Source: a virus. From it: a stretch of 11,077 bases of DNA. How positions within the stretch are numbered: the stretch's first letter is position 1; each line of letters opens with the position of its first letter. Where the stretch lies: UHGV virus genome UHGV-0128589; one strand, given 5' to 3'. Positions 1 to 11,077 of this stretch are shown here, piece after piece. The translations under genes and the position numbers were made by a program. The notes under the pieces were generated by a model. That model was given only the letters and a program-made list of their open reading frames with translations, had not been told where the DNA came from and did not search any database.

Positions 1-20
1 ACAGCAGAAAATTTGCGAGC

Positions 21-239
21 ATGATCGCAATTATTTCACTGCCAGGGATATCAATAGCTTCCAGTAAATCGCTACAGCAGGCAATTGCCAATATAAAAAT
101 CTGGCACAAGGGTGAACAGCGCGCGCCGCATAAGCCATTGTTATTGCTATACGTATTAGCGGGATACCTGAATGGACATCCGCGCCTTTTCGATTATTGT
201 AGTGGAACAGTCTACGAGGATGCAGTTCGAAGTGAGTAA
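21..239 (+). CDS. hypothetical protein, flanking DNA outside the satellite (possibly a gene fragment)
   Basis: 72-codon ORF from the ORF track; no motif I can name; lies left of the att-like repeat at 684-722. Confidence 0.3.
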   Translation: MIAIISLPGISIASSKSLQQAIANIKIWHKGEQRAPHKPLLLLYVLAGYLNGHPRLFDYCSGTVYEDAVRSE

Positions 240-262
240 GTAAAGGTTGCTGGAAACGATCA

Positions 263-481
263 ATGCCGCCATACAATGATTTTTTAGGATCAACAATGAG
301 TAATAAAAACTACGAAAGTCACCGCAAAGCGATTGTTAGTAAAGGTATACCACCCGCTCTATTAAATAGGCTCACCAATTCGGATGTTCAGGTGATCAAT
401 ACCTTCTTAACACGAGTGAGCAAACTGGAACTATCTCAACAAGAGAAAGACTGGATCATAAAAATCATCTCTATGGTTTAG
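263..481 (+). CDS. hypothetical protein, flanking DNA (start uncertain; internal ATG at 296 also possible)
   Basis: 72-codon ORF directly after the previous ORF on the same strand; no recognisable motif; the pair may be fragments of one disrupted gene. Confidence 0.3.
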   Translation: MPPYNDFLGSTMSNKNYESHRKAIVSKGIPPALLNRLTNSDVQVINTFLTRVSKLELSQQEKDWIIKIISMV

Positions 482-683
482 ACAATTTCAGCCTTGTAGC
501 CTTTCAAGGGTTTTGTGTGGGTACAAACATTATCGAATCGGGGTATAGCCGCAGCTGTAGCTGTATCCACATCAGTAAGTTGATGTAGGTTGACTTAGGT
601 TGAGCGAAAAATAGCGAAAAGCCTTGTGTGGCGCGGATTTCAGTCATAAAAAAACGTCCGTTGATGTCTATTGATGTTCCGAT

Positions 684-722
684 GGTGCGAAGGTGCGAAG
701 GTGCGAAGGCCGGACTCAAACC
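684..722. repeat. att-like degenerate copy of the tRNA-Leu 3-prime end (left boundary of the element), preceded by GGTGCGAA x3 tandem repeat
   Basis: ggtgcgaaggccggactcaaacc (700-722) matches tggtgccgaaggccggactcgaacc at 11024-11048 with one indel and one substitution; three tandem GGTGCGAA units at 684-707. Confidence 0.6.
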
Positions 723-772
723 ATCATGTAACACCATAAAATACAAGCAAAAAACATAAACTACACTTTAAA

Positions 773-792
773 GTGCCCCCTTTTGTGCCCCC
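773..792. repeat. GTGCCCCC direct repeat x2, candidate integrase arm-type site at the left end
   Basis: gtgccccc at 773-780 and 785-792; the same TGCCCCC(A) motif recurs beside the int start at 10862-10910. Confidence 0.4.
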
Positions 793-920
793 ACCATTTA
801 TTTGATAATTTTAAGCTCAACTAATTGGTTTATCTCGGAAAAGATAACAAATCCTATCTTCGGTTTGGATCCGTTGCACGGATCCAAATCGGAACAGAAA
901 AAAACTTTTTTTTAGGAAAA

Positions 921-1012
921 CTGTTCACACTGTTCACTAAGCATTTTTGTTTTTAATATTCAGTAAGTTATGCGGTGAATGGTTGGTGAACAGTGAACAC
1001 TTTACTGTTCAC
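921..1012. repeat. iteron cluster of TGTTCAC/GTGAACA octamer-like repeats (P4 ori/crr-type alpha-binding sites)
   Basis: ctgttcac at 921-928, 930-937 and 1005-1012; gtgaacag at 986-993; tgaacac at 994-1000; degenerate ggtgaat at 974-980; both orientations present. Confidence 0.6.
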
Positions 1013-1030
1013 TATTGCCGTTTTGCAGGT

Positions 1031-1055
1031 AAAAAAAGACCGGCGATAGCCGGTC
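1031..1055 (-). terminator. rho-independent terminator downstream of the alpha gene
   Basis: On the minus strand GACCGGC-TATC-GCCGGTC (perfect 7-bp stem) followed by TTTTTTT, 9 nt after the alpha stop codon. Confidence 0.7.
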
Positions 1056-1063
1056 AGGATAGG

Positions 1064-3397
1064 TTATTTCGCTGTGGGGTCATCGCACTTCGGCAGCCAG
1101 TCGGCGTTGCTTTCTTCCCTGAGCGCAAGATTGGTCTGTATGCCCTGATTTTTACGGCGCTTCTCATAACTCAGTCCGTACTCTTTTAGCATCGCTGGCA
1201 GTCCCTTGCCGAACATGGTGAGGCTAAGAGTATTCTTGTAGCCGTGGGCCTCCATGTACGCCAGGTAGGCATGATAGAGGTAAAGTCGCGGCTGACGCGG
1301 AATGATGTTGGCATTGCCAATATACATACCCTCAGGTTCCGGCAGCGCCTCCAGATAGCCACAAAAATCAAATGTCGGGTCGGCGTCGCGCTTGATGCTG
1401 AGCGCCTCGTCGGAATTCTGCTGTGACTGGAGCAGTGTGCGCGCGGTCATCGGGTCGCTGAACTTCTGCATTAGCTGGCGCACAATGACGGCCAGCTCGC
1501 GGGCGATTTTGTTCTTAAGCTGCGGGTCGCGTTCTTCCGGGGCAATCTGCTCCGGGAAATGCAGAATCACCCGGCGACGGGAAACACCGCCGCTGCGGTC
1601 AGTAAAGCGCATCGGGTTATTGTTCACGGCCAGAATCACCGCCGGAATATGGGTGGAGTACGCATCCTTGTATTTCGGGTCTACCGATACCGCATCCCCG
1701 CCGGTGATGGCCTTGAGTCCGGCTCCGTCACCACTCCATTTTTCCTGGTCAGGCAGTCGAATCAGCGAGAAGCCAATCAGTGCGGCACGTTCACGCGGTG
1801 ATTCCAGCGTTTCGATGGTGGCCGACGTGGCGTTATCTTCCCCGGCAAGCATGGTCGCAATTTCGGCCAGAATACTTTTCCCGCTGCCGCCGGGCCCGGT
1901 CACCTCAAGAAAGAGCTGCCAGTCGTAGCGGTTCGCCAGCACCATAAACAGCGCGGCCAGAATCACATCGCGTTTTTCTGGTCTGCCACCGGCAGCACGG
2001 TCGAGCCAGCGCCAGAAATCCGGTGCATGGGTTTCCAGCGTTTCGCCCTCCACCGGCGGGGTAAAATCGACATCACAGAGTGTGCGCAGCCAGTGCGATT
2101 TATCATGCGGGTTGAATGTGCCGGTGGCGGTATCAAGTACGCCGTTGCGAAAGCCAATCAGACGCCGTGCCGGGGCGTCCTGCTGCGGAATAATCAGTTT
2201 CAGGGTCTCCACCACCGAGGCAATTTTTCCCGACGAGAACGGTGCGCGCAGACGCTGGAACAACCCGGCCACGTCGCGGGCAAAGTCCGACGGCGGAATG
2301 ATTTTCCATATCCCGGCCTCATAACGGGACAGGAGCTGGCCGTTCGCGTCCACGGCCAGCGCTTCGCCGTAATGCTCATGCACCCGCATCGCTTTTTCAC
2401 TGGTGCTCATGGCGGTAAATTCCGCCTCGCTCATGGTAGTGAAAGGACTGTCAGCCGGTGGCCGGATGGCCTCATAAATGGCTTTCCGCATCGCCTCCTC
2501 ACCTTTCTGTTCAAATGCGTCATTCCAGTCACCGAACACCGGCGGCAGGGCAACAATACCGTCACAGGCTTCTGCGGCCGCTGCGGCTTTACTCTGGCCG
2601 TCGCCGTTCAGGTCGCGGTCGGCGGCGAGGACAATCTGACAGGCCGGGTATTTCTGACGGGCAAGGCTCGCCAGAGAAAGGAGGTTTGCGGACGACAGTG
2701 CCACCATGACGGTTTCCCCGGTCAGGTGATGTACGGTGAGCGCGGTCGCATAGCCCTCCGCTATCCACAGCCGTTTTCCCGCCTGTTTTTTCCCTTCGAT
2801 GGTGTGGCACGCTCCTTTTACCGCCCCGCCTTTCAGGGTGCGTTTGAGACCCTCAGAATTGATGAGCTGAAGGTTAACCAGTGCATCGGTATTGTCATAC
2901 AGCGGGACAACCACATCACCGGCGCGGAACGTCACGCCGCCGGTTTTATGCACGGCCGTGAGCGTCAGACATTCCAGAGCGGGGAAGCCCTTGCGGGTCA
3001 GGTAGGCGTTGCCGCTGGCCGTGCGGGTTTTCTCCATCAGTCTGACGGCCAGCGTGGCCGCCGCTTTACGGTCTGCTTCGGTTTCAGCCTCTGCGGCCAC
3101 AATCACCTCCGGGGCAACCGGCGACAGGTTACCGGCGACGACATTCACCTTTTGGGCTGCCTCTGACGGATTAACGCCGAACACCTTTTCAACCAGTTTC
3201 AGGCCATCCCCTGCGCCGCACTGGTTACAGAACCACGTCCCGCGACCCTCTTTATCGTCAAACCGGAAACGGTCAGAACCGCCGCACACCGGGCAGGGCT
3301 GATGCCGGTTTTTAATGACCTTCACCCCCAGCGCCGGGAGAATGCGCGGCCAGTGGCCGCACGCCTGTTTTACGGTTTCCGTTACGTTCATTTTCAT
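1064..3397 (-). CDS. alpha: P4-type alpha protein: DNA primase / SF3 replicative helicase
   Basis: 777-aa ORF; N-terminal CxxC...CxxC zinc-binding primase region (CPVCGGSDRF...FCNQCGAG); Walker A P-loop GPGGSGKS in the C-terminal half; RBS GGGAGAA upstream; flanked by iterons, as for P4 alpha. Confidence 0.95.
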   Translation of the reverse strand: MKMNVTETVKQACGHWPRILPALGVKVIKNRHQPCPVCGGSDRFRFDDKEGRGTWFCNQCGAGDGLKLVEKVFGVNPSEAAQKVNVVAGNLSPVAPEVIVAAEAETEADRKAAATLAVRLMEKTRTASGNAYLTRKGFPALECLTLTAVHKTGGVTFRAGDVVVPLYDNTDALVNLQLINSEGLKRTLKGGAVKGACHTIEGKKQAGKRLWIAEGYATALTVHHLTGETVMVALSSANLLSLASLARQKYPACQIVLAADRDLNGDGQSKAAAAAEACDGIVALPPVFGDWNDAFEQKGEEAMRKAIYEAIRPPADSPFTTMSEAEFTAMSTSEKAMRVHEHYGEALAVDANGQLLSRYEAGIWKIIPPSDFARDVAGLFQRLRAPFSSGKIASVVETLKLIIPQQDAPARRLIGFRNGVLDTATGTFNPHDKSHWLRTLCDVDFTPPVEGETLETHAPDFWRWLDRAAGGRPEKRDVILAALFMVLANRYDWQLFLEVTGPGGSGKSILAEIATMLAGEDNATSATIETLESPRERAALIGFSLIRLPDQEKWSGDGAGLKAITGGDAVSVDPKYKDAYSTHIPAVILAVNNNPMRFTDRSGGVSRRRVILHFPEQIAPEERDPQLKNKIARELAVIVRQLMQKFSDPMTARTLLQSQQNSDEALSIKRDADPTFDFCGYLEALPEPEGMYIGNANIIPRQPRLYLYHAYLAYMEAHGYKNTLSLTMFGKGLPAMLKEYGLSYEKRRKNQGIQTNLALREESNADWLPKCDDPTAK

Positions 3398-3411
3398 TGT
3401 TTTTTTCTCCC

Positions 3412-3732
3412 TCAGTGCACAACAGGCGATTGCATGTGACGGGCGCAGAGTTCATCCATCACCGCAAGCCCGAGAAAGGACAGTGACGGCGCGGCTTTCA
3501 GTGGCCCGCCTTCCATTAAATCTTCCAGCAGGGCACAGGCAATCAGGCGGCCTTTTTCCTCGCCGTACTGGCGCAGATAGAAGCCTTCCAGTCCGGCAGC
3601 AATGGCGCTTTCCAGTGCATCAAGGGTGAGATGTGGATAGCGGTGCTGACGTTCGCACAGGGTCAGCCAGGCACAGGCCACGGCGCGACGATACAGCGCA
3701 GCACGCAGAACAGGGGATAATGAATTTTTCAT
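3412..3732 (-). CDS. small protein directly upstream of alpha; position matches P4 cnr (copy-number regulator), identity not established
   Basis: 106-aa ORF; its stop is 14 nt before the alpha start; its start overlaps the stop of the upstream ORF (ATGA), so likely co-transcribed. Confidence 0.65.
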
Positions 3733-3956
3733 ACATTGCCCTCCCCGGTCAGCCAGCGCTGATTGCAGCGTTCGACCACGCCGTCGAGCTGGGCGGTCAT
3801 GAGGTAAATCACGGAGGTAAGCTGTAACTGCTGCGCCGGGTCACGACGAATAGTGGCGCAGTCCTGCACCTGCATCAGTTCGCCGACGAGCTGGCCGACA
3901 TTGCGCATATGCTCCAGGCATTCGAGGTCACGGGCGGTAATGGTGGTGTGTCTCAT
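3729..3956 (-). CDS. hypothetical small protein of the left (replication) operon
   Basis: 75-aa ORF overlapping both neighbours by 4 nt (translational coupling); no recognisable motif. Confidence 0.55.
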
Positions 3957-4147
3957 GCGCGCACCTCCGCAACCGGCAGACGGCCAGCGAACGAGAGGAC
4001 GTAATCACGAACGAGGGAAAGGCGTGCGGCGTGTTCATCACCGGCAACGGTGCGGAGCATACAAATACGGGGTTTACGGTCTGCGCGACGTACAGCGGCA
4101 AACACAAAAACAAACTGCGGGTGTGACGGGGTGAGGGTCGTAGCCAT
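3953..4147 (-). CDS. Icd-like small protein (cell-division-inhibitor / P4 kil-position gene); the longer 183-aa ORF in the track is probably an artefact
   Basis: Internal start [16 protein letters not shown]... at 4147 with SD GGAGGT about 8 nt upstream (alternative ATG at 4171); N-terminus resembles proteins annotated Icd-like in P4-like prophages (from memory, unverified). Confidence 0.55.
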
Positions 4148-4350
4148 AGTGGCAACCTCCAATGTTTGCATGTGACTGCTACCACTGGAAACGCCAATTT
4201 CACTGGTGGTAGCCCAGACGGGGTTGGCGTAACCGGCAACATTGGAAACCGGCGCTTCGTGAGAAGCCCCCGCCTGAGCCACCATTACTCGAAGGATCCA
4301 AAGGTAGATAAATCTCTGGATCAAAAATGGATGCACTGAGGCATAGACAC

Positions 4351-4372
4351 AAAAAAAGACGCAAGGCGCGTC
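4351..4372 (-). terminator. candidate intrinsic terminator/attenuator inside the leader between the AlpA-like gene and the Icd-like gene
   Basis: On the minus strand GACGC-GCCTT-GCGTC (5-bp GC stem) immediately followed by TTTTTTT. Confidence 0.4.
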
Positions 4373-4500
4373 CGGTGTCGCCAATGTTGTAAACGGGACG
4401 CCAATCCCGGCTGCCGATTTTGCGACAGCGGGAAAACTATACCTGGAAACGGCAAACGGAAGCAAGCCAGAAAAAGGGACTTTTTGCTGAGCGGCCATCA

Positions 4501-4767
4501 TCATGCGTCATAACTCCGGTTGCGTTCGGCAATGCGATCCGCCATCCATGCGGTGATTTCAGACTGTGCCCACGCCACGTTTTTTCCGCCGAGGGAGATT
4601 TGTTTCGGGAATGCCTCGCGGCTGATGAGGTCGTAAATGGTCGACCGGGACAGGCCGCATAAATGCATCACTTCGGGCAGACGGATAAAGCGCTCCTGAA
4701 CGACATCAGAGACCGGCATCAGCGGGGCGGCAGGGGCAGAAGACGGGGAAGAAAAAGCGGTGTGCAT
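4501..4767 (-). CDS. AlpA/Vis-family helix-turn-helix regulator / excisionase
   Basis: 88-aa ORF with typical AlpA core [46 protein letters not shown]; SD GAGGT 7 nt upstream of the ATG at 4767; internal start at MPVSD also possible. Confidence 0.85.
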
Positions 4768-5034
4768 CGGGCTACCTCATAAAGTCCATACAGTGCCGGT
4801 CGTGTCCGTCCGGCTTCGGGTAGCTCTCTATTTTGTGAATATTTTTACTCAGGGCAACAAGTCATTTTGTAGTGGCTTACCATACAACAGATTGATTTTT
4901 AAACAATGGCAAACGCTGGCAAACAGATGCAAATCACTGCATTACATTGCAGCAACTTTTATTTCTTTTACTTATATATTTTTCTTTATCAATCGAAAAA
5001 AAGTCTAAGTGATATCGTCAGTGCAAAAAACAGA

Positions 5035-5140
5035 GGGTGAACAGTAGTGAACAGTCAGTGAACAGTTACACCCTCAACTGTTCACCCTTTATCTTACTGT
5101 ATTAATTATCTTTTTCTTTTTAGTGAACAGTAGTGAATAG
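5035..5140. repeat. second iteron cluster of GTGAACAG/CTGTTCACC repeats (P4 ori/crr-type)
   Basis: gtgaacag at 5037-5044, 5047-5054, 5058-5065 and 5123-5130; ctgttcaccc at 5078-5087; gtgaatag at 5133-5140; about 4.1 kb from the cluster at 921-1012. Confidence 0.65.
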
Positions 5141-5215
5141 TTATAAGTAAAAAACAAACAGTGAGTAAGGTTTTCCTGAGACCTTTCTCTGGCCAGCCGG
5201 GTTTTAAGGTCTGTT

Positions 5216-5233
5216 TGTGCCATTTTTGCCACA
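5216..5233 (+). promoter_or_regulatory. TGT-N12-ACA activator site of a P2/P4-type late promoter (Psid-like)
   Basis: tgt-gccatttttgcc-aca with exact 12-nt spacer, centred about 80 bp upstream of the sid start codon. Confidence 0.6.
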
Positions 5234-5305
5234 ACGGCAATGAATCGTGTTGTTGTGTCTGGCGCGGCAGAATCTCTTCAGATTGAAACGAAGAGGAGAC
5301 CCGAC

Positions 5306-6043
5306 ATGACTCAGACCGCTGTTATTCCCGACTATCTTAAACCCGCAATGGAACACCTTGAAACTGCCCGGTCAGCGCATCTTGCCAATGCCAGTCGAAT
5401 GGATGAAACCACGGCTGCCATCAGCCAGGTAAAAGCACAAAAAAATGAACTGGAGCAGGAAAATGGCAATGATTCCGGTGCATGGCGCACCGCCTTTCGT
5501 GCCGGTGGTGCTGTGATTACTGACGAGCTGAAACAACGCCATATAGCGCGTGTAGCACGGCGTGAACTGGTACAGGAATGTGACAGCATGACAGAGGTAT
5601 TGTCTTTTGAGCTGGACAACCTAAAGGGAGCCTGTGACAGCACGGCCAGAGCGTACCGCCAGGCACATCACGGCGTCCTCAGCCAGTATGCAAAGCATGA
5701 GCTCGATGTTGCCCTGCGTGAAACCTGTGGTGCTCTCGTCAGGGCAATGAAACTTAACATACTGGTTCTGAATAACCCTCTTGCCAATACCATCGGCCAT
5801 CAGGGATATACCGAACCGGAAAAGGCTGTGATGCAGCAGGTTAAAGCGTGGCTTGAACAGGCAGTGAAGGGCTGCAACATCCGCCTGACCGATGAGCCGG
5901 TGCTGTTTAAAACAGGACTGTCGGCCTCCACGCTGCCTCATATGGAGTATGACGTTGCGGCCACGCCCGGCCAGCGTCAGGTGTGGTTCGAGAAAATGAA
6001 CAAACGTGAGTCTGACCTTAAGGCCCGGGGGTTACTGTCATGA
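5306..6043 (+). CDS. sid: Sid-like capsid size determination (external scaffold) protein
   Basis: 245-aa product from the internal ATG at 5306 with SD GAGGAG upstream; first gene of a sid-delta-psu arrangement; the ORF-track start at 5240 has no RBS. Confidence 0.8.
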   Translation: MTQTAVIPDYLKPAMEHLETARSAHLANASRMDETTAAISQVKAQKNELEQENGNDSGAWRTAFRAGGAVITDELKQRHIARVARRELVQECDSMTEVLSFELDNLKGACDSTARAYRQAHHGVLSQYAKHELDVALRETCGALVRAMKLNILVLNNPLANTIGHQGYTEPEKAVMQQVKAWLEQAVKGCNIRLTDEPVLFKTGLSASTLPHMEYDVAATPGQRQVWFEKMNKRESDLKARGLLS

Positions 6044-6285
6044 TGCGCTGCCCTTTCTGCCGCACGGCGGCCCATGTGCGCACCAGCCGCTATATGTCTG
6101 ACAGCGTCAAAGAGAGCTACCTGCAGTGCCAGAATGTGCACTGCTCGGCGACGTTCAAAACACATGAGTCGATTTTTGAAGTGATCCGCTCGCCGGGTGT
6201 CGATGAGAAACCCGCGCCGGTGCCGACAGCGTCCGTTGCCATCCGCAAGGTAAAAGGCTGCTACAGCTCACCGTTCCGCCATTAA
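6040..6285 (+). CDS. delta: Ogr/Delta-family zinc-finger late transcriptional activator (single domain)
   Basis: 81-aa ORF with CPFC...(21 residues)...CQNVHC zinc-finger spacing; start overlaps the sid stop (ATGA). Confidence 0.85.
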   Translation: MMRCPFCRTAAHVRTSRYMSDSVKESYLQCQNVHCSATFKTHESIFEVIRSPGVDEKPAPVPTASVAIRKVKGCYSSPFRH

Positions 6286-6301
6286 TCAGGAGAGACAACA
6301 C

Positions 6302-6868
6302 GTGACCACCCTGACATTACAGCAGGCGTTTGAAGCCTGTCAGACGAACAAAACGGCGTGGCTGAATCGTAAAGCCGAACTGGCCTCCGCAGAGCAGGAA
6401 TATCAGGAATTATTACTGGATGACAACGCACCGGGTTCCCGCAGATTACAGATGCTACGTGACCTTATCGACGTAAAAAAATGGGAAGTTAATCAGGCCG
6501 CCGGTCGCTATATCTTCTCGCATGAGGAGGTACAGCGCATCAGCATCCGTAACCGTGTGCATGATTTTATGCAGCAGAACGGCGCAGAACTGGCCGCTGC
6601 ACTGGCCCCTGAGCTGATGGGGATTAAAAACCAGCCCGCGATGATAAAAAACCGTGCGCTTGACCGTTCAGTCACTTACCTGAGAGAAGCTCTTTCCGTC
6701 TGGCTGACCGCAGGAAATGAAATTAATTATTCGGCACAGGATAACGACATTTTAACGGCCATCGGATACAGGCCTGACGCGCCCTCGCGGGATGATTATC
6801 GTGAAAAATTCACCCCTGCACAGAACATGATTTACACCCGTCGACGCGCCGAACTGGCCGCGCAGTAG
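6302..6868 (+). CDS. psu: Psu-like polarity suppression / capsid decoration protein
   Basis: 188-aa ORF with GTG start and SD AGGAG upstream; N-terminus TLTLQQAFEACQTNKTAWLNRKAELASAEQEY resembles P4 Psu as I recall it; third gene after sid and delta. Confidence 0.8.
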   Translation: MTTLTLQQAFEACQTNKTAWLNRKAELASAEQEYQELLLDDNAPGSRRLQMLRDLIDVKKWEVNQAAGRYIFSHEEVQRISIRNRVHDFMQQNGAELAAALAPELMGIKNQPAMIKNRALDRSVTYLREALSVWLTAGNEINYSAQDNDILTAIGYRPDAPSRDDYREKFTPAQNMIYTRRRAELAAQ

Positions 6869-6914
6869 CCCGTCAAAAAATCCTCGTAAATCCCGCTATT
6901 TTTAACCAAATAAG

Positions 6915-6941
6915 CCATGCATCCATAAGGTGCATGGTTTT
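6915..6941 (+). terminator. candidate terminator after psu
   Basis: ccatgca...tgcatgg 7-bp stem followed by tttt, about 45 nt after the psu stop. Confidence 0.35.
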
Positions 6942-7034
6942 GCATGTGTTTTCCCGCCCCTGCACTCCCTGCCAGCGCCAGTCGCGGCGCGACCTGAGAC
7001 CACCTTTGCACCTGCATTAAAAGCGCCCCCTTAA

Positions 7035-7065
7035 GCGGGCAGGCGGGGCGGGGAGAGCATTGCGC
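7035..7065. other. candidate cos / packaging region
   Basis: GC-rich tract gggcaggcggggcggggagagcat loosely resembling the P2/P4 cohesive-end sequence as recalled; located between psu and the accessory genes, where cos lies in a permuted P4 prophage. Not an exact match. Confidence 0.25.
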
Positions 7066-7122
7066 GCAAGATGCCGCGCATTAAAAAGACGTTCTAAAAC
7101 GAAAAAAGCTATAGCGATGAAA

Positions 7123-7143
7123 CATATCTATAAGATAGATATG
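7123..7143. promoter_or_regulatory. perfect 9-bp inverted repeat (candidate operator) upstream of the accessory operon
   Basis: catatctat-aag-atagatatg, about 95 bp upstream of the ATG at 7239. Confidence 0.35.
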
Positions 7144-7238
7144 GCATTACTCCTAAATATGTGTAAAAAATAGTGATACCTATGCAACCCTTTTCTCTGC
7201 TCTTTCAAGGACAAATCTCAGGTTAAGAGAGTCATCAG

Positions 7239-7619
7239 ATGCTAAATCATATTTATGGAATTGTTGGTATAGTTGGCACATTAGTTACGATTGTGACGAG
7301 TTACATCAGAAATCAAGAATTGTCGCAATGGTTCCTTGTATGTTCTGGTTGGCTTACGGCTCTATTGATAGGTTGGTTCACGCATAGAACTATTAAAATT
7401 CTAAGCAAAGATCACAAAGAAACCATCATTAGTAATGATGGTATAAAGCAAACGCTTATAGAGCGGAATGAAACATTAACCACACAACTTACGCATGCAT
7501 TAGAACAGAAAGAAAAAATGGAAGGAATCGCGGCTTATTTAGCAACTCAGAACCCACAAATTAACGCCATGCCTAGAGCCATCGCGCGACAAGAAAATAC
7601 TGAGCTAGGAGGTAATTAA
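7239..7619 (+). CDS. small two-transmembrane-helix protein with C-terminal charged/helical tail; first gene of the accessory operon
   Basis: 126-aa ORF; hydrophobic segments IYGIVGIVGTLVTIVTSYI and WFLVCSGWLTALLIGWF; RBS AAGAGAG 7 nt upstream; AT-rich codon usage unlike the core genes. Confidence 0.7.
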   Translation: MLNHIYGIVGIVGTLVTIVTSYIRNQELSQWFLVCSGWLTALLIGWFTHRTIKILSKDHKETIISNDGIKQTLIERNETLTTQLTHALEQKEKMEGIAAYLATQNPQINAMPRAIARQENTELGGN

Positions 7620-7620
7620 G

Positions 7621-8685
7621 ATGAAAGTAAATTTTGATAGTTATTCATATTATCCTGCATTAAGAACTCGTGCAGCTGAAATACTTGGCTTGAGTAAGCT
7701 TGCTCATGATAAGAAAGAGAAAGTACTTCCACTTATAACCTTAGGGAAATGGCCCCGCTCAGATGAAATTCAAGTTTCTCTTGATAAGAGTCTGGAAGCA
7801 ATGAATAACTTGCCTTTTATTCTGGACGTTACTCAAGAGAACAAGCATCATTGCGCATCAAGCTTTGATCTTCTATCTTCCGAAAATAATTTTTCAAACT
7901 GGATAGCTTTCTGCTCTAAGAATGAGAATATTATCCCCGTAGTTCAAATGCCTGAATCTGCAAGATTAAGGGATATAGTACAGCAAGCAAGAATACTTGA
8001 AGAAAATAAAGGTTCCATTGCATTTCGCATAAAGAACCTTAACACTGATATAAATAAAACAATAGCATCACTTGTGTCTCTCGACTCCCCTGAAAATGCG
8101 GTTATATTCATAGACTTGGGTTACATTCGCGGACATGTCTCAGCAATGACGTCTGCTGCCATAAGTGCAATCAACCAAATAAGGACAGAAATTCCTGAAG
8201 CTATAATTAGTGTACTGTCGACTAGTTTCCCAAGTTCGGTCGCAAACTTTGCAGGAGAAAATGGTCAATCTGGTTATATTGACATTATGGAAAGAGAATT
8301 CCACCAAACTATTGGTGGTCGAGGAGTATCTATATACGGAGATCATAGTTCAATTCACTCTGTTGTATATGATGATGTTGGTGGACGTTATGTCCCAAGA
8401 ATTGACATTGCATTAGATGATGCTTGGTTTTTTGAGAGAAGACCAGGACTTGATAGTAAAGGCTATATAGAAGCAGCAAGAGCGATTCTTAAAAGATACC
8501 CTAATTATCTTGAAGAAGAATCCTGGGGTGCGCTGATGATTAAAAACGCTGCATCAGGCGATATTGCTGGTATGGGGAGTCCCGCTAAATGGATTTCTGT
8601 GCGCGTGAACCTTCATATAACAAAGCAAATTGAGCTATCAGAAGCACTTAAAACAGATTACGATCCTGAAGAGGATTTCTTCTAA
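7621..8685 (+). CDS. uncharacterised 354-aa protein, second gene of the accessory operon; function unknown
   Basis: Long ORF starting 1 nt after the upstream stop; strong SD AGGAGGT 9 nt upstream, embedded in the last codons of the upstream gene; no Walker or other catalytic motif recognisable by eye. Confidence 0.8.
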   Translation: MKVNFDSYSYYPALRTRAAEILGLSKLAHDKKEKVLPLITLGKWPRSDEIQVSLDKSLEAMNNLPFILDVTQENKHHCASSFDLLSSENNFSNWIAFCSKNENIIPVVQMPESARLRDIVQQARILEENKGSIAFRIKNLNTDINKTIASLVSLDSPENAVIFIDLGYIRGHVSAMTSAAISAINQIRTEIPEAIISVLSTSFPSSVANFAGENGQSGYIDIMEREFHQTIGGRGVSIYGDHSSIHSVVYDDVGGRYVPRIDIALDDAWFFERRPGLDSKGYIEAARAILKRYPNYLEEESWGALMIKNAASGDIAGMGSPAKWISVRVNLHITKQIELSEALKTDYDPEEDFF

Positions 8686-8710
8686 AAAATAAGGGAGGGC
8701 AGCCTCCCTT
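8683..8710 (-). terminator. terminator hairpin between the convergent accessory genes (strongest for the minus-strand gene)
   Basis: aagggagg-gcag-cctccctt perfect 8-bp stem; on the minus strand it is followed by ATTTTTT. Confidence 0.55.
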
Positions 8711-9503
8711 ATCGCACGACCCTTTTCAAAACTTTGATGGGAGTGATACTCCCAACCTCTCCGTGCTTTCTCATAAACCCCTCAATATCAACTGTATAAA
8801 AATCATCTAATTTTTCATCAGTATTATCTTCGAAATCTTTAAAGTGATTATGTTCCCGTCTCTTTTTTGATTTACTTAACAAAGTCAAATCGTTAGCATT
8901 CGATAATTCGCTACCTGCTAATTTCTTCAAGTAATCATCAGAAGTTTCTTTATAGCGTTGCTTAATTGCTTTAAGCGCAAAGTCTCTAATTCTAGATAGG
9001 GGAATTTGTTCAGCTATACGCTCTAAAGCCTCACGACCAGACTCGAGTAAAAACTTTTTCCCATTTTCAACAAGAAGTAATTGCAACTCTTTTTTCAGTA
9101 AGAAATTAATATAAACCTTCTTATTACCGAGTACTGCCGTACGCCCACGCTGAACTATTTTAAAACGAATGCCTTTACTAGTATTTATGTATTCAATAAC
9201 ACCAACATCTGATGTTACTTTCTTCGCAATTTCATAAGTAAATTTTGGGGCACAAACAACAGTTACCTTTTCAAAACGAGATGTAAAGGTTTCTAACTGA
9301 CCATCTAATCTTTTAAGAGAGTCAAAATCACTTTTTATTTCAAAAGCTTGCAAGTGTCCATTCGCAACGGCCAGATCAGCGCGGCGACTCCAATTCGCTA
9401 CAACCATTTCATTAATAATGGTTGCGTTCTCTAACAAGCCTTTTTTAAAAAGCCAGTCAATAAATGCGACTTTTACATCTTGCTCTCTTAATAAAAATGA
9501 CAT
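8709..9503 (-). CDS. stand-alone protein with N-terminal PD-(D/E)xK nuclease-like domain and charged helical C-terminal region
   Basis: 264-aa ORF; motif order E7 ... RADLAV (D42) ... AFEIKSD (E54-x-K56) fits the PD-(D/E)xK core; own extended -10 promoter and own terminator; very AT-rich. Confidence 0.8.
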   Translation of the reverse strand: MSFLLREQDVKVAFIDWLFKKGLLENATIINEMVVANWSRRADLAVANGHLQAFEIKSDFDSLKRLDGQLETFTSRFEKVTVVCAPKFTYEIAKKVTSDVGVIEYINTSKGIRFKIVQRGRTAVLGNKKVYINFLLKKELQLLLVENGKKFLLESGREALERIAEQIPLSRIRDFALKAIKQRYKETSDDYLKKLAGSELSNANDLTLLSKSKKRREHNHFKDFEDNTDEKLDDFYTVDIEGFMRKHGEVGSITPIKVLKRVVR

Positions 9504-9529
9504 AATCTCGTCACACCCTTAAAAATTGT

Positions 9530-9545
9530 TAAAAATTATAGCAAA
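9530..9545 (-). promoter_or_regulatory. candidate extended -10 promoter (TGcTATAAT) for the 8709..9503 gene
   Basis: Minus strand reads ttgcTATAATtttt in the 91-bp gap between the int stop and the downstream gene start. Confidence 0.4.
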
Positions 9546-9594
9546 AAAAACAAACTCCATCCATTATTCCTCTTGAGTTTTTTTTGATAAAGAG

Positions 9595-10872
9595 CTAGAT
9601 GTCATTTATTTTACTCCCACAGTCATACGGTGATATATACTCCTTATTATTTAGATCTAAATAATCAGCCCACCACTGAACCATTTTGCGCCTTTCATCT
9701 AAATGTTCTGATGTATGAATATAAGCAGCCCTAACGCCATTACGTTCTGTGTGACTCAACTGACGTTCTATAGCGTCATCGCTCCATAATCCTGACTCAC
9801 CCAGCGCACCACGGGCCATCGTTCTAAATCCATGCCCGCAAACTTCAGTTTTCGTGTCATAGCCCATCGCACGCAATGCGCTGTTTACCGTGTTTTCACT
9901 CATAACCTTAGTTGCGTCATGATCCCCCGGGAACAGCAGCTCTTTATCACCACTAATTTGCTTGAGCTGCTCTAATAAAACCATCGCCTGCCGACTGAGA
10001 GGAACAATATGCTCCTCTTTCATTTTCATGCCACGATACGAGTAACGCACGCCCTTAATTTCTTCTCGCTTTGCAGGTATACGCCAAAGAGATTTATCGA
10101 AGTCGAACTCATCCCAACGCGCGAAACGCAACTCACTGGAACGCACAAAAGTTAGTAAGGAAAGCTCAACCGCGATCCGTGTCATTACACGGCCACGATA
10201 TGCAGCAAGACGTGCAAGAAACTCAGGGAACCGGCTAGAGGGTAAAGCGGGGTAATGTCGCGCTTTGGTTGTCGATAGCGCACCGGCCATATCACTGGCT
10301 GGATTTGAGTCGATGTAATCGTTCTGTACTGCATAACGCATGATAGCCGTGACACGCTGCTGAAGACGCTGTGCGACGTCATGCTTACCACTTGCATCAA
10401 CTTTTTTAATCGGGGCTAACAGGTGGCTAGTCTTGAGCTGGCGAATGTCGGACGAACCAATATGAGGGAAGATATAAAGCTCAAGATAGCGAAGAACGCG
10501 CGATCGATGGTCTTCACTCCAGCGCTTGTTACTGGCGTGCCATTCACGAGCAATGGTTTCGAAAGTATATGCCCCCGAATTCTCGGCCTGAGCTTCTTTC
10601 TGTTCGGCTTTTGGGTCAATGCCCTGCACTAGCAGCTTTTTAGCTTCATCGCGCTTTGCTCTTGCCTGAGCAAGCGTCACAGTAGGCCAAACACCAAAAG
10701 CGAGGCGATCCTCTTTTTTGTCTGAGGGGCGTCTGTATTTCATGCGCCAGTATTTAGAACCCTTAGCCGAAATCTCGAGATACAAACCGCCGCCATCGGC
10801 CATTTTGTAGGTTTTTTCTTTTGGCTTTGCGGTCTCGACCTGTCTGGCGTTGAGCTTCATTTGGGGGCACAT
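9595..10872 (-). CDS. int: P4-type tyrosine integrase / site-specific recombinase
   Basis: 425-aa ORF; N-terminus with the ...KTYKMADGGGLYLEI... motif typical of P4-family integrases; C-terminal HGFRTMARG and downstream tyrosine (VRAAYIH); about 150 bp from the tRNA 3-prime end. Start may be the ATG at 10860 (MKLNARQ). Confidence 0.95.
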   Translation of the reverse strand: MCPQMKLNARQVETAKPKEKTYKMADGGGLYLEISAKGSKYWRMKYRRPSDKKEDRLAFGVWPTVTLAQARAKRDEAKKLLVQGIDPKAEQKEAQAENSGAYTFETIAREWHASNKRWSEDHRSRVLRYLELYIFPHIGSSDIRQLKTSHLLAPIKKVDASGKHDVAQRLQQRVTAIMRYAVQNDYIDSNPASDMAGALSTTKARHYPALPSSRFPEFLARLAAYRGRVMTRIAVELSLLTFVRSSELRFARWDEFDFDKSLWRIPAKREEIKGVRYSYRGMKMKEEHIVPLSRQAMVLLEQLKQISGDKELLFPGDHDATKVMSENTVNSALRAMGYDTKTEVCGHGFRTMARGALGESGLWSDDAIERQLSHTERNGVRAAYIHTSEHLDERRKMVQWWADYLDLNNKEYISPYDCGSKINDI

Positions 10873-10910
10873 TTCTAATCGAAGTTAAGATGCCCCCAAT
10901 TATGCCCCCA
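10862..10910. repeat. TGCCCCCA repeats (two direct, one inverted) at the int start, candidate integrase-binding or autoregulatory sites
   Basis: tgggggca at 10862-10869 (inverted, overlapping the first int codons); tgccccca at 10891-10898 and 10903-10910. Confidence 0.4.
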
Positions 10911-11023
10911 ATGACATCAGGATTTCAACGGACAACCTCGGACGACTCAGGACGTAAAAATCGCTGCAAGCATTGATTTTTAAGGGATAATTGGACTTTC
11001 TCGGATGGTCTTGGAAGTACTTA

Positions 11024-11077
11024 TGGTGCCGAAGGCCGGACTCGAACCGGCACGTATTTCTACGGTTGATTTTGAAT
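11024..11077 (-). tRNA. leuX: tRNA-Leu(CAA), leuX-type, 3-prime portion only (truncated by the window edge)
   Basis: Reverse complement reads ATTCAAAATCAACCGTAGAAATACGTGCCGGTTCGAGTCCGGCCTTCGGCACCA: anticodon loop with CAA, variable arm, T-arm GGTTCGAGTCC and acceptor end with CCA; matches E. coli leuX as I recall it. Confidence 0.85.

Follow-up and report, generated by a model that had tools for sequence, protein, structure and literature searches.

A three-piece scar of the Escherichia coli leuX integration hotspot lies to the left of a P4-like satellite

The stretch of DNA that we analyzed (UHGV virus genome UHGV-0128589, 11,077 nt, hereafter the window) carries a P4-type satellite integrated at tRNA-Leu (leuX). 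Its integrase, encoded on the minus strand at 9595-10872, is 96% identical to P4 Int, and the element also has a 777-aa primase (1064-3397), a C4 antisense RNA/isrK (4202-4442), c4-a1b1 elements, and the cargo genes gop, beta, and cII within 7239-9503 (PADLOC E-values of 1e-73 to 1e-188). The att core is a direct repeat, as the original prediction had it, with 704-730 identical to 11030-11056. On the right, the copy forms the 3' end of a tRNA-Leu on the minus strand; this gene extends from 11024 off the edge of the window, which is why ARAGORN reports no tRNA. The flank to the left of the core indeed contains the two consecutive 72-aa ATG open reading frames (ORFs) described from the sequence, ORF1 at 21-239 and ORF2 at 263-481, both on the plus strand. 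It is also more AT-rich than the satellite core, with a GC content of 0.40-0.44 over 1-750 versus 0.57-0.62 over the primase/regulatory core (1200-4700). Since the satellite cargo region (7050-9750) is still more AT-rich than the flank (GC 0.33-0.40), low GC alone is no marker of non-satellite DNA. Neither ORF has a match in Pfam, PADLOC finds nothing for the flank ORFs, and no Rfam family maps within 1-760; weak Rfam matches to miRNAs at 913-1025 were set aside as satellite ori/crr repeats.

When aligned to other genomes (comparison loci are designated by L numbers), window 1-721 shows two internal homology breaks and is a mosaic of three blocks, A, B, and C, with the following features:

1-197: block A, a restriction-gene stub with its promoter region
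1-53, unstranded: intergenic spacer separating the restriction-endonuclease stub from a divergent HNH endonuclease gene that lies left of the window
21-239, plus strand: ORF1 (72 aa), a chimera of an upstream in-frame ATG, the endonuclease stub, and the tail of a decayed 64-aa gene up to a new TAA
54-197, plus strand: endonuclease stub of ~48 codons, 5' part of a phosphorothioated-DNA-binding type IV HNH restriction endonuclease
198-491: block B, older-island tip that retains a small intact gene
198-295, plus strand: first part of block B, decayed 3' end of a 64-aa signal-peptide gene
296-481, plus strand: second part of block B, intact 61-aa gene (ORF2 from its real start, ATG at 296)
482-491, unstranded: end of block B
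492-721: block C, attachment arm without integrase
492-683, minus strand: arm of block C, a former leuX-proximal (integrase-side) island arm from which the integrase gene is absent
577-583, 587-593, and 597-603, plus strand: three A(A/G)GTTGA repeats in 10-bp phase, putative arm-type sites
603-620, plus strand: pair of AGCGAAAA motifs 10 bp apart, partly conserved in homologous arms
648-668, minus strand: destroyed copy of the leuX intrinsic terminator (hairpin and U7)
684-707, unstranded: three copies of GGTGCGAA, an 8-bp repeat made from the pseudo-tRNA acceptor end
700-721, unstranded: pseudo 3' end of tRNA-Leu, core of the satellite attR and last DNA common to genomes with other occupants
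722-1063, unstranded: satellite distal arm, outside the flank, with P4-type TGCCCCC repeats at 774-780 and 786-792 and ori/crr repeats

Block A is evidently, from its alignment to intact orthologs, the promoter-proximal stub of a phosphorothioated-DNA-dependent type IV HNH endonuclease cut at codon ~48. Residues 17-60 of ORF1 match positions 2-45 of the 284-position NF045808 profile with 60.6 bits, short of the 180 bits demanded of a full-length member (~284 positions). The enzymes of this family are presumably ScoMcrA-like, combining a sulfur-binding domain with HNH. Intact orthologs occupy the same position in strain C4 (L008, 290 aa) and in O157 (L007, 284 aa). DNA identity to the intact genes is 97-98.5% up to 197 and then stops, and the protein alignment with the 284-290-aa enzymes is confined to window 54-218. 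In the intact C4 protein the HNH_2 domain spans residues 182-236; the window lacks it, with no endonuclease homology beyond 197-218. Compared with the phosphorothioate-dependent type IV enzymes whose N terminus it matches, the window thus keeps only ~16% of the protein, without the HNH domain and without the start codon, since the native ATG at 54-56 has become ATA in the window and in the other genomes of the truncated type. PGAP calls the equivalent of 54-203 a pseudogene lacking its C terminus. The 3' part of the gene is kept in about 1,707 genomes, and K-12 shares only window 74-197 of the flank.

The assignment of 1-53 as intergenic rests on the annotated neighbors in L001-L005 and L008, and this sequence is almost identical in strains with an intact endonuclease gene. 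It contains an 18-bp palindrome, TTGCGAGCATGATCGCAA, at 13-30, which may be an operator because strains with the intact gene keep it as well. Further to the left (L001:4279-5917 and equivalents), the sialate O-acetylesterase gene nanS, intact in K-12, is C-terminally truncated in all carriers of the flank and is followed by a 29-aa ORF and then the HNH endonuclease gene, which places the far boundary of the hotspot inside a core gene. As a separate observation, E. coli MB07011 has a second, intact paralog of the phosphorothioated-DNA endonuclease (L028:20796-21674), 76% identical to the C4 enzyme and directly behind a leuX-island integrase, while the dead stub is found on the same chromosome at the far end of that island.

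The endonuclease stub gives way at about 197/198 to block B by an in-frame fusion. Citrobacter and Raoultella DNA is homologous from 211-213 onward, over both the tail of the 64-aa gene and ORF2. Intact 64-aa homologs, recognized by DNA and protein alignment, are present in Citrobacter (L017:2359-2553) and Raoultella (L019:5804-5998). In the window this gene has acquired a stop at 237-239 (CAA to TAA), which ends ORF1, and another in-frame stop, TAG, near 285, so that the aligned tail reads ...VYEDAVRSE*VKVAGNDQCRHTMIF*D where the intact homologs read ...LYENAVRSEQVKVAASAQCRHTMTFED.

ORF2, by contrast with this dead neighbor, is an intact gene of 61 codons. Its ATG at 296 is preceded, 6 nt upstream, by an AGGA ribosome-binding site, and its product, predicted to be a four-helix protein, matches PHROG 25874 from end to end (E = 6.5e-47, profile positions 1-61 of 61). 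PGAP assigns it to the WP_000066585.1 family, a 61-aa hypothetical protein. Homologs are stand-alone proteins of 60-64 aa with their own start codons in five genera. The gene is conserved across Enterobacteriaceae with a dN/dS of 0.04-0.16, indicating strong purifying selection; within E. coli, where all copies are at least 95% identical, selection is not measurable. Three long repetitive proteins that seemed to match ORF2 in the representative search proved to be summed weak matches to unrelated repeats and were discarded.

These assignments bear directly on the suggestion in the original prediction that the two ORFs could be fragments of one disrupted gene. They do adjoin each other, share a strand, and have the same length, as the halves of a gene broken by a frameshift or a stop might, yet ORF2 has no match to the intact endonucleases (best E = 23), its homologs stand alone with their own start codons, and the DNA that separates the ORFs belongs to the tail of a third gene, unrelated to either. 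We therefore reject a single broken gene. ORF1 is instead a chimera in which the endonuclease stub runs into the tail of the 64-aa gene, and ORF2 is a gene of its own. Nor do the ORFs correspond to a conserved chromosomal gene of the kind that would have spoken against an island remnant, because the genes they match belong to the variable cargo of the hotspot and not to the core.

Block B represents the 3' portion of a cassette of two genes, in which the gene for the 64-aa secreted protein is dead and that for the 61-aa helical protein intact. Unlike the Citrobacter and Raoultella members of PHROG 25874, the ORF2 of the window has no intact 64-aa partner gene before it. In other genera the block is found beside recombinases and other mobile genes. 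Citrobacter sp. NCU1, for instance, has two paralogous three-gene strings ~23 kb apart on the same contig (L017:1745-2738 and L018:5320-6177), each consisting of a short tyrosine recombinase (154-205 aa, Phage_integrase domain), the 64-aa signal-peptide protein, and a 61-aa ORF2 homolog. A contig labeled Chryseobacterium (L016, CACSKA010000001.1) also carries an ORF2 cassette of the enterobacterial type, which suggests mislabeling or contamination. It is conceivable, although we consider it quite doubtful, that the 61-aa and 64-aa genes form a two-gene module marking the distal tips of enterobacterial islands and that the E. coli copy is expressed in an island-related role; recombination directionality, immunity, and exclusion would be the candidate roles.

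What follows block B in other E. coli strains shows where it comes from. In CEC15, MB07011, Shigella flexneri, and L009, the sequence of 482-491 runs on into AbiEii/DUF6088/DUF4942 island DNA and not into block C. Block B is contiguous with AbiE and a type I restriction-modification system in CEC15, and in MB07011 it leads to AbiE/DUF4942/CbtA and onward to an intact integrase adjoining tRNA-Leu. Block B is, to judge from these alignments, the distal tip of CP4-like leuX islands, integrase-bearing or integrase-less, that persist in other E. coli.

Over 492-693, block C is 75-87% identical to the arms of L010 (4001-4205), L011, L012, L013, L007, and L028, the closest being those of L011 (87%) and L010/L012 (79%), and diverged copies of 496-693 occur in many genomes. 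Its homologs always adjoin an integrase gene or a remnant of one. In L010 and L013, the homolog is precisely the spacer of ~200 bp that separates a tyrosine integrase start codon from the real tRNA-Leu. In L012, an arm of this type lies with a decayed integrase in tandem behind a P4-like satellite, a layout that is that of the window plus one more surviving piece, the integrase pseudogene. The block breaks off a few bases short of the expected integrase start codon, and a tblastn search of window 1-760 with four integrases revealed no integrase remnant (best E = 1.7). The proposal that the flank is the remnant of another island in tandem at the same tRNA is thus borne out: comparison with leuX islands of other genomes recovers block B as an island tip and block C as an integrase-side arm, the latter homologous to integrase-tRNA spacers (L010 and L013) and paralleled by the tandem arrangement in L012.

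The short repeats that had been noticed at 580-700 are present, over 577-709, and are of two distinct origins. GTTGATGT occurs at 579-586 and 660-667, ATTGATGT at 670-677, GGTTGA at 588-593 and 598-603, and AGCGAAAA at 603-610 and 613-620. While the counts of these short motifs in the window are within chance (14 vs. 8.9 ± 3.1 expected, 7 vs. 5.7, and 2 vs. 0.74), we count them as real features because of their 10-bp phasing and their conservation in homologous arms that share only 70-87% identity. These arms have two to four copies of A(A/G)GTTGA, with both the phase and the distance from the core (about -125 to -95) conserved, against a background of ~0.5 (0.47) per 170 bp, and several non-P4 occupants have an inverted AGGTTGA copy at +7 to +13 of the core. 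The AGCGAAAA pair may belong to the promoter or leader of the former integrase.

We calibrated motif geometry on the feature table of the P4 record X51522, in which arm repeats of the TGCCCCC type lie at -168/-140/-128 and +58/+70. The satellite reproduces this arrangement exactly (774-792 and 10889-10915), including the +58/+70 offsets of its distal TGCCCCC copies, and its distal arm is only about 67% identical to that of P4. In P4 attP/attR, a 20-bp core equal to the tRNA-Leu 3' end is accompanied by tandem arm repeats ~100-140 bp away on the integrase side; the repeat in block C differs, being AGGTTGA in a 10-bp phase. Because P4 arm repeats occupy the equivalent position (-140/-128) and the geometry is conserved in homologs, we infer that the lost integrase used the AGGTTGA repeats as its arm-type sites; it would belong to a leuX integrase lineage different from that of P4. 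The integrases that go with arms of the block C type are 47-59% identical to P4 Int. The literature offered nothing directly usable on mapped arm sites of leuX or P4-family integrases.

The second pair of gttgatgt-like repeats (660-677) has another origin than those at 577-603, since it corresponds to the 3' half of the leuX terminator hairpin together with the spacer that leads to the tRNA end. An intact terminator with a 7-bp stem and U7 stands 17 nt beyond the CCA end in L010, L013, and L007, and the O157 copy (L007) shows compensatory stem changes (z = -4.85). The window copy has lost 2 bp and undergone a C-to-T change, and the hairpin is thereby destroyed (MFE -4.9, z = +0.89).

Between this dead terminator and the satellite lies the displaced tRNA end. 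Positions 700-721 repeat the tRNA end at 11024-11045, and the pseudo-tRNA end consists of three copies of GGTGCGAA followed by GGCCGGACTC. This 8-bp array, which the original prediction did not single out, is the sole report of Tandem Repeats Finder (8-bp unit, 3.8 copies, 680-709). Depending on the strain, there are one, two, three, or four copies of GGTGCGAA, and none in the real tRNA, which reads GGTGCCGAAGG. Across the window, L001-L005, L011, L012, L014, L025, and L026, the array behaves like a small VNTR. The annotated core of P4 is TGGTGCCGAAGGCCGGACTC. The displaced leuX 3' ends all read GGTGC-GAAGG and so lack one C of the GGTGCCGAAGG in the tRNA; this holds for the ends that we compared, window 700-710, L011:4179-4195, and L012:4195-4212, whose arms are otherwise 79-87% identical. 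Derivation of the missing C from attP was ruled out, because P4 attP has that C. As the C is present in both P4 attP and the tRNA, its loss arose after integration, either once, with shared ancestry through recombination, or by recurrent loss.

ORF2 and the array are the two grounds on which the region could still be functional, with ORF2 an expressed accessory gene and/or the array tuning attR recombination. The gene is intact with its ribosome-binding site, in a family under strong purifying selection, which counts against a wholly dead region, and array length does vary from one to four copies between strains. However, the upstream partner gene of ORF2 and any native promoter are gone, the near-identity of the E. 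coli copies leaves no selection to be measured in this species, and every array length gives the same ...GGTGCGAA|GGCCGGACTC context at the core. On balance, we find continued function unlikely. Only the core half-site (about 700-721) would now engage in any reaction, providing the bacterial side of the satellite attR.

The flank as a whole is widespread. At least 80% of window 1-760 is found by megablast in 776-777 of 5,426 complete E. coli genomes (~14%), and at the loci examined it always adjoins the HNH endonuclease gene, truncated nanS, nanM, nanC, and fimB. The first 721 bases are 100% identical in L001 and 99.9% identical in L005, both of which have other occupants, and homology ends at 721. 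Among the loci fetched, at least six distinct occupants start directly after ...GGCCGGACTC; right-hand occupants include a DUF932/IS2 island and a DUF262/DUF3696 system. A 2.8-kb contig labeled as an uncultured Lachnospiraceae MAG (L014, CAKRJY010000038.1) is 98.5% identical to window 121-721, from which we take it to be E. coli sequence, probably a binning error.

Such constancy could mean that the flank is native chromosomal DNA downstream of leuX and that its repeats belong to the regular 3' region of leuX. In ~777 genomes the 721 bp hardly vary, whatever the right-hand neighbor, and the GATTTCAG...A7-hairpin segment lies beside the tRNA even in integrase-less strains. Against this, B and C are missing at this position in K-12 and most genomes, the adjoining core gene nanS is truncated in every carrier, the homologs of C always accompany an integrase or its remnant, those of B lie near recombinases and mobile genes in other genera, and no outgroup or island-free genome with B and C at this position was seen among the loci inspected. 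Likewise, none of these loci is an unoccupied leuX with C-B-A directly on the tRNA, H33 and H34 both being occupied. A native origin is consequently very unlikely; the flank is what the E. coli leuX integration hotspot ordinarily leaves behind, here a scar in three pieces.

KpLE2 of K-12 is one of the leuX elements. Decayed or tandem islands at leuX share with the window the anchor tRNA, P4-family integrases, turnover of defense cargo, and the nanS-nanM-nanC-fimB far boundary (PMC12707154), and the window differs from them in keeping only two island tips (~520 bp) and no integrase. The tRNA gene anchors E. coli defense hotspot #37, the most occupied of 41 defense islands, with an arm-type integrase at one end (PMC12707154), so that debris of this kind is to be expected there.

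How the scar may have formed can be pictured as follows. Integration at a tRNA turns the DNA formerly downstream of the tRNA into the outer side of attR, and by that rule block C is the former 3' flank of leuX, which itself came from an earlier island; once displaced, its terminator and tRNA end were free to decay. The B|C junction would most simply be an internal deletion of a CP4-like island that began just behind the last gene and stopped a few bases short of the integrase start. Its interpretation as an IS1 scar was rejected, since L009 and L015 break at 491 but continue into island DNA and not into IS1. Blocks B and C may then be the two ends of one CP4-like island whose interior, from integrase to AbiE, was lost in a single deletion, for which the chances seem to us roughly balanced. 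No genome was found to connect block B, by way of island DNA, with an arm that matches block C at 95% identity or more, and the proximal arms of CEC15 and MB07011 are other variants (no match, or 83% over 94 bp). With the matching parent island not found, one island and two come out about even.

The two-island possibility, in which B and C come from different islands joined by an unrelated rearrangement, falls a little short of an even chance in our estimation. In its favor, the B-carrying islands of CEC15 and MB07011 do not have block C as their proximal arm, and the arms closest to C (L011 and L010/L012) belong to islands at whose distal ends no B was seen. The position of the break speaks for a single island, since on one side it directly follows the last tip gene and on the other it stops a few bases short of the integrase start, as one internal deletion would leave it. 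Whichever the number of islands, window 1-721 is very probably a non-functional scar of the leuX integration/defense hotspot that went through at least two deletion or illegitimate-recombination events and was later displaced ~10 kb from the tRNA by the satellite. The right-hand occupants would since have been exchanged mainly by homologous recombination through the fixed flank.

Nothing in the flank departs from known hotspot biology, such scars being already well known, and the practical value of the analysis is small. It sets the true left end of the P4-like satellite at about 721/722 and accounts for the two tidy 72-aa ORFs of ORF callers, which do not make up one gene. What keeps some interest is the constrained 61-aa gene. 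For E. coli, the analysis documents the layered scars that the busiest defense hotspot leaves. Here they comprise a type IV restriction gene that is dead, the tips of islands, a tRNA terminator that is displaced and decaying, and a pseudo-tRNA end prone to slippage, and they later serve as a fixed homology flank for occupant swaps.

Follow-up and report, generated by a model that had tools for sequence, protein, structure and literature searches.

The stretch of DNA analysed here (the window; 11,077 nucleotides) carries near its left end, at 683-722, an imperfect copy of the tRNA gene end found at its right end. The question raised by this locus is what kind of boundary the imperfect copy marks, and whether its defects belong to the element that it borders or are older than that element. 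As read from the window, the site consists of T683, GGTGCGAA at 684-691, 692-699 and 700-707, GGCCGGACTC at 708-717 and AAACC at 718-722. The features on which the argument depends are listed below.

496..682, no strand assigned: what is left, after loss of the integrase gene, of the integrase-proximal arm of an older P4-family ('X-type') leuX island
683..707, plus strand: displaced (resident) copy of the extreme leuX 3' end, T plus three GGTGCGAA units; a tandem repeat of variable copy number
704..717, plus strand: 14-bp block CGAAGGCCGGACTC, identical to leuX 11030-11043; putative strand-exchange segment of the P4-type integrase
718..722, plus strand: AAACC, first bases of the satellite's integrase-distal attP arm, by alignment with the P4 attP core and flank in X51522
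773..796, plus strand: P4-type integrase arm-binding repeat pair GTGCCCCCTTTT GTGCCCCCACCA, at the P4-equivalent distance from the core, where P4 annotates an 'attP arm sequence repeat'
1064..3397, minus strand: P4 alpha-type primase-helicase, the satellite replication gene (Pfam Zn_Ribbon_Prim, Toprim_3, D5_N and Pox_D5; DNA match to P4 alpha)
9595..10872, minus strand: P4-type tyrosine integrase, 96% identical to P4 Int over 414 aa (Pfam Arm-DNA-bind_3, Phage_int_M and Phage_integrase)
10890..10913, plus strand: P4-type integrase arm-binding repeat pair ATGCCCCCAATT ATGCCCCCAATG in the integrase-proximal arm, from pattern matches and the P4 annotation
11024..11077, minus strand: 3' 54 nt of leuX (tRNA-Leu CAA), cut by the end of the window and identical to E. 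coli leuX in EC01307 and K-12

Positions 684-707 are three perfect GGTGCGAA units, each of which is the C-less form of GGTGCCGAA. Tandem Repeats Finder places the repeat at 680-709 with a period of 8, 3.8 copies and 95% matches, a call in which the imperfect flank unit CGATGGTG makes up the extra partial copy. The 24-mer formed by the three units occurs once in the window and not at all in 200 shuffles. Alignment of the left copy, TGGTGC-GAAGGCCGGACTCAAACC, with TGGTGCCGAAGGCCGGACTCGAACC at 11024-11048 reveals one 1-nt gap and one G>A. The missing C lies at TGGTGC^CGAAGG, and in the left copy A replaces G at CTC[G/A]AAC. The alignment therefore confirms the first-pass annotation in its description of the site, a threefold repeat with one indel and one substitution relative to the tRNA end. 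The longest perfect block common to both ends is the 14-bp CGAAGGCCGGACTC (704-717 and 11030-11043), which has two matches in the window and none in 200 shuffles, and which is unchanged in every junction aligned. When the last unit and GGCCGGACTC (within 683-717) are compared with the P4 core, 19 of 20 positions match with a 1-nt gap. A minus-strand ORF at 504-746 that spans the site was set aside as lacking support.

At the other end, the 54 nt at 11024-11077 agree at every position with the start of the reverse complement of E. coli leuX, and 11024-11043 is an intact 20-bp P4 core, TGGTGCCGAAGGCCGGACTC, inside that gene. ARAGORN, run on the whole window, found no tRNA because the end of the window cuts leuX, which was recognised instead by its identity to leuX at other loci. 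Direct copies of the P4 core are thus present at both ends of the element, one of them within the leuX 3' end. A P4-family tyrosine integrase with all three integrase domains adjoins the tRNA-proximal junction. Arm-type repeat pairs lie on both sides of the core at P4-like spacing (773-796 and 10890-10913, compared with the P4 annotation), and the search for such repeats gave 4 matches where 0.14 were expected by chance. The core gene set of a P4-like satellite is present (int, alpha, psu, the sid/delta region and the ash/epsilon region); Pfam detects the alpha domains, Psu, Phage_ASH and DUF5375 (P4 ORF106), and sid and delta are putatively assigned to 5240-6285 from position and size only. 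The P4 record (X51522) has the 20-bp attP core TGGTGCCGAAGGCCGGACTC followed by AAACATCAAAA, with 12-bp arm-repeat pairs on both sides, and P4 attP reads TGGTGCCGAAGGCCGGACTCAAACATC. The two identity blocks are 10,326 bp apart, which is the predicted size of the excised circle. As side observations, the cargo slot of the satellite at 7239-9503 contains the P4 gop-beta-cII module (PADLOC: gop 5.7e-73, beta 3.2e-188, cll 1.5e-116), the same anti-phage/exclusion locus that P4 itself carries, and short tandem or clustered repeats of the TGTTCAC type at 920-937, 5037-5066 and 5121-5141 resemble the P4 ori/crr type-1 repeats.

It is very likely that 683-722 is the integrase-distal prophage junction (a 'displaced tRNA fragment') of a 10.3-kb P4-like satellite in leuX. 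We hold with equally strong confidence that the junction is a composite of two histories, its right part derived from the satellite attP and its left part resident in the chromosome. For annotation, the ends of the satellite may be fixed at 683/718 and 11043.

The right part accounts for the substitution, which had been taken as degeneration. P4 attP itself carries that A, reading ...GGACTCAAACATC / CTCAAAC at the G>A position. Since P4 attP has A there, the difference is not decay; it is where the native attP and attB sequences first diverge, and the DNA of the satellite arm begins at it. The right part of the junction, from about 708 and certainly from 718, would have been brought in by the satellite attP.

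The left part has a wide distribution. At least 80% of window 600-722 is present in 780 of 5426 complete E. coli genomes, and in every case examined the same flank carries the C-less core and the repeat, with the sequence changing directly after the core. Homology to hundreds of E. coli genomes crosses the repeat and breaks at 717-722; matches at 99% identity or more stop at window 722-734, with other DNA beyond. The proposal that a real island boundary lies here is upheld by this break, together with the start of P4 homology at the core. The exact junction of the window is found in no genome of the 5426-genome E. coli collection. The relic has at least seven different elements as right-hand partners:

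the window's P4-like satellite, in the window
a P4-identical arm, in EC556
a DUF262/DUF3696 island, in 120899
a CbtA/YeeU island, in YZMc17-1 and NCTC9082
a restriction/CbtA island, in Combat13F7
a fosA7.5 island, in 258E
the T arm and variable arm of leuX itself, then a phage, in strains 582 and 361

With the deletion and the repeat shared by about 780 genomes, next to seven or more partners, both are evidently older than this integration. The indel and the repeat had been read as a defect of this prophage, a claim that fails because both belong to the resident half, common to about 780 genomes and to many right-hand elements. The left half appears to be resident and to have served many elements one after another, and the deletion and repeat appear to be an old, inherited chromosomal scar, not damage specific to this element. 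Mismatches at the boundaries of leuX islands would then be of two kinds, native attP/attB difference and inherited chromosomal scar. A contig labelled as an uncultured Lachnospiraceae MAG (L033) also has the E. coli-type flank, with at least four repeat copies and the CbtA-island arm, and is probably a mis-binned Escherichia contig.

The number of repeat units is informative about their origin. Two copies are present in NCTC9082, on the same flank as in the window, three in the window, 120899, EC556 and 582, and four in YZMc17-1 and Combat13F7. Strain 258E has a mutated two-copy form, and a related, diverged arm that is about 80% identical (ESY003, O157) has a single copy. The commonest allele has three copies, with 594 records at 99% identity or more versus 132 in the 90-95% band, which is the band that holds the two- and four-copy forms. 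Thus, perfect head-to-tail units vary in number between otherwise identical loci. In NCTC9082 and YZMc17-1 copy number differs, two versus four, beside the same CbtA/YeeU island arm, so that it can evidently change without a change of element, as fits slippage and not serial recombination. This comparison points to replication slippage over repeated recombination as the source of the repeat; the first-pass annotation had offered both, and only its first suggestion is favoured by the two- and four-copy forms beside one arm. An independent 8-bp repeat, GGTGATTT x3, is found in Klebsiella sp. MISC125 (stretch L058, ~720-790) directly to the left of the same C-less core, and K. oxytoca (L083) has one GGTGATTT copy. 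The Klebsiella and E. coli repeats have equal periods and different unit boundaries.

The flank to which the repeat is attached has a history of its own. The arm at 496-682 holds GTTGAYG-type repeats and, on the minus strand at ~648-669, a degenerate copy of the hairpin and U-run that terminate leuX transcripts in K-12. The window arm is built like the K-12 leuX trailer upstream of intB, whose hairpin and U-run are the experimentally verified leuX terminator (PMC2811032). Elsewhere the counterpart arm is the ~190 nt between a P4-family integrase, 56% identical to the window Int, and leuX or a leuX relic, and the homology begins directly after the start codon of that integrase. The window arm is 79.5% identical over 210 nt to the arm of ESY003 (integrase pseudogene to core) and 76% identical to that of EC01307 (intact integrase to intact leuX). 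A tblastn search of window 1-700 found no integrase remnant. Thus, 496-683 is best read as the integrase-proximal arm of a P4-family island that is older, has decayed and no longer has its integrase. That the flank is core chromosome was ruled out by the presence of the same arm between an integrase and an intact leuX. The DNA to the left of 684 had been placed outside any island; 496-683 belongs instead to this older arm. The window would then be a stack, made up of an old integrase-less island remnant, a displaced tRNA end, a P4-like satellite and leuX. Island callers that need a perfect direct repeat will misplace the boundary at 683-722. To the left of the old arm are a truncated fragment of a phosphorothioated-DNA-binding restriction endonuclease at 54-203, named from matching E. 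coli annotations, and a 72-aa ORF at 263-481 with no Pfam match; further left in related genomes are an HNH endonuclease, a truncated nanS and nanM.

A simple sequence of events would produce this arrangement. The left part (683-707) would be the former functional 3' end of leuX, displaced from the gene by the arrival of a later element. It would stay linked to whatever adjoins it on the left, here the older integrase-less P4-family arm. The displaced end, now silent, would have lost one C and then grown its 8-bp unit by replication slippage. In this arm the C deletion would have created the near-repeat CGATGGTG/CGAAGG, which is a plausible seed for the slippage. The relic would since have been inherited with its flank, while the right-hand elements turned over through integrase crossovers inside CGAAGGCCGGACTC.

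Where the crossover falls may be judged from natural recombinants. Three E. coli genomes (702/18, BS-04 and O111:H21 15A) have a single leuX, full-length and with the C-less end, and the relic arm follows it directly downstream. This arm is of the K-12 type in 702/18 and BS-04, where an integrase pseudogene accompanies it, and of a third type in O111:H21 15A. The three-copy relic of strains 582 and 361 runs into the T arm and variable arm of leuX. Because C-less or repeat-bearing left halves are joined to the body of leuX in these five strains, the crossover would lie to the right of the C deletion, and because the G/A position follows the element, it would lie to the left of 718. These limits suggest that the P4-family crossover takes place within CGAAGGCCGGACTC, in agreement with the 'junction between T and acceptor stems' described as a subsite of tRNA-targeting integrases in the Islander paper (PMC4383910). 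The single leuX of 702/18, BS-04 and O111:H21 15A (~2500-2583 in stretches L122, L123 and L124) is 84 nt long, with an acceptor 3' strand that lacks the C, and is still annotated as tRNA-Leu. The C-less leuX genes of these strains resemble what a P4-family element would leave behind on excising naturally from a C-less relic. In EC17CM2 the same arm and the same P4 arm enclose a core that is intact, as expected of a fresh integration.

If the satellite were to excise in the same way, Int, together with Vis, would recombine 704-717 with 11030-11043 and free a 10,326-bp circle with an intact, P4-like attP, predicted to read ...GTACTTATGGTGCCGAAGGCCGGACTCAAACCATCA.... The emptied site would consist of the flank, T(GGTGCGAA)x3 and GGCCGGACTCGAACCGG..., so that leuX would end ...CCTTCGCACCTTCGCACCTTCGCACCATCGG, its acceptor 3' strand shorter by one base and its end present in three tandem copies. 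These steps of satellite excision are inferred by comparison of genomes. Intact leuX scores 59.4 bits and the C-less gene 45.5 bits against the Rfam tRNA model, and ARAGORN can fold the modelled excision products only if the acceptor stem is shifted and contains mismatches. Excision here is thus predicted to leave a damaged leuX, and a cell that lost the satellite would probably be left without a normal tRNA-Leu(CAA). In strain 536 this tRNA has reportedly been linked to fimbriation and virulence. A multi-copy relic on a complete leuX is present in none of the 5426 E. coli genomes, so that the multi-copy allele may be a poorer substrate than the one-copy form. The mismatches may, as the first-pass annotation suggested, lower the efficiency of excision. 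Nevertheless, the site has clearly stayed usable, given that elements turned over on it, that the C-less relic is joined to full leuX in three natural strains and that PAI II536, with a distal repeat still more truncated, excises and re-integrates experimentally (PMC3202238). In E. coli 582 (stretch L093, 3530-3600) the leuX 3' fragment with the three-copy repeat is a longer one, displaced by a prophage that has an integrase of its own. The arm of this phage (TCGTTCGCTTG...) is found again in Pseudenterobacter (L072), where the adjoining fragments are C-less, and in an IMG/VR contig (L116), where the adjoining fragment is intact.

These results bear on two other explanations of the left copy. 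It might be the prophage's own att, decayed since integration by indel, substitution and slippage, which would make the satellite excision-defective. The left copy does differ from the tRNA end, a silent copy would be free to mutate, and there are no multi-copy excision products among the 5426 genomes. We regard this explanation as very improbable, however, since the same deletion and repeat recur on the same flank beside at least seven unrelated partners in about 780 genomes, the supposed substitution is how P4 attP natively reads, recombination on C-less relics has taken place in nature, and PAI II536, which has a shorter repeat of 18 bp, excises and re-integrates (PMC3202238). Alternatively, the 8-bp units themselves might have been made by the integrase, through repeated or aberrant recombination or fill-in of a staggered cut, and not by slippage. 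A period of 8 is within the range of the overlap regions of tyrosine recombinases, and all the small lesions of the relics cluster just to the left of CGAAGG, namely the C deletion, a GC deletion in strain 536, the present repeat and GGTGATTT x3 in Klebsiella sp. MISC125. But tyrosine recombinases are conservative, two and four copies occur beside one and the same element, the Klebsiella repeat has other unit boundaries, and the near-repeat CGATGGTG/CGAAGG, already in place, accounts for ordinary slippage. Manufacture of the units by the integrase is therefore extremely improbable, and slippage on an inherited relic is the reading that we adopt.

The C deletion itself is not confined to this flank. 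An exact-pattern scan for the C-less core gave 81 stretches from about 80 Enterobacterales species, nearly all with one copy and with many types of flank and arm; in about 30 of the 81, ~200 nt separate the core from a P4-family integrase, or what remains of one, on its left. Junctions with the P4 arm are C-less in 10 of 10 cases, on five flank types, and so are three of four second cores of P4-like proviruses in IMG/VR, the fourth (L120) reading GAGTGCGAAGG, C-less with a further change; in both counts the search patterns left that base unconstrained. Intact distal cores also occur on the same arm pairs (EC17CM2 and L095-L097). Within E. coli, the same 1-nt deletion is found on at least three different arm lineages, three arm lineages each have both alleles, and all but three of the 5426 genomes keep an intact leuX. 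That the deletion represents decay specific to E. coli was ruled out by the scan of species genomes, and inspection of the sequence revealed no quasi-palindrome or direct repeat behind the specific loss of this C. A full-length tRNA-Leu(CAA) with a C-less 3' end is present in Pantoea eucrina (stretch L032, 2010-2093); its 5' acceptor strand, GCCGGAG, pairs poorly with that end, and there is no integrase nearby.

Recurrence of one 1-nt deletion on at least three E. coli arm lineages and in about 80 species makes simple neutral decay a poor fit, and neutral decay of a silent copy alone does not readily explain a single dominant lesion. One way to account for it would be that incoming elements carry the deletion. 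Their attP would lack the C, the crossover would fall in TGGTG, the displaced copy would be derived from the element and leuX would never be at risk. This would agree with the uniformly C-less P4-arm junctions on five flank types, with the second cores in IMG/VR, GAGTGCGAAGG included, with the C-less state of P4-type proximal arms displaced by other P4-family islands (L011 and L054) and with the intact copies at the tRNA. On the other hand, the C is present in P4 attP, the core is intact on the same arm pair in EC17CM2, and the repeat stays with its flank across seven partners. Moreover, C-less or repeat-bearing ends are contiguous with the body of leuX in five E. coli strains and in L014, L072, L086 and L059, which needs a crossover to the right of the deletion. 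As a general rule, an element-borne deletion is ruled out by P4 attP, by EC17CM2 and by the C-less and repeat-bearing ends that are joined to the tRNA body; as the source of the deletion here it is very unlikely. We return, therefore, to a deletion that resides in the chromosome.

The dominance of the lesion may reflect a retention bias where loss of the element exposes a damaged leuX, or damage at the integrase's left cleavage position. The former can be put as a tentative proposal, that the broken displaced fragment acts as a lock. A resident half that cannot rebuild a normal leuX would cause the element with the intact 3' end to be retained. Under the same proposal it is possible, although we consider it doubtful, that excision of the element that supplies the intact 3' end is selected against. 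In a variant of this reading, the deletion may be made preferentially at the left cleavage position of the integrase. If true, the lock would explain why C-less relics are almost always occupied (three bare C-less leuX genes in 5426 genomes and no multi-copy ones), why elements turn over on the same relic and why the same 1-nt deletion dominates the distal junctions of P4-family elements across Enterobacterales. The recurrent C-less allele thus bears on the fixation of islands that target tRNA genes. Otherwise the site is of an ordinary kind, and only this allele and the possible lock exceed routine annotation.

Comparison with known systems places the locus. The att site of phage P4 (X51522, X05947) shares the target leuX, the 20-bp core that is intact on the tRNA side of the window, the post-core CTCAAAC and the arm-repeat pairs at equal spacing, and the integrases are 96% identical. 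In contrast to P4, the distal core in the window lacks one C and is accompanied by three tandem GGTGCGAA units, P4 attP has AAACA where the window has AAACC at 718-722, past 722 the window arm bears only a loose resemblance to P4 (about 67% identity), and the flank is an older island arm and not the K-12 arrangement.

PAI II536 of E. coli 536 is likewise an island with a P4-family integrase at leuX, and its distal repeat is truncated at exactly the same place. Its distal end, TGGTCGAAGGCCGGACTCGAAC (stretch L100, ~1890-1925, reverse strand), has a 2-nt deletion at the spot of the 1-nt deletion and reads TGGT--CGAAGGCCGGACTCGAAC, more truncated than that of the window. This relic lies ~700 bp beyond the published end of the island, and there is no core copy at the published end itself. 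Blum et al. 1994 are said to have described an '18-bp direct repeat' for PAI II536 and the loss of leuX on excision. Experimentally, the island excises and re-integrates, and re-integration in the deletion mutant 'restores the complete tRNA gene' (PMC3202238). It differs from the present element in being a 100-kb pathogenicity island and not a satellite, in its 2-nt deletion, in having no tandem repeat and in its other flank arm.

The leuX/intB locus of K-12 (KpLE2, 'PR-Y') provides the closest picture of the older arm, since the window arm is of the same family, with the hairpin, the U-run and an integrase ~200 nt away. In K-12, however, the arm abuts a functional tRNA gene, the core is intact and intB is kept as a pseudogene, whereas in the window the arm is displaced, with a degenerate core and its integrase lost. 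Finally, the locus follows the pattern described by Islander (PMC4383910), in which the ends of an island are recognised by a regenerated tRNA gene and a displaced 3' fragment that share one orientation, and successive islands stack in tandem arrays at one tRNA gene. It departs from those arrays in that the inner, older island has no integrase and its fragment is a short tandem repeat of variable number.

Follow-up and report, generated by a model that had tools for sequence, protein, structure and literature searches.

The stretch of DNA analysed here (11,077 nucleotides, hereafter the window) carries the genes of a P4-like satellite, and the question it raises is where such an element begins and ends and whether it could still move between hosts. 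In all likelihood positions 705-11043 are a P4-like phage satellite, inserted as a prophage at the 3' end of the E. coli tRNA-Leu(CAA) gene leuX; the excised form would be a circle of 10,326 bp. The element is bounded by an exact 13-bp direct repeat, GAAGGCCGGACTC, at 705-717 and 11031-11043, with P4-type arm sites on both sides. The initial annotation had given 723-11023, which is the interior between these two att cores, and had considered the boundaries intact; both att junctions do lie within the window. Its proposal of an insertion at leuX also holds, the tRNA-Leu(CAA) gene adjoining ahr. The 3' part of leuX (11024-11077, minus strand) is cut by the end of the window and contains the proximal att core.

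The tyrosine integrase (425 aa; 9595-10872, minus strand) has a P4-type catalytic region and shares 96% amino acid identity with P4 Int over residues 1-414 (tblastn with the P4 NC_001609 proteins); the tail beyond residue ~414 is unlike P4 Int. The R...HxxR...H...Y motifs are kept in the alignment and three Pfam domains were recognized, PF00589 (E=5e-17), the arm-binding domain and the central domain. The AlpA/Vis excisionase-regulator (88 aa; 4501-4767, minus strand) is 70% identical to P4 orf88 and matches PF05930 (E=3e-20). On the int side, the attP arm-type repeats TTGGGGGCACAT, AGATGCCCCCAA and TTATGCCCCCAA at 10861-10911 are identical to the annotated P4 arm repeats. The opposite arm (723-920), on the side of the cis replication region crr, has two arm-type repeats (GTGCCCCC and GTGCCCCCAC, separated by TTTT; 773-794) and a GGATCC palindrome (an inverted repeat at 861-891), all conserved in the alignment with P4 4071-4640.

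The distal att junction (684-722) consists of three copies of GGTGCGAA, the core at 705-717 and then the phage-type AAACC. Its host-side half has one C less than the 3' end of the tRNA, with the 8-bp triplication alongside, and such a degenerate half-site could lower the efficiency of excision or leave leuX damaged once the element has excised. Positions 1-703 are outside the element and represent the remnant of an older leuX-associated island, with a fragment of a truncated phosphorothioate-DNA restriction endonuclease (21-239; partial match to NCBIfam PT-DNA_restrict), a small ORF of phrog_25874 (263-481) and an orphan integrase-proximal arm (496-703). In one of the compared loci the segment 496-700 is found directly upstream of a second integrase. 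The resemblance of 496-703 to an integrase-proximal att arm, together with the tandem islands that occur at leuX in other strains, would suit a larger or composite element that extends on the left past position 1, but we give this hardly any credence: the att core starts at 705 and the P4-type crr-side arm at 723, there is no integrase left of 705 within the window, and positions 1-720 are found unchanged (100% identical) in hundreds of complete E. coli genomes that lack the element, where they adjoin HNH, nanM and fimB. Furthermore, the homology to other carriers of the element ends on the left at position 700 in 4 of 6 loci, and these carriers have four different left flanks, confirming a boundary at about 700. 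A left boundary past position 1 had been regarded from the start as the result that would speak against a compact element, and the comparative data place it at about 700 instead. A host other than E. coli was also suspected, since the best matches in complete genomes were ~89% identical, and was ruled out by flanks 100% identical to E. coli.

Of the 13 named P4 genes, 11 have a homologue of full length inside the element, arranged as in P4 and without frameshifts (tblastn with the NC_001609 proteins). The arrangement att-crr-alpha-cnr-...-CI RNA-vis-ori-sid-delta-psu-cos-gop-beta-cII-int-att is that of P4 (NC_001609 / X51522), and the likeness extends to the leuX site, the arm-type repeats, the layout of the ori iterons and the three-gene cargo. 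P4 measures 11.6 kb and the element 10.3 kb, the median of the P4-like family being 10 kb (PMC8628076). The integrase, AlpA/Vis, alpha and sid/delta/psu genes, initially called intact from ORF length, are so by their full-length P4 matches, their Pfam domains and the lack of frameshifts. The features listed in that annotation are all there, and no match among them is due to chance.

The primase-helicase alpha (777 aa; 1064-3397, minus strand) is 83% identical to P4 alpha over 775 aa and has Pfam matches to Zn_Ribbon_Prim, Toprim_3, D5_N, DUF5906 and Pox_D5, as well as PF03288 (E=8e-19). Its Rho-independent terminator, t-alpha (1031-1055, minus strand), is conserved in P4, where a terminator is annotated at 4604-4628. 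The cnr/orf106 homologue (DUF5375, 106 aa; 3412-3732, minus strand) is 85% identical to P4 orf106 (PF17345, E=5e-60). The two iteron clusters reported before, crr and ori, are both present at or near the positions then given. The crr (921-1012) is one ~100-bp unit with 5-6 type I iterons (TGTTCAC), whereas P4 has two units of 120 bp. Six type I iterons form the ori (5037-5140), at 5037, 5047 and 5058 (minus), 5078 (plus) and 5123 and 5133 (minus), with the order and spacing of P4 ori, and by homology with P4 both clusters are predicted to be replication sites bound by alpha. An Rfam match to let-7 at 5021-5102 (33.8 bits, under the gathering score of 53.5) corresponds to the iteron palindrome of ori and is no RNA gene.

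The late genes sid, delta and psu are contiguous (5306-6868, plus strand). The capsid size determination gene sid (66% identity to P4 Sid over 239 aa; phrog_6165, E=2e-111) probably starts at 5306, giving a protein of 245 aa (5306-6043) and not the 267-aa ORF; it is called as 245 aa in six assemblies. The polarity suppression and capsid decoration gene psu (188 aa; 6302-6868) is 61% identical to P4 Psu (PF07455, E=3e-89). The product of delta (81 aa; 6040-6285) has a single Ogr/Delta zinc-finger domain, matching PF04606 in one stretch (E=5e-21), while P4 delta has two domains (166 aa) and matches in two stretches; the identity over one domain is 40% and all four zinc-binding cysteines (4, 7, 30 and 35) are retained. 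The late-promoter element of the initial annotation could be located at Psid, where the activator site TGTGCCATTTTTGCCACA (5216-5233, plus strand), aligned with P4 9493-9510, has the canonical form TGT-N12-ACA. Where P4 has its PLL activator site, the dyad of the element (4868-4886) is TGT-N13-ACA, not N12, and one compared locus shares this spacing.

The cos region (7007-7070), with a predicted 19-nt cohesive end GGCGGGGCGGGGAGAGCAT at 7042-7060, is on the basis of its sequence a P2-family cos site. Its flanks are conserved with P4, P2 and 186-type phages and its cohesive end is identical to that of P4 at 16 of 19 positions; functional P2-family phages vary at the three changed positions as well. 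The exact 19-mer was found in 20 IMG/VR contigs, which are diverse P4-like elements all with psu; as all 20 are satellites, no helper with an identical 19-mer appeared among these matches.

Between cos and int, the hotspot contains the gop-beta-cII defence system (7239-9503): gop (126 aa; 7239-7619, plus strand; PADLOC E=6e-73), beta (354 aa; 7621-8685, plus strand; PADLOC E=3e-188) and cII (264 aa; 8709-9503, minus strand; PADLOC cll, E=1.5e-116), with 59%, 74% and 55% amino acid identity to P4, respectively. The cassette also matches PF14350 and NF033832. All three genes are full length, in the order and orientation of P4. The cargo is not foreign but a diverged allele of the gop-beta-cII of P4 itself. 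This cII allele is known solely from E. coli draft assemblies; among 185,579 species-representative genomes it has no close relatives in Enterobacterales, and the homologues found there are only 24-45% identical and belong to Betaproteobacteria and other groups. The psu-int defence hotspot of P4-like satellites has already been described (PMC8628076, PMC9122126) and the P4 allele protects against lambda and P1 (PMC9122126). The diverged allele might possibly have a spectrum of phage targets other than that of P4, and at ~30% divergence it provides a second allele that can be compared with P4's for target specificity.

The immunity region is built around an RNA. The CI RNA (Rfam C4 family, RF01695; 4202-4289, minus strand) scores 78.5 bits (gathering score 45; E=2e-14), and the leader of the early (PLE) transcript (4352-4442, minus strand) has an isrK-type RNA with terminator (4352-4429) and a1/b1-type target hairpins (4390-4442), matching RF01394 (75 bits) and RF03163 (48.5 bits); CI RNA, isrK and a1b1 are each above their Rfam gathering thresholds. 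A complementarity search with the CI loop, CCAATGTT, gave exact 9-nt complements upstream and downstream of CI, at a seqA-like target within the leader (4381-4389, minus strand) and a seqC-like target (4156-4166, minus strand). In P4 the corresponding loop and targets are the co-varied CCTGTGAA/TTCACAGG, and because both partners differ from those of P4 the element is presumably heteroimmune. The P4 immunity RNA acts mainly via transcription termination.

The 183-aa ORF at 3953-4504 (minus strand) matches PF10554 (Phage_ASH, E=1.5e-30), a profile that in P4 matches the 'cI ORF' and not epsilon. The probable real ORF is its C-terminal part, an Icd-like ORF of 64 aa starting from the ATG at 4147 (3953-4147, minus strand), with NCBIfam phage_ICD_like matching residues 131-178 of the long ORF. 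It has 68.5% identity to the P4 'cI ORF', and its Shine-Dalgarno GGAGG overlaps seqC. The whole recalls the immI region of P1/P7 (c4 RNA - icd - ant), in which there is likewise a C4-family antisense RNA with complementary targets upstream and downstream, and after it an Icd-like ORF with a target overlapping its ribosome-binding site. The difference lies further downstream, since P1/P7 have the Ant antirepressor and here a 75-aa ORF comes after the CI RNA and the Icd-like ORF, at the place of the antirepressor of P1.

The single-domain delta and the divergent cos had led the initial annotation to place the element closer to phiR73 than to P4. phiR73, also P4-like, has a delta of one domain, and its RNA-based immunity differs in specificity from that of P4; its reported integration site is selC, with retron Ec73 in the hotspot (Inouye et al. 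1991, as cited in PMC8628076). By these described features the two would share the one-domain delta (here 81 aa) and an RNA immunity unlike that of P4, seen here in the CI loop specificity, and the 3 of 19 changed positions of the cohesive end would also agree with a phiR73-type lineage. Still, this affiliation seems to us distinctly improbable and does not survive on the features tested: Int is 96% identical to that of P4, the att site is leuX instead of selC, the cohesive end retains 16 of 19 P4 positions, and the hotspot has only gop-beta-cII as in P4, with no RT or msr match that would indicate a retron. Furthermore, all the related P4-like prophages of E. coli that were examined have a one-domain delta of 81 aa, so that it is no marker of the phiR73 lineage. 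In the phage collection, which does not include phiR73, megablast and tblastn with delta matched nothing beyond P4 and the Ogr proteins of P2-like phages.

The claim of a complete P4-like core is correct by one definition. All seven components used for P4-like satellites in PMC8628076 and SatelliteFinder (int, psu, delta, sid, alpA, PF10554 and alpha) are present, the 'epsilon' of PMC8628076 being PF10554 (Phage_ASH). The claim does not extend to the true epsilon and orf151 of P4. P4 epsilon itself matches PF25738, but no ORF of the window matches this family (best tblastn E=0.75), and tblastn with P4 proteins found no orf151 homologue in the window either, so that the P4 route for derepressing a resident P2 prophage is missing. 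The position of both genes is occupied by the conserved 75-aa ORF (3729-3956, minus strand; phrog_10110, E=2e-46), which belongs to no Pfam, NCBIfam or PADLOC family and has no similarity to P4 epsilon by BLASTP. It has 339 homologues throughout Enterobacterales, all annotated as hypothetical, the best 120 of the 339 at 80-96% identity. AF2 models it as a helical hairpin (pLDDT 74.6), for which Foldseek gave no match below E=1 in BFVD. A 75-aa protein absent from P4 was found in 61% of P4-like elements (PMC8628076), and as this layout with orf75 and no epsilon is that of the family majority it is unlikely to be a defect. Actually, reference P4 is atypical of its family in its two-domain delta, its epsilon and orf151 and its double crr. 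It is a tentative and rather unlikely idea that the 75-aa protein is a helper-manipulating factor (an anti-repressor or equivalent) in most P4-like satellites; if true, P4 epsilon would be the exception and the helper range of the family would be set by an uncharacterised protein.

What the sequences show directly is gene content and integrity, cis sites, boundaries and a recent spread between strains; all activities, the helper identity and the way a helper prophage would be derepressed without epsilon are inferred. Read by homology with P4, the CI RNA would in lysogeny pair with seqA and seqC in the early transcript and so shut down the left operon, with its Icd-like ORF, orf75, cnr and alpha, and the hotspot of the prophage would express gop-beta-cII, protecting the host from other phages. 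On infection by a P2-family helper, or on its induction, the Ogr of the helper and the one-domain Delta of the element would switch on Psid (sid-delta-psu) and the leftward late promoter. Alpha would replicate the element from ori plus crr, Int and Vis would recombine the two att junctions, and the helper terminase would cut cos, with Sid making the capsid protein of the helper assemble small capsids, to be stabilised by Psu. No helper prophage is visible within the 11-kb window.

P4-like elements are frequently regarded as cryptic prophages, and this one might be a domesticated, non-mobilisable remnant, kept by the host for gop-beta-cII and because it completes leuX at its 3' end. The absence of epsilon and orf151, the single crr unit, the non-canonical N13 spacing of the PLL dyad and the degenerate distal half-site count against an intact satellite and in favour of such a remnant. 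We nevertheless consider domestication unlikely, as every ORF is intact, the regulatory RNAs co-vary with their targets, cos and iterons are conserved, and the layout with orf75 in place of epsilon is the one mentioned above for 61% of the family. In addition, identical copies are found in divergent strains beside four different neighbouring islands. Among five carriers the element is 99.98-100% identical, while the ahr region alongside is 95.2-99.1% and the valS-lptG region 98.7-99.2% identical, and a near-identical element in strains with a more divergent flanking chromosome argues for recent horizontal spread. Near-identity could also result if the leuX region had been transferred by transduction or general recombination, which is less likely given the divergent flanks. 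The earlier suggestion that a P2-like helper can still mobilise the element is accordingly plausible, with its copies practically invariant next to an ahr that differs by 1-5%. The intact satellite is apparently functional and an ordinary member of a very common family, present in 26% of the E. coli genomes screened in PMC9122126 and, by a figure quoted in that paper, in 44% of E. coli isolates. The family is well described and the significance of this copy beyond correct annotation is small; as an intact element with precise boundaries and a recent spread it is a clean example, and a reasonable natural substrate for studying how satellites without epsilon engage their helpers.

No complete RefSeq E. 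coli genome has the element at a coverage of at least 80%. The draft E. coli assembly GCA_012171795.1 (contig AARVFU010000026.1) is 99.98% identical over 700-11077, leuX included, with 2 differences; to the left of the distal att its sequence differs because the neighbouring island is a different one. The P4-like prophages of E. coli MS15047 (NZ_CP082100) and F95 (NZ_OY754453) have ~90% nucleotide identity from crr to cos (895-7070). Cores of this type are identical in layout (alpha 777, DUF5375 106, the 75-aa ORF, Icd-like 183, AlpA 88, Sid 245, delta 81 and Psu 188 aa) but carry other cargo in the hotspot, for example a Doc-type toxin or a large hypothetical protein, and some have other integrases and insertion sites.

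The window contains a probably active element, typical of the well-described family of P4-like satellites. By its ORF listing, composition and repeats the window could be divided into three parts, a GC-rich one (~1000-7000), an AT-rich one (7000-9500) and, at its right end, an integrase gene lying against a truncated tRNA. In a tblastn comparison of the window with the proteins of satellite phage P4 (NC_001609), the matches were full-length and followed the gene order of P4. On the minus strand these are alpha (1064-3397, 83% amino acid identity to P4), orf106/cnr (3412-3732, 85%), orf88/Vis (4501-4767, 70%), cII (8709-9503, 55%) and int (9595-10872, 96% over residues 1-414), to which are added the "cI ORF" (3962-4285, 68.5%), sid (5306-6043, 66%), delta (6040-6285, 40% and with one domain), psu (6302-6868, 61%), gop (7239-7619, 59%) and beta (7621-8685, 74%). 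The domains of these proteins were backed by Pfam. None of the core genes is frameshifted or truncated, and the observation of the initial annotation is confirmed. In the alignment with P4, the integrase keeps the catalytic motifs R...HxxR...H...Y and its differences are confined to the last ~11 residues.

The window ends with 54 nt from the 3' part of a tRNA-Leu. In L005, the locus of an E. coli assembly whose copy of the element is 99.98% identical, ARAGORN called the full tRNA-Leu(CAA), located downstream of valS-holC-pepA-lptFG-yjgR-ahr, and this valS-to-ahr flank has 100% identity to E. coli chromosomes. The insertion site is thus leuX, the attachment site of P4 itself, and E. coli is the host, although none of the complete RefSeq genomes of this species contains the variant at a coverage of at least 80%. 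An exact 13-bp repeat, GAAGGCCGGACTC, was found at both 705-717 and 11031-11043. The right junction reads int-arm/TGGTGCC-core-GAACCGG (tRNA) and the left one host/GGTGC-core-AAACC, followed by homology to the crr-side attP arm of P4; the annotated P4 arm-type repeats are kept on both sides (773-794 and 10861-10911). We compared the boundaries in six fetched assemblies carrying an identical cII protein. Similarity to the window stops at position 700 in four of the six, and the neighbouring contexts amount to four (hsdR, AbiJ, HNH and a second integrase island). Furthermore, hundreds of complete E. coli genomes without the element have an unaltered copy of window 1-720, next to HNH, nanM and fimB. 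Together, the repeat, the junctions, the breakpoints and the element-free copies place the left end at ~705, well within the window, so that the boundaries, previously described as apparently intact, are now refined to the 13-bp repeat, and a left boundary beyond position 1 was not borne out. If formed, the excised circle would be of 10,326 bp, close to the median size of the P4-like family (10 kb, PMC8628076), with an expected attP junction ...TTATGGTGCCGAAGGCCGGACTCAAACCATCATG...

The host-side half of the distal att (window 684-722) is TGGTGC-GAAGG, with one C fewer than the tRNA 3' end TGGTGCCGAAGG, and this shortened half is present in all six related loci (L002-L007) despite their differing left flanks. 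The window, like the hundreds of E. coli genomes that have its flank, also contains the 8-mer GGTGCGAA in triplicate. A crossover inside the 13-bp identity would give, after excision, a leuX acceptor strand one nucleotide short, and for this reason the satellite may be what provides the functional 3' end of leuX. To the left of the element, window 496-703 contains repeated GTTGA(T/C) motifs. Its homologue in L003 lies immediately upstream of a second integrase, of 419 aa, and the segment occurs also in L006. It resembles an orphan integrase-proximal att arm that remained when a tandem leuX island was deleted. Positions 21-481 contain what is left of another defence island next to the satellite: a truncated fragment of a phosphorothioate-DNA-binding restriction endonuclease (partial match to NCBIfam PT-DNA_restrict) and a small ORF with a match to phrog_25874.

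Among the cis-acting sites, ori has six type I iterons (GTGAACAG or its complement) at 5037, 5047, 5058, 5078, 5123 and 5133, with the order and spacing of the P4 ori. A let-7 match over these positions (5021-5102, minus strand) scored 33.8 bits in Rfam against a gathering score of 53.5 and is an artefact of the palindrome formed by the inverted iterons. The crr consists of a single unit of 5-6 iterons (921-1012), compared with two 120-bp units in P4. The activator site of Psid, TGT-N12-ACA at 5216-5233, aligns with that of P4, and the dyad at the PLL position (4868-4886) is TGT-N13-ACA, while the P4 activator site has N12. The N13 spacing recurs in L014, a different P4-like element of E. coli, and in L013 TAT replaces TGT at this dyad. 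The mode of late activation of the left operon may be different in this lineage. The predicted 19-nt cohesive end of cos, GGCGGGGCGGGGAGAGCAT at 7042-7060, is identical to P4 at 16 of 19 positions, and the other three are also variable among the functional phages compared (P2, a 186-type Eganvirus and others). The flanks CTGCATTAAAA.CGCCCC...AAGCGGGC and TGCGCGC are kept in P4 and in these same phages. The identical 19-mer was found in 20 IMG/VR contigs, which all encode Psu and whose integrases and Sid types are of several kinds, indicating a common satellite cos allele.

The Rfam search gave three families above their gathering thresholds, all on the minus strand: the C4-family RNA (P4 CI RNA, 4202-4289), isrK (4352-4429) and the a1/b1 target hairpins (4390-4442). 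Exact complements of the CI loop CCAAUGUU lie on both sides, upstream at 4381-4389 and downstream at 4156-4166, and the aligned positions of P4 show a co-varied pair, CCUGUGAA/UUCACAGG. This co-variation indicates an RNA immunity that would be working, with a specificity unlike that of P4. A 64-aa Icd-like ORF starts at 4147, and the downstream target overlaps its GGAGG. The Pfam match to Phage_ASH (PF10554) covers codons 22-131 (~nt 4112-4441) of a 183-aa ORF (3953-4504, minus strand) and nearly coincides with the CI/C4 RNA, isrK and the a1/b1 targets (4202-4442). This "protein family" may be largely an echo of conserved RNA genes, and the real product of the 183-aa ORF is likely the 64-aa Icd-like protein from the ATG at 4147.

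P4 epsilon, annotated as helper derepression protein, is a member of PF25738 ("Derepression"). No homologue of epsilon or orf151 was found in the window by tblastn with the P4 proteins, and their place is occupied by a 75-aa ORF (3729-3956) that matches phrog_10110 and has no family in Pfam, NCBIfam or PADLOC. Its homologues extend across Enterobacterales (80-96% identical among the matches listed), and a matching "75 aa protein absent from P4" is reported for 61% of P4-like elements (PMC8628076). AlphaFold predicts a helical hairpin (pLDDT 74.6), for which no informative structural neighbours were found. The "epsilon" marker of that census was PF10554 (PMC8628076). When P4 7888-8584 was compared with window 3729-4504, the annotated epsilon of NC_001609 (7888-8175) matched only PF25738, and PF10554 matched the adjoining "cI ORF". 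An element counted as epsilon-positive in that census, as is the one studied here, can therefore be without the true helper derepressor.

Many uncharacterised P4-like prophages of E. coli are ~90% identical to the core from crr to cos and share its architecture, including the 75-aa ORF and an 81-aa delta, so the single-domain delta is the usual form there and P4 the outlier. The initial annotation was right in recognizing a P4-like satellite, but its placement closer to phiR73, a P4-like retronphage, fails on the features compared: the integrase, the att at leuX and the cargo are all P4-type, and no retron is present in the element.

Copies of the 10.3-kb element in five carrier loci are 99.98-100% identical, while the adjacent ahr region is 95.2-99.1% and the valS-lptG region 98.7-99.2% identical, which is evidence for recent mobility. 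Activity is made less certain by the absence of epsilon, the single-unit crr, the N13 spacing of the PLL dyad and the degenerate host-side half of the distal att. The window variant equals L005 apart from two positions and differs at ~85 sites from the one in L002, L003, L004, L006 and L007. These differences cluster at 5476-5800 and 6346-6640, in the capsid-hijacking genes sid and psu, with alpha, int and the cargo nearly identical, a pattern suggestive of an exchange of the helper-exploitation module by recombination or of diversifying selection acting on it.

P4-like satellites have a known defence hotspot (PMC9122126), which is the AT-rich block between cos and int. In this element PADLOC recognized the three components of gop-beta-cII there (E=6e-73, 3e-188 and 1.5e-116), in the arrangement of P4 and with ~30% DNA divergence. 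The P4 allele gives protection from lambda and P1 (PMC9122126). Only 39 of 5,426 complete E. coli genomes contain any gop-beta-cII, all at ~71% nucleotide identity to this cassette, and thus none has the allele of the window; no close relative was found among species-representative genomes either. Public assemblies do contain the exact cII protein, which is indexed in 141 blocks of them. Homologues of cII (sce7726-family, 38-45% identity) were also detected in the Betaproteobacteria Massilia, Silvimonas and Methylotenera (L015-L020), far from any P4-like context, indicating that parts of the gop-beta-cII system occur outside satellites.

What the first reader, a model, noticed from the sequence alone, without database searches (positions are those of the whole stretch)
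921..1012. Iteron cluster downstream of alpha (ori or crr)
Five to six TGTTCAC-type octamers in both orientations sit just beyond the alpha terminator. P4 alpha protein binds TGTTCACC iterons in ori and in crr, which lie about 4.5 kb apart. The spacing to the second cluster here is about 4.1 kb.
Basis: partly seen in the sequence, partly recalled or inferred. Interest (0 to 1): 0.45.

Follow-up and report, generated by a model that had tools for sequence, protein, structure and literature searches.

The report
P4-type crr replication site, single-unit
The repeat cluster is the counterpart of the well-known "crr" replication site of satellite phage P4, sitting in a complete P4-like prophage of E. 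coli, so it is real but ordinary.

Summary
Five exact TGTTCAC heptamers and one degenerate copy lie at 922-1013, in both orientations, just past the alpha terminator. The window holds 12 such heptamers against 1.2 expected by chance, and 10 of them fall in two clusters 4.1 kb apart.

The window is a complete P4-like satellite prophage next to tRNA-Leu. [quoted passage not shown] The second cluster, 5036-5139, matches P4 ori1, including its 35-bp AT-rich spacer.

The differences from P4 are small:
- There is one 120-bp unit instead of two.
- The eighth iteron base is often T rather than C.

A single unit is the commonest arrangement among 80 alpha-homologue loci from other Enterobacterales: 28 single, 16 tandem as in P4. 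Iteron columns are the best conserved part of the unit.

The mechanism is inferred from P4 experiments, not tested here. Alpha's winged-helix domain binds the iterons at ori1 and crr, bridges them, and starts replication at ori1.

Verdict: a new member of a known kind, of low interest.

The parts
899..1018 (.). Single 120-bp crr unit. It starts with an A6-C-T8 tract (899-913) and holds six iteron positions.
   Evidence: It aligns gap-free to P4 crr repeats 4291-4410 and 4471-4590, with 75 of 120 columns invariant in the three-way alignment. An nhmmer profile of the unit scores 104 bits here, with one hit only in the window. Against P4 there is a 180-bp gap covering the spacer and the second repeat.
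922..929 (+). Iteron TGTTCACA
   Evidence: same column as P4 type 1 repeat 4314-4321 / 4494-4501
931..938 (+). Iteron TGTTCACT
   Evidence: same column as P4 type 1 repeat 4323-4330 / 4503-4510
974..981 (-). Degenerate iteron: GGTGAATG on the + strand, CATTCACC on the - strand
   Evidence: Read. It lies in the same column as P4 GGTGAATA (4366-4373), which the P4 record annotates as a type 1 repeat.
985..992 (-). Iteron TGTTCACC, the only full P4 octamer in this cluster
   Evidence: P4 has GGTGAAGG in this column, which is not annotated as an iteron there.
992..999 (-). Iteron TGTTCACT
   Evidence: same column as P4 type 1 repeat 4384-4391 / 4564-4571
1006..1013 (+). Iteron TGTTCACT
   Evidence: same column as P4 type 1 repeat 4398-4405 / 4578-4585
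1029..1055 (-). Intrinsic terminator of the alpha operon (t-alpha homologue)
   Evidence: Terminator scan: 7-bp stem with 6 G-C pairs, then T7. It aligns to the annotated P4 t-alpha 4604-4628.
1064..3397 (-). alpha gene: primase, helicase and origin-binding protein, 777 aa
   Evidence: 83% identical to P4 alpha over 775 aa with no gaps. Residues 671-770 match PDB 1KA8, the P4 alpha origin-binding domain, at E = 2.8e-46.
3412..3732 (-). ORF106 homologue. From my own knowledge, ORF106 is P4 cnr, the copy-number regulator.
   Evidence: 85% identical to P4 ORF106 over 106 aa
5036..5139 (.). ori1 homologue. Iterons lie at 5036-5043 (-), 5046-5053 (-), 5057-5064 (-), 5079-5086 (+), 5122-5129 (-) and a degenerate one at 5132-5139 (-). 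A 35-bp AT-rich spacer lies at 5087-5121.
   Evidence: It aligns to P4 ori type 1 repeats 9310-9413 with the same order and orientation.

Best explanation
[quoted passage not shown] It is a single 120-bp unit carrying five good and one degenerate binding site (iterons, TGTTCAC plus C or T) for the C-terminal winged-helix domain of the element's own alpha protein.

Proposed mechanism:
1. After derepression and excision, alpha binds the iterons here and the six iterons of ori1, 4.1 kb away.
2. Alpha oligomers bridge the two sites into a DNA loop.
3. This allows opening of the AT-rich stretch inside ori1, loading of the alpha helicase-primase, and theta-type replication.
4. The ORF106 (Cnr) homologue would modulate alpha binding and so copy number.

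Shown here: the repeats, their non-random clustering, homology and synteny with the experimentally defined P4 crr and ori, the cognate alpha and ORF106 genes, and conservation of the iteron columns in about 100 related units.

Inferred from P4 experiments (recalled, see the Against line): alpha binding, ori-crr looping, the requirement in cis, and the role of Cnr.
For: - Heptamer excess and clustering: 12 observed against 1.2 expected, with no shuffle of 200 reaching 12.
- The P4 record X51522 annotates crr at 4291-4590 as two 120-bp repeats, each with five 'ori type 1' repeats in the order + + - - +.
- Window 899-1018 aligns gap-free to both repeats with the iterons in register.
- The flanks are syntenic: att arm repeats, then a palindrome, then crr, t-alpha and alpha.
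- The second cluster aligns to P4 ori, including the AT-rich spacer.
- Alpha is 83% identical to P4 alpha and carries the 1KA8 origin-binding domain. ORF106 is 85% identical. Homologues of 11 of the 13 annotated P4 ORFs are present.
- Of 80 loci encoding alpha homologues (58-94% identity) from other Enterobacterales, 69 have at least one crr-like unit downstream of alpha. Of these, 28 have a single adjacent unit, as here.
- In 101 unique units, iteron columns carry 1.54 bits against 1.02 for the other columns (Mann-Whitney p = 1.3e-5).
- crr-like units occur in 1325 of 5426 complete E. coli genomes.
Against: - Nothing functional was tested. Alpha binding and the cis requirement are carried over from P4.
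- The primary P4 papers are not in the held library. These are Flensburg & Calendar 1987, Ziegelin et al. 1993 and Tocchetti et al. 1999. Their content is cited from my own knowledge only.
- The defining P4 architecture of two 120-bp repeats separated by 60 bp is not met: only one unit is present.
- Four of the six sites depart from the P4 octamer at base 8, and one is degenerate at two bases.
- The alpha winged-helix domain differs from P4's at 24 of 100 residues (counted from the alignment), so affinity could differ.
- The conservation test is partly circular. The units were collected with a profile built from three sequences in which the iterons were already the conserved columns.
Confidence: 0.88

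Rival explanations
1. The cluster is homologous to crr but serves mainly as a negative copy-number control. It would act as an iteron array that titrates alpha or 'handcuffs' the origin, as incA of P1 or the extra iterons of F and RK2 do, rather than as a positive cis-acting replication site.
For: It is an iteron array outside the AT-rich origin. It has no AT-rich opening region flanked by iterons, unlike the 5087-5121 spacer in ori1. An ORF106/Cnr homologue is present. From my own knowledge, Cnr stimulates alpha binding and limits replication in P4.
Against: From my own knowledge, crr in P4 is required for replication rather than inhibitory. The P4 record itself calls it 'cis required region for replication', and a later P4 engineering preprint treats it as essential for replication. 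A purely inhibitory site would be lost easily, yet the unit is kept beside alpha in most related elements.
Confidence: 0.05
2. The cluster is the replication origin itself, where DNA is opened, and the 5036-5139 cluster is the auxiliary site.
For: Both clusters carry the same iterons. The unit begins with an A6-C-T8 tract, and GC falls to 23% at 900-959.
Against: Sequence homology assigns 899-1018 to the annotated P4 crr and 5036-5139 to the annotated P4 rep_origin. Only the latter has the 35-bp AT-rich spacer flanked by regularly spaced iterons.
Confidence: 0.03
3. The site is an inactive relic. The sequence descends from a crr, but this prophage no longer replicates, so the site does nothing today.
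For: Many P4-like elements in genomes are defective, and primase genes are often pseudogenes (PMC13586616). One iteron is degenerate at two bases, and the sixth ori1 iteron is also degenerate.
Against: All reading frames homologous to P4 genes are intact and of full length, including alpha at 777 aa. Both iteron clusters, t-alpha, the att arm repeats and the immunity RNA are present. The degenerate position is also degenerate in functional P4.
Confidence: 0.08
4. The repeats are a chance cluster, or belong to the integrase attachment site.
For: The cluster lies about 200 bp from the att core copy (about 700-721).
Against: No shuffle of 200 reaches the observed count. The Int arm-type repeats have a different sequence (GTGCCCCC, 773-792) and align to the annotated P4 arm repeats, separately from crr. 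The unit follows alpha rather than the integrase type: the palindrome and arm repeats recur only in a subset of loci, while the unit is general.
Confidence: 0.01

Closest known systems
[quoted passage not shown]
   Same: It has the same position, between t-alpha and attP. The 120-bp unit is homologous and aligns gap-free. Iteron positions and orientations match. A cognate alpha protein has the same origin-binding domain. A partner ori1 cluster lies 4-5 kb away on the far side of the alpha operon.
   Different: There is one unit instead of two units separated by 60 bp. Ungapped identity to either P4 repeat is about 68%. The eighth iteron base is T or A in four of six sites, where P4 mostly has C. 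An extra full-consensus iteron lies at 985-992, where P4 has GGTGAAGG.
P4 ori1 (rep_origin, type 1 repeats 9310-9413)
   Same: It uses the same iteron sequence and, by inference, the same binding protein.
   Different: ori1 has six closely phased iterons around a 35-bp AT-rich stretch. The window has its own homologue of ori1 at 5036-5139. The finding aligns to crr, not to ori1.
Distant iteron sites that act with an origin through initiator-mediated DNA looping, such as R6K pi protein between the gamma-origin iterons and the alpha/beta origins (own knowledge)
   Same: One initiator binds repeated sites kilobases apart on the same molecule, and the distal site is needed in cis.
   Different: The proteins and sequences are unrelated. 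This is an analogy of mechanism only, not membership.
Replication modules of other phage satellites, such as SaPI/PICI primase-Rep next to an iteron origin (own knowledge)
   Same: A satellite-encoded helicase/primase initiator acts with its own iterons.
   Different: In those elements a single iteron origin lies next to rep. The bipartite ori plus crr arrangement is peculiar to P4-like elements.

Membership tests
P4-type crr | Lies directly downstream of the alpha gene terminator, between alpha and the att site | tested here: met
   Alpha stop at 1064, terminator at 1029-1055, unit at 899-1018, att arm repeats at 773-792, att core copy at about 700-721
P4-type crr | Sequence homology to the 120-bp crr repeat of P4 | tested here: met
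   Gap-free three-way alignment with 75 of 120 invariant columns; nhmmer score of 104 bits
P4-type crr | Several type 1 iterons (TGTTCACC-like) in both orientations, in the order + + - - + | tested here: met
   Sites at 922+, 931+, 974- (degenerate), 985-, 992- and 1006+, in register with the annotated P4 sites
P4-type crr | Two direct 120-bp repeats separated by about 60 bp, as annotated in P4 | tested here: not met
   Only one unit is present: a 180-bp gap against P4 and a single profile hit in the window. This is the commonest state in relatives, 28 single against 16 tandem of 80 loci, so the pair describes P4 rather than the family.
P4-type crr | A cognate alpha protein with a C-terminal winged-helix origin-binding domain encoded in the same element | tested here: met
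   83% identity to P4 alpha; residues 671-770 match PDB 1KA8 at E = 2.8e-46
P4-type crr | A partner origin (ori1) with the same iterons and an AT-rich stretch several kb away on the same molecule | tested here: met
   5036-5139 aligns to the P4 ori type 1 repeats; 35-bp AT-rich spacer at 5087-5121
P4-type crr | Bound specifically by alpha protein | not testable with these tools
   Needs EMSA or footprinting. Known for P4 only, from my own knowledge of Ziegelin et al. 1993.
P4-type crr | Required in cis for replication from ori1 | not testable with these tools
   Needs a plasmid replication assay. Known for P4 only: the record calls it 'cis required region for replication'.
P4 ori1 | Six closely phased iterons flanking an AT-rich opening region, upstream of the left operon and sid | tested here: not met
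   The finding has no such AT-rich spacer between phased iterons and lies downstream of alpha. The ori1 homologue is elsewhere, at 5036-5139.

The most novel reading that the evidence does not exclude
The single-unit crr together with the relaxed eighth iteron base (TGTTCAC plus T or C) might mark a separate replicon-specificity group among P4-like satellites. This pattern is seen at both crr and ori1 in the window and in its closest alpha clade, whereas the P4 clade has tandem units and C at base 8. The clade's alpha winged-helix domain, 24 of 100 residues different from P4's, might prefer its own iterons. That would let two or more P4-like elements in one cell replicate without cross-talk; E. 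coli genomes that have any crr-like place have a median of two. My evidence shows only the correlation, not any difference in binding.
Probability: 0.1. Interest if true: 0.35.

Novelty: new member of a known kind. Interest (0 to 1): 0.12.

Why it matters
The finding has little novelty. It confirms that this prophage carries the full bipartite P4 replicon: alpha, the ORF106/Cnr homologue, ori1 and crr.

It has two practical uses:
- crr-like units occur in about a quarter of complete E. coli genomes but are never annotated. The 120-bp unit is therefore a handy marker for the alpha-side end of P4-like satellites. It could help delimit elements whose cargo genes lie beyond alpha.
- A single unit is the commonest natural arrangement. 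This suggests that one unit suffices and that the duplicated crr of the laboratory phage P4 is a lineage feature.

Tried and rejected
- Primary P4 replication papers could not be read. PMC413647, PMC372931 and the J Virol 1999 DOI are not held, and full-text searches gave only secondary mentions. The mechanistic statements about alpha binding, looping and Cnr therefore rest on my own knowledge.
- The ACS Synth Biol paper's 'crr' hits were mostly 'crRNA'.
- ARAGORN found no tRNA, because the tRNA-Leu gene is cut by the window end. It was identified only through BLAST hits at 11022-11077.
- No promoter-like site lies in 500-1150, and no Rfam family covers the site, so an RNA or promoter reading was dropped.
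- I asked whether P4's two repeats arose as a simple 180-bp tandem duplication. The 60-bp P4 spacer matches nothing else except near-identical P4 copies in L034 and L036, and by eye it does not resemble the sequence upstream of repeat 1. Units at the same position in different elements are more alike (0.82) than the two units within one element (0.66). This uses a crude ungapped identity. It points to an old duplication rather than a recent one, so I cannot say whether the single unit is ancestral or a deletion.

Full report
**1. What is in the sequence**

Window 901-1020 reads ...aaaactgttcacactgttcacta...gcggtgaatggttggtgaacagtgaacactttactgttcactatt....

Exact TGTTCAC heptamers lie at 922 (+), 931 (+), 986 (-), 993 (-) and 1006 (+). 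A sixth, degenerate site is GGTGAATG at 974-981. Only 985-992 is the full P4 octamer TGTTCACC; the others end in A or T.

The window holds 12 heptamers against 1.22 +/- 1.11 in 200 dinucleotide-preserving shuffles, and no shuffle reaches 12. Ten of the 12 fall in two clusters, 922-1012 and 5037-5129, which are 4115 bp apart. The other two are isolated, at 112-118 and at 1621-1627 inside alpha, which is what chance predicts.

The repeat finder reports the same sites as direct and inverted repeats. A strong terminator-like hairpin lies between the cluster and the stop codon of the 777-aa ORF at 1064-3397 (-). Its stem is at 1038-1055, followed by T7 on the minus strand.

**2. What the surroundings are**

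Megablast of the window against phage records finds phage P4 (X51522 / NC_001609) at about 84% identity over alpha, ORF106, crr and int.

Protein identities to P4:

| Gene | Identity to P4 |
|---|---|
| int | 96% |
| ORF106 | 85% |
| alpha | 83%, 777 of 777 aa, no gaps |
| beta | 74% |
| ORF88 | 70% |
| cI-region ORF | 69% |
| sid | 66% |
| psu | 62% |
| gop | 59% |
| cII | 56% |
| delta | 40% (81 aa here, 166 aa in P4) |

Other points of context:
- Rfam finds the P4-type immunity RNA set (C4, isrK, c4-a1b1) at 4202-4442 on the minus strand.
- The right end (11022-11077) matches tRNA-Leu genes.
- Window 560-721 is 100% identical to many E. coli chromosomes near nanM.
- A copy of the P4 att core (GGCCGGACTC...) sits at about 700-721, followed by the Int arm-type repeats at 773-792.

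The window is thus a complete P4-like satellite prophage, from about 700 to about 11050, in an E. coli-type chromosome.

**3. What the cluster is**

[quoted passage not shown] It consists of two 120-bp direct repeats, each with five 'ori type 1' repeats in the order + + - - +. The terminator t-alpha (4604-4628) and then alpha follow directly.

Window 899-1018 aligns without a single gap to both P4 repeats. In the three-way alignment 75 of 120 columns are invariant, and these are mainly the iterons plus an A6-N-T7/8 tract at the start of the unit.

In the pairwise alignment of the whole att-to-alpha interval, everything is collinear: att arm repeats, a 30-bp palindrome, the unit and t-alpha. 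The exception is that the window lacks 180 bp, which correspond to the 60-bp P4 spacer plus the second repeat. A profile of the unit hits the window once (104 bits) and P4 twice.

The second cluster aligns to the annotated P4 origin. Iterons lie at 5036, 5046, 5057 (-), 5079 (+), 5122 (-) and a degenerate sixth at 5132 (-). A 35-bp AT-rich stretch at 5087-5121 occupies the same place as in P4.

**4. Related elements**

Alpha homologues of 58-94% identity were fetched from 80 loci in one-genome-per-species contigs. The genera include Kluyvera, Enterobacter, Citrobacter, Klebsiella, Raoultella, Pantoea, Pectobacterium and Serratia.

Exact heptamer clusters recur downstream of alpha and about 1.6-2.6 kb upstream of it in nearly all loci with at least 80% identity.

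With the nhmmer profile at a score of at least 30, the arrangements are:

| Arrangement | Loci |
|---|---|
| Single unit next to alpha, as in the window | 28 |
| Tandem pair next to alpha, as in P4 | 16 |
| One unit next to alpha plus one or two 1.3-2.2 kb further on | 8 |
| Single unit displaced by 0.3-3.1 kb | 11 |
| Displaced tandem pair | 3 |
| Other multiple arrangements | 3 |
| None detected | 11 |

In 101 unique units the 42 iteron columns carry 1.54 bits on average, against 1.02 for the other 74 columns (Mann-Whitney p = 1.3e-5). One caveat applies: the collecting profile already favoured these columns.

In complete E. coli genomes, crr-like sequence occurs at 2672 places in 1325 of 5426 genomes, and none of the sampled places carries an annotated feature.

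The window's unit is closest to the single-unit loci, up to 93% identity with L007. These are also the loci whose alpha is closest, at 89-94%. In that clade about half of the iterons in both crr and ori1 end in T. In the tandem, P4-like clade the ori1 iterons all end in C.

**5. How it most likely works**

Shown here:
- The element encodes an alpha protein with primase, helicase and a C-terminal winged-helix domain. The last matches the crystal structure of the P4 origin-binding domain, 1KA8, at E = 2.8e-46 with 76 of 100 residues identical. PMC2777425 describes that domain organisation.
- The element has two clusters of the same short repeat, homologous to P4 ori1 and crr.
- It encodes the ORF106 homologue.

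Inferred from P4 work, which I cite from my own knowledge because the papers are not held (Flensburg & Calendar 1987; Ziegelin et al. 1993, 1995, 1997; Tocchetti et al. 1999; Yeo et al. 2002):
- Alpha binds the type 1 iterons of both sites.
- Electron microscopy showed alpha holding ori and crr together in a loop.
- Both sites are needed in cis for replication from ori1.
- crr works in either orientation and at altered distances.
- Cnr (ORF106) stimulates alpha binding and restrains copy number.

As a prophage the left operon is shut off by the C4-type RNA, so the site would be idle until derepression.

My recollection that one of the two P4 repeats is enough for crr function could not be checked. 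The comparative data support it indirectly, since a single unit is the commonest natural state in elements with intact alpha.

**6. Rivals**

- A purely negative, titrating iteron array is unlikely, because the P4 homologue is required for replication.
- The site being the origin proper is contradicted by the homology assignment and by the missing AT-rich core.
- An inactive relic cannot be excluded without experiments, but all parts of the replicon are intact.
- Chance and att-site readings are excluded.

**7. Comparison and novelty**

This is the crr of a P4-like element. Every feature that could be tested is met except the duplication of the unit. The comparative data show that the duplication is a trait of the P4 lineage rather than of the family.

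The kind of element has been known since 1987, and this copy is a new, uncharacterised member. The only mildly new points are descriptive:
- The single-unit form predominates.
- The T/C flavour of iteron base 8 goes with it.
- The unit is a good unannotated landmark for the alpha-side end of P4-like satellites.

Interest is low (0.12).

**8. Side observation in relatives**

Where the unit is displaced or split, the DNA between alpha and the distal unit carries variable cargo genes. Pfam matches are typical of defence genes:
- AAA_15 in L027
- Mrr_cat in L039
- Pua-like plus Metallophos in L055
- PIN_12 and DUF3800 in L056
- FRG in L052

By eye there are also toxin-antitoxin pairs.

In loci with the P4-type att, the arm repeats follow the distal unit, so the cargo lies inside the element. 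[quoted passage not shown] That paper does not mention crr. The window itself has no such cargo.

Noticed in passing
L009, L012, L014, L030, L041, L052, L053, L062 (split units); L018, L019, L027, L029, L039, L055, L056, L057, L065, L070, L078 (displaced units); coordinates relative to the alpha end are: In many related P4-like elements, 0.7-3 kb of variable cargo sits between alpha and crr, or between two crr units. Pfam hits are AAA_15, Mrr_cat, Pua-like+Metallophos, PIN_12, DUF3800 and FRG, and toxin-antitoxin-like pairs are seen by eye. A primase-to-att defence hotspot is already reported in PMC13586616, but its relation to the crr units is not mentioned there.
   Followed up: partly
window 684-721: The att core copy at the alpha-side junction carries a tandem triplication of GGTGCGAA (684-707) before GGCCGGACTCAAAC, where P4 has TGGTGCCGAAGGCCGGACTC. 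The stretch 560-721 is 100% identical in hundreds of E. coli chromosomes, so this odd junction is widespread. Just upstream is a short direct repeat, TTGATGTCTA / TTGATGTTCC (661-680).
   Followed up: no
window 861-891: A near-perfect 14-bp-arm palindrome, CGGTTTGGATCCGT..ACGGATCCAAATCG, lies between the att arm repeats and crr. It is conserved in P4 and in L029 and L063, which carry the same att arm repeats, but not generally beside crr units. It probably belongs to the att/int module. No T run follows it, so it is not an obvious terminator.
   Followed up: partly
window 4907-4936: At the position of the three 10-bp 'ori type 2' repeats of P4 (TTAAAG-type, 9176-9205), the window has three different decamers: TGGCAAACGC, TGGCAAACAG and ATGCAAATCA. 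The repeat architecture is kept but the sequence is replaced, which hints at a different binding specificity for whatever reads them.
   Followed up: no
window crr 922-1013 and ori1 5036-5139; loci L002-L012, L035, L043 against L010, L015, L019-L028, L038, L040: Iteron base 8 is a mix of T and C in the window and its closest alpha clade, which has mostly single-unit crr. It is uniformly C in the ori1 of the P4-like clade, which has tandem crr.
   Followed up: partly
window 4202-4442 (-): Rfam hits above gathering score to C4 antisense RNA (4202-4289), isrK (4352-4429) and the c4-a1b1 target (4390-4442). This is the P4-type RNA immunity system, overlapping the mechanically called ORF 3953-4504.
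   Followed up: no
window 3729-3956 (-) and 6040-6285 (+): The 75-aa ORF in the place of P4 epsilon/ORF151 has no BLASTP match to any P4 protein at E below 1e-3. The delta homologue is half length, 81 aa against 166 aa, and matches both halves of P4 delta.
   Followed up: no
E. coli genome hits H48-H72: crr-like units occur at 2672 places in 1325 of 5426 complete E. coli genomes, with up to 8 places per genome. Every listed place has no annotated feature under it.
   Followed up: partly
L013, L037, L044, L068, L075, L079, L080, L081: Some loci with full-length alpha homologues show no crr-like unit within 4 kb downstream at the threshold used. L081 has its ori-type heptamer cluster only 58-151 bp upstream of alpha. 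These may have a divergent or rearranged replicon.
   Followed up: no

Follow-up and report, generated by a model that had tools for sequence, protein, structure and literature searches.

A very probable P4-type antisense-RNA immunity region in a P4-like satellite prophage, lying between its AlpA-like and Icd-like genes

The DNA considered here, called the window, is the whole 11,077-nucleotide stretch of the UHGV virus genome UHGV-0128589. It encodes an integrase, Psu, Ogr/Delta, a Sid-like protein (phrog_6165), an 88-aa protein of the AlpA family, a DUF5375 protein, and a 777-aa primase of the P4-alpha type. Judged by this gene content, the window is a P4-like satellite prophage. The P4 gene order is kept throughout, running int, psu, delta, sid-like, AlpA/Vis, Icd-like, DUF5375, and alpha primase. 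The core set that SatelliteFinder uses for P4-like satellites comprises int, psu, delta, sid, alpA, epsilon, and alpha, and these genes are present in the window in the expected order, epsilon excepted; the ORF at the epsilon position is unrelated to the gene that P4 carries there. A search of the window for a tRNA attachment site found none. Three of the genes are placed as follows.

9595-10872: int, the integrase gene
4501-4767, minus strand: AlpA/Vis-like gene, 88 aa, adjoining the leader on its upstream side; homologue of P4 ORF88
3953-4147, minus strand: Icd-like ORF, 64 aa, with its ATG at 4147; matches NCBIfam NF033153 (phage_ICD_like) at 78.3 bits

The AlpA/Vis-like protein matches the Pfam family Phage_AlpA at 72.3 bits and is 70% identical to P4 ORF88. 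The Icd-like ORF is the homologue of the 65-codon ORF that opens the P4 left operon; its product shares 87% identity with the final 65 codons of the frame formerly called "ORF137" in P4. The translated genes of the operon begin with this ORF, which is also the predicted target of regulation. Its stop codon overlaps the start of the next ORF (3953-3956). How is it related to Icd of phage P1? The NCBIfam phage_ICD_like profile scores P1 Icd at 52.6 bits, compared with the 78.3 bits of the window protein. Pairwise BLASTP between the two gave no alignment, so their kinship is visible solely through the profile.

The subject of this analysis is the DNA between these two genes. An earlier note made from the letters of the window described a 330-bp leader at 4172-4500; the features that it named within the gap are where it placed them, but the true intergenic gap extends over 353 bp, from 4148 to 4500. 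The transcribed part of it, from the predicted start (~4429) to the ATG at 4147, comes to ~282 nt. RefSeq annotation of the nearest Escherichia coli relatives lists protein genes alone in this region.

The earlier note proposed that the gap is an immunity-RNA and attenuation region comparable to those of P4 (CI RNA) and P1 (c4), and pointed to a scan with the c4 model as a check. The whole window was scanned with Rfam covariance models at their gathering thresholds (GA). Exactly three matches reached the threshold, and all of them lie on the minus strand, which is the transcribed strand, inside the AlpA-to-Icd gap. The C4 antisense RNA (RF01695) scores 78.5 bits (GA, 45) and covers model positions 1 to 87 of 87, isrK (RF01394) scores 75.0 bits (GA, 50), and c4-a1b1 (RF03163), ~100 nt upstream of C4, is marginal at 48.5 bits (GA, 46.7). 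RF01695 is the family that includes both the c4 RNA of P1/P7 and the CI RNA of P4. The C4 and c4-a1b1 motifs were defined through comparative genomics in 2010 (PMC2864571), and in P4-like prophages the IsrK-like element has been equated with seqA and the C4-like element with CI RNA (PMC3632133; the same link is made in PMC4825925). With these three families, collinearity with P4, and an Icd-family gene downstream, the proposal in the earlier note is borne out. The features of the gap, in the order in which they would be transcribed, are listed here.

4465-4436, minus strand: predicted sigma-70 promoter, homologue of P4 PLE; -35 TTGCTT (4465-4460), 18-nt spacer, -10 TATAGT (4441-4436)
4442-4390, minus strand: c4-a1b1 match (RF03163)
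4429-4352, minus strand: isrK match (RF01394), the IsrK-like or P4 seqA-like leader RNA; hairpin 1 (4429-4410), hairpin 2 (4409-4394), ending at terminator t1
4405-4398, minus strand: target a1, AUUGGCGU
4389-4381, minus strand: target b1, CAACAUUGG
4373-4351, minus strand: intrinsic terminator, GGACGC-GCCUU-GCGUCU plus a U-run
4350-4290, minus strand: spacer from terminator to C4, poorly conserved in alignments A1 and A2
4289-4202, minus strand: C4 or P4 CI-type antisense RNA (RF01695); basal stem of 17 bp (4284-4268 paired with 4223-4207) around two inner hairpins
4248-4237, minus strand: recognition segment b', the C4 loop UUUCCAAUGUUG
4230-4224, minus strand: recognition segment a', single-stranded ACGCCAA
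4213-4178, minus strand: a2-presenting hairpin, with a2 (AUUGGCGU, 4198-4191) in the apical loop; outer stem GCUACCAC/GUGGUAGC, inner stem GAAA/UUUC
4166-4156, minus strand: target b2, AACAUUGGAGG

A protein-coding leader was also considered, in the form of an ORF of 183 aa (3953-4504) reminiscent of ORF137, the historical "cI protein" of P4. It was rejected: three structured-RNA models cover the region, and the changes seen there compensate one another in the pairing of the RNA.

Much of what follows draws on homologous leaders. They were collected by searching for a pattern in which most of the C4 basal stem is held constant, and the sample consists of close structural relatives. The search retrieved 116 loci from genomes that span many genera of the Enterobacterales, along with 120 viral contigs, giving 239 instances with 110 different inner segments and, after de-replication, 205 unique leaders. 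Defined by C4 loop and single-strand segment, these leaders fall into 83 specificity types in which 56 loops are combined with 16 single-strand segments. Pair counts were made on alignment A2, which holds 53 leaders, one per specificity type. In 13 of 15 loci from different genera, an isrK match at or above gathering is found ~60 nt upstream of C4.

The promoter has a weak -35 element (three of six consensus matches) and is absent from the list given by a simple consensus scan. Its -10 element, TATAGT, hardly varies either in A2 or in alignment A1, which includes P4, and lines up with the "-10 consensus" of P4 record X02534. The transcription start predicted from it, near 4429, coincides with position 1 of the Rfam isrK model. 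In the predicted fold of the isrK segment, target a1 sits in the loop of hairpin 2 and target b1 is single-stranded. All seven pairs of hairpin 1 show compensatory changes.

The segment ends in an intrinsic terminator with the stem GGACGC/GCGUCU (4373-4357) followed by seven U residues (4357-4351). It was detected by a terminator scan and corresponds to the hairpin at the 3' end of the isrK model; the earlier note had reported it as a GC hairpin plus T7 on the transcribed strand (4351-4372) and had looked to its conservation in homologous elements. Of the 205 unique leaders, 186 have a stem-loop followed by at least five T residues between a1 and C4, and the compensatory stem variants GACGC..GCGTC and CACGC..GCGTG are among them. 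Two of the terminator pairs are compensatory, and one stem pair is G-C in 31 sequences and C-G in 18. P4 has a nearly identical terminator, and by its place between PLE and cI the window terminator is the positional homologue of P4 t1. The RNA terminated here is predicted to be ~78 nt long, and the short transcript of 100 to 150 nt suggested in the earlier note is thus too long. A helix, GCGACAC/GUGUCGC, brackets the terminator; it is 84.9% paired with four of seven pairs compensatory, a level that shuffled alignments approach (83%). In addition, GCGUCCCGU (4401-4393) is complementary to ACCGGACGC (4376-4368), a candidate antiterminator pairing that would be type specific, the sequence being absent from the P4 type.

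The C4 RNA has a minimum free energy of -48 kcal/mol (z score, -5.2), and its minimum free energy fold is the Rfam structure. A long basal stem, two hairpins, and then a single-stranded segment are all present, as in other C4 RNAs, and a CCA comes after the basal stem (..GCUACCA-CCA..). Four of the five pairs in inner hairpin 1 are compensatory. Why does the basal stem show no pairs that change on both sides? Thirteen of its 17 pairs never vary and three vary on one side, because the search pattern fixed most of that stem.

What would the C4 RNA act on? Two short sequences occur twice in the leader, CCAATGTT at 4159 and 4381 and ACGCCAAT at 4191 and 4398, and each is complementary to the C4 segment around 4224-4246. 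These duplicates, which the earlier note did not mention, are the informative repeats of the region. They make up two pairs of targets on the same transcript, the arrangement expected for a C4 antisense RNA, with a1 (4398-4405) and b1 (4381-4389) upstream of C4 and a2 (4191-4198) and b2 (4156-4166) downstream. Exact complementarity extends over 9 nt for b' with b2, 9 nt for b' with b1, and 7 nt for a' with a2; a' and a1 are complementary over 16 nt at 88%. No further C4 target sites were found elsewhere in the window. Target b2 forms nine Watson-Crick and two G-U pairs with the C4 loop and contains the Shine-Dalgarno sequence GGAGG (4160-4156), 8 nt before the Icd-like ATG. The downstream target thus lies over the ribosome-binding site of a gene that matches the Icd family (NF033153).

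Target a2 is presented by a hairpin of its own. Its outer stem is the 8-bp inverted repeat recognized in the earlier note, GCTACCAC (4178-4185) and GTGGTAGC (4206-4213), whose arms are 100% complementary. The repeat is conserved and covaries with GCTATCGC/GCGATAGC in relatives. In alignment A2, 93.4% of the cells of this hairpin are paired (shuffled, 86.9%), and five of 12 pairs are compensatory. One part of the outer stem does double duty, its 5' arm serving as the 3' arm of the C4 basal stem. The a2 hairpin and the C4 fold are therefore mutually exclusive in the primary transcript.

Do C4 and its targets interact in trans? Whole-molecule RNAduplex energies are dominated by GC-rich stems and discriminate weakly (z scores of -2.8 and -1.7), and covariation was therefore relied on instead. 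The segment a' of a leader has a perfect 7-mer complement in its own upstream region in 204 of the 205 unique leaders and in its own downstream region in at least 204 of the 205. For b', a complement of at least 7 nt is found upstream in 167 and downstream in 183 of the 205, whereas the median longest complement for segments taken from foreign loci is 5 nt upstream and 4 to 5 nt downstream. The positions are fixed as well: a1 is followed by b1 at 15 to 16 nt, a2 lies 12 nt past the end of the pattern, and b2 is 30 to 32 nt beyond a2. In 173 of 183 leaders, the Shine-Dalgarno sequence overlaps b2 or adjoins it. In alignment A2, pairing between C4 and a1/b1 occupies 95.5% of cells (68% when shuffled and 36 to 49% when slid), with 14 of 16 pairs compensatory, and pairing between C4 and a2/b2 occupies 95.0% (shuffled, 71%), with 14 of 18 pairs compensatory. 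For the folds in cis, the values are 97.2% (shuffled, 92.1%) and 14 of 45 pairs. The covariation that the earlier note hoped to see across related satellites is thus found among the 205 unique leaders, where the C4 segments and their targets change together.

The closest well-studied relative of the region is that of P4 itself. Window positions 3962-4799 align with P4 8180-9063, which includes ORF88 and the cI immunity region, at 71.7% DNA identity. P4 contains the same three Rfam families in the same order (C4 at 74.9 bits, isrK at 60.8, and c4-a1b1 at 44.1). All its elements follow one another as they do in the window, and its -10 box, stems, and terminator are nearly the same. The flanking genes are alike, too, consisting of ORF88/Vis on one side and the Icd-like ORF, DUF5375/ORF106, and alpha primase on the other. 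P4 immunity relies on transcription being stopped prematurely at t1, t4, and timm in dependence on the antisense RNA. The Rho-dependent terminator timm of P4 has been placed at X51522 8365-8209 (PMC3177188), which maps onto the first ~157 nt of the P4 ORF homologous to the Icd-like ORF of the window. The spacer from t1 to C4 is ~45 nt shorter in the window than in P4, and the recognition sequences are not the same. The window uses the loop UUUCCAAUGUUG and ACGCCAA with the targets AACAUUGG and UUGGCGU, whereas P4 has UAUCCUGUGAAG and UUCUCAC with the targets UUCACAGG and GUGAGAA. This difference from P4 affects all five places of the recognition segments together, and heteroimmunity of the window element to P4 is predicted on that ground. 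In three of four comparisons between window and P4, cognate recognition-segment duplexes are better than noncognate ones by 9 to 21 kcal/mol; in the remaining one, that of the window C4 on the downstream targets, the margin between its own (-30.8) and those of P4 (-28.5) is just 2.3 kcal/mol.

The immI region of P1 has the three elements in the same order as the window, with c4-a1b1 at 51.0 bits, isrK at 35.1 (below gathering), and C4 at 68.8. In the P1/P7 layout (P51, a1 b1, c4, a2 b2, icd, ant), C4 likewise has two recognition segments and duplicated targets, and b2 likewise lies at the ribosome-binding site of an Icd-family gene. The operon of the window differs in that it lacks the downstream antirepressor gene ant, continuing instead into satellite replication genes, and in that no C1 operator is annotated. 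A third relative is IsrK of Gifsy-1, the namesake of RF01394, a family also marked by Hfq binding and by short and read-through isoforms. The 78-nt segment of the window fits the model end to end, with two 5' hairpins and an intrinsic terminator, but the Gifsy-1 element sits in a lambdoid prophage that has orf45-anrP, not in a P4-like satellite, and the function reported for IsrK is activation of downstream translation. A processed RNA species, STnc1160, has also been reported downstream of Gifsy-1 IsrK (PMC4825925).

What these comparisons establish is homology, membership in the RNA families, the folds, the complementarities together with their covariation, and the overlap of b2 with the ribosome-binding site. 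The DNA separating the AlpA-like gene from the Icd-like gene is, with high probability, an antisense-RNA immunity region of the P4 type. Its layout resembles that of the P4 leader, PLE-seqA-t1-cI-seqC-kil, and that of P1 immI, a1-b1-c4-a2-b2-icd; seqA and seqC of P4 correspond to the upstream and downstream target pairs, and seqB belongs to its CI RNA. The locus would thus be a further example of a well-understood switch, whose small antisense RNA shuts off the replication genes of the very element that encodes it.

How would such a region work? The dynamic steps, namely, expression, processing by RNase P, Rho-dependent termination, and an intrinsic terminator that responds to the antisense RNA, are drawn here by analogy from work on P4 and P1. 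Transcription of the minus strand would start near 4429 from the promoter ending at 4436. The nascent RNA would display a1 in its hairpin loop and then b1 before meeting the terminator at 4373-4351. Transcripts that read through would carry the ~80-nt C4/CI RNA (4289-4202), to be excised by processing, a step reportedly performed by RNase P in both P1 and P4. C4 RNAs of this family accumulate in stable form at about 70 to 80 nt. Through its b' loop and a', the mature C4/CI RNA would pair with a2 and b2, blocking translation of the Icd-like ORF. The untranslated RNA would then be terminated by Rho inside that ORF, and the downstream replication genes, including the alpha primase, would therefore stay off. 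Pairing of C4/CI with a1/b1 on the nascent RNA would favor a stop at the intrinsic terminator, providing feedback on the synthesis of C4/CI itself. The t1 terminator of P4 is said to need both CI RNA and seqA (Briani et al. 2000, Mol Microbiol 36:1124).

Is premature termination needed to explain the region? In P1-style control, C4 would simply mask a2/b2 and repress the Icd-like ORF together with any translation coupled to it, leaving the hairpin as a constitutive attenuator or a relic. The identical layout of P1 immI, where a hairpin and U-run also lie between b1 and c4, is consistent with this, as are the overlap of b2 with the Shine-Dalgarno sequence and the overlap of the Icd-like stop codon with the next start, which would allow coupling. 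The element is far closer to P4 (71.7% DNA identity and 87% identity in the Icd-like protein) than to P1, whose Icd gives no BLASTP alignment, however, and the start of the homologous P4 ORF is the mapped site of timm; the conservation of the terminator with compensatory changes also argues for its use. Control of this kind alone is therefore improbable. A still less probable reading takes its cue from IsrK and has the 78-nt RNA opening the read-through mRNA in trans to activate translation or titrating C4 as a decoy; the region would then chiefly be an activating or anti-antisense device and not a repressor. The 75-bit isrK match includes the terminator, and the short RNA carries a1 and b1, which by sequence would be perfect binding sites for C4. 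Short and long isoforms of IsrK and its structural homology to P4 seqA have been described (PMC4825925), and IsrK-like elements of P4-like prophages were required in a TraDIS study of Salmonella Typhi (PMC3632133). Against it, the strongest covariation ties C4 to both target pairs, as a repressor model predicts, and apart from the a/b sequences that the two have in common, nothing in the short RNA is complementary to the downstream leader. Such a role would in any case add to the P4-type model and not replace it.

What about the heptamer TGGAAAC, which the earlier note singled out as a threefold repeat? The three copies are indeed present on the plus strand, at 4186, 4243, and 4444, but no special role can be assigned to them and their number is within chance. 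In 495 of 5,000 dinucleotide shuffles of 4172-4500, one strand carries at least three copies of some 7-mer. Across the window, TGGAAAC has five matches (1.75 expected), a number reached in eight of 200 shuffles. P4 lacks it at all three aligned positions, 46 of the 53 specificity types have no copy at all, and among the 14 leaders that share the window's immunity type, only five carry three. The copies can be accounted for one by one. The one at 4243-4249 is part of the b' loop, in which UUUCC is the anti-Shine-Dalgarno portion; that at 4186-4192 comprises the end of a2 and the 3' side of the inner stem closing the a2 loop; and that at 4444-4450 falls in the promoter spacer. The heptamer was accordingly rejected as a functional repeat. 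Could the copies instead be operator half-sites for a DNA-binding regulator of the leader promoter, such as the AlpA/Vis-like protein? Three copies do lie on the same strand within 265 bp, one of them inside the promoter spacer, and Vis of P4 reportedly regulates the promoters of the P4 left operon. Given the chance-level count, the absence from P4 and from most types, the incomplete conservation within the window's own type, and the fact that two copies are fully accounted for as parts of RNA structures, this reading is highly improbable.

For the P4-type immunity region, the gain is mainly one of annotation: three previously unannotated RNA elements and four target sites account for the whole AlpA-to-Icd gap. 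Immunity is predicted against satellites of the element's own type and not against P4. The comparative data also provide clean natural evidence of compensatory mutation for an RNA-RNA interaction in trans. Two ideas that reach beyond the textbook P4 model concern the family and not the window specifically. Owing to the conserved intrinsic terminator, the 78-nt a1/b1 RNA may be a stable partner in trans, a decoy or activator that together with C4/CI RNA forms a two-RNA toggle. Specificity, for its part, may be a modular two-part code, in which a1, b1, a'/b', a2, and b2 are swapped in concert; these swaps presumably arise by recombination, creating new immunity groups among coresident satellites. 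Taken jointly, the two ideas are put forward tentatively, as possible rather than probable. A systematic description of the diversity of immunity types was not found, and the phrase "CI RNA" is absent from the surveys of P4-like satellites returned by the literature search. A catalogue of immunity types could serve to classify P4-like satellites and to predict which of them can coexist in one cell. In the present sample, the type of the window is the commonest, with 12 identical inner segments and 14 unique leaders.

How is immunity specificity built into the C4 leaders? Across the 205 unique leaders among the homologous loci (L003-L238), the loop segment b' occurs in 56 variants and the single-stranded segment a' in 16, in 83 combinations, and the target copies all vary together with these recognition segments. 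One a', such as the ACGCCAA of the window, is combined with several distinct loops, and one loop likewise with several a'. Immunity specificity in C4 leaders appears to be modular. In the window, CGCCAAT on the plus strand (AUUGGCG in the RNA) is present three times in the leader interval: a1 and a2 each contain it, and a third copy overlaps b1. Because of this third copy, the b1 region of the window's immunity type holds targets of both types, a and b.

Copies of CGCCAAT in the window:
4378-4405 and 4191-4198, plus strand, CGCCAAT

Matches to two Rfam families, isrK (RF01394) and c4-a1b1 (RF03163), have about 40 nt of one strand in common in the window, in phages P4 (L001) and P1 (L239), and in 6 of 15 other loci.

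Overlap of isrK and c4-a1b1:
window 4390-4429, same strand
P4, L001 1974-2013, same strand
P1, L239 48230-48269, same strand

The two are one element modelled twice, though only c4-a1b1 belongs to the C4 clan (CL00128), isrK being in no clan. A further potential helix, GCGACAC...GUGUCGC, is absent from every Rfam model.

Potential helix:
window 4346-4379, columns 113-119 with 145-151 of A2, the alignment of 53 leaders (one per specificity type)

It is conserved and would enclose the intrinsic terminator and its U-tract; the window's version has only 5 bp. Over the whole of A2 the helix is 84.9% paired, with compensatory changes in four of the seven pairs, but shuffles reach 83%.

Other sequences near the leader:
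4466-4500, minus strand, A/U-rich inverted repeat AAAAAGUCCCUUUUU in the gap from the stop codon of the AlpA-like gene to the leader promoter
3729-3956, minus strand, 75-aa ORF of unknown function (phrog_10110) occupying the P4 epsilon position

The inverted repeat is kept in P4 as AAAAACUCCCUUUUU. The 75-aa ORF (3729-3956) has no similarity to P4 epsilon; its ATG (3956-3954) shares bases with the stop codon of the Icd-like ORF (3955-3953), an arrangement that would permit translational coupling.

In public P4 records, ORF137 still carries the label "cI gene product" or "transcriptional repressor."

P4 ORF137:
L001 1489-1905, equal to X51522 8168-8584 (also NC_001609)

This labelling is a legacy misannotation, since the frame covers the gene for the CI RNA, seqC, and the true Icd-like ORF of 65 codons.

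Elsewhere in the window, the psu-int segment carries three genes. For P4-like satellites, a hotspot of anti-phage systems has been described at this position (PMC9122126).

Other window genes:
within 7239-9503, 126-aa ORF of no firm family, its sole matches below curated cut-offs
within 7239-9503, 354-aa Beta_protein (Pfam PF14350)
within 7239-9503, minus strand, 264-aa sce7726-family protein
21-239, plus strand, 72-aa ORF with a partial NCBIfam match

The 72-aa ORF at the left edge is probably a gene remnant; its match, whose 60.6 bits fall short of the cutoff of 180, covers only the first 45 of the 284 positions in the model for a phosphorothioated-DNA-binding restriction endonuclease.

C4 RNAs also have other neighbours. 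On an Escherichia sp. contig (L045, 1535-2623), a C4 RNA has no accompanying isrK match, and a PK-repZ pseudoknot is found about 850 nt away from it. Such a pseudoknot is an element of IncI-type replicons, and its proximity suggests that this C4 copy is plasmid-borne. In a Pectobacterium locus (L027, 1881-4102), C4 is accompanied by STAXI and EFASI RNAs less than 2 kb away.

Follow-up and report, generated by a model that had tools for sequence, protein, structure and literature searches.

A probable P4-type ori1 replication origin between vis and sid of a P4-like satellite prophage

Positions 5036-5140 of the window (the whole stretch of 11,077 bp of DNA analysed here) very likely represent, with a probability of roughly 0.93 judging from the comparison with phage P4, the replication origin, ori1, of a P4-like satellite prophage. 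This assignment is built on the sequence of the iterons, the non-random density of their copies, their homology to the P4 origin, the cognate proteins encoded by the element, and the conservation of the arrangement within the family, and no feature of the sequence speaks against it. The cluster is real but ordinary: its P4 orthologue is a well-studied origin, and elements of this family are very common.

The satellite element and its iteron cluster between vis and sid

When the whole window was compared with P4 (X51522) by blastn, it was colinear throughout and permuted at the attachment site. The P4-like satellite prophage extends from ~704 to 11048, is bounded by att repeats, and adjoins a tRNA gene. 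The att sites are imperfect direct repeats (27 nt, 85%) at 704-730 and 11030-11056, the right one of which is the 3′ end of the tRNA gene, truncated at the edge of the window; bases 1-703 lie outside the satellite element. ARAGORN identified no tRNA at the integration site in the window, because the window ends inside the 3′ half of the tRNA. Among complete genomes of E. coli, the best match showed ~89.5% identity over 72% of the window. Genes were identified from ORFs together with their Pfam and PHROG matches, as follows:

1064-3397, minus strand: alpha primase-helicase, the presumed iteron-binding initiator; 777 aa, 83% identical to P4 alpha over 775 aa
3412-3732, minus strand: ORF106 homologue, 106 aa (DUF5375); 85% identical to P4 ORF106, Pfam DUF5375
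3953-4504, minus strand: Ash-family ORF, 183 aa (Pfam/PHROG)
4501-4767, minus strand: vis (AlpA family), 88 aa, left neighbour of the proposed origin; 70% identical to P4 Vis/ORF88
5306-6043, plus strand: sid, right neighbour of the proposed origin; 66% identical to P4 Sid
6040-6285, plus strand: Ogr/Delta zinc-finger protein, delta (Pfam/PHROG)
6302-6868, plus strand: Psu (Pfam/PHROG)
9595-10872, minus strand: tyrosine integrase (Pfam/PHROG)

The start of sid was placed at 5306, where an ATG is preceded by a ribosome-binding site (GAGGAG), and not at the ATG of the raw ORF at 5240. The element differs from P4 in its immunity region (an Ash-family ORF and an Icd-like ORF) and in its short delta, which has 81 aa and a single Ogr/Delta zinc-finger domain, whereas P4 delta has 166 aa. 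The only Rfam matches, all on the minus strand and above the gathering score, were to C4 antisense RNA (4202-4289), isrK (4352-4429), and c4-a1b1 targets (4390-4442), all of them inside the Ash-family ORF (3953-4504), which suggests that a P4-type RNA immunity overlaps this ORF or replaces part of it. The cargo between the end of psu and int (7226-9503), which in P4-like satellites is known as a variable or defence slot, is colinear with gop-beta-cII of P4 and ~69% identical to it over 7226-8735; its ORFs encode 126, 354, and 264 aa, compared with 133, 355, and 264 aa in P4.

Between vis and sid, the initial annotation had proposed six or more iteron copies at 5035-5140, in a divergent regulatory region flanked by an AlpA-like gene and sid. 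The count proved to be exactly six type I iterons (GGTGAACAG / CTGTTCACC), the coordinates were right within 1 nt, and the divergent neighbours are indeed the AlpA-family gene vis on the left and sid on the right. The cluster is composed of three direct iterons, one inverted iteron, an AT-rich stretch of 35 bp, and two further direct iterons:

5036-5140, no strand: putative ori1 orthologue as a whole; aligns without gaps to P4 9309-9413, layout kept in 52 sequences
5036-5044, plus strand: iteron 1, GGTGAACAG; top-base frequency 0.95 across 52 sequences
5046-5054, plus strand: iteron 2, AGTGAACAG
5057-5065, plus strand: iteron 3, AGTGAACAG
5078-5086, minus strand: iteron 4, inverted; the plus strand reads CTGTTCACC, and inverted repeats are found there
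5087-5121, no strand: AT-rich stretch, 35 bp, 83% A+T
5122-5130, plus strand: iteron 5, AGTGAACAG
5132-5140, plus strand: iteron 6, AGTGAATAG

The 8-mer within the iteron is exact in five of the six copies, the sixth (AGTGAATAG) carrying 1 mismatch. In the whole window of 11,077 bp, GTGAACAG occurs 10 times exactly, compared with 0.25 expected occurrences, and this count was reached in 0 of 200 dinucleotide-preserving shuffles. Five of these copies start in the vis-sid cluster (5037, 5047, 5058, 5078 on the opposite strand, and 5123), where iteron 6, read as an 8-mer, is GTGAATAG, starting at 5133 and one base off; four start in a second cluster (921, 930, 986, and 1005), and a single isolated copy starts at 112. 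The latter belongs to a GGTGAACAG at 111-119 within the unrelated ORF 21-239; because bases 1-703 lie beyond the att repeats and do not belong to the element, this copy is most likely due to chance. Six hits with at most 1 mismatch per 110 bp were seen in 0 of 1000 dinucleotide-preserving shuffles, the shuffle maximum being 4 (in 2 of 1000), and a chance origin of the 5036-5140 cluster is ruled out by both shuffle tests. Tandem Repeats Finder reported a periodicity of 10-11 bp at 5037-5066 and 5121-5141.

No ORF of at least 50 aa overlaps the cluster, and a coding function for it was rejected, the short ORFs of 22-47 aa found there being low-complexity products of AT-rich DNA. No Rfam family was matched in 4770-5310. 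That the hairpin formed by iterons 3 and 4 is instead an intrinsic terminator, or an RNA element, is very unlikely: a consensus scan (5058-5085) did pick out the perfect 10-bp inverted repeat (5058-5067 / 5076-5085) as resembling a terminator, but the tail, CCTTTATCTT, is a weak T-run, Rfam gave no match, and the inverted repeat is no more than a consequence of two opposed iterons. Transcripts would not be expected to cross 5058-5085, which is located upstream of each of the two divergent promoters.

Correspondence with ori1 and crr of P4

Searching phage records for sequences similar to 4700-5400 retrieved only three, all of them copies of P4, and the P4 region underlying the match is annotated as "origin of DNA replication" and "ori type 1 repeat (x6)". 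In P4 (GenBank X51522), these type 1 repeats are located at 9310, 9320, and 9331 (all minus), 9353 (plus), and 9396 and 9406 (both minus), between ORF88 and sid. Over 4990-5320 of the window and 9260-9600 of P4, column identity is 82%; from iteron 1 to iteron 6, the alignment is free of gaps, with the six iterons and the AT-rich stretch in register. The six iterons of the cluster (TGTTCACC / GGTGAACA), which lie within 105 bp, correspond one-to-one to the six annotated P4 repeats. When the 8-mers GGTGAACA or TGTTCACC are taken as the repeat unit, following the P4 annotation, the start-to-start spacing in 5036-5140 is 10/11/22/43/10, which is near the helical repeat and the same in both genomes.

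The cluster therefore resembles P4 ori1 (X51522 / NC_001609, type 1 repeats 9310-9413) in having six iterons of equal sequence, order, orientation, and spacing, and also in its setting: it lies between the divergent genes vis (ORF88; late, to the left) and sid (late, to the right), has a crr partner, and is accompanied by an alpha initiator. It differs from P4 ori1 in that iteron 6 reads GTGAATAG here and GTGAACAG in P4, and in the sequence of the 10-bp repeats upstream. Alignment shows no conservation here of the sequence of the "type 2 repeats" that belong to the annotated origin region of P4. The place of the three P4 "ori type 2 repeats" (CACTTAAAGT-like) is taken at 4906-4952 by repeats of another sequence, that is, three tandem 10-bp units (TGGCAAACGC, TGGCAAACAG, and ATGCAAATCA) followed by a palindrome (CTGCATTACATTGCAG).

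A second cluster, initially placed at 921-1012 and suggested to form an ori/crr pair with the first, is also real (921-1013). P4 (X51522) has its "crr (cis required region for replication)" at 4291-4590, with alpha and the alpha terminator immediately upstream of it; this region comprises ten type 1 repeats in two direct repeats of 120 bp. Positions 890-1070 of the window align to either of these P4 units and on into the alpha terminator hairpin:

921-1013, no strand: putative crr, one 120-bp-type unit; can be aligned with each of the two 120-bp crr repeats of P4, with iterons at 921-929, 930-938, 985-993, and 1005-1013 and degenerate copies at 974-982 and 992-1000
1031-1056, minus strand: alpha terminator, a hairpin (GACCGGC/GCCGGTC) with a T-run on the minus strand; aligns to the annotated t-alpha of P4

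Judged from this alignment, 921-1013 is a single-unit crr, whereas P4 carries two such units. P4 crr shares with 5036-5140 the iteron, the binding protein, and the requirement in cis together with ori1, but it follows alpha directly and its iterons are laid out as 2 + 3 + 1, which fits 921-1013 and not 5036-5140. The element thus contains, downstream of alpha and in cis, a second iteron site consisting of a single unit.

The homology of both clusters to the annotated ori1 and crr of P4 bears out the proposal of an ori/crr pair in a P4-like element. The accompanying view that the sequence could not tell which cluster is which stands for the clusters taken alone, which share their iterons and each have an AT-rich segment, but it does not stand once P4 is brought in: each cluster aligns to its own annotated P4 counterpart, which settles the assignment of 5036-5140 as ori1 and of 921-1013 as crr. 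The converse, with 5036-5140 as an auxiliary cis site and initiation at 921-1013, draws on the same ambiguity and is very improbable, given that position, orientation, spacing, and the number of iterons all agree between each cluster and its P4 counterpart, and that the vis-sid cluster of P4 is the annotated origin.

The location between two divergent late promoters invites another explanation, namely, that the repeats are mainly operators of the vis and sid promoters and not an origin. A presumed activator dyad is indeed present on the sid side, and a related one on the vis side:

5216-5233, plus strand: TGT-N12-ACA dyad, through which Delta/Ogr presumably activates the sid promoter; aligns to TGT-N12-ACA in P4

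The function of this dyad is presumably that of an activator site, as in the late promoters of P2 and P4. Upstream of vis, the dyad taken to be an activator site (4868-4886) reads TGT-N13-ACA here and TGT-N12-ACA in the aligned P4 sequence. The iteron cluster, however, is located upstream of both activator sites and off the core promoters, its motif is found again downstream of alpha, at a site that lacks a promoter pair, and motif and layout equal those of the annotated P4 origin, which together make a mainly regulatory function highly unlikely. Alpha bound to the cluster may still have a secondary regulatory effect.

The cognate initiator and the proposed mode of replication

Alpha of the element contains zinc-ribbon, Toprim, D5_N, and Pox_D5 domains, and its C terminus carries the origin-binding winged-helix domain of the cognate initiator. 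Residues 671-770 cover all 100 residues of PDB 1ka8 (E=2.8e-46, ~76% identity), the origin-binding domain of P4 alpha in the structure of Yeo et al. 2002. Because the iterons are identical and the binding domain is conserved, we strongly infer that alpha binds to 5036-5140. Adjacent to alpha, the ORF106 homologue (3412-3732) is presumably Cnr, the copy-number regulator acting on alpha.

In P4, alpha binds type I iterons in both ori1 and crr; the two sites are needed in cis, and, once bound, they can pair, looping the DNA. One crr unit is sufficient in P4. The minimal ori1 of ~123 bp encompasses six iterons near the helical repeat and the AT-rich region of 35 bp, and it is inactivated by deletion of a single iteron or by insertion of 6 or 10 bp. 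P4 replication uses alpha as both helicase and primase, together with host polymerase III, DnaA and DnaG being reportedly dispensable, and copy number is limited via alpha by ORF106, that is, Cnr. Deletion mapping of P4 ori1, reportedly from the 1999 work of Tocchetti et al., is said to be the basis for the melting role of the AT-rich region. The overall picture of P4 replication used here follows the GenBank annotation and reportedly goes back to Flensburg & Calendar in 1987, Ziegelin et al. in 1993 and 1995, Tocchetti et al. in 1999, and Yeo et al. in 2002.

By analogy with P4, we infer binding of alpha, DNA looping, melting, and origin firing at 5036-5140. After derepression or excision, the C-terminal winged-helix domain of alpha would bind the six GGTGAACAG iterons, which, being spaced by about one helical turn, would face one side of the DNA. 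Alpha would also bind the iterons of crr, ~4.0 kb off and immediately beyond the alpha gene; ori1 and crr would both be required in cis and would be brought together by alpha-alpha contacts, with the intervening ~4.0 kb looped. Melting would then occur in the 35-bp AT-rich stretch that separates iteron 4 from iteron 5, alpha would act as helicase and primase, and host DNA polymerase III would carry out extension, with bidirectional theta replication proceeding without DnaA, DnaB, DnaC, and DnaG. Acting on alpha, the ORF106/Cnr homologue would keep initiation in check.

DnaA boxes (TTATCCACA, at most 1 mismatch) were found four times in the window, no more often than by chance, and none was found in 4770-5310, which agrees with this mechanism, as do the A+T content of the spacer (83%) and the distance of roughly one turn between iterons. 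A classical DnaA-dependent iteron plasmid origin was considered and rejected, the nearest 1-mismatch DnaA box being more than 1 kb away from the cluster. Origins of iteron plasmids (pSC101, R6K gamma, P1 oriR, and F oriS) resemble the P4 type in their direct repeats in helical phase, the adjacent AT-rich melting region, and negative control by pairing of the initiator. In contrast, the Rep proteins of such plasmids recruit DnaB and DnaG, whereas the P4-type initiator encoded here is a fusion of primase and helicase, and the P4-type origin is bipartite, its second site being ~4 kb away.

Conservation of the cluster in Enterobacterales

Relatives were sampled as 80 loci encoding alpha relatives (58-94% identity) in species-representative genomes of Enterobacterales, and were searched with exact and 1-mismatch iteron scans. 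The closest alpha proteins (94%) are from Kluyvera and Enterobacter. Most loci with enough flanking sequence contain two iteron clusters that flank alpha, at 1.6-2.6 kb on its upstream side and close by on its downstream side, and in each of the 41 loci that could be scored for vis, sid, and at least four iterons, the cluster is situated between sid and vis. In distant elements (from Pantoea, Erwinia, Pectobacterium, and Yersinia), the layout is kept, with a looser iteron consisting of GGTGAA and variable bases. The locus from Chimaeribacter californicus (L081) is rearranged relative to the others: its six-iteron cluster (5849-5949) lies 59-152 bp directly upstream of alpha, without a vis homologue between the two. 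A query of 151 bp across the cluster of the window matched 1281 of 5426 complete E. coli genomes (~24%), and none of the matches listed carries an annotated feature at the cluster in RefSeq.

The upstream clusters of 50 loci were aligned with those of P4 and the window (52 sequences). The mean top-base frequency was 0.89-0.95 for the six iterons, 0.81 for the AT-rich spacer, 0.66 for the spacer between iterons 3 and 4, and 0.52 and 0.65 for the flanks. Spacing varied by no more than 1-2 bp, and the distance from the start of the first to that of the last iteron was 93-96 bp. The sixth iteron reads GTGAATAG (AGTGAATAG or GGTGAATAG) in 33 of the 52 sequences; the T variant is the form most often seen at this position, so that the seemingly "degenerate" iteron 6 of the window is in fact the norm of the family.

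The downstream site varies in copy number, some loci having one crr unit, like the window, and others two, like P4. One alternative is that the cluster, though orthologous to ori1, is a relic without activity in a prophage undergoing decay. In its favour, crypticity is common among chromosomal P4-like elements, and crr is down to one unit here, but single-unit crr also occurs in several relatives with full-length alpha. Moreover, neither the six iterons nor the spacer is damaged in the window, alpha has its full length of 777 aa, the genes vis, sid, delta, psu, int, and the ORF106 homologue are intact, and both att repeats are present, so that decay to a relic is improbable.

The AT-rich stretch between iterons 4 and 5 contains TTACTGTATTA (5094-5104) followed by TTATCTTTTT, both near-invariant in the 52 P4-like origins. 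As judged from this alignment, the conservation of the spacer exceeds what a simple need for AT-richness would demand. Since TTACTGTATTA and TTATCTTTTT are near-invariant while the alpha proteins diverge to 58% identity, a specific recognition element is suggested; such an element could be a start site for the primase of alpha, a helicase entry site, or a site for a host factor. To the left of ori1, relatives carry yet other arrays with a 10-bp period, and such variable 10-bp arrays (4906-4935 in the window) could be specificity determinants for an element-encoded protein. Both ideas, that of a recognition element with a role beyond melting in the AT-rich stretch and, separately, that of specificity determinants in the arrays to its left, are tentative, and we consider them rather doubtful.

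For the satellite itself, the comparison places a replication origin and its cis partner, separable from each other by homology, in a P4-like element, which is of little import beyond annotation. For the family, the P4 ori1 layout is a stable feature across Enterobacterales and is usable as a marker for delimiting P4-like satellites, and it helps in choosing fragments for work on replication and copy number of satellites with defence cargo.

Follow-up and report, generated by a model that had tools for sequence, protein, structure and literature searches.

A large proportion of Enterobacterales genomes contain P4-like satellites (PMC8628076). For late promoters of the P2/P4 type, the consensus TGT-N12-ACA, the dependence on the activator Ogr and the CX2CX22CX4C motif of the activators have been described (PMC3931495). 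Ogr also trans-activates the P4 genes delta, psu and sid (PMC7552001), and three activators, i.e., the single-domain Delta of phiR73, Pag of PSP3 and Ogr of P2, all activated the P2 promoter PF in reporter circuits (bioRxiv 10.1101/2022.11.09.515794).

The Ogr-activated late promoters of P2 (PP/PO, PV and PF) have a TGT left half-site and no -35 element, and they drive structural genes of the helper rather than piracy genes. According to the P2 RefSeq record, about 55-58 bp separate the centre of an annotated activator site from the annotated late start. An exact TGT-N12-ACA is not found at any of these annotated sites in the P2 reference genome; the sites at 3063-3080, 10243-10260 and 17561-17578 read TGT-N12-CCA, TGT-N12-CAA and TGT-N12-CCA, respectively. 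In this they are partial dyads, whereas the sites of the satellites are better palindromes.

In P4, the dyad TGTGTCAGGGCTGGCACA is found upstream of sid, at 9493-9510 of the sequence (X51522 / NC_001609). This dyad of the sid promoter (Psid) is reportedly the classical target of Delta and Ogr (Van Bokkelen et al. 1991; Julien & Calendar 1995). Both P4 records contain no annotated promoters or transcription starts, and the "-10 consensus" feature of X02534, an early prediction made from the sequence only, was left out of the analysis. Here, we compare these systems with a stretch of 11,077 nt from the virus genome UHGV-0128589, which we refer to as the window.

Results

Gene content of the window

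The window is a P4-like satellite prophage. Following the definition of the P4-like family in PMC8628076, we found the core set int, psu, delta, sid, alpA and alpha, together with the epsilon/ash region, in the order known from P4 (Table 1). All of these core genes are full length, and all have Pfam matches except Sid, which was identified through its homology to P4 Sid. The best annotated relative is P4 itself; its sid-delta-psu genes and intergenic region are about 72% identical to those of the window at the DNA level. Among E. coli genomes, the closest share about 89% identity across about 70% of the window, so the satellite is related to theirs but different from them. The antisense RNA of the C4/CI type and the isrK / c4-a1b1 elements constitute a P4-type RNA immunity system. 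Both lie within the Phage_ASH open reading frame, whose annotation may be partly an artefact of these RNA genes.

Table 1 Features of the window and the grounds on which they were assigned
Feature	Positions	Strand	Basis or remarks
alpha primase-helicase	1064-3397	-	
DUF5375 gene	3412-3732	-	
183-aa ORF matching Phage_ASH	3953-4504	-	Pfam
C4/CI-type antisense RNA	4202-4289	-	Rfam, 78.5 bits; within the Phage_ASH ORF
isrK / c4-a1b1 target elements	4352-4442	-	Rfam; within the Phage_ASH ORF
vis/alpA-like gene, 88 aa	4501-4767	-	Pfam Phage_AlpA, E 3e-20; length and position as P4 ORF88
CAAAAT, putative -10 of a leftward PLL-like promoter that would drive vis	4830-4835	-	Sequence conservation
TGT-N13-ACA dyad TGTAGTGGCTTACCATACA upstream of vis	4868-4886	.	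Located as the activator site of P4 PLL
Six alpha-type ori iterons GTGAACAG / CTGTTCAC	5037-5141		Correspond to the alpha-binding iterons of P4 ("ori type 1")
Predicted Ogr/Delta site (distal activator dyad), TGTGCCA-TTTT-TGCCACA	5216-5233	.	Exact match and P4 alignment
Conserved block TCGTGTTGTTGT at about -35 to -24	5245-5256	+	Column conservation 0.83-1.0
Degenerate counterpart of the P4 promoter-proximal (about -18) Delta site, TGT-N12-AGA	5254-5271	.	Aligns with P4 TGTCCGGTGTACGTCACA
Predicted -10 hexamer CAGAAT (P4: CACAAT)	5268-5273	+	C, A, A, A and T invariant in 72 sequences
Predicted transcription start, A 7 nt after the -10	5280	+	99% conserved; would give a 26-nt leader
sid ribosome-binding site GAGGAG	5293-5298		
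sid, 245 aa, capsid size-determining scaffold	5306-6043	+	65% identical to P4 Sid; 114 homologues found
delta, 81 aa, single Ogr-like zinc finger C4-X2-C7-X22-C30-X4-C35	6040-6285	+	Pfam Ogr_Delta PF04606, E 5.4e-21
psu, 188 aa, polarity suppression and capsid decoration	6302-6868	+	Pfam Psu PF07455, E 2.7e-89
cos-like sequence GGCGGGGCGGGGAGAGCAT	7042-7060		Shortly after psu, at the place of the P4 cos
gop (126 aa), beta (354 aa) and cII (264 aa, minus strand)	7239-9503		PADLOC, E 6e-73, 3e-188 and 2e-116
Tyrosine integrase (int)	9595-10872	-	

The three genes downstream of the dyad at 5216-5233 are indeed sid, delta and psu, as the earlier note had assigned them; the homology to P4 Sid and the matches to PF04606 and PF07455 agree on this. 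They are tightly packed, the start of delta overlapping the stop of sid (ATGA) and a gap of 16 nt preceding psu. The Delta of the window contains the zinc-binding motif CX2CX22CX4C and belongs to the same Pfam family (Ogr_Delta) as the late activators of P2. It is a single-domain protein of 81 aa, in contrast to the 166-aa P4 Delta, which is a tandem duplication. It shares 50% identity with P2 Ogr, and 33% and 31% with the two halves of P4 Delta.

An in-frame ATG at 5240 would open a longer sid reading frame of 267 aa. This start was rejected in favour of the ATG at 5306, which has a ribosome-binding site and matches the N-terminus of the homologues. The ATG at 5240 also lies upstream of the predicted transcription start. 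Since the equivalent ATG in P4 opens an ORF of only 13 codons that ends in TAA, the extension is very probably not translated.

The sid promoter region and its counterpart in P4

An exact TGT-N12-ACA, TGTGCCATTTTTGCCACA, is present upstream of sid exactly where the earlier note had placed it, with TGT at 5216-5218, the 12-bp spacer at 5219-5230 and ACA at 5231-5233. The exact motif occurs twice in the window, the other copy (5601-5618) lying within sid, and shuffled sequences gave an expectation of 2.10 ± 1.40, i.e., the count is at chance level. Because the bare motif is no more frequent than this, any meaning of the dyad must rest on its context, that is, on its position and conservation.

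Pairwise alignment of window positions 5140-5320 with P4 positions 9416-9597 gave 81% identity (183 columns). The TGT and ACA of the window fell on those of the P4 Psid dyad, the two dyads lining up column for column. In both elements the dyad lies between ori and sid, has arms of the form TGTGyCA and TGsCACA and is followed by sid-delta-psu, and its centre precedes the sid ATG by 81.5 nt and the -10 hexamer by 43.5 nt; the spacer and one base in each arm differ. We therefore take the dyad, from its alignment, to be the counterpart of the Ogr/Delta activator site of the P4 sid promoter and as such an ordinary part of the satellite.

The distance to the -10 hexamer allowed us to place the dyad relative to the putative start. 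If the hexamer is taken as -12 to -7, the predicted start is A5280, and the dyad would be centred at about -55.5 because its centre is 43.5 nt from the conserved hexamer. This predicted distance is similar to those of the annotated late promoters of P2. The -35 position (5245-5250) reads TCGTGT, which shares only two of six bases with TTGACA, so that a -35 hexamer is lacking, and no sigma-70-like promoter was detected on the plus strand between vis and sid (4700-5306). Both results fit a promoter that depends on an activator.

Conservation of the dyad among related satellites

To assess conservation, we collected relatives from an alignment of 21 Sid proteins, which led to at least 15 genomic loci and 80 loci on viral contigs. 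The usable set comprised 96 loci, including the window and the P4 records, and these contained 72 distinct sequences of 200 nt upstream of sid plus 30 nt of sid. Sid proteins of the sampled loci were 61-90% identical to that of the window, and the named hosts include Kluyvera, Enterobacter, Scandinavium, Citrobacter, Atlantibacter, Klebsiella and Raoultella.

An exact TGT-N12-ACA was present at all 96 loci, centred 76.5-82.5 nt before the sid ATG. TGT, ACA and the 12-bp spacer length were kept in 72 of 72 distinct upstream sequences, which contained 19 variants of the dyad differing in the spacer. All six triplet positions were invariant, compared to 29.5% of the upstream columns in the same 72 sequences; the corresponding hypergeometric probability is 5e-4, a rough value, as the columns are not independent. 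The four central bases of the spacer were only about 50% conserved. Conservation was mirror-symmetric, with TGTGyCA on the left and TGsCACA on the right, and the variable arm position was mirrored on both sides, as would be expected for a site bound by a symmetric dimer. The distance from the dyad centre to the first base of the -10 was 43.5 nt in 71 of the 72 sequences, and the remaining sequence merely has an additional motif upstream. The distance from the hexamer to the ATG varied from 27 to 33 nt, all of this length variation being confined to the leader. As a control, we followed the chance motif at 5601-5618 inside sid: of 83 distinct sid genes, only 25 retained it. Shared ancestry may explain part of the conservation, since the sampled relatives are phylogenetically related, but selection on the dyad is favoured because the centre of the spacer and the flanks do vary.

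From these data, we consider it very likely that the region upstream of sid is a late promoter homologous to Psid, with the dyad at 5216-5233 as its upstream activator site. The reading as a late-promoter activator site, already proposed in the earlier note, thus gains support from the orthology to P4 Psid, the conservation and the fixed spacing to the -10. The site is apparently intact in this satellite, and it is reasonable to expect that the sid-delta-psu operon is still responsive to a helper. No helper prophage is visible within the 11,077 nt of the window.

A narrower interpretation, which seems unlikely to us, is that the site serves only the Delta of the satellite itself, the Ogr proteins of the helpers actually met not recognising it, and that the operon is not directly helper-responsive. 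The flanks of the half-sites would agree with this, as the full ACA of the satellite differs from the TGT-N12-CCA and TGT-N12-CAA of the P2 sites, and so would the divergence of the activators, given the 50% identity between the window Delta and P2 Ogr. However, Ogr trans-activates delta, psu and sid of P4; Ogr, Pag and phiR73 Delta cross-activate one and the same promoter; P4 Delta is more distant from P2 Ogr than the window Delta; and the TGT/ACA core has stayed frozen although the clades must depend on different helpers.

We regard it as still less probable, and in fact very improbable, that the dyad arose by chance or is a decayed, functionless relic in a cryptic element. The motif is as frequent in the window as chance would predict, and many genomic P4-like elements are degraded, according to the survey in PMC8628076. 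Neither point accounts for a dyad that is invariant in 72 of 72 sequences and held at a fixed distance from the -10 while its neighbours and the spacer centre vary, for the loss of the control motif inside sid in most relatives, or for the full-length core genes of this element.

It is hardly credible either that the dyad serves a CRP/FNR-type host factor (TGTG...CACA) or belongs to the alpha-bound replication origin: the outer TGTG and CACA resemble CRP half-sites and the annotated P4 ori feature spans the corresponding region, but TGTGA-N6-TCACA has no match at up to two mismatches in 5200-5240, the dyad pentamers are 8 bp apart, -55.5 is not known as a standard centre for CRP sites, and the alpha-binding iterons (GTGAACAG / TGTTCACC), which are arranged between vis and sid as in the P4 ori, stop at 5141 and do not occur in the dyad. 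Both readings of 5216-5233 were rejected on these grounds.

The promoter-proximal site and the form of Delta

P4 Psid has a second exact dyad, TGTCCGGTGTACGTCACA, which is reportedly the Delta site at about -18 (Julien & Calendar 1995), and Delta reportedly leaves footprints at both -55 and -18 of this promoter. The two-site architecture of P4 proper is not present in the window, where an exact second TGT-N12-ACA overlapping the -10 is lacking. The right half of the proximal element overlaps the -10 hexamer, and the second dyad of P4 is reduced to TGT-N12-AGA in the window because the -10 is CAGAAT rather than CACAAT. The left half (TGT at 5254-5256) was invariant in the collected sequences, whereas the right half was AGA in all 51 sequences with a single delta and ACA only in the 21 sequences with a duplicated delta, i.e., the P4 clade.

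The number of exact dyads upstream of sid followed the form of Delta. All 32 loci coding for a Delta of 162-166 aa (tandem duplication) had two exact dyads, and all 61 loci coding for a Delta of 67-87 aa (single domain) had one. The right half of the proximal element was ACA at the former 32 loci and AGA at the latter 61. In three further loci, delta could not be called; each of them had one exact dyad. The loci with duplicated Delta form one closely related clade, and therefore the proximal site and the duplication of Delta probably represent a single evolutionary event rather than an independent replication. As the proximal site is imperfect in the window (AGA for ACA), regulation of the sid promoter may differ in strength from that of P4 Psid. 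A further observation is that TGT 5254-5256 and the block TCGTGTTGTTGT are kept in all clades, including those without the full proximal site.

The vis-side element

The earlier note had also described a second, imperfect element with a 13-bp spacer upstream of the AlpA-like gene, at 4867-4885. This TGT-N13-ACA exists, although its position is off by one base and should read 4868-4886. Three TGT-N13-ACA motifs were found in the window, and 2.46 were expected, again the chance level. At its late leftward promoter PLL, upstream of vis/orf88, P4 has the dyad TGTTCAGGCTGTCTTACA, which aligns with the element of the window but has the 12-bp spacer. The position of the dyad relative to vis and the CAAAAT block is shared by both: the hexamer lies within a block, AAAATATTCACAAAATAGAGAGCTACCCGAAGCCGGACGGAC, that is kept across all clades, and the dyad is centred 42 nt upstream of CAAAAT in the window and 42.5 nt in P4.

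The vis-side dyad is less constant than that of sid. In the P4 clade (21 distinct sequences), 20 had N12 and one had no dyad; none had N13, N11 only or a replaced region. Among the 43 distinct sequences of single-delta relatives, N12 was found once, N13 in 17, N11 only in one and no dyad in 17, and the region was replaced in seven. Most sequences with N13 can also be read as N11. The promoter-proximal ACA was often mutated in the relatives (ATA, GCA, AAA or ACG), and the distal TGTGTGG was retained. It is thus plausible, but weakly supported, that the element at 4868-4886 is an activator site.

A 13-bp spacer in late promoters of the Ogr family has been proposed for the Ralstonia P2-like phages phiRSA1 and phiRSY1, with the motif TGTTGT-N13-ACAACA (PMC5694545). 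That motif comes from phages of another genus, has longer half-sites than the element in the window and was predicted from sequence only; it does not show that N13 is accepted by Ogr or Delta of enterobacteria.

Beyond the vis-side dyad, both the window and P4 have an array of repeats with a 10-bp period, of the TGGCAAAC type in the window and of the CTTAAAG type in P4. In the window, the array consists of three direct repeats (TGGCAAAC, TGGCAAAC and ATGCAAAT) spaced at exactly 10 bp and located at 4907-4934, about 21 bp beyond the N13 dyad. The same place is occupied in P4 by the "ori type 2 repeats" (three copies of CACTTAAAG), which resemble Cox boxes. The units at this position are specific to the clade of the satellite: besides TGGCAAAC and CTTAAAG, we found CTGGAAGG, TTGGCCnTTA and TGGCAAT/TGACAAT in related satellites. 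Repeats of this type may be sites for a Cox-type protein of the helper or for Vis, with clade-specific recognition.

Discussion

The known picture of Ogr- and Delta-dependent promoters is unchanged by these results, which are small refinements of it. The comparative survey adds the modest point that none of the sampled satellite clades departs from the dyad or from its distance to the -10. If the dyad is the activator site, then the piracy operon sid-delta-psu would have kept the regulatory site needed for its switch-on by the late activator of a P2-like helper, which is of use for annotation and for predicting the mobilisation of the element along with its gop-beta-cII defence cargo.

In P2 and P4, activation of this type is known to work through the alpha subunit of RNA polymerase. 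At the promoter homologous to Psid, a dimeric zinc-finger activator of the Ogr family, either Ogr supplied by a P2-like helper or the 81-aa Delta of the satellite itself, would bind the mirror half-sites TGTGyCA and TGsCACA centred at about -55.5 and recruit RNA polymerase to a promoter that has the -10 CAGAAT but no -35. Transcription from near A5280 would then yield the sid-delta-psu message. Delta would reinforce its own operon and the late genes of the helper, Sid would direct the formation of small capsids, and Psu would stabilise the capsids and inhibit Rho. For the site in the window, we infer binding, activation, the exact start and the effective activators from comparison with P4 and P2.

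A more speculative idea, which we put forward with considerable reserve, is that a single late sensor is universal among the satellites whereas their early sensors evolve clade by clade, the helper-sensing module diversifying and the promoter architecture tracking the form of the activator. It is based on three findings: the distal dyad of Psid is frozen in every clade; a full second site, which differs by a single C/G change (CACAAT vs CAGAAT), is present only together with a tandem-duplicated Delta; and the vis-side dyad is relaxed or shifted (N13, N11 or none). The clade-specific repeats with a 10-bp period that flank the vis-side promoter may be matched to different Cox-type proteins of the helpers.

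Two observations concern the region downstream of the operon. The cargo of the variable region between cos and int, gop-beta-cII, is the same as that of P4 itself. The cos-like sequence GGCGGGGCGGGGAGAGCAT differs from the cohesive-end sequence of P2, GGCGAGGCGGGGAAAGCAC, at three of 19 positions, which may mean that the cos specificity of the helper is slightly different.

Follow-up and report, generated by a model that had tools for sequence, protein, structure and literature searches.

A diverged gop-beta-cII anti-phage cassette in a P4-like satellite at an Escherichia coli tRNA-Leu gene

Background

Among the anti-phage systems carried by P4-like satellites, the gop-beta-cII cassette, first described in satellite phage P4 (NC_001609 / X51522 / M27748), is the archetypal cargo of the cos-int hotspot; it has been known since 1990, and its anti-phage activity was published in 2022. 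When placed on a low-copy vector, away from P4, gop-beta-cII conferred protection in plaque assays against both lambda and P1 (Rousset et al. 2022, PMC9122126). In the P4 system Gop is reported to be toxic without Beta, and Beta is reported to be the antidote to Gop (both as given in PMC9122126, after Ghisotti 1990). The phage accessory gene orf184 triggers cell death via the gop-beta-cII locus of ECOR59 (Silas et al. 2023, bioRxiv 10.1101/2023.04.06.535777). In the literature after 2022 we found no published mechanism for the cassette.

A second described system, PD-lambda-2 (Vassallo et al. 2022, PMC9519451), resembles gop-beta-cII in being a three-gene, toxin-antitoxin-like abortive infection system that is active against lambda. 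Its third protein, PD-lambda-2C, is described as related to a P4 phage antitoxin, and it is required for defense and dispensable for toxin neutralization (PMC9519451). We analyzed an 11,077-nt stretch of viral DNA (UHGV virus genome UHGV-0128589, referred to here as the window), in which three open reading frames (ORFs) lie between the psu gene plus cos region and the int gene of a P4-like satellite.

Results and Discussion

Location and identity of the cargo

The positions of the three ORFs, their flanking genes and their candidate expression signals are given in Table 1. The initial annotation had placed a three-gene cargo in the interval between psu/cos and int, and all three ORFs were found there. 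It had also called the interval a variable hotspot of a P4-like satellite, which is correct in view of the satellite genes, the cos match and the sister satellites with other cargo. The integration site of the satellite is a tRNA-Leu gene of E. coli. In E. coli satellites whose sid-delta-psu-cos segments are 88-90% identical, the same slot is occupied by genes for an ATP-binding protein or SIR2, i.e., the cargo is swapped between closely related cores, as the initial annotation had suggested might be seen; one sister satellite with different cargo occupies the same tRNA-Leu/ahr/yjgR site. By the position of its cargo and by this exchange among sister satellites, the interval is a defense hotspot of the P4-like cos-int type.

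Table 1. Coordinates of the cargo genes, flanking features and candidate expression signals in the window
Feature	Position	Strand	Product	Remarks
psu	6302-6868			flank of cargo
cos region	about 7007-7071			assigned by match to P2-like phage cos DNA
Inverted repeat	7123-7143 (arms 7123-7131 / 7135-7143)			CATATCTAT-aag-ATAGATATG; perfect 9-nt arms, 3-nt loop; upstream of gop
Candidate weak sigma-70 promoter, gop-beta operon	7141-7169	+		ATGGCA, 17 nt, TAAAAA; proposed by eye
gop	7239-7619	+	126 aa	
beta	7621-8685	+	354 aa	
cII hairpin terminator	8689-8712	-		10-bp G+C-rich stem, then U-run on the minus strand
cII	8709-9503	-	264 aa	convergent to beta
cII promoter core	9535-9544	-		extended -10 TTGCTATAAT (TGnTATAAT), 31 nt upstream of cII ATG
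int	9595-10872			flank of cargo

We consider it nearly certain that the cargo is an orthologue of the P4 gop-beta-cII anti-phage cassette in the cos-int hotspot of a tRNA-Leu satellite in E. coli. The PADLOC models gave full-length matches to all three proteins (gop, E 5.7e-73, residues 1-126 of 126; beta, E 3.2e-188; cII, E 1.5e-116), and amino acid identity to the P4 proteins is 59% for Gop, 74% for Beta and 56% for cII. Beta was also matched by Pfam PF14350 (Beta_protein, E 3.8e-54, over the gathering score) and cII by the NCBIfam model sce7726_fam (141 bits, cut-off 70), while Pfam PF26915 (Phage_P4_cII) is present in the precomputed annotation of the cargo proteins. A Pfam search with a copy of the database that contains neither cII nor Gop models returned no significant match for either protein. 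Identical sequences from E. coli are named "protein gop", "protein beta" and "sce7726 family protein" at NCBI. The architecture also agrees with that of P4: gop lies directly before beta on one strand, cII is convergent, and the terminator hairpin is present.

At the DNA level the cassette is 70.5% identical to P4, which was detectable only in a sensitive blastn mode; no match was obtained when the cassette was run by megablast on 50,697 phage records, P4 included.

The initial annotation had rightly proposed the cargo as an anti-phage system, but it could assign no function to the three genes and called the system uncharacterized. That part does not hold, since each of the three is an orthologue of its P4 counterpart (gop, beta or cII) over the full length, and the PADLOC models, the P4 proteins and the NCBI names all point to a system whose protection against lambda and P1 is published (PMC9122126). 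The same annotation had proposed that its reading be given up if all three proteins matched characterized systems, and because all three match the published gop-beta-cII system, we have done so. The system is already known, named in databases and published as a defense system, and the copy in the window is a diverged allele of it. It is thus an ordinary finding, i.e., a recognized system and not a discovery, and for AT-rich cargo of this kind of hotspot a PADLOC or DefenseFinder screen should be the first step.

Comparison with the P4 allele and distribution of the cassette

The two cassettes share gene order (gop, beta, convergent cII), spacing and cos-int position, the cII terminator hairpins are homologous, and the extended -10 element of cII is identical. 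They differ in Gop, whose central polar region has 7 residues fewer in the window, and in the region upstream of gop, palindrome included. Residue differences between the window and P4 proteins amount to 26-44%, so the phage range and the trigger of the window allele may differ from those of P4.

The allele family to which the window cassette belongs is found in E. coli, Salmonella, Klebsiella, Enterobacter, Serratia, Citrobacter and Cronobacter. Among 5,426 complete E. coli genomes searched by megablast, no cassette match of at least 85% identity was found, and the only six matches, at 14% coverage, were to other sce7726 genes. Cassettes reside in satellites, beside TrbL/IS genes in Pseudomonas and beside pilus/SSB/Rpn genes in Salmonella, and also in chromosomes without any satellite.

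The segment 7100-9594 has a GC content of 0.368 versus 0.532 for the remaining satellite, and the GC content at third codon positions is 0.27-0.32 in the cargo genes versus 0.47-0.68 in alpha, psu, sid and int. The AT-richness noted at the outset is therefore real and large, but the recent acquisition deduced from it is unsupported: in 18 of 18 measured loci, P4 among them, the cassette is lower in GC than its flanks by 2-23 points, and the GC content of the P4 cassette is much like that in the window (0.36 and 0.37, respectively). Low GC is a property that moves along with the cassette, and it gives no date of acquisition.

Predicted features of Gop, Beta and cII

Gop contains two N-terminal hydrophobic segments in the hydropathy profile (approximately aa 1-22 and 28-49), which are probably membrane-spanning, followed by a polar region that may be helical or coiled-coil; a conserved motif YLA...A-PR is found at the C-terminus in the family alignment. 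Gop is the putative toxic effector of the cassette.

The structure model of Beta is confidently that of a TIM barrel with eight-fold β/α repeats. The residues R15, R17, D69, R170, S202, D241 and H246 are polar, invariant and located at or just after the ends of predicted strands, and Beta may act as a sensor or as an enzyme; for the latter, DpdA/TGT base-exchange enzymes, aldolases and glycosidases were among the catalytic families considered.

The N-terminal half of cII is modeled as a PD-(D/E)xK nuclease fold and the C-terminal half as helical. The core elements are arranged in the order α-β-β-β-α-β, strand 2 bearing D43 and strand 3 bearing E55-x-K57, and these three residues plus E32 are invariant across 107 homologues, which suggests that cII may have nuclease activity. 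PD-(D/E)xK (restriction endonuclease-like) nucleases such as NucS, XisH, Can2 and SPO1766 (PDB 3dnx) are among the closest known proteins, and cII differs from them in an extra helical C-terminal domain of ~140 residues. Sequence and profile searches of PDB gave no credible match to a solved structure for cII and no credible match for Beta.

The Beta-cII pair and its relation to PD-lambda-2

Of the species-level loci that could be tested, 28 of 28 have a convergent cII gene after beta, whereas Gop is present in 18 of 29 loci and the remaining 11 carry Beta and cII without it. In three loci (L018, L019 and L047) the place of Gop upstream of beta is taken by a Peptidase_M78 protein (IrrE/ImmA-type metallopeptidase, E 1.6e-20 to 4.4e-24), and three Photorhabdus loci (L042, L044 and L048) consist of beta and cII only. 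Both kinds of loci have the same convergent Beta/cII pair as the window, often with overlapping 3' ends, and differ from it in the upstream gene, which is M78 or none instead of Gop. Because 11 of the 29 loci lack Gop, it is not the sole effector of the family, and a toxin-antitoxin model of just two parts may fall short of the whole system.

The third protein of PD-lambda-2 is a Beta homologue, and the PADLOC model PD-Lambda-2_C matches Beta of the window (E 2.3e-09). The other two genes of PD-lambda-2 encode a HigB-like protein and an Xre-peptidase fusion in place of Gop, and none of the three models is a cII homologue. In the window cargo no HigB-like or peptidase match was detected with Pfam or PADLOC, and the cargo is therefore not assigned to PD-lambda-2. 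That PD-lambda-2C is required for defense yet dispensable for toxin neutralization fits a sensing role of Beta.

These observations admit a broader proposal, which we put forward tentatively and with more doubt than conviction: Beta (TIM barrel) and the convergent cII (PD-(D/E)xK nuclease) could be the invariant core of a defense family that is widespread among proteobacteria, to which at least three interchangeable front ends (Gop, M78 peptidase or none) are added, and Beta would be an enzyme or a sensor of small molecules or nucleic acids and not a passive antidote. If so, the published view of gop-beta as a toxin-antitoxin pair with cII as the third gene may be backwards.

Mechanism of defense

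For the mechanism of the window cassette, toxin-antitoxin-like abortive infection is the reading that we prefer, with belief and doubt evenly weighed; the identity of the cassette and this mechanism, taken jointly, we regard with good confidence. Gop, a protein with two hydrophobic segments co-expressed with Beta, would be lethal when unrestrained and would be silenced by Beta in uninfected cells, and infection would be detected by Beta and cII as the conserved core. Disturbance of the Beta-cII core by a phage product (e.g., that of orf184) would then release Gop. The released Gop may damage the membrane, cII may cut DNA, and the infected cell would die or stop growing before the phage cycle is completed.

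An unlikely alternative is that cII is the true effector, a nuclease degrading phage or host DNA, with Beta as its regulator or sensor. Gop would then be optional, serving either as a second effector or, in the manner of an addiction module, to stabilize the cassette. The strict pairing of Beta with cII, as against a Gop that is often missing (as in Photorhabdus) or replaced by M78, argues for it, as do the invariant putative catalytic residues of cII and the requirement of PD-lambda-2C for defense but not for toxin neutralization (PMC9519451). Against it, the published genetics as cited in PMC9122126 assign lethality to Gop and its relief to Beta, the nuclease role of cII is a prediction from alignment and model, and the three genes described for PD-lambda-2 include a homologue of Beta but none of cII.

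It is very improbable that the cassette is not primarily a defense system but an addiction module of the plasmid or prophage style, or a satellite life-cycle function (cf. the name cII), kept for satellite maintenance. P4 can persist as a plasmid, the cassette genes are toxin-antitoxin-like and not essential (PMC9122126), and several kinds of mobile elements carry the cassette, i.e., the satellites and the Pseudomonas and Salmonella contexts named above; however, protection against lambda and P1 was seen directly in plaque assays outside P4 (PMC9122126), sister satellites hold SIR2, ATPase and other defense genes in the same slot, and the cassette is also chromosomal where there is no satellite. 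The first reading of the cargo as a previously unknown defense system without relatives, to which the blank Pfam result for Gop and cII and the failure of a reader without tools to recognize these two proteins lent some color, can hardly be maintained against full-length PADLOC and P4 matches, PF26915 and NCBI names on the exact sequences.

Whichever allele is studied, three points from this analysis may serve as guides: a predicted cII nuclease fold with an intact catalytic motif, a predicted TIM barrel in Beta, and the strict pairing of Beta and cII with optional Gop.

Expression signals

The initial annotation had described an operon with an upstream palindrome and a convergent gene with its own promoter and terminator, and these elements were all located (Table 1). 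The gap between the gop stop codon and the beta start codon is 1 nt, a spacing consistent with an operon. The right arm of the inverted repeat overlaps the candidate -35 element of the gop-beta promoter. The repeat is rarer than expected by chance, as 0.6% of dinucleotide shuffles of the 167-nt region upstream of gop contain a comparable one, but among the alleles compared it is decayed without compensating changes in Klebsiella and Salmonella and absent from Aeromonas and P4. Since it is above chance but unconserved, no function as an operator or hairpin was assigned to it. The candidate gop-beta promoter block is kept among enterobacterial alleles and in part in P4. The generic consensus promoter scan did not call it and gave 6 sites versus 7.9 expected from shuffles, i.e., no excess.

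Five alleles (those of the window, Klebsiella, Salmonella, Aeromonas and P4) share an identical extended -10 element TTGCTATAAT in the cII promoter, whereas the flanks of the element diverge. The cII terminator hairpin overlaps the stop codon of cII, and its U-tract that of beta; the hairpin is homologous to the annotated cII terminator of P4, and the changes in its stem preserve pairing.

Identity of the cargo

The initial annotation placed an AT-rich cargo of three genes between psu/cos and int and took it for an uncharacterised anti-phage system. The location and composition were borne out: exactly three ORFs lie in this interval, the GC content is 0.368 in 7100-9594 versus 0.532 in the rest of the element, and third-position GC is 0.27-0.32 in the cargo genes versus 0.47-0.68 in the satellite comparison genes. 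The cargo itself is a known object, a diverged allele of gop-beta-cII, which is a named system with published activity. Its three proteins match the PADLOC gop, beta, and cII models end to end (Table) and the P4 proteins over their full length (59% identity for Gop, 74% for Beta, and 56% for cII), and the exact sequences are held by NCBI as "protein gop", "protein beta", and "sce7726 family protein" of Escherichia coli. In sensitive blastn the cassette aligns to P4 genome bases 234-2531 with 70.5% identity, a match missed by megablast, and gene order, orientation, and spacing agree with the P4 annotation. Alleles of at least 90% identity were found in Salmonella, Klebsiella, Enterobacter, Serratia, Citrobacter, and Cronobacter. 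By every property that can be read from sequence the cargo would be assigned to gop-beta-cII, and it is almost certainly an orthologue of that system; the idea of a truly new system is refuted by the same full-length matches and existing names, and retains practically no probability.

Features of the satellite, the cassette, and three variant loci (window positions unless a comparison locus is named)
Feature	Position	Strand	Remarks
Left att repeat	704-730		27 nt, imperfect
Putative crr iterons	922-1012		TGTTCAC cluster
alpha primase	1064-3397	-	
C4 antisense RNA	4202-4289	-	Rfam
isrK	4352-4429	-	Rfam
c4-a1b1 target sites	4390-4442	-	Rfam
Putative ori iterons	5037-5129		TGTTCAC cluster
sid-like gene, delta, psu	5240-6868	+	
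ORF, probably not a gene	6832-7017	-	61 aa
Terminator-like hairpin	7024-7041	-	
Palindrome	7123-7143		
Candidate weak promoter	7141-7169		
gop	7239-7619	+	126 aa; PADLOC gop, E 5.7e-73
beta	7621-8685	+	354 aa; PADLOC beta, E 3.2e-188; Pfam Beta_protein (PF14350), 3.8e-54
Hairpin	8689-8712		~-16 kcal/mol
cII	8709-9503	-	264 aa; PADLOC cII, E 1.5e-116; NCBIfam sce7726_fam, 3.2e-41
cII extended -10 element	9535-9544	-	TTGCTATAAT
int	9595-10872	-	
Right att repeat	11030-11056		27 nt, imperfect
Peptidase_M78 variant, L018	5001-7742		
Peptidase_M78 variant, L019			
Peptidase_M78 variant, L047	3304-5687		

Expression signals

The gop and beta genes probably form an operon with translational coupling, since they are separated by 1 nt. 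A conserved block upstream, read by eye as ATGGCA, 17 nt, and TAAAAA, is a candidate weak promoter that was not called in a consensus scan. The palindrome proposed upstream of the operon is present and exceeds chance, but it is eroded without compensation in the Klebsiella and Salmonella alleles and missing from those of Aeromonas and P4, and with conservation failing across alleles no functional role was assigned to it. The convergent gene does have its own promoter and terminator, as first proposed. The extended -10 element of cII (TTGCTATAAT) matches at this one site in the window, and five alleles whose surrounding sequence diverges carry it unchanged. The hairpin at the 3' end of cII, followed by a U-run on the minus strand only, is the counterpart of the annotated P4 cII terminator, with stem changes that keep the pairing.

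Genes that travel together

When the Beta alignment was scanned against one genome per species, 29 loci were obtained from Alpha-, Beta-, and Gammaproteobacteria and one Thermoguttaceae MAG. A convergent cII homologue lies immediately 3' of beta at all 28 scoreable loci (the 29th ends ~200 bp past beta), and relatives of cII at ~30% identity keep the convergent layout with 3' ends overlapping by ~50 nt. Gop was found upstream of beta at 18 of the 29 loci after profile iteration; such a profile could drift, yet all its matches lie exactly upstream of beta. On this base of a few dozen loci Beta-cII appears to be the invariable pair, with Gop as a common but non-obligatory module, because cII is present at 28/28 scoreable loci versus 18/29 for Gop. 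At three loci (L018, L019, and L047) an IrrE/ImmA-type Peptidase_M78 protein stands in Gop's place, recalling the three-gene anti-phage system PD-lambda-2; L018 and L019 carry another protein of 166-173 aa upstream of the peptidase, and L018 looks like part of a defence island because NERD and Mrr-like nuclease genes adjoin it. The Photorhabdus loci have no partner gene upstream of beta. It is conceivable, if somewhat doubtful, that a broader family is built around Beta-cII as its true core, that its front-end modules are interchangeable, and that Beta serves as an enzyme or sensor.

In distant loci (L016, L018, L019, and several of L020-L048) the 3' ends of the convergent beta and cII frames run into each other (~50 nt in L016-L019). 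The window genes are separated by 23 nt and have a single hairpin in common. This layout hints at antisense or transcriptional-interference coupling.

Possible mechanism

The cos-adjacent locus is the P4 defence hotspot, and gop-beta-cII protects against both lambda and P1 (Rousset et al. 2022, PMC9122126), who cite Ghisotti 1990 for Gop being toxic without Beta; in Domainator, gop-beta-cII is P4 hotspot cargo cluster 9 (PMC11754643). Cell death via the ECOR59 gop-beta-cII locus is set off by the phage accessory gene orf184 (Silas et al. 2023, bioRxiv 10.1101/2023.04.06.535777). We found no published mechanism in the literature, and no solved structures with sequence relation to Beta or cII.

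We give about even odds to a toxin-antitoxin-like abortive infection, in which Beta would hold back the small Gop protein until a phage product such as orf184 disturbed the Beta-cII core, and Gop, possibly with the presumed cII nuclease, would then kill or arrest the cell. Relief of Gop toxicity by Beta (in the work as cited), protection, and orf184-triggered death are published steps; that Gop acts at the membrane, that Beta is a sensor, and that cII is an active nuclease are our inferences. Hydropathy places two hydrophobic stretches in Gop (residues ~1-22 and ~28-49), after which come a polar part and, at the C-terminus, a conserved YLA...A-PR motif. With the iterated profile the same layout was recovered in distant Proteobacteria, immediately upstream of beta. 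The window Beta also matches the PADLOC PD-Lambda-2_C model; the third gene of PD-lambda-2 is described as related to a P4 phage antitoxin and is required for defence but not for toxin neutralisation (Vassallo et al. 2022, PMC9519451). The strict Beta-cII pairing would suit the main rival, that cII is the effector, Beta its regulator, and Gop an add-on, but the published lethality of Gop speaks against it and we consider it unlikely. A pure addiction or life-cycle function is very improbable.

Age, exchange, and mobility of the cassette

AT-richness had been taken as a sign of recent acquisition. In each of the 18 measured loci the cassette has a GC content 0.02-0.23 below that of its flanks (0.17 in P4), even in hosts with GC above 60%. 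Low GC is thus a constant trait of the cassette and cannot be taken as evidence that it reached this satellite recently.

Exchange of cargo at this slot, predicted at the outset, was found in complete E. coli genomes, where three satellites with sid-delta-psu-cos 88-90% identical to the window carry other cargo: a 661-aa ATP-binding protein at ssrA (L013), a SIR2 pseudogene with an internal stop at tRNA-Sec in an element that has lost its left half (L014), and a SIR2 gene at tRNA-Leu/ahr/yjgR, the same site as the window (L015). The gop-beta-cII cassette also moves independently. In Klebsiella the copy lies inside a P4-like satellite, and a Salmonella copy of the same allele (90%-identity protein cluster) lies outside any satellite in a Salmonella enterica draft (L052, GCA_033025915.1), between type-IV-pilus genes (PilM, TcpQ, secretin) and SSB/Rpn genes in an ICE- or plasmid-like setting. 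More distant copies occur in a Pseudomonas TrbL/IS context and in Methylibium and Aeromonas chromosomes.

The satellite and its borders

The element is a P4-like satellite whose core also includes ORF106-like, Ash/Icd-like, and AlpA-like genes, and it is bounded by att sites, direct repeats that are 85% identical. The right repeat falls in a stretch that exactly matches the 3' part of tRNA-Leu genes in Salmonella records; ARAGORN reported no complete tRNA in the window because the window ends inside the tRNA gene. A metagenome contig matches the window at 99.9% identity, and two draft assemblies among those compared match it at 99.98% from ~700 rightward; all are located at the ahr/yjgR side of tRNA-Leu. 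Strains with the identical satellite vary in the DNA to its left (window 1-700; L002-L007), with HNH/ScoMcrA-like genes in some and a second P4-type integrase in others, which suggests tandem islands at tRNA-Leu.

Three Rfam matches scored above gathering score, and the segment 4202-4442 (minus strand), in or beside the Ash/Icd-like ORF, is read as the putative P4-type CI-RNA immunity region. The heptamer TGTTCAC occurs 12 times in the window versus 1.2 expected by chance; its two clusters match the annotated P4 type-1 ori repeats (GGTGAACA) and so probably represent the crr and ori iterons, putative binding sites of the alpha protein. The minus-strand ORF, which overlaps cos and the end of psu, is annotated as a gene in one of the draft assemblies (L006), and a terminator-like hairpin lies just inside the cos-proximal region.

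Follow-up and report, generated by a model that had tools for sequence, protein, structure and literature searches.

The two closely spaced genes at positions 7239 to 8685 of the window, the whole 11,077-nt stretch of DNA analyzed here, are almost certainly gop and beta, and together with the convergent gene cII they would form the Gop-Beta-cII anti-phage cassette of the P4 hotspot. This identification rests on sequence comparison: each of the three genes is homologous to its P4 counterpart over the full length, with the same order, orientation and position, and nothing that we found contradicts it. The pair must therefore be regarded as already known, as an annotated member of the P4 Gop-Beta-cII system that is detected by PADLOC and named in NCBI, where the exact three proteins are deposited from E. 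coli under consecutive accessions as 'protein gop', 'protein beta' and 'sce7726 family protein'. The original prediction had suggested that the second protein might belong to the gop/beta/cII family of this hotspot, which proved right by PADLOC, Pfam and identity to P4; the novelty that it implied is refuted, as the 354-aa protein matches a characterized family, Beta_protein. It had also treated the locus as a unit of two genes, of which the gop-beta pair is real, although the convergent cII (8709-9503) was overlooked and the unit comprises three genes. Taken as a whole, the explanation that combines this identity with the mechanism proposed below for Gop, Beta and cII appears highly probable.

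By its gene content, the window is a P4-like satellite with alpha, sid, delta, psu, cos and int. At the DNA level, int, ORF106 and the alpha primase gene are 80-90% identical to P4, and Pfam recognizes an Ogr/Delta zinc finger. The conserved left flank of the hotspot is represented by psu (6302..6868, plus strand; Pfam Psu, 2.7e-89), and the conserved right flank by a P4-type integrase gene (9595..10872, minus strand), whose DNA identity to P4 int is 84-90%. A cos-like site at 7042..7060 on the plus strand (GGCGGGGCGGGGAGAGCAT) aligns with GGCGAGGCGGGGAAAGCAC at the left end of P4 and marks the left edge of the hotspot; in P4, gop is likewise the first gene past cos. The three genes thus lie between cos/psu and int, in the position of the P4 hotspot, which is located beside cos and is filled in P4 by gop, beta and cII (Rousset et al. 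2022, PMC9122126); gop-beta-cII is also listed among the contents of this hotspot in the Domainator study (PMC11754643). Elsewhere in the satellite, the delta product (6040-6285) has 81 aa and a single Ogr/Delta zinc finger, compared with 166 aa in P4, and Sid has 267 aa compared with 244 aa. The right end of the window (11022-11077) is 100% identical to annotated tRNA-Leu genes of Salmonella genomes and is the expected P4-type attachment site beside int.

The first gene of the pair, gop (7239..7619, plus strand), encodes a protein of 126 aa with two predicted transmembrane segments (residues 5-23 and 28-46) and a charged tail of 77 residues that contains 10 K/R and 10 D/E. Kyte-Doolittle hydropathy, calculated in 19-residue windows, peaks over these two segments at 1.92 and 1.34, respectively, which confirms the pair of hydrophobic segments and the charged tail that had been read from the sequence at the outset. 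A cluster of K/R residues directly past the second segment suggests, according to the positive-inside rule, an N-in/C-in hairpin with a cytoplasmic tail, and this tail is probably helical. The protein matches the PADLOC gop model over its full length (residues 1-126 of 126; 5.7e-73), is 7 residues shorter than P4 Gop (X51522) and is 59% identical to it; despite this overall identity, its C-terminal motif, IAAYLATQNPQINAMPR, is nearly identical in P4. With regard to annotation, a 145-aa member of the Gop cluster (P0277) carries the NCBI name 'GtrA family protein', and Gop of the window has a weak match to Pfam GtrA_DPMS_TM (E 0.007, below the cut-off); this match is probably a spurious likeness of hydrophobic segments and the source of a misannotation.

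The junction between the two genes reads GAG CTA GGA GGT AAT TAA g ATG. As initially described, the Shine-Dalgarno sequence of beta, AGGAGGT (7607..7613, plus strand), is contained within the final codons of gop and lies 7 nt ahead of the beta start codon at 7621, and a single spacer base separates that ATG from the gop stop codon (7617-7619). P4 has a junction of the same type (GGAGG, TAA, 2 nt, ATG), and in the 34 related loci with a Gop-like partner the gap mostly falls between -11 and +11 nt, with -62 and +26 as outliers; an SD-like motif (GGAGG or AAGGAG equivalents) precedes beta at most of the homologous junctions examined. Judged by the full-length family matches, together with a tight, SD-containing junction that recurs in P4 and in most related loci, the gop-beta arrangement is not a product of chance. 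The layout is that of operon-type co-expression and supports translational coupling of gop and beta; the stronger wording of the original prediction, that co-expression is obligate, goes beyond what can be proven, since beta has a strong SD of its own. Immediately upstream of gop, a block at 7133..7238 on the plus strand, which includes ATGGCATTA..CTCCTAAATATGTGTAAAAAATAG and is common to P4 and a Salmonella cassette, is a candidate promoter region for gop-beta, and a consensus promoter scan detected no strong sigma-70 site upstream of gop.

The second gene, beta (7621..8685, plus strand), encodes a cytoplasmic protein of 354 aa that matches Pfam Beta_protein (PF14350) at 3.8e-54 and the PADLOC beta model over its full length at 3.2e-188; the comparison with P4 that had been called for gives 74% identity for Beta (X51522), next to the 59% found for Gop. 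An AlphaFold2 model built from an alignment of 70 homologues has a mean pLDDT of 92.9 and a pTM of 0.91, with strands alternating with helices, and Beta is accordingly predicted to be a TIM barrel. The same alignment contains 37 invariant positions, and the invariant polar residues R15/R17, D69, Q109, R170, S202 and D241/H246 fall at or just past the C-terminal ends of predicted strands, a placement taken from the secondary-structure string and not from coordinates. Active sites of TIM barrels are found at the C-terminal ends of the strands, and the conserved face of the modeled Beta looks like an enzyme or ligand pocket and not like a plug. DpdA and tRNA-guanine transglycosylase, both TIM barrels, are named among the closest known comparisons for the predicted fold. 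Canonical type II antitoxins are small and labile, carry a DNA-binding or autoregulatory domain and are usually encoded first, whereas Beta is a predicted barrel of 354 aa that lacks an HTH or RHH domain and is the product of the second gene, so that the pair does not belong to the canonical type II toxin-antitoxin systems.

The third gene, cII (8709..9503, minus strand), is convergent to beta, lies 23 nt from its stop codon and encodes 264 aa. Its product matches PADLOC cll over the full length (1.5e-116) and NCBIfam sce7726_fam (3e-41; sce7726 / PF26915), and is 56% identical to P4 cII (X51522). Among 60 homologues, E32, R41, D43, E55, K57, S58, D61, R65 and Q69 are invariant, and the structure model (pLDDT 87) has the alpha-beta-beta-beta-alpha-beta core which, with the conserved D...(D/E)xK motif, characterizes the PD-(D/E)xK nuclease superfamily. 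On the strength of these invariant residues and of the model, cII is predicted to be a DNA-binding nuclease with an N-terminal PD-(D/E)xK fold and an intact D...ExK motif, together with a helical DNA-binding region that is possibly SAP-like. Profile searches with Beta and cII against PDB sequences gave no meaningful match. The 23-nt convergent gap is occupied by a Rho-independent terminator of cII (8683..8713, minus strand) with an 11-bp stem, a 4-nt loop and a U6 tract, which includes the cII stop codon and abuts that of beta; the hairpin had been missed by a terminator scan and was recovered by direct folding of the RNA (-16.3 kcal/mol, z = -2.9). The P4 record X51522 has an annotated cII terminator at the equivalent position.

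The cassette resembles its P4 counterpart (X51522 / NC_001609; PADLOC gop_beta_cll; system 7 of Rousset et al. 2022) in its three genes, their order and orientation, the hotspot, the SD-in-gop junction and the terminator between the convergent genes. The allele has nevertheless diverged, with 59%, 74% and 56% protein identity for Gop, Beta and cII, respectively, and about 69% DNA identity by blastn; this divergence accounts for the absence of any match when the cassette was compared by megablast with phage records. The extent of the mobile unit can be defined as 7133..9554, since this 2.4-kb block is shared at 87% identity (blastn) with L002, a locus of Salmonella that is flanked by sequence unrelated to the window, with type IV pilus genes and no satellite. 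Consistent with a horizontally exchanged cassette, GC content drops sharply at 7239-9503, from 52-59% in alpha, sid and psu to 35-38% in gop, beta and cII, with 48% in int. Just beyond cII, positions 7999-8076 of L002 are 79% identical to 10851-10928 of the window (the 5' end of int and the sequence just upstream), and this 78-nt match, in a locus otherwise without a P4 integrase, may be the remnant of a P4-like element. A search for the exact proteins showed the allele to be common in draft genomes, those of E. coli as well as of Salmonella, Klebsiella, Enterobacter and Serratia, and copies that are nearly identical are present in the last four genera and elsewhere. A megablast search of 5,426 complete E. 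coli genomes, which detects about 85% DNA identity or more, yielded no copy of the cassette, only the psu-cos flank and weak matches to cII. Carriers of the cassette include P4-like satellites and prophages as well as the type IV pilus-flanked locus and loci in the vicinity of TrbL, a conjugation gene.

Published work on P4-type systems gives these genes a role in defense. The P4 allele of Gop is reported to be toxic when Beta is missing (Ghisotti 1990, cited in PMC9122126), the cloned gop-beta-cII genes protect against lambda and P1 (PMC9122126), and cell death through the ECOR59 gop-beta-cII genes is reported to be set off by a phage accessory gene, orf184 (bioRxiv 10.1101/2023.04.06.535777). 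As far as these sources report them, the toxicity of Gop without Beta, the protection and the killing agree with the initial proposal of an abortive-infection-type membrane protein with a partner, and for the allele studied here, which is 56-74% identical to the P4 proteins, the function is carried over by analogy with the P4 type. The literature searched, from which papers in subscription journals may be missing, contained no biochemical mechanism for Gop-Beta-cII, no gene-by-gene dissection of the defense roles and no earlier functional test of the allele of the window.

In the mechanism that we propose, Gop would form a hairpin in the inner membrane, with Beta keeping its cytoplasmic tail inactive, and we regard the chances that Beta does sequester Gop as evenly balanced. 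The tight gop-beta junction would ensure that no Gop is made without a supply of Beta. Some product of the phage would then disturb Beta, or the Beta-cII pair, and Gop, once released, would damage the membrane. DNA would subsequently be the target of cII, the predicted nuclease, possibly licensed by the same disturbance, and the infected cell would die or stall before phage release. An outcome of the abortive-infection type is likely. Three observations argue against reducing this scheme to a simple toxin-antitoxin mechanism: Beta is a predicted TIM barrel of 354 aa in which about 37 residues never vary, many being polar and in a pocket-like position; it is found without Gop in prophage and other loci; and the Beta-like component of PD-lambda-2 is needed for defense and dispensable for toxin neutralization (Vassallo et al. 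2022, PMC9519451).

We analyzed the neighborhood of beta across 43 distinct loci, in which Beta is 30-95% identical; 35 of them came from IMG/VR and six from genomes or metagenomes, the other two being those of P4 and the window. Wherever downstream sequence was available, a convergent cII-like gene directly adjoined beta (42/42 loci), with 3' ends that ranged from overlapping by 74 nt to lying 77 nt apart. A Gop-like small ORF with two transmembrane segments was located directly upstream of beta in 34 of the 43 loci, 32 of them recognized by HMM and 2 only by a pair of hydrophobic peaks. Gop was absent from seven loci (L036, L040-L043, L046 and L048), all IMG/VR prophage loci with Beta 32-37% identical, which represent six distinct beta sequences as L041 duplicates L040. 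In each of these, within approximately 2200-4800, Beta and cII follow directly behind a CI-like repressor (HTH_3 + Peptidase_S24), and at least in L041 divergent Cro-like and CP76-type regulators lie beside that repressor, which places Beta-cII in a prophage immunity region.

More distant relatives were collected by searching 1.84 billion representatives with a Beta profile, which recovered 1,340 clusters at a cut-off of E <= 1e-3, or 326 at the stricter E <= 1e-30. All five distant representatives have an adjacent convergent cII-like gene, four of these genes being confirmed by Pfam or PADLOC; L055 is truncated by its contig, and its PADLOC cll match (2.9e-18) covers the fragment only. In four of the five, a Peptidase_M78 gene overlaps or abuts beta on the upstream side, the loci with M78 extending over 2508-4689 in L049, 2459-4647 in L050/L051, 1773-4031 in L053 and 2049-4218 in L055. 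The M78 proteins of L049 and L053, the two that were run in PADLOC, match capP at 4e-36 and 5e-28, respectively, and PD-Lambda-2_B weakly. The expectation that gop and beta are conserved as neighbors is thus borne out in most of the 43 loci, but not in the prophage and distant loci, where beta occurs without Gop. By gene adjacency, the conserved core of the three-gene unit would be Beta with cII and not Gop with Beta.

This neighbor analysis lends real weight to the best-surviving alternative to the proposed mechanism, namely that Beta, as an enzyme or ligand sensor, and cII, as a DNA nuclease, form the core of the system, to which Gop was added in one clade as a membrane effector or anchor. 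Defense would then depend mainly on nucleic-acid attack by cII under the control of Beta, and the toxicity of Gop would be a side effect of an unbalanced complex. Besides the constant adjacency of cII to beta in both the P4-type or viral loci and the distant representatives, this reading draws on an upstream partner that varies among Gop, a CapP-like M78 peptidase and a CI-like HTH-S24 repressor, on the invariant E32, D43 and E55-x-K57 of cII in a predicted PD-(D/E)xK fold together with the conserved barrel face of the modeled Beta, and on the requirement of PD-lambda-2C for defense and not for toxin neutralization (PMC9519451). Against it, the pair's one direct functional result is that Beta relieves the toxicity of Gop, as cited in PMC9122126, and the nuclease activity of cII is a prediction. 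In this full form, with Gop as an add-on, we hold the alternative tentatively and somewhat below even odds. The related reading, that Gop-Beta is not the basic unit and that Beta, with its enzyme-like pocket, forms with the convergent cII a core that is adjacent wherever this can be judged and has interchangeable upstream partners, comes closer to an even chance, while still falling short of it.

Two further roles are less likely than either the proposed mechanism or a Beta-cII core. The pair could be an addiction module that stabilizes the satellite or mobile element by post-segregational killing, with phage protection as an incidental effect, as might be suggested by the toxin-plus-neutralizer genetics cited in PMC9122126 and by the presence of the cassette on several kinds of mobile element (satellites, the pilus-flanked locus, TrbL loci and prophages). 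We consider this unlikely, given that the cassette, cloned alone, reproducibly confers protection from lambda and P1 and reacts to one particular phage gene, that Beta has no features of a labile antitoxin, and that integrated satellites need no plasmid-style stabilization. It is very improbable that Gop, a small inner-membrane protein encoded on a mobile element, acts in superinfection exclusion by keeping phage DNA out of the cell, Beta being its chaperone or regulator, as death is triggered by a phage gene expressed inside the cell, with no injection step (10.1101/2023.04.06.535777), and Gop is toxic alone, according to the work cited in PMC9122126.

Returning to the Gop-Beta-cII identity, comparison with other defense systems delimits it further. 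The lambda RexA/RexB system is a membrane-effector abortive-infection pair, carried on a resident mobile element, that causes cell death or growth arrest. RexA/RexB and Gop-Beta each pair a soluble partner with a small membrane protein on a mobile element, and rexAB lies downstream of lambda cI just as Beta-cII lies just downstream of a CI repressor gene in some prophages; there is, however, no sequence or fold relationship between them, and the window differs in encoding the membrane protein first and in having a third gene, for a nuclease-fold protein. The PD-lambda-2 system is closer, in that its third component is a Beta-family protein, as in the window, and an M78 peptidase with a weak match to PD-Lambda-2_B occurs upstream in distant Beta loci. 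PD-lambda-2 nevertheless has HigB-like and Xre-peptidase genes, whereas the window has neither and carries the two-TM Gop upstream of Beta instead. The locus is not itself a PD-lambda-2 system: Beta matches the PD-Lambda-2_C models only weakly (2e-9, PADLOC), and Gop matches no PD-lambda-2 model. The M78 genes of these distant loci suggest that PD-lambda-2-type systems and Gop-Beta-cII belong to one family, and the convergent cII-like gene may be an unrecognized part of PD-lambda-2-like loci.

As the cassette belongs to a known and already annotated system, the residual value of the locus lies in mechanism. What may be new is the family-level picture only, which is computational: a predicted TIM-barrel Beta, a predicted nuclease cII and a Beta-cII core with swappable partners, features that together point to how the system can be dissected. 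If Beta and cII do form the core, Beta would be a sensor or enzyme and not an antitoxin, PD-lambda-2 and Gop-Beta-cII would be variants of one larger family, and a cII gene on the opposite strand may have been overlooked in systems of the PD-lambda-2 type.

Follow-up and report, generated by a model that had tools for sequence, protein, structure and literature searches.

cII in a gop-beta-cII module of a P4-like satellite prophage encodes a predicted PD-(D/E)xK-fold partner of Beta

An 11,077-nucleotide stretch of the virus genome UHGV-0128589, referred to below as the window, carries a minus-strand gene that runs head-on into a two-gene operon. The initial annotation described this gene as a stand-alone PD-(D/E)xK nuclease-like gene with its own promoter and terminator, and offered two roles for it, an independent single-gene defence nuclease or the effector of the neighbouring pair. 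The locus raises the question of what the protein is, which neighbour it works with and what it may contribute to phage defence.

Identity and genomic setting of cII

The ORF is real, intact and 264 codons long as first described, and its convergence with the adjoining operon is borne out by the ORF coordinates and strands (Table 1). Judged by its protein matches, the gene is cII, a named member of the known gop-beta-cII anti-phage module, residing in a P4-like satellite prophage; the initial annotation did not recognise that both gene and system already have names and an experimental connection with phage defence (PMC9122126). PADLOC returned full-length matches to its gop_beta_cll system for all three proteins (gop 5.7e-73, beta 3.2e-188, cll 1.5e-116), and the NCBIfam model NF033832 (sce7726) recognised cII over residues 6-185, scoring 141.3 bits where the cut-off is 70 (E 3.2e-41). 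PF26915 (Phage_P4_cII) is the precomputed assignment on all cII homologues; a local copy of Pfam gave no significant match for cII, and the PHROGs entries for cII and for beta are both of unknown function. Exact copies of the cII, beta and gop sequences are present at NCBI from E. coli as "sce7726 family protein", "protein beta" and "protein gop", and the 90%-identity clusters of the window's three proteins hold relatives in Klebsiella, Enterobacter, Salmonella and Serratia.

The gene arrangement agrees with this identity: besides the three protein matches, gop and beta are adjacent and co-directional, cII is convergent with them, and the site is the P4 hotspot. The same layout is found in P4 itself and in one E. 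coli P4-like prophage. The module occupies the variable defence cargo hotspot of the satellite, with psu and cos on one side and int on the other; cII lies just downstream of int and on the same strand, pointing at gop-beta. AlpA, Ash and DUF5375 also belong to the satellite backbone in the window. Between psu and gop, at the position of the P4 cos, the sequence GGCGGGGCGGGGAGAGCAT (7040-7058) presumably resembles the 19-nt cohesive-end sequence of P2 and P4; the P4 map begins at cos, with gop at 247.

The GC content of the gop-beta-cII cargo (7239-9503) is 37%, that of the satellite core (1064-6868) 55% and that of int 48%. The difference between cargo and core fits a recent arrival in the hotspot by horizontal transfer. 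Low GC, about 40-43%, is also seen at positions 1-1000, beyond the primase, where two ORFs of 72 aa each (21-239 and 263-481, both on the plus strand) are without a Pfam match. No tRNA gene was found anywhere in the window.

P4 is the closest reference system. It shares with the window the order gop then beta convergent with cII, the flanking int and cos, the protein lengths (126-133, 354-355 and 264 aa) and the positions of the extended -10 element and terminator of cII. The cII proteins are however only 55.5% identical, and the phage resistance on record is that of the prototype. A megablast search of positions 7000-9600 against a phage collection found nothing, including no match to P4 DNA, and kinship with P4 is seen at the protein level only.

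Table 1. Positions of the gop-beta-cII module, its neighbours and the features of cII in the window
Feature	Position	Strand	Remarks
primase	1064-3397	-	777 aa
Ogr/Delta	6040-6285	+	Pfam
Psu	6302-6868	+	Pfam
integrase	9595-10872	-	Pfam
gop	7239..7619	+	small membrane protein; hydrophobic N-terminal segments; co-transcribed with beta, 1-nt gap
beta	7621..8685	+	Pfam Beta_protein (PF14350); convergent partner of cII; predicted TIM barrel
cII	8709..9503	-	sce7726 family, Pfam PF26915 Phage_P4_cII; 264 aa, ATG start, ORF intact
PD-(D/E)xK-fold domain of cII (predicted)	9144..9503	-	residues 1-120
Candidate catalytic residues of cII	9333..9410	-	E32 (9408-9410), D43 (9375-9377), E55 (9339-9341), K57 (9333-9335); codons read directly
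SAP-like helical domain of cII (putative)	8949..9131	-	residues 125-185, LLKKELQLLLVENGKKF...GREALERI
C-terminal extension of cII	8712..8948	-	residues 186-264, charged; pLDDT 44-86, lower confidence
Extended -10 element of cII (putative)	9543-9535	-	TGCTATAAT; weak -35; ends 31 nt before the ATG
Intrinsic terminator of cII (from folding)	8684..8713	-	11-bp stem 8713-8688, CUGC loop, U-run to 8684

Domain architecture of cII

Sequence searches of cII and of Beta against solved structures returned noise only, and the fold assignment comes from an AlphaFold2 model of cII built from 49 homologues (mean pLDDT 88.4). The core of the model consists of a helix (7-20), three strands (28-36, 40-47 and 51-57), a second helix (66-76) and a further strand (79-84). 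Fold searches with this model gave matches that are almost all restriction-endonuclease-like nucleases. The best of these are SPO1766 (PDB 3dnx), which has been grouped with Holliday-junction resolvase-like folds (PMC4838377), and archaeal PD-(D/E)xK nucleases of the Hjc/NucS type. Sequence similarity to them is undetectable, and cII differs further in having a SAP-like domain and a tail. The top matches also include an XisH-like excision factor. For a place of cII in the RecB/Cas4-like nuclease subgroup, which has a QxxxY motif in the helix following the ExK strand, the indications are mixed: the Cas4 protein SSO0001 is a weak Foldseek match only (E 0.06), and cII has a QxxxY/F pattern, Q69xxxF73 at 9285-9299, with Q69 conserved in 79/80 homologues and Y or F at position 73 in 78 (Y in 69).

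The initial annotation had proposed the order of a nuclease motif, namely an early glutamate, an aspartate in RADLAV and an ExK in AFEIKSD, and direct reading of the codons confirms E7, D43, E55 and K57. In the model D43 lies on the strand 40-47 and E55-I-K57 on the strand 51-57, and cII thus carries the features of a PD-(D/E)xK protein, a D...ExK on strands 2 and 3 with an acidic residue upstream. Conservation shows that the motif did not arise by chance: nine residues (E32, R41, D43, E55, K57, S58, D61, R65 and Q69) are invariant in 49/49 aligned sequences, in which identity falls as low as 24%. Among 80 unique cross-phylum homologues, collected by scanning 100,044 species genomes, E32, R41, D43, D61, R65 and Q69 are retained in 79-80 (E32 and D43 in 79). 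E55 and K57 were fixed by the pattern used for that scan, and their invariance counts only in the 49-sequence alignment. An acidic residue (D or E) stands at position 7 in 70 of the 80 homologues. Since the model is confident, the fold searches agree with it, and the D and ExK residues are invariant, the assignment of the N-terminal domain of cII to the restriction-endonuclease-like PD-(D/E)xK fold is supported at the level of prediction. With the core present in the model and its motif residues conserved, the nuclease-fold reading stands.

The nuclease-fold domain is followed by a putative SAP-like helical domain, an assignment that is weak at the sequence level, as a scan of the isolated middle segment of cII did not recover SAP (Pfam PF02037), whose model describes a helix-extended loop-helix motif of about 35 residues. 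The C-terminal 150 residues had been described as lysine/glutamate-rich and helical with no recognisable motif; they are indeed helical in the model and contain 22% K+E, but they include this putative SAP-like domain, so the absence of a motif probably does not hold.

The last 79 residues lie beyond the 184-position NCBIfam model, and it is in this tail that cII departs from most sce7726 members, which are about 180-205 aa long and lack it. All 16 gop-linked homologues have the tail, as do 7 of the 64 others. A strict tie between the tail and Gop was considered and rejected, for loci in Photorhabdus and Paraburkholderia have the tail and beta without gop; the tail is therefore a clade feature and not a strict Gop-interaction module.

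Convergent pairing of cII with Beta

ORFs were called in 87 loci and iterative profiles were built for the Gop, Beta and cII proteins. A Beta_protein gene stands immediately downstream of the cII homologue and on the opposite strand in 83 of these loci, and two of the four without it end within 64 nt of the cII homologue. The loci come from Proteobacteria, Firmicutes, Bacteroidota, Actinobacteria, Chloroflexi, Planctomycetes, Acidobacteria and other phyla. The term "stand-alone" can accordingly not be kept for cII, which has a convergent partner almost throughout its family and belongs here to the three-gene gop-beta-cII. The window resembles the sce7725 (Beta_protein)/sce7726 pairs in that its cII passes the family cut-off and faces a Beta gene.

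All 71 unique Beta/sce7726 pairs seen are convergent, and in 55 of them the 3' ends overlap (median -30 nt, maximum 137 nt); PGAP/RefSeq annotation of plasmids confirms such overlaps independently. Most sce7726 loci have these overlapping ends and no gop, whereas the window has gop and a 23-nt spacer between cII and beta that contains a hairpin with a U-run on the cII strand only. The overlapping, convergent 3' ends may allow antisense or transcriptional-interference control.

The gene gop was found in only 20 loci (16 after deduplication), all with a long-tailed cII. In loci without it, the position upstream of Beta is taken by an Xre-HTH/M78 peptidase, by an AAA ATPase (PDC-S59) or by nothing, and two-gene modules of Beta and sce7726 exist that have no other effector candidate. 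One such module is found on the E. coli plasmid pSTEC1024_3 (locus coordinates 3989-5624), where beta and sce7726 share 41 nt at their 3' ends within a lambdoid prophage region that lacks gop. With at least 97.9% identity this module recurs in lambdoid prophages of 93 out of 5426 complete genomes of E. coli, many of them O111 and O121 strains. On a Roseovarius plasmid and a Rhizobium phaseoli plasmid (L092 and L093), Beta adjoins an Xre-family regulator and there is no annotated sce7726. Beta is hence found without sce7726 and sce7726 almost never without Beta, which fits a dependence of cII on Beta; as far as gene neighbourhoods can tell, Beta can work without the nuclease and the reverse is almost never seen. 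Taken together, the distribution of the genes shows the probable partner of cII to be Beta and not Gop. Beta itself is a predicted TIM barrel, and among solved structures the DNA transglycosylase DpdA comes closest to it in fold.

The same pairing extends to PD-lambda-2 (Vassallo 2022, PMC9519451), a defence system in which a Beta homologue is required. PD-lambda-2 differs from the window in having a HigB-like protein and an Xre-M78 peptidase instead of Gop, and its published description mentions no nuclease gene (PMC9519451). The Xre-HTH/M78 peptidase found upstream of Beta in loci without gop matches PD-Lambda-2_B (1e-93), the adjoining Beta matches PD-Lambda-2_C (2e-59), and natural loci of this type carry a convergent sce7726 gene. 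Three of the collected loci (L057, L077 and L091, the Agrobacterium plasmid pAt2788b, locus coordinates 1752-5106) combine the Xre-M78 peptidase, Beta and a convergent, overlapping sce7726. The published, functional PD-lambda-2 clone (ECOR42 QOYB01000002, 228989-232396) ends 396 bp past gene C, the Beta gene, and this is too short for an intact convergent sce7726, so that any such gene would be truncated there. If sce7726 does lie past Beta at that locus, this is a hint that the nuclease may be dispensable in PD-lambda-2. A DNA search of E. coli genomes for the ECOR42 PD-lambda-2 locus found only the lambdoid two-gene module, and a protein search for it had no E. coli entry among the best 120 matches.

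The two expression signals that had been proposed for cII were both recovered. The extended -10 element TGCTATAAT is retained at an equal distance from the ATG in P4, in the Enterobacter orthologue (L004) and in one further locus (L007), even though the surrounding spacer has diverged, and TGNTATAAT occurs only once in the 11-kb window, both strands counted, 0.41 occurrences being expected for the whole window. The reading of TGCTATAAT as a putative promoter element of cII is thus supported by sequence conservation. Downstream, the hairpin and its run of Ts are present as described; this element overlaps the stop codon of cII and directly adjoins that of beta (8683-8685), and the P4 records M27748 and X51522 annotate an equivalent element as a putative rho-independent cII terminator. 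On the plus strand the hairpin lacks a T-run after it, and termination of the gop-beta transcript at this hairpin is therefore doubtful. Both signals were found by direct reading, folding and pattern search, while a consensus promoter and terminator scan of positions 7000-9700 missed them; a negative from the consensus scan is hence not evidence of absence. About 100 nt upstream of gop there is also a perfect, operator-like 9-bp inverted repeat, CATATCTAT-N3-ATAGATATG (7123-7143), of which 8/9 positions are retained in the Enterobacter orthologue.

Possible roles of cII in phage defence

The prototype gop-beta-cII system protects against lambda and P1 (Rousset 2022, PMC9122126), and toxicity of Gop in the absence of Beta has been described (Ghisotti 1990, cited in PMC9122126). 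The phage gene orf184 triggers cell death through gop-beta-cII (Silas et al., bioRxiv 10.1101/2023.04.06.535777), and in PD-lambda-2 the Beta homologue is needed for defence (PMC9519451). Literature searches found no biochemical data for any sce7726 or cII protein and no paper on the mechanism of the family or dissecting the contribution of cII, and those for Beta_protein and PF26915 found unrelated papers only.

It is proposed, with somewhat more confidence than doubt, that cII, as a DNA nuclease dependent on Beta, is one arm of an abortive-infection module. cII would be catalytically active and metal-dependent, and its SAP-like domain would provide the DNA binding. Beta, as the hub of the module, would hold toxic partners in check or license them; the partner would be Gop, acting at the membrane, in this locus and the Xre-peptidase in loci of the PD-lambda-2 type. 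A phage trigger would disturb Beta, upon which cII would cut DNA, Gop would damage the membrane and the infection would be aborted. Convergent transcription from separate promoters would allow the ratio of nuclease to Beta to be set independently. Comparable are the nuclease effectors of signalling defence systems, Can2, Cap4 and Cdn1, which are among the fold matches of cII and have a PD-(D/E)xK effector domain that stays inactive until a sensor module is triggered. Unlike them cII has no CARF or SAVED domain and its locus encodes no cyclase, so its control would have to come from Beta. The evidence would also accommodate the second role offered by the initial annotation, in which cII may be the effector of the neighbouring pair.

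Gop alone could be the killing effector, which counts against a nuclease arm, as does the fact that the PD-(D/E)xK fold also serves non-catalytic or regulatory DNA binders, the XisH-like excision factor among the top fold matches being an example. The main alternative, which is unlikely yet deserves to be taken seriously, builds on both: cII would be a DNA-binding sensor or regulator with a nuclease fold, recognising a phage DNA structure or controlling gop-beta, perhaps by antisense, and Gop would do the killing. Such a role would suit the demonstrated toxicity of Gop, the putative SAP-like DNA-binding domain, the mutual transcriptional control that convergent genes with overlapping 3' ends would permit, and the operator-like palindrome upstream of gop. 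Reportedly the name cII was itself taken, in Ghisotti's work of 1990, from a plaque phenotype in P4, and this can be counted on the same side. The palindrome, however, is not conserved in P4, the catalytic-type residues are all invariant across phyla, which is unusual for a fold that only binds, and two-gene Beta and sce7726 loci exist without Gop or any other toxin. A broader view, which we regard as rather improbable, is that Beta and sce7726/cII form an ancient two-gene core, found in many bacterial phyla and always convergent with overlapping 3' ends, of which gop-beta-cII and PD-lambda-2 are versions with different toxic modules; Beta would then be a nucleic-acid enzyme and cII the nuclease that partners it, and antisense overlap between their mRNAs would act as the switch of their ratio. 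Nothing in the papers searchable describes this view.

The remaining readings carry much less weight. The resemblance of Beta to DpdA has suggested a pair analogous to restriction-modification, in which Beta would exchange bases as DpdA/TGT enzymes do and cII would cut unmarked (or marked) DNA, and this we consider improbable; a type II restriction-modification system in the strict sense is ruled out, since no methyltransferase domain was found and the neighbours of cII are Gop and the TIM-barrel Beta. Still less credence is given to cII as a lysogeny or recombination accessory of the satellite, for instance in excision control with the adjacent integrase. Across 80 genomes the cII homologues travel with Beta and not with an integrase, many of their loci are outside mobile-element integration modules, and the region is nonessential cargo that holds other defence systems in other P4-like elements (PMC9122126). 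As the homologues in the 87 loci are not linked to integrases, the idea was rejected. The reading first offered, a single-gene defence nuclease that happens to adjoin gop-beta, can draw on the gene's own promoter-like box and terminator, but it is hardly credible given the convergent and often overlapping Beta gene in nearly all loci and the definition of the system as three genes by PADLOC and the literature.

The gene, its family and its system are already known, as all three are named and the system has been tested experimentally. What may be new, at the level of annotation, is the explicit nuclease and SAP-like architecture of cII, the recognition that the Beta/sce7726 core with its convergent, overlapping genes is universal, and the connection of gop-beta-cII with PD-lambda-2. 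The assignment is testable; it would not surprise a specialist and it describes no new kind of system. It matters in that no mechanism has been published for gop-beta-cII, a validated defence against phages that P4-like satellites carry, and a concrete assignment can now be offered for the least-studied of its genes, a nuclease fold with E32, D43, E55 and K57 as candidate catalytic residues and a likely DNA-binding domain, and in that the Beta/nuclease pair is common to PD-lambda-2-like loci and to the two-gene module of E. coli lambdoid prophages.

Follow-up and report, generated by a model that had tools for sequence, protein, structure and literature searches.

What is the short motif TGCCCCC, which recurs near both ends of this DNA, and is it read by the integrase encoded beside it? 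The window, which is the whole stretch of 11,077 bases that was analyzed (UHGV virus genome UHGV-0128589), contains six exact copies by exact match scan, at 774-780, 786-792, 10570-10576, 10891-10897 and 10903-10909 on the plus strand and at 10863-10869 on the minus strand. Only 1.35 copies would be expected, and none of 200 dinucleotide-preserving shuffles reached six. An earlier note had placed three copies at the int start (10862-10910) and two more at 773-792, just inside the left att, and exact matching showed the coordinates of all five to be correct; its list had missed the sixth copy, at 10570-10576 within the int open reading frame. A longer form of the motif, TGCCCCCAA, has three exact occurrences in the window, every one of them at the int start. 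The repeat unit, WWRTGCCCCCWW, spans ~12 bp, and on each arm the direct copies follow an exact 12-bp period. The repeats and their counterparts in phage P4 are as follows.

771-794, plus strand: two int-distal direct repeats, AAGTGCCCCCTT and TTGTGCCCCCAC, putative arm sites; P4 counterpart 4151-4174.
10567-10578, plus strand: sixth copy, ATATGCCCCCGA, within int; P4 counterpart 3621-3632.
10861-10872, minus strand: inverted repeat, ATGTGCCCCCAA, putative arm site; homologous to the P4 repeat at X51522 3915-3926.
10888-10899, plus strand: int-proximal direct repeat, AGATGCCCCCAA, putative arm site; P4 counterpart 3942-3953.
10900-10911, plus strand: second direct repeat, TTATGCCCCCAA, 12 bp from the first, putative arm site; P4 counterpart 3954-3965.

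The int-distal pair is located ~55 nt inward of the left core copy. Overall, the five end-proximal repeats lie ~55-135 bp inside the core copies, and they flank, on both arms, a core that is duplicated at the element ends. When attP is reassembled from the two ends, the int-side direct sites fall ~115-135 bp from the core and the direct sites of the other side ~55-75 bp from it.

The element that these repeats bound is a P4-like satellite prophage inserted in leuX, with a full set of arm sites. The features that define it are listed here.

683-717, minus strand: left (int-distal) core copy, a degenerate tRNA 3' end.
1064-3397, minus strand: primase/helicase, 777 aa.
4501-4767, minus strand: AlpA/Vis-family gene (Pfam Phage_AlpA, E = 3e-20), candidate for the recombination directionality factor (RDF) of the element.
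6302-6868: Psu.
9595-10860, minus strand: int, P4-type tyrosine integrase, 421 aa from the conserved MKLNARQ start.
11024-11043, minus strand: int-side core site, TGGTGCCGAAGGCCGGACTC, identical to the annotated 20-bp P4 attP core.

The int-side core consists of the 3' end of leuX, a tRNA-Leu gene that the window end truncates; because of this truncation ARAGORN found no tRNA on the window, and leuX was identified instead by alignment to E. coli genomes, in which a tRNA-Leu is annotated at the same place. The left core copy contains GGTGCGAA three times in tandem (684-707) followed by GGCCGGACTC, and it is one C short of the tRNA and P4 cores (GGTGCGAAGG versus GGTGCCGAAGG). The GGTGCGAA triplication may impair excision and, taken with the absent C, it indicates that this prophage may have lost the ability to excise, whatever the state of its arm sites. 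Other leuX elements (L008-L011 and L092) lack the same C in their far core copies, as do the thrW elements L093 and L094 (TGGTGCGATAATAGGA versus TGGTGCCGATAATAGG).

The DNA around the left end and the cargo region have features of their own. The segment to the left of the left att (500-680) is homologous to the promoter/arm region of a different P4-family integrase, which in L008 is a pseudogene preceded by an inverted site, GTGGGTAC, and two direct repeats of TACCCGCA; the window retains degenerate versions of these repeats and has no copy of that integrase gene, and 500-680 looks like the remnant of a second island that stood in tandem at leuX. A near-perfect palindrome, GTTTGGATCCGTTGCACGGATCCAAA, at 865-890, lies between the int-distal repeats and crr-like GTGAACAG repeats. 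It is kept in P4 and in L008-L011 despite ~65% identity of the surrounding DNA and is unannotated in the P4 record. The cargo between psu and int (7239-9503) comprises a 126-aa ORF, a homologue of Beta_protein (PF14350) at 7621-8685 and a minus-strand 264-aa ORF; neither the 126-aa nor the 264-aa ORF gave a Pfam match. In two other P4-like satellites of E. coli, L092 (leuX; 38174-40094) and L093 (thrW; 38282-40169), a retron St85 reverse transcriptase and effector are found at the int-distal end, adjoining the arm repeats.

The identity of the repeats emerged from comparison with P4. A BLAST search against phage records revealed phage P4, with 90% identity over int and its upstream region. The P4 record X51522 carries six features named "attP arm sequence repeat", at 3621, 3915, 3942, 3954, 4151 and 4163, and a 20-bp "attP core" at 4078-4097, and the six window copies correspond one-to-one to these six repeats, in the same order and orientation. 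The int-side arm (10858-11048) is 93.7% identical to that of P4. The int-distal arm is ~65% identical and includes a block, TGCCCCCTTTTGTGCCCCCA, that matches at 20 of 20 positions. Judged by their sequence and arrangement, the TGCCCCC repeats are a rediscovery of the P4 attP arm repeats, already annotated and here found in a prophage. For P4, the arm sites, their likely role and the autoregulation of int have been on record for decades, with annotation in GenBank, and little of the biology is new. The arm sequence repeats of P4 attP were reportedly described by Pierson and Kahn in 1987.

The protein adjoining the repeats has the architecture that such sites call for. Pfam profiles identify an Arm-DNA-bind_3 domain at residues 3-90 (E = 7.8e-27), followed by Phage_int_M and Phage_integrase domains; the integrase (Int) thus belongs to the heterobivalent type, its arm-binding domain being N-terminal. 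Over its first 227 residues it shares 97% identity with P4 Int. Its last ~20 residues diverge from P4 Int, and the window protein is 15 residues shorter (int 3' end, 9595-9680), which points to a recombination junction at a variable region of P4-like satellites.

The position of the inverted repeat bears on where Int begins. The longest int ORF starts at ATG 10872 (MCPQMKLNARQ...), the codon that is also used by the old P4 record, and it is only with this upstream start that the inverted repeat makes up codons 1-4. With the conserved ATG at 10860, the repeat lies immediately 5' of the start. The earlier statement that the inverted copy overlaps the first int codons is thus correct for a start at 10872 and incorrect for one at 10860, where the copy is directly upstream. 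We compared 84 distinct relatives for an upstream ATG internal to the motif. It lies 12 nt upstream, in frame, in 21 of them, 13 nt away in 32 (with a further 7 having TTG at the same spacing) and 14 nt away in 13; with such varying spacing, the motif-internal ATG is usually out of frame. The Pfam arm-domain profile begins at residue 3 of the MKLNARQ protein, and RefSeq annotation in E. coli uses the MKLNARQ start. These comparisons support the MKLNARQ ATG (10860) as the only universally conserved int start, rather than the upstream ATG of the old P4 record. The earlier note had also preferred 10860, and its choice is upheld by the 84 relatives, the profile start and RefSeq, but not by the argument it had offered, namely that the inverted copy overlaps the int start. 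In the P4-type subgroup the in-frame upstream ATG exists and may be used as well; Piazzolla et al. are said to have found that Int is translated from two start codons in P4. No Shine-Dalgarno sequence was found upstream of either ATG (10872 or 10860).

The region that contains the int-side repeats is common in E. coli: at least 80% of 10780-11077 (int start to leuX) is present in 919 of 5,426 complete E. coli genomes. To ascertain how the repeats vary, we compared 80 related loci spanning over 20 Enterobacterales genera, among them Citrobacter, Klebsiella, Serratia, Erwinia, Pantoea, Dickeya, Pectobacterium, Xenorhabdus and Photorhabdus, whose Int N-termini are 73-99% identical. The layout is kept across these loci: an inverted copy at the int ATG, present in nearly all of them, then a gap of ~21 nt and two direct copies. 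Every relative with two direct copies (53 of 53) keeps the 12-bp period, and in 49 of 58 exactly 21 nt separate the direct copies from the inverted one. In an alignment of 80 distinct sequences, the motif columns are at least 0.9 identical to the window, compared with 0.3-0.6 in most of the flanking intergenic columns. Moreover, the copies vary in concert: of 60 distinct sequences, 46 have C/G runs of one length at all three sites (31 with 5/5/5 and 15 with 4/4/4).

More distant integrases show the same joint behavior. Locus L003 (leuX, E. coli, Int 77% identical) has an inverted TGTGCCCCCAAAA at the ATG, followed by ATGCCCCCGATT and ATGCCCCCAAAA, and L005 (thrW, Int 45% identical) has TGTGCCCCCAATG, ATGCCCCTGATT and GTGCCCCCAACC. 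In L006 (thrW, E. coli, Int 44% identical) all three int-side copies read TACCCCC, having changed jointly. A TACCCCC pair also lies 55 nt from the thrW core copy of L094, 10 kb from an int of the TACCCCC type, and its orientation is opposite to that expected, which shows that this island has been rearranged and makes L094 a partly informative, imperfect comparison of the two arms. In remnants of neighboring, unrelated P4-family integrases the layout recurs with other motifs, TATACTCA and TACCCGCA. That the same geometry occurs with other motifs, and that copies change jointly, argues that the geometry is a family trait and that the motif follows the integrase. Such tracking is the behavior expected of sites that would be read by an Int arm-binding domain. 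A lack of conservation of the motif at the ends of related elements had been named by the earlier note as a result that would refute its proposal; that comparison has now been run, and both motif and geometry are conserved and co-varying.

On the int-distal arm, conservation rests on P4 and seven E. coli loci. P4, L008-L011, L092 (leuX, TTGTGCCCCATTTTGTGCCCCCAAC) and L093 (thrW, TAATGCCCCCAAATATGCCCCCC) all have the pair ~55-60 nt inward of the distal core, and this holds for elements with Int at 77% and 45% identity. The number of int-side direct copies differs among relatives: there are three rather than two in L025 (1441-1471), L023, L027 and L028, and one or none in L019, L036, L051 and L089, indicating that arm-site number varies within the family. 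The spacer between the inverted and direct copies (10873-10889) contains ATCGAA (TTCGAT on the int strand), which is strongly conserved in the 80 relatives, and A(T/C)CGAA is found at the same place upstream of unrelated P4-family integrases with other arm motifs (L005, L006, L008 and L009). The inverted copy, the 21-nt gap and the two direct copies with their 12-bp period form a dependable signature, which could be used to locate the arm sites, and to infer the arm-site specificity, of other P4-family integrases in genomic islands.

The sixth copy behaves differently. The copy at 10570 falls on codons for Ser-Gly-Ala-Tyr, in the linker just after the arm-binding domain, and relatives with the same amino acids commonly have the synonymous GGC, GGT or GGA before GCA. 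This synonymous drift gives little sign of selection at the DNA level. Judging from these codons, it is doubtful that the 10570 copy is a functional arm site, even though its counterpart is annotated as one in P4.

The int-side repeats coincide with a predicted promoter. A consensus scan of the int strand found one sigma-70-like promoter, for which the match is to consensus only and the start site is predicted.

10899-10928, minus strand: Pint-like sigma-70 promoter, TTGAAA-18 nt-CATAAT, 10 of 12 consensus matches.

The -10 hexamer (10904-10899) lies at the junction of the two direct repeats, and the inverted repeat is ~25 nt downstream. The repeat at 10900-10911 overlaps the -10 hexamer and the promoter spacer, while that at 10888-10899 overlies the predicted Pint transcription start region. 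The P4 record X05947 gives these two hexamers as its int promoter, and the -35 block is conserved among the 80 distinct sequences of relatives. Two papers that cite Piazzolla 2006 (PMC7286903 and PMC2951348) state that in P4 the int promoter is repressed by Int itself, with one specifying direct DNA binding near the transcription start, and that Vis also represses the Pint of P4. An attL that overlaps the integrase promoter, giving negative autoregulation, is a widespread arrangement (Panis et al. 2010, PMC2951348). In the window, the direct sites bracket the -10 and start region of Pint, and Int occupancy would therefore be predicted to repress int. The earlier note had suggested that the inverted copy may mediate int autoregulation. 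Autoregulation itself agrees with the P4 reports and with the promoter overlap, but a likelier operator than the inverted copy alone is the direct pair flanking the -10, with the inverted copy contributing.

Taken together, the homology to the P4 repeats, the domains found in Int, the way in which the sites are conserved and co-vary, and their overlap with the promoter consensus, all established here, make it very probable that the TGCCCCC 12-mers are the arm-type sites to which the P4-type integrase of 9595-10860 binds. This agrees with the proposal of the earlier note that arm-type integrase sites lie at both ends, for which the P4-repeat homology, the arm-binding domain and the conserved, co-varying sites provide the support. 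The mechanism that we propose draws on the general behavior of heterobivalent tyrosine recombinases and on the P4 literature. The N-terminal Arm-DNA-bind_3 domain of Int would bind the arm 12-mers, physical binding that we infer for the window element, with the catalytic domain on the core at the tRNA 3' end. Bridging of arm and core would then assemble the intasome for integration and, with Vis and IHF, the same intasome would serve for excision. Int on the int-side sites would also block RNA polymerase at Pint, resulting in negative autoregulation; the repression of Pint by Int is taken from the P4 literature.

Of the other explanations, the one that survives best places the function of the int-side copies in RNA. 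The inverted copy and the proximal direct copy could pair as a GGGGGCAU/AUGUGCCCCC hairpin just 5' of the start codon, and such a hairpin, in the int leader or in leuX read-through transcripts, would control translation, termination or mRNA stability, perhaps with an RNA-binding Vis. The 55-nt stretch folds at -17.4 kcal/mol (z = -2.8), none of 200 shuffles folding as well, and the lack of a Shine-Dalgarno sequence upstream of both ATGs would be compatible with such control, as would the suggestion by the P4 authors, relayed in a citing paper, that Vis binds int mRNA. Any inverted pair of protein sites gives a hairpin, however, so the fold has no independent weight. The predicted -10 (10904-10899) moreover puts the transcription start inside the 5' arm, so that Pint transcripts would be without most of the stem, and neither the second direct copy, nor the 12-bp period, nor the copies on the other arm, which are not co-transcribed with int, are explained. 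As the main role of the repeats the hairpin was rejected on these grounds, and we consider it improbable. A dual use of the same 12-mers, as DNA sites for Int and as an RNA hairpin that, with Vis, would gate int translation or premature termination, the latter having been described for P4, has a similarly small chance of being right.

Less probable still, and very unlikely in our estimate, is that the repeats are bound not by Int but by some other protein, for instance Vis (the excisionase) or a host factor. Direct repeats about one helical turn apart are typical of RDF sites, according to PMC7498355, and Vis is reported to repress Pint as well. The TGCCCCC motif, however, is present on both arms and in both orientations, unlike typical RDF sites, which are expected on one arm and in one orientation, and on this basis TGCCCCC was rejected as a Vis/RDF site. 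In addition, the motif variant tracks the integrase lineage across element types and tRNA targets, and the record of P4 names these repeats arm repeats. A better candidate for Vis is a separate set of repeats located between the arm repeats and the core.

10930-10953, plus strand: three GGAC repeats with an exact 10-bp period, 1 match against 0 expected; candidate excisionase (Vis) sites.

The three-GGAC pattern with exact 10-bp spacing is found in 22 of 94 loci, and the GTCC blocks are conserved among the 80 distinct sequences. A second conserved block, GGACTTTCTCGGATGGTC, lies closer to the core, at ~10993-11012; together, the GGAC repeats and this block resemble the two blocks of TorI (RDF) sites of KplE1 and are candidate Vis sites.

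Chance or compositional clustering without function is effectively refuted and was rejected, for although the motif is just 7 nt long and the 10570 copy sits on a Gly-Ala codon pair that drifts synonymously in relatives, the shuffles did not reproduce the copy number, and position, spacing and sequence are kept across more than 20 genera while the neighboring DNA diverges.

The reading of the TGCCCCC repeats as integrase arm sites places the window element closest to P4. The internal site and the three located upstream on the int side have the same sequences as in P4; the int-distal pair comprises one identical site and one with a single flanking-base difference, and the 20-bp leuX core and the Pint hexamers are common to both. 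Unlike in the P4 attP record, integration has distributed the window sites over the two ends of the prophage. The left core, with its GGTGCGAA triplication and one C fewer, the Int C-terminus and the cargo genes also differ from P4.

The Int protein of phage lambda, whose arm-type sites are P1, P2 and P'1-P'3, is a heterobivalent tyrosine recombinase as well. The shared logic is an N-terminal arm-binding domain combined with sites of mixed orientation that recur on either arm, ~60-130 bp from the core. The window element differs from lambda in its motif and in its arm-binding domain, which is from another family (Arm-DNA-bind_3), and its int, read in the direction leading away from att, has a promoter of its own within the arm in place of PI/PL.

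A third parallel is the IntS/TorI system of KplE1 (CPS-53), in which the integrase promoter is within an att arm and arm-type sites lie over the -10 and start region (PMC2951348). The KplE1 integrase is negatively autoregulated, and its RDF site blocks are located between the arm sites and the core, an arrangement that we liken to that of the window (PMC2951348). KplE1 and the window element differ in integrase subfamily, motif and tRNA target, which in KplE1 is argW. P4 differs from KplE1 in that its RDF, Vis, has been proposed to act partly on RNA.
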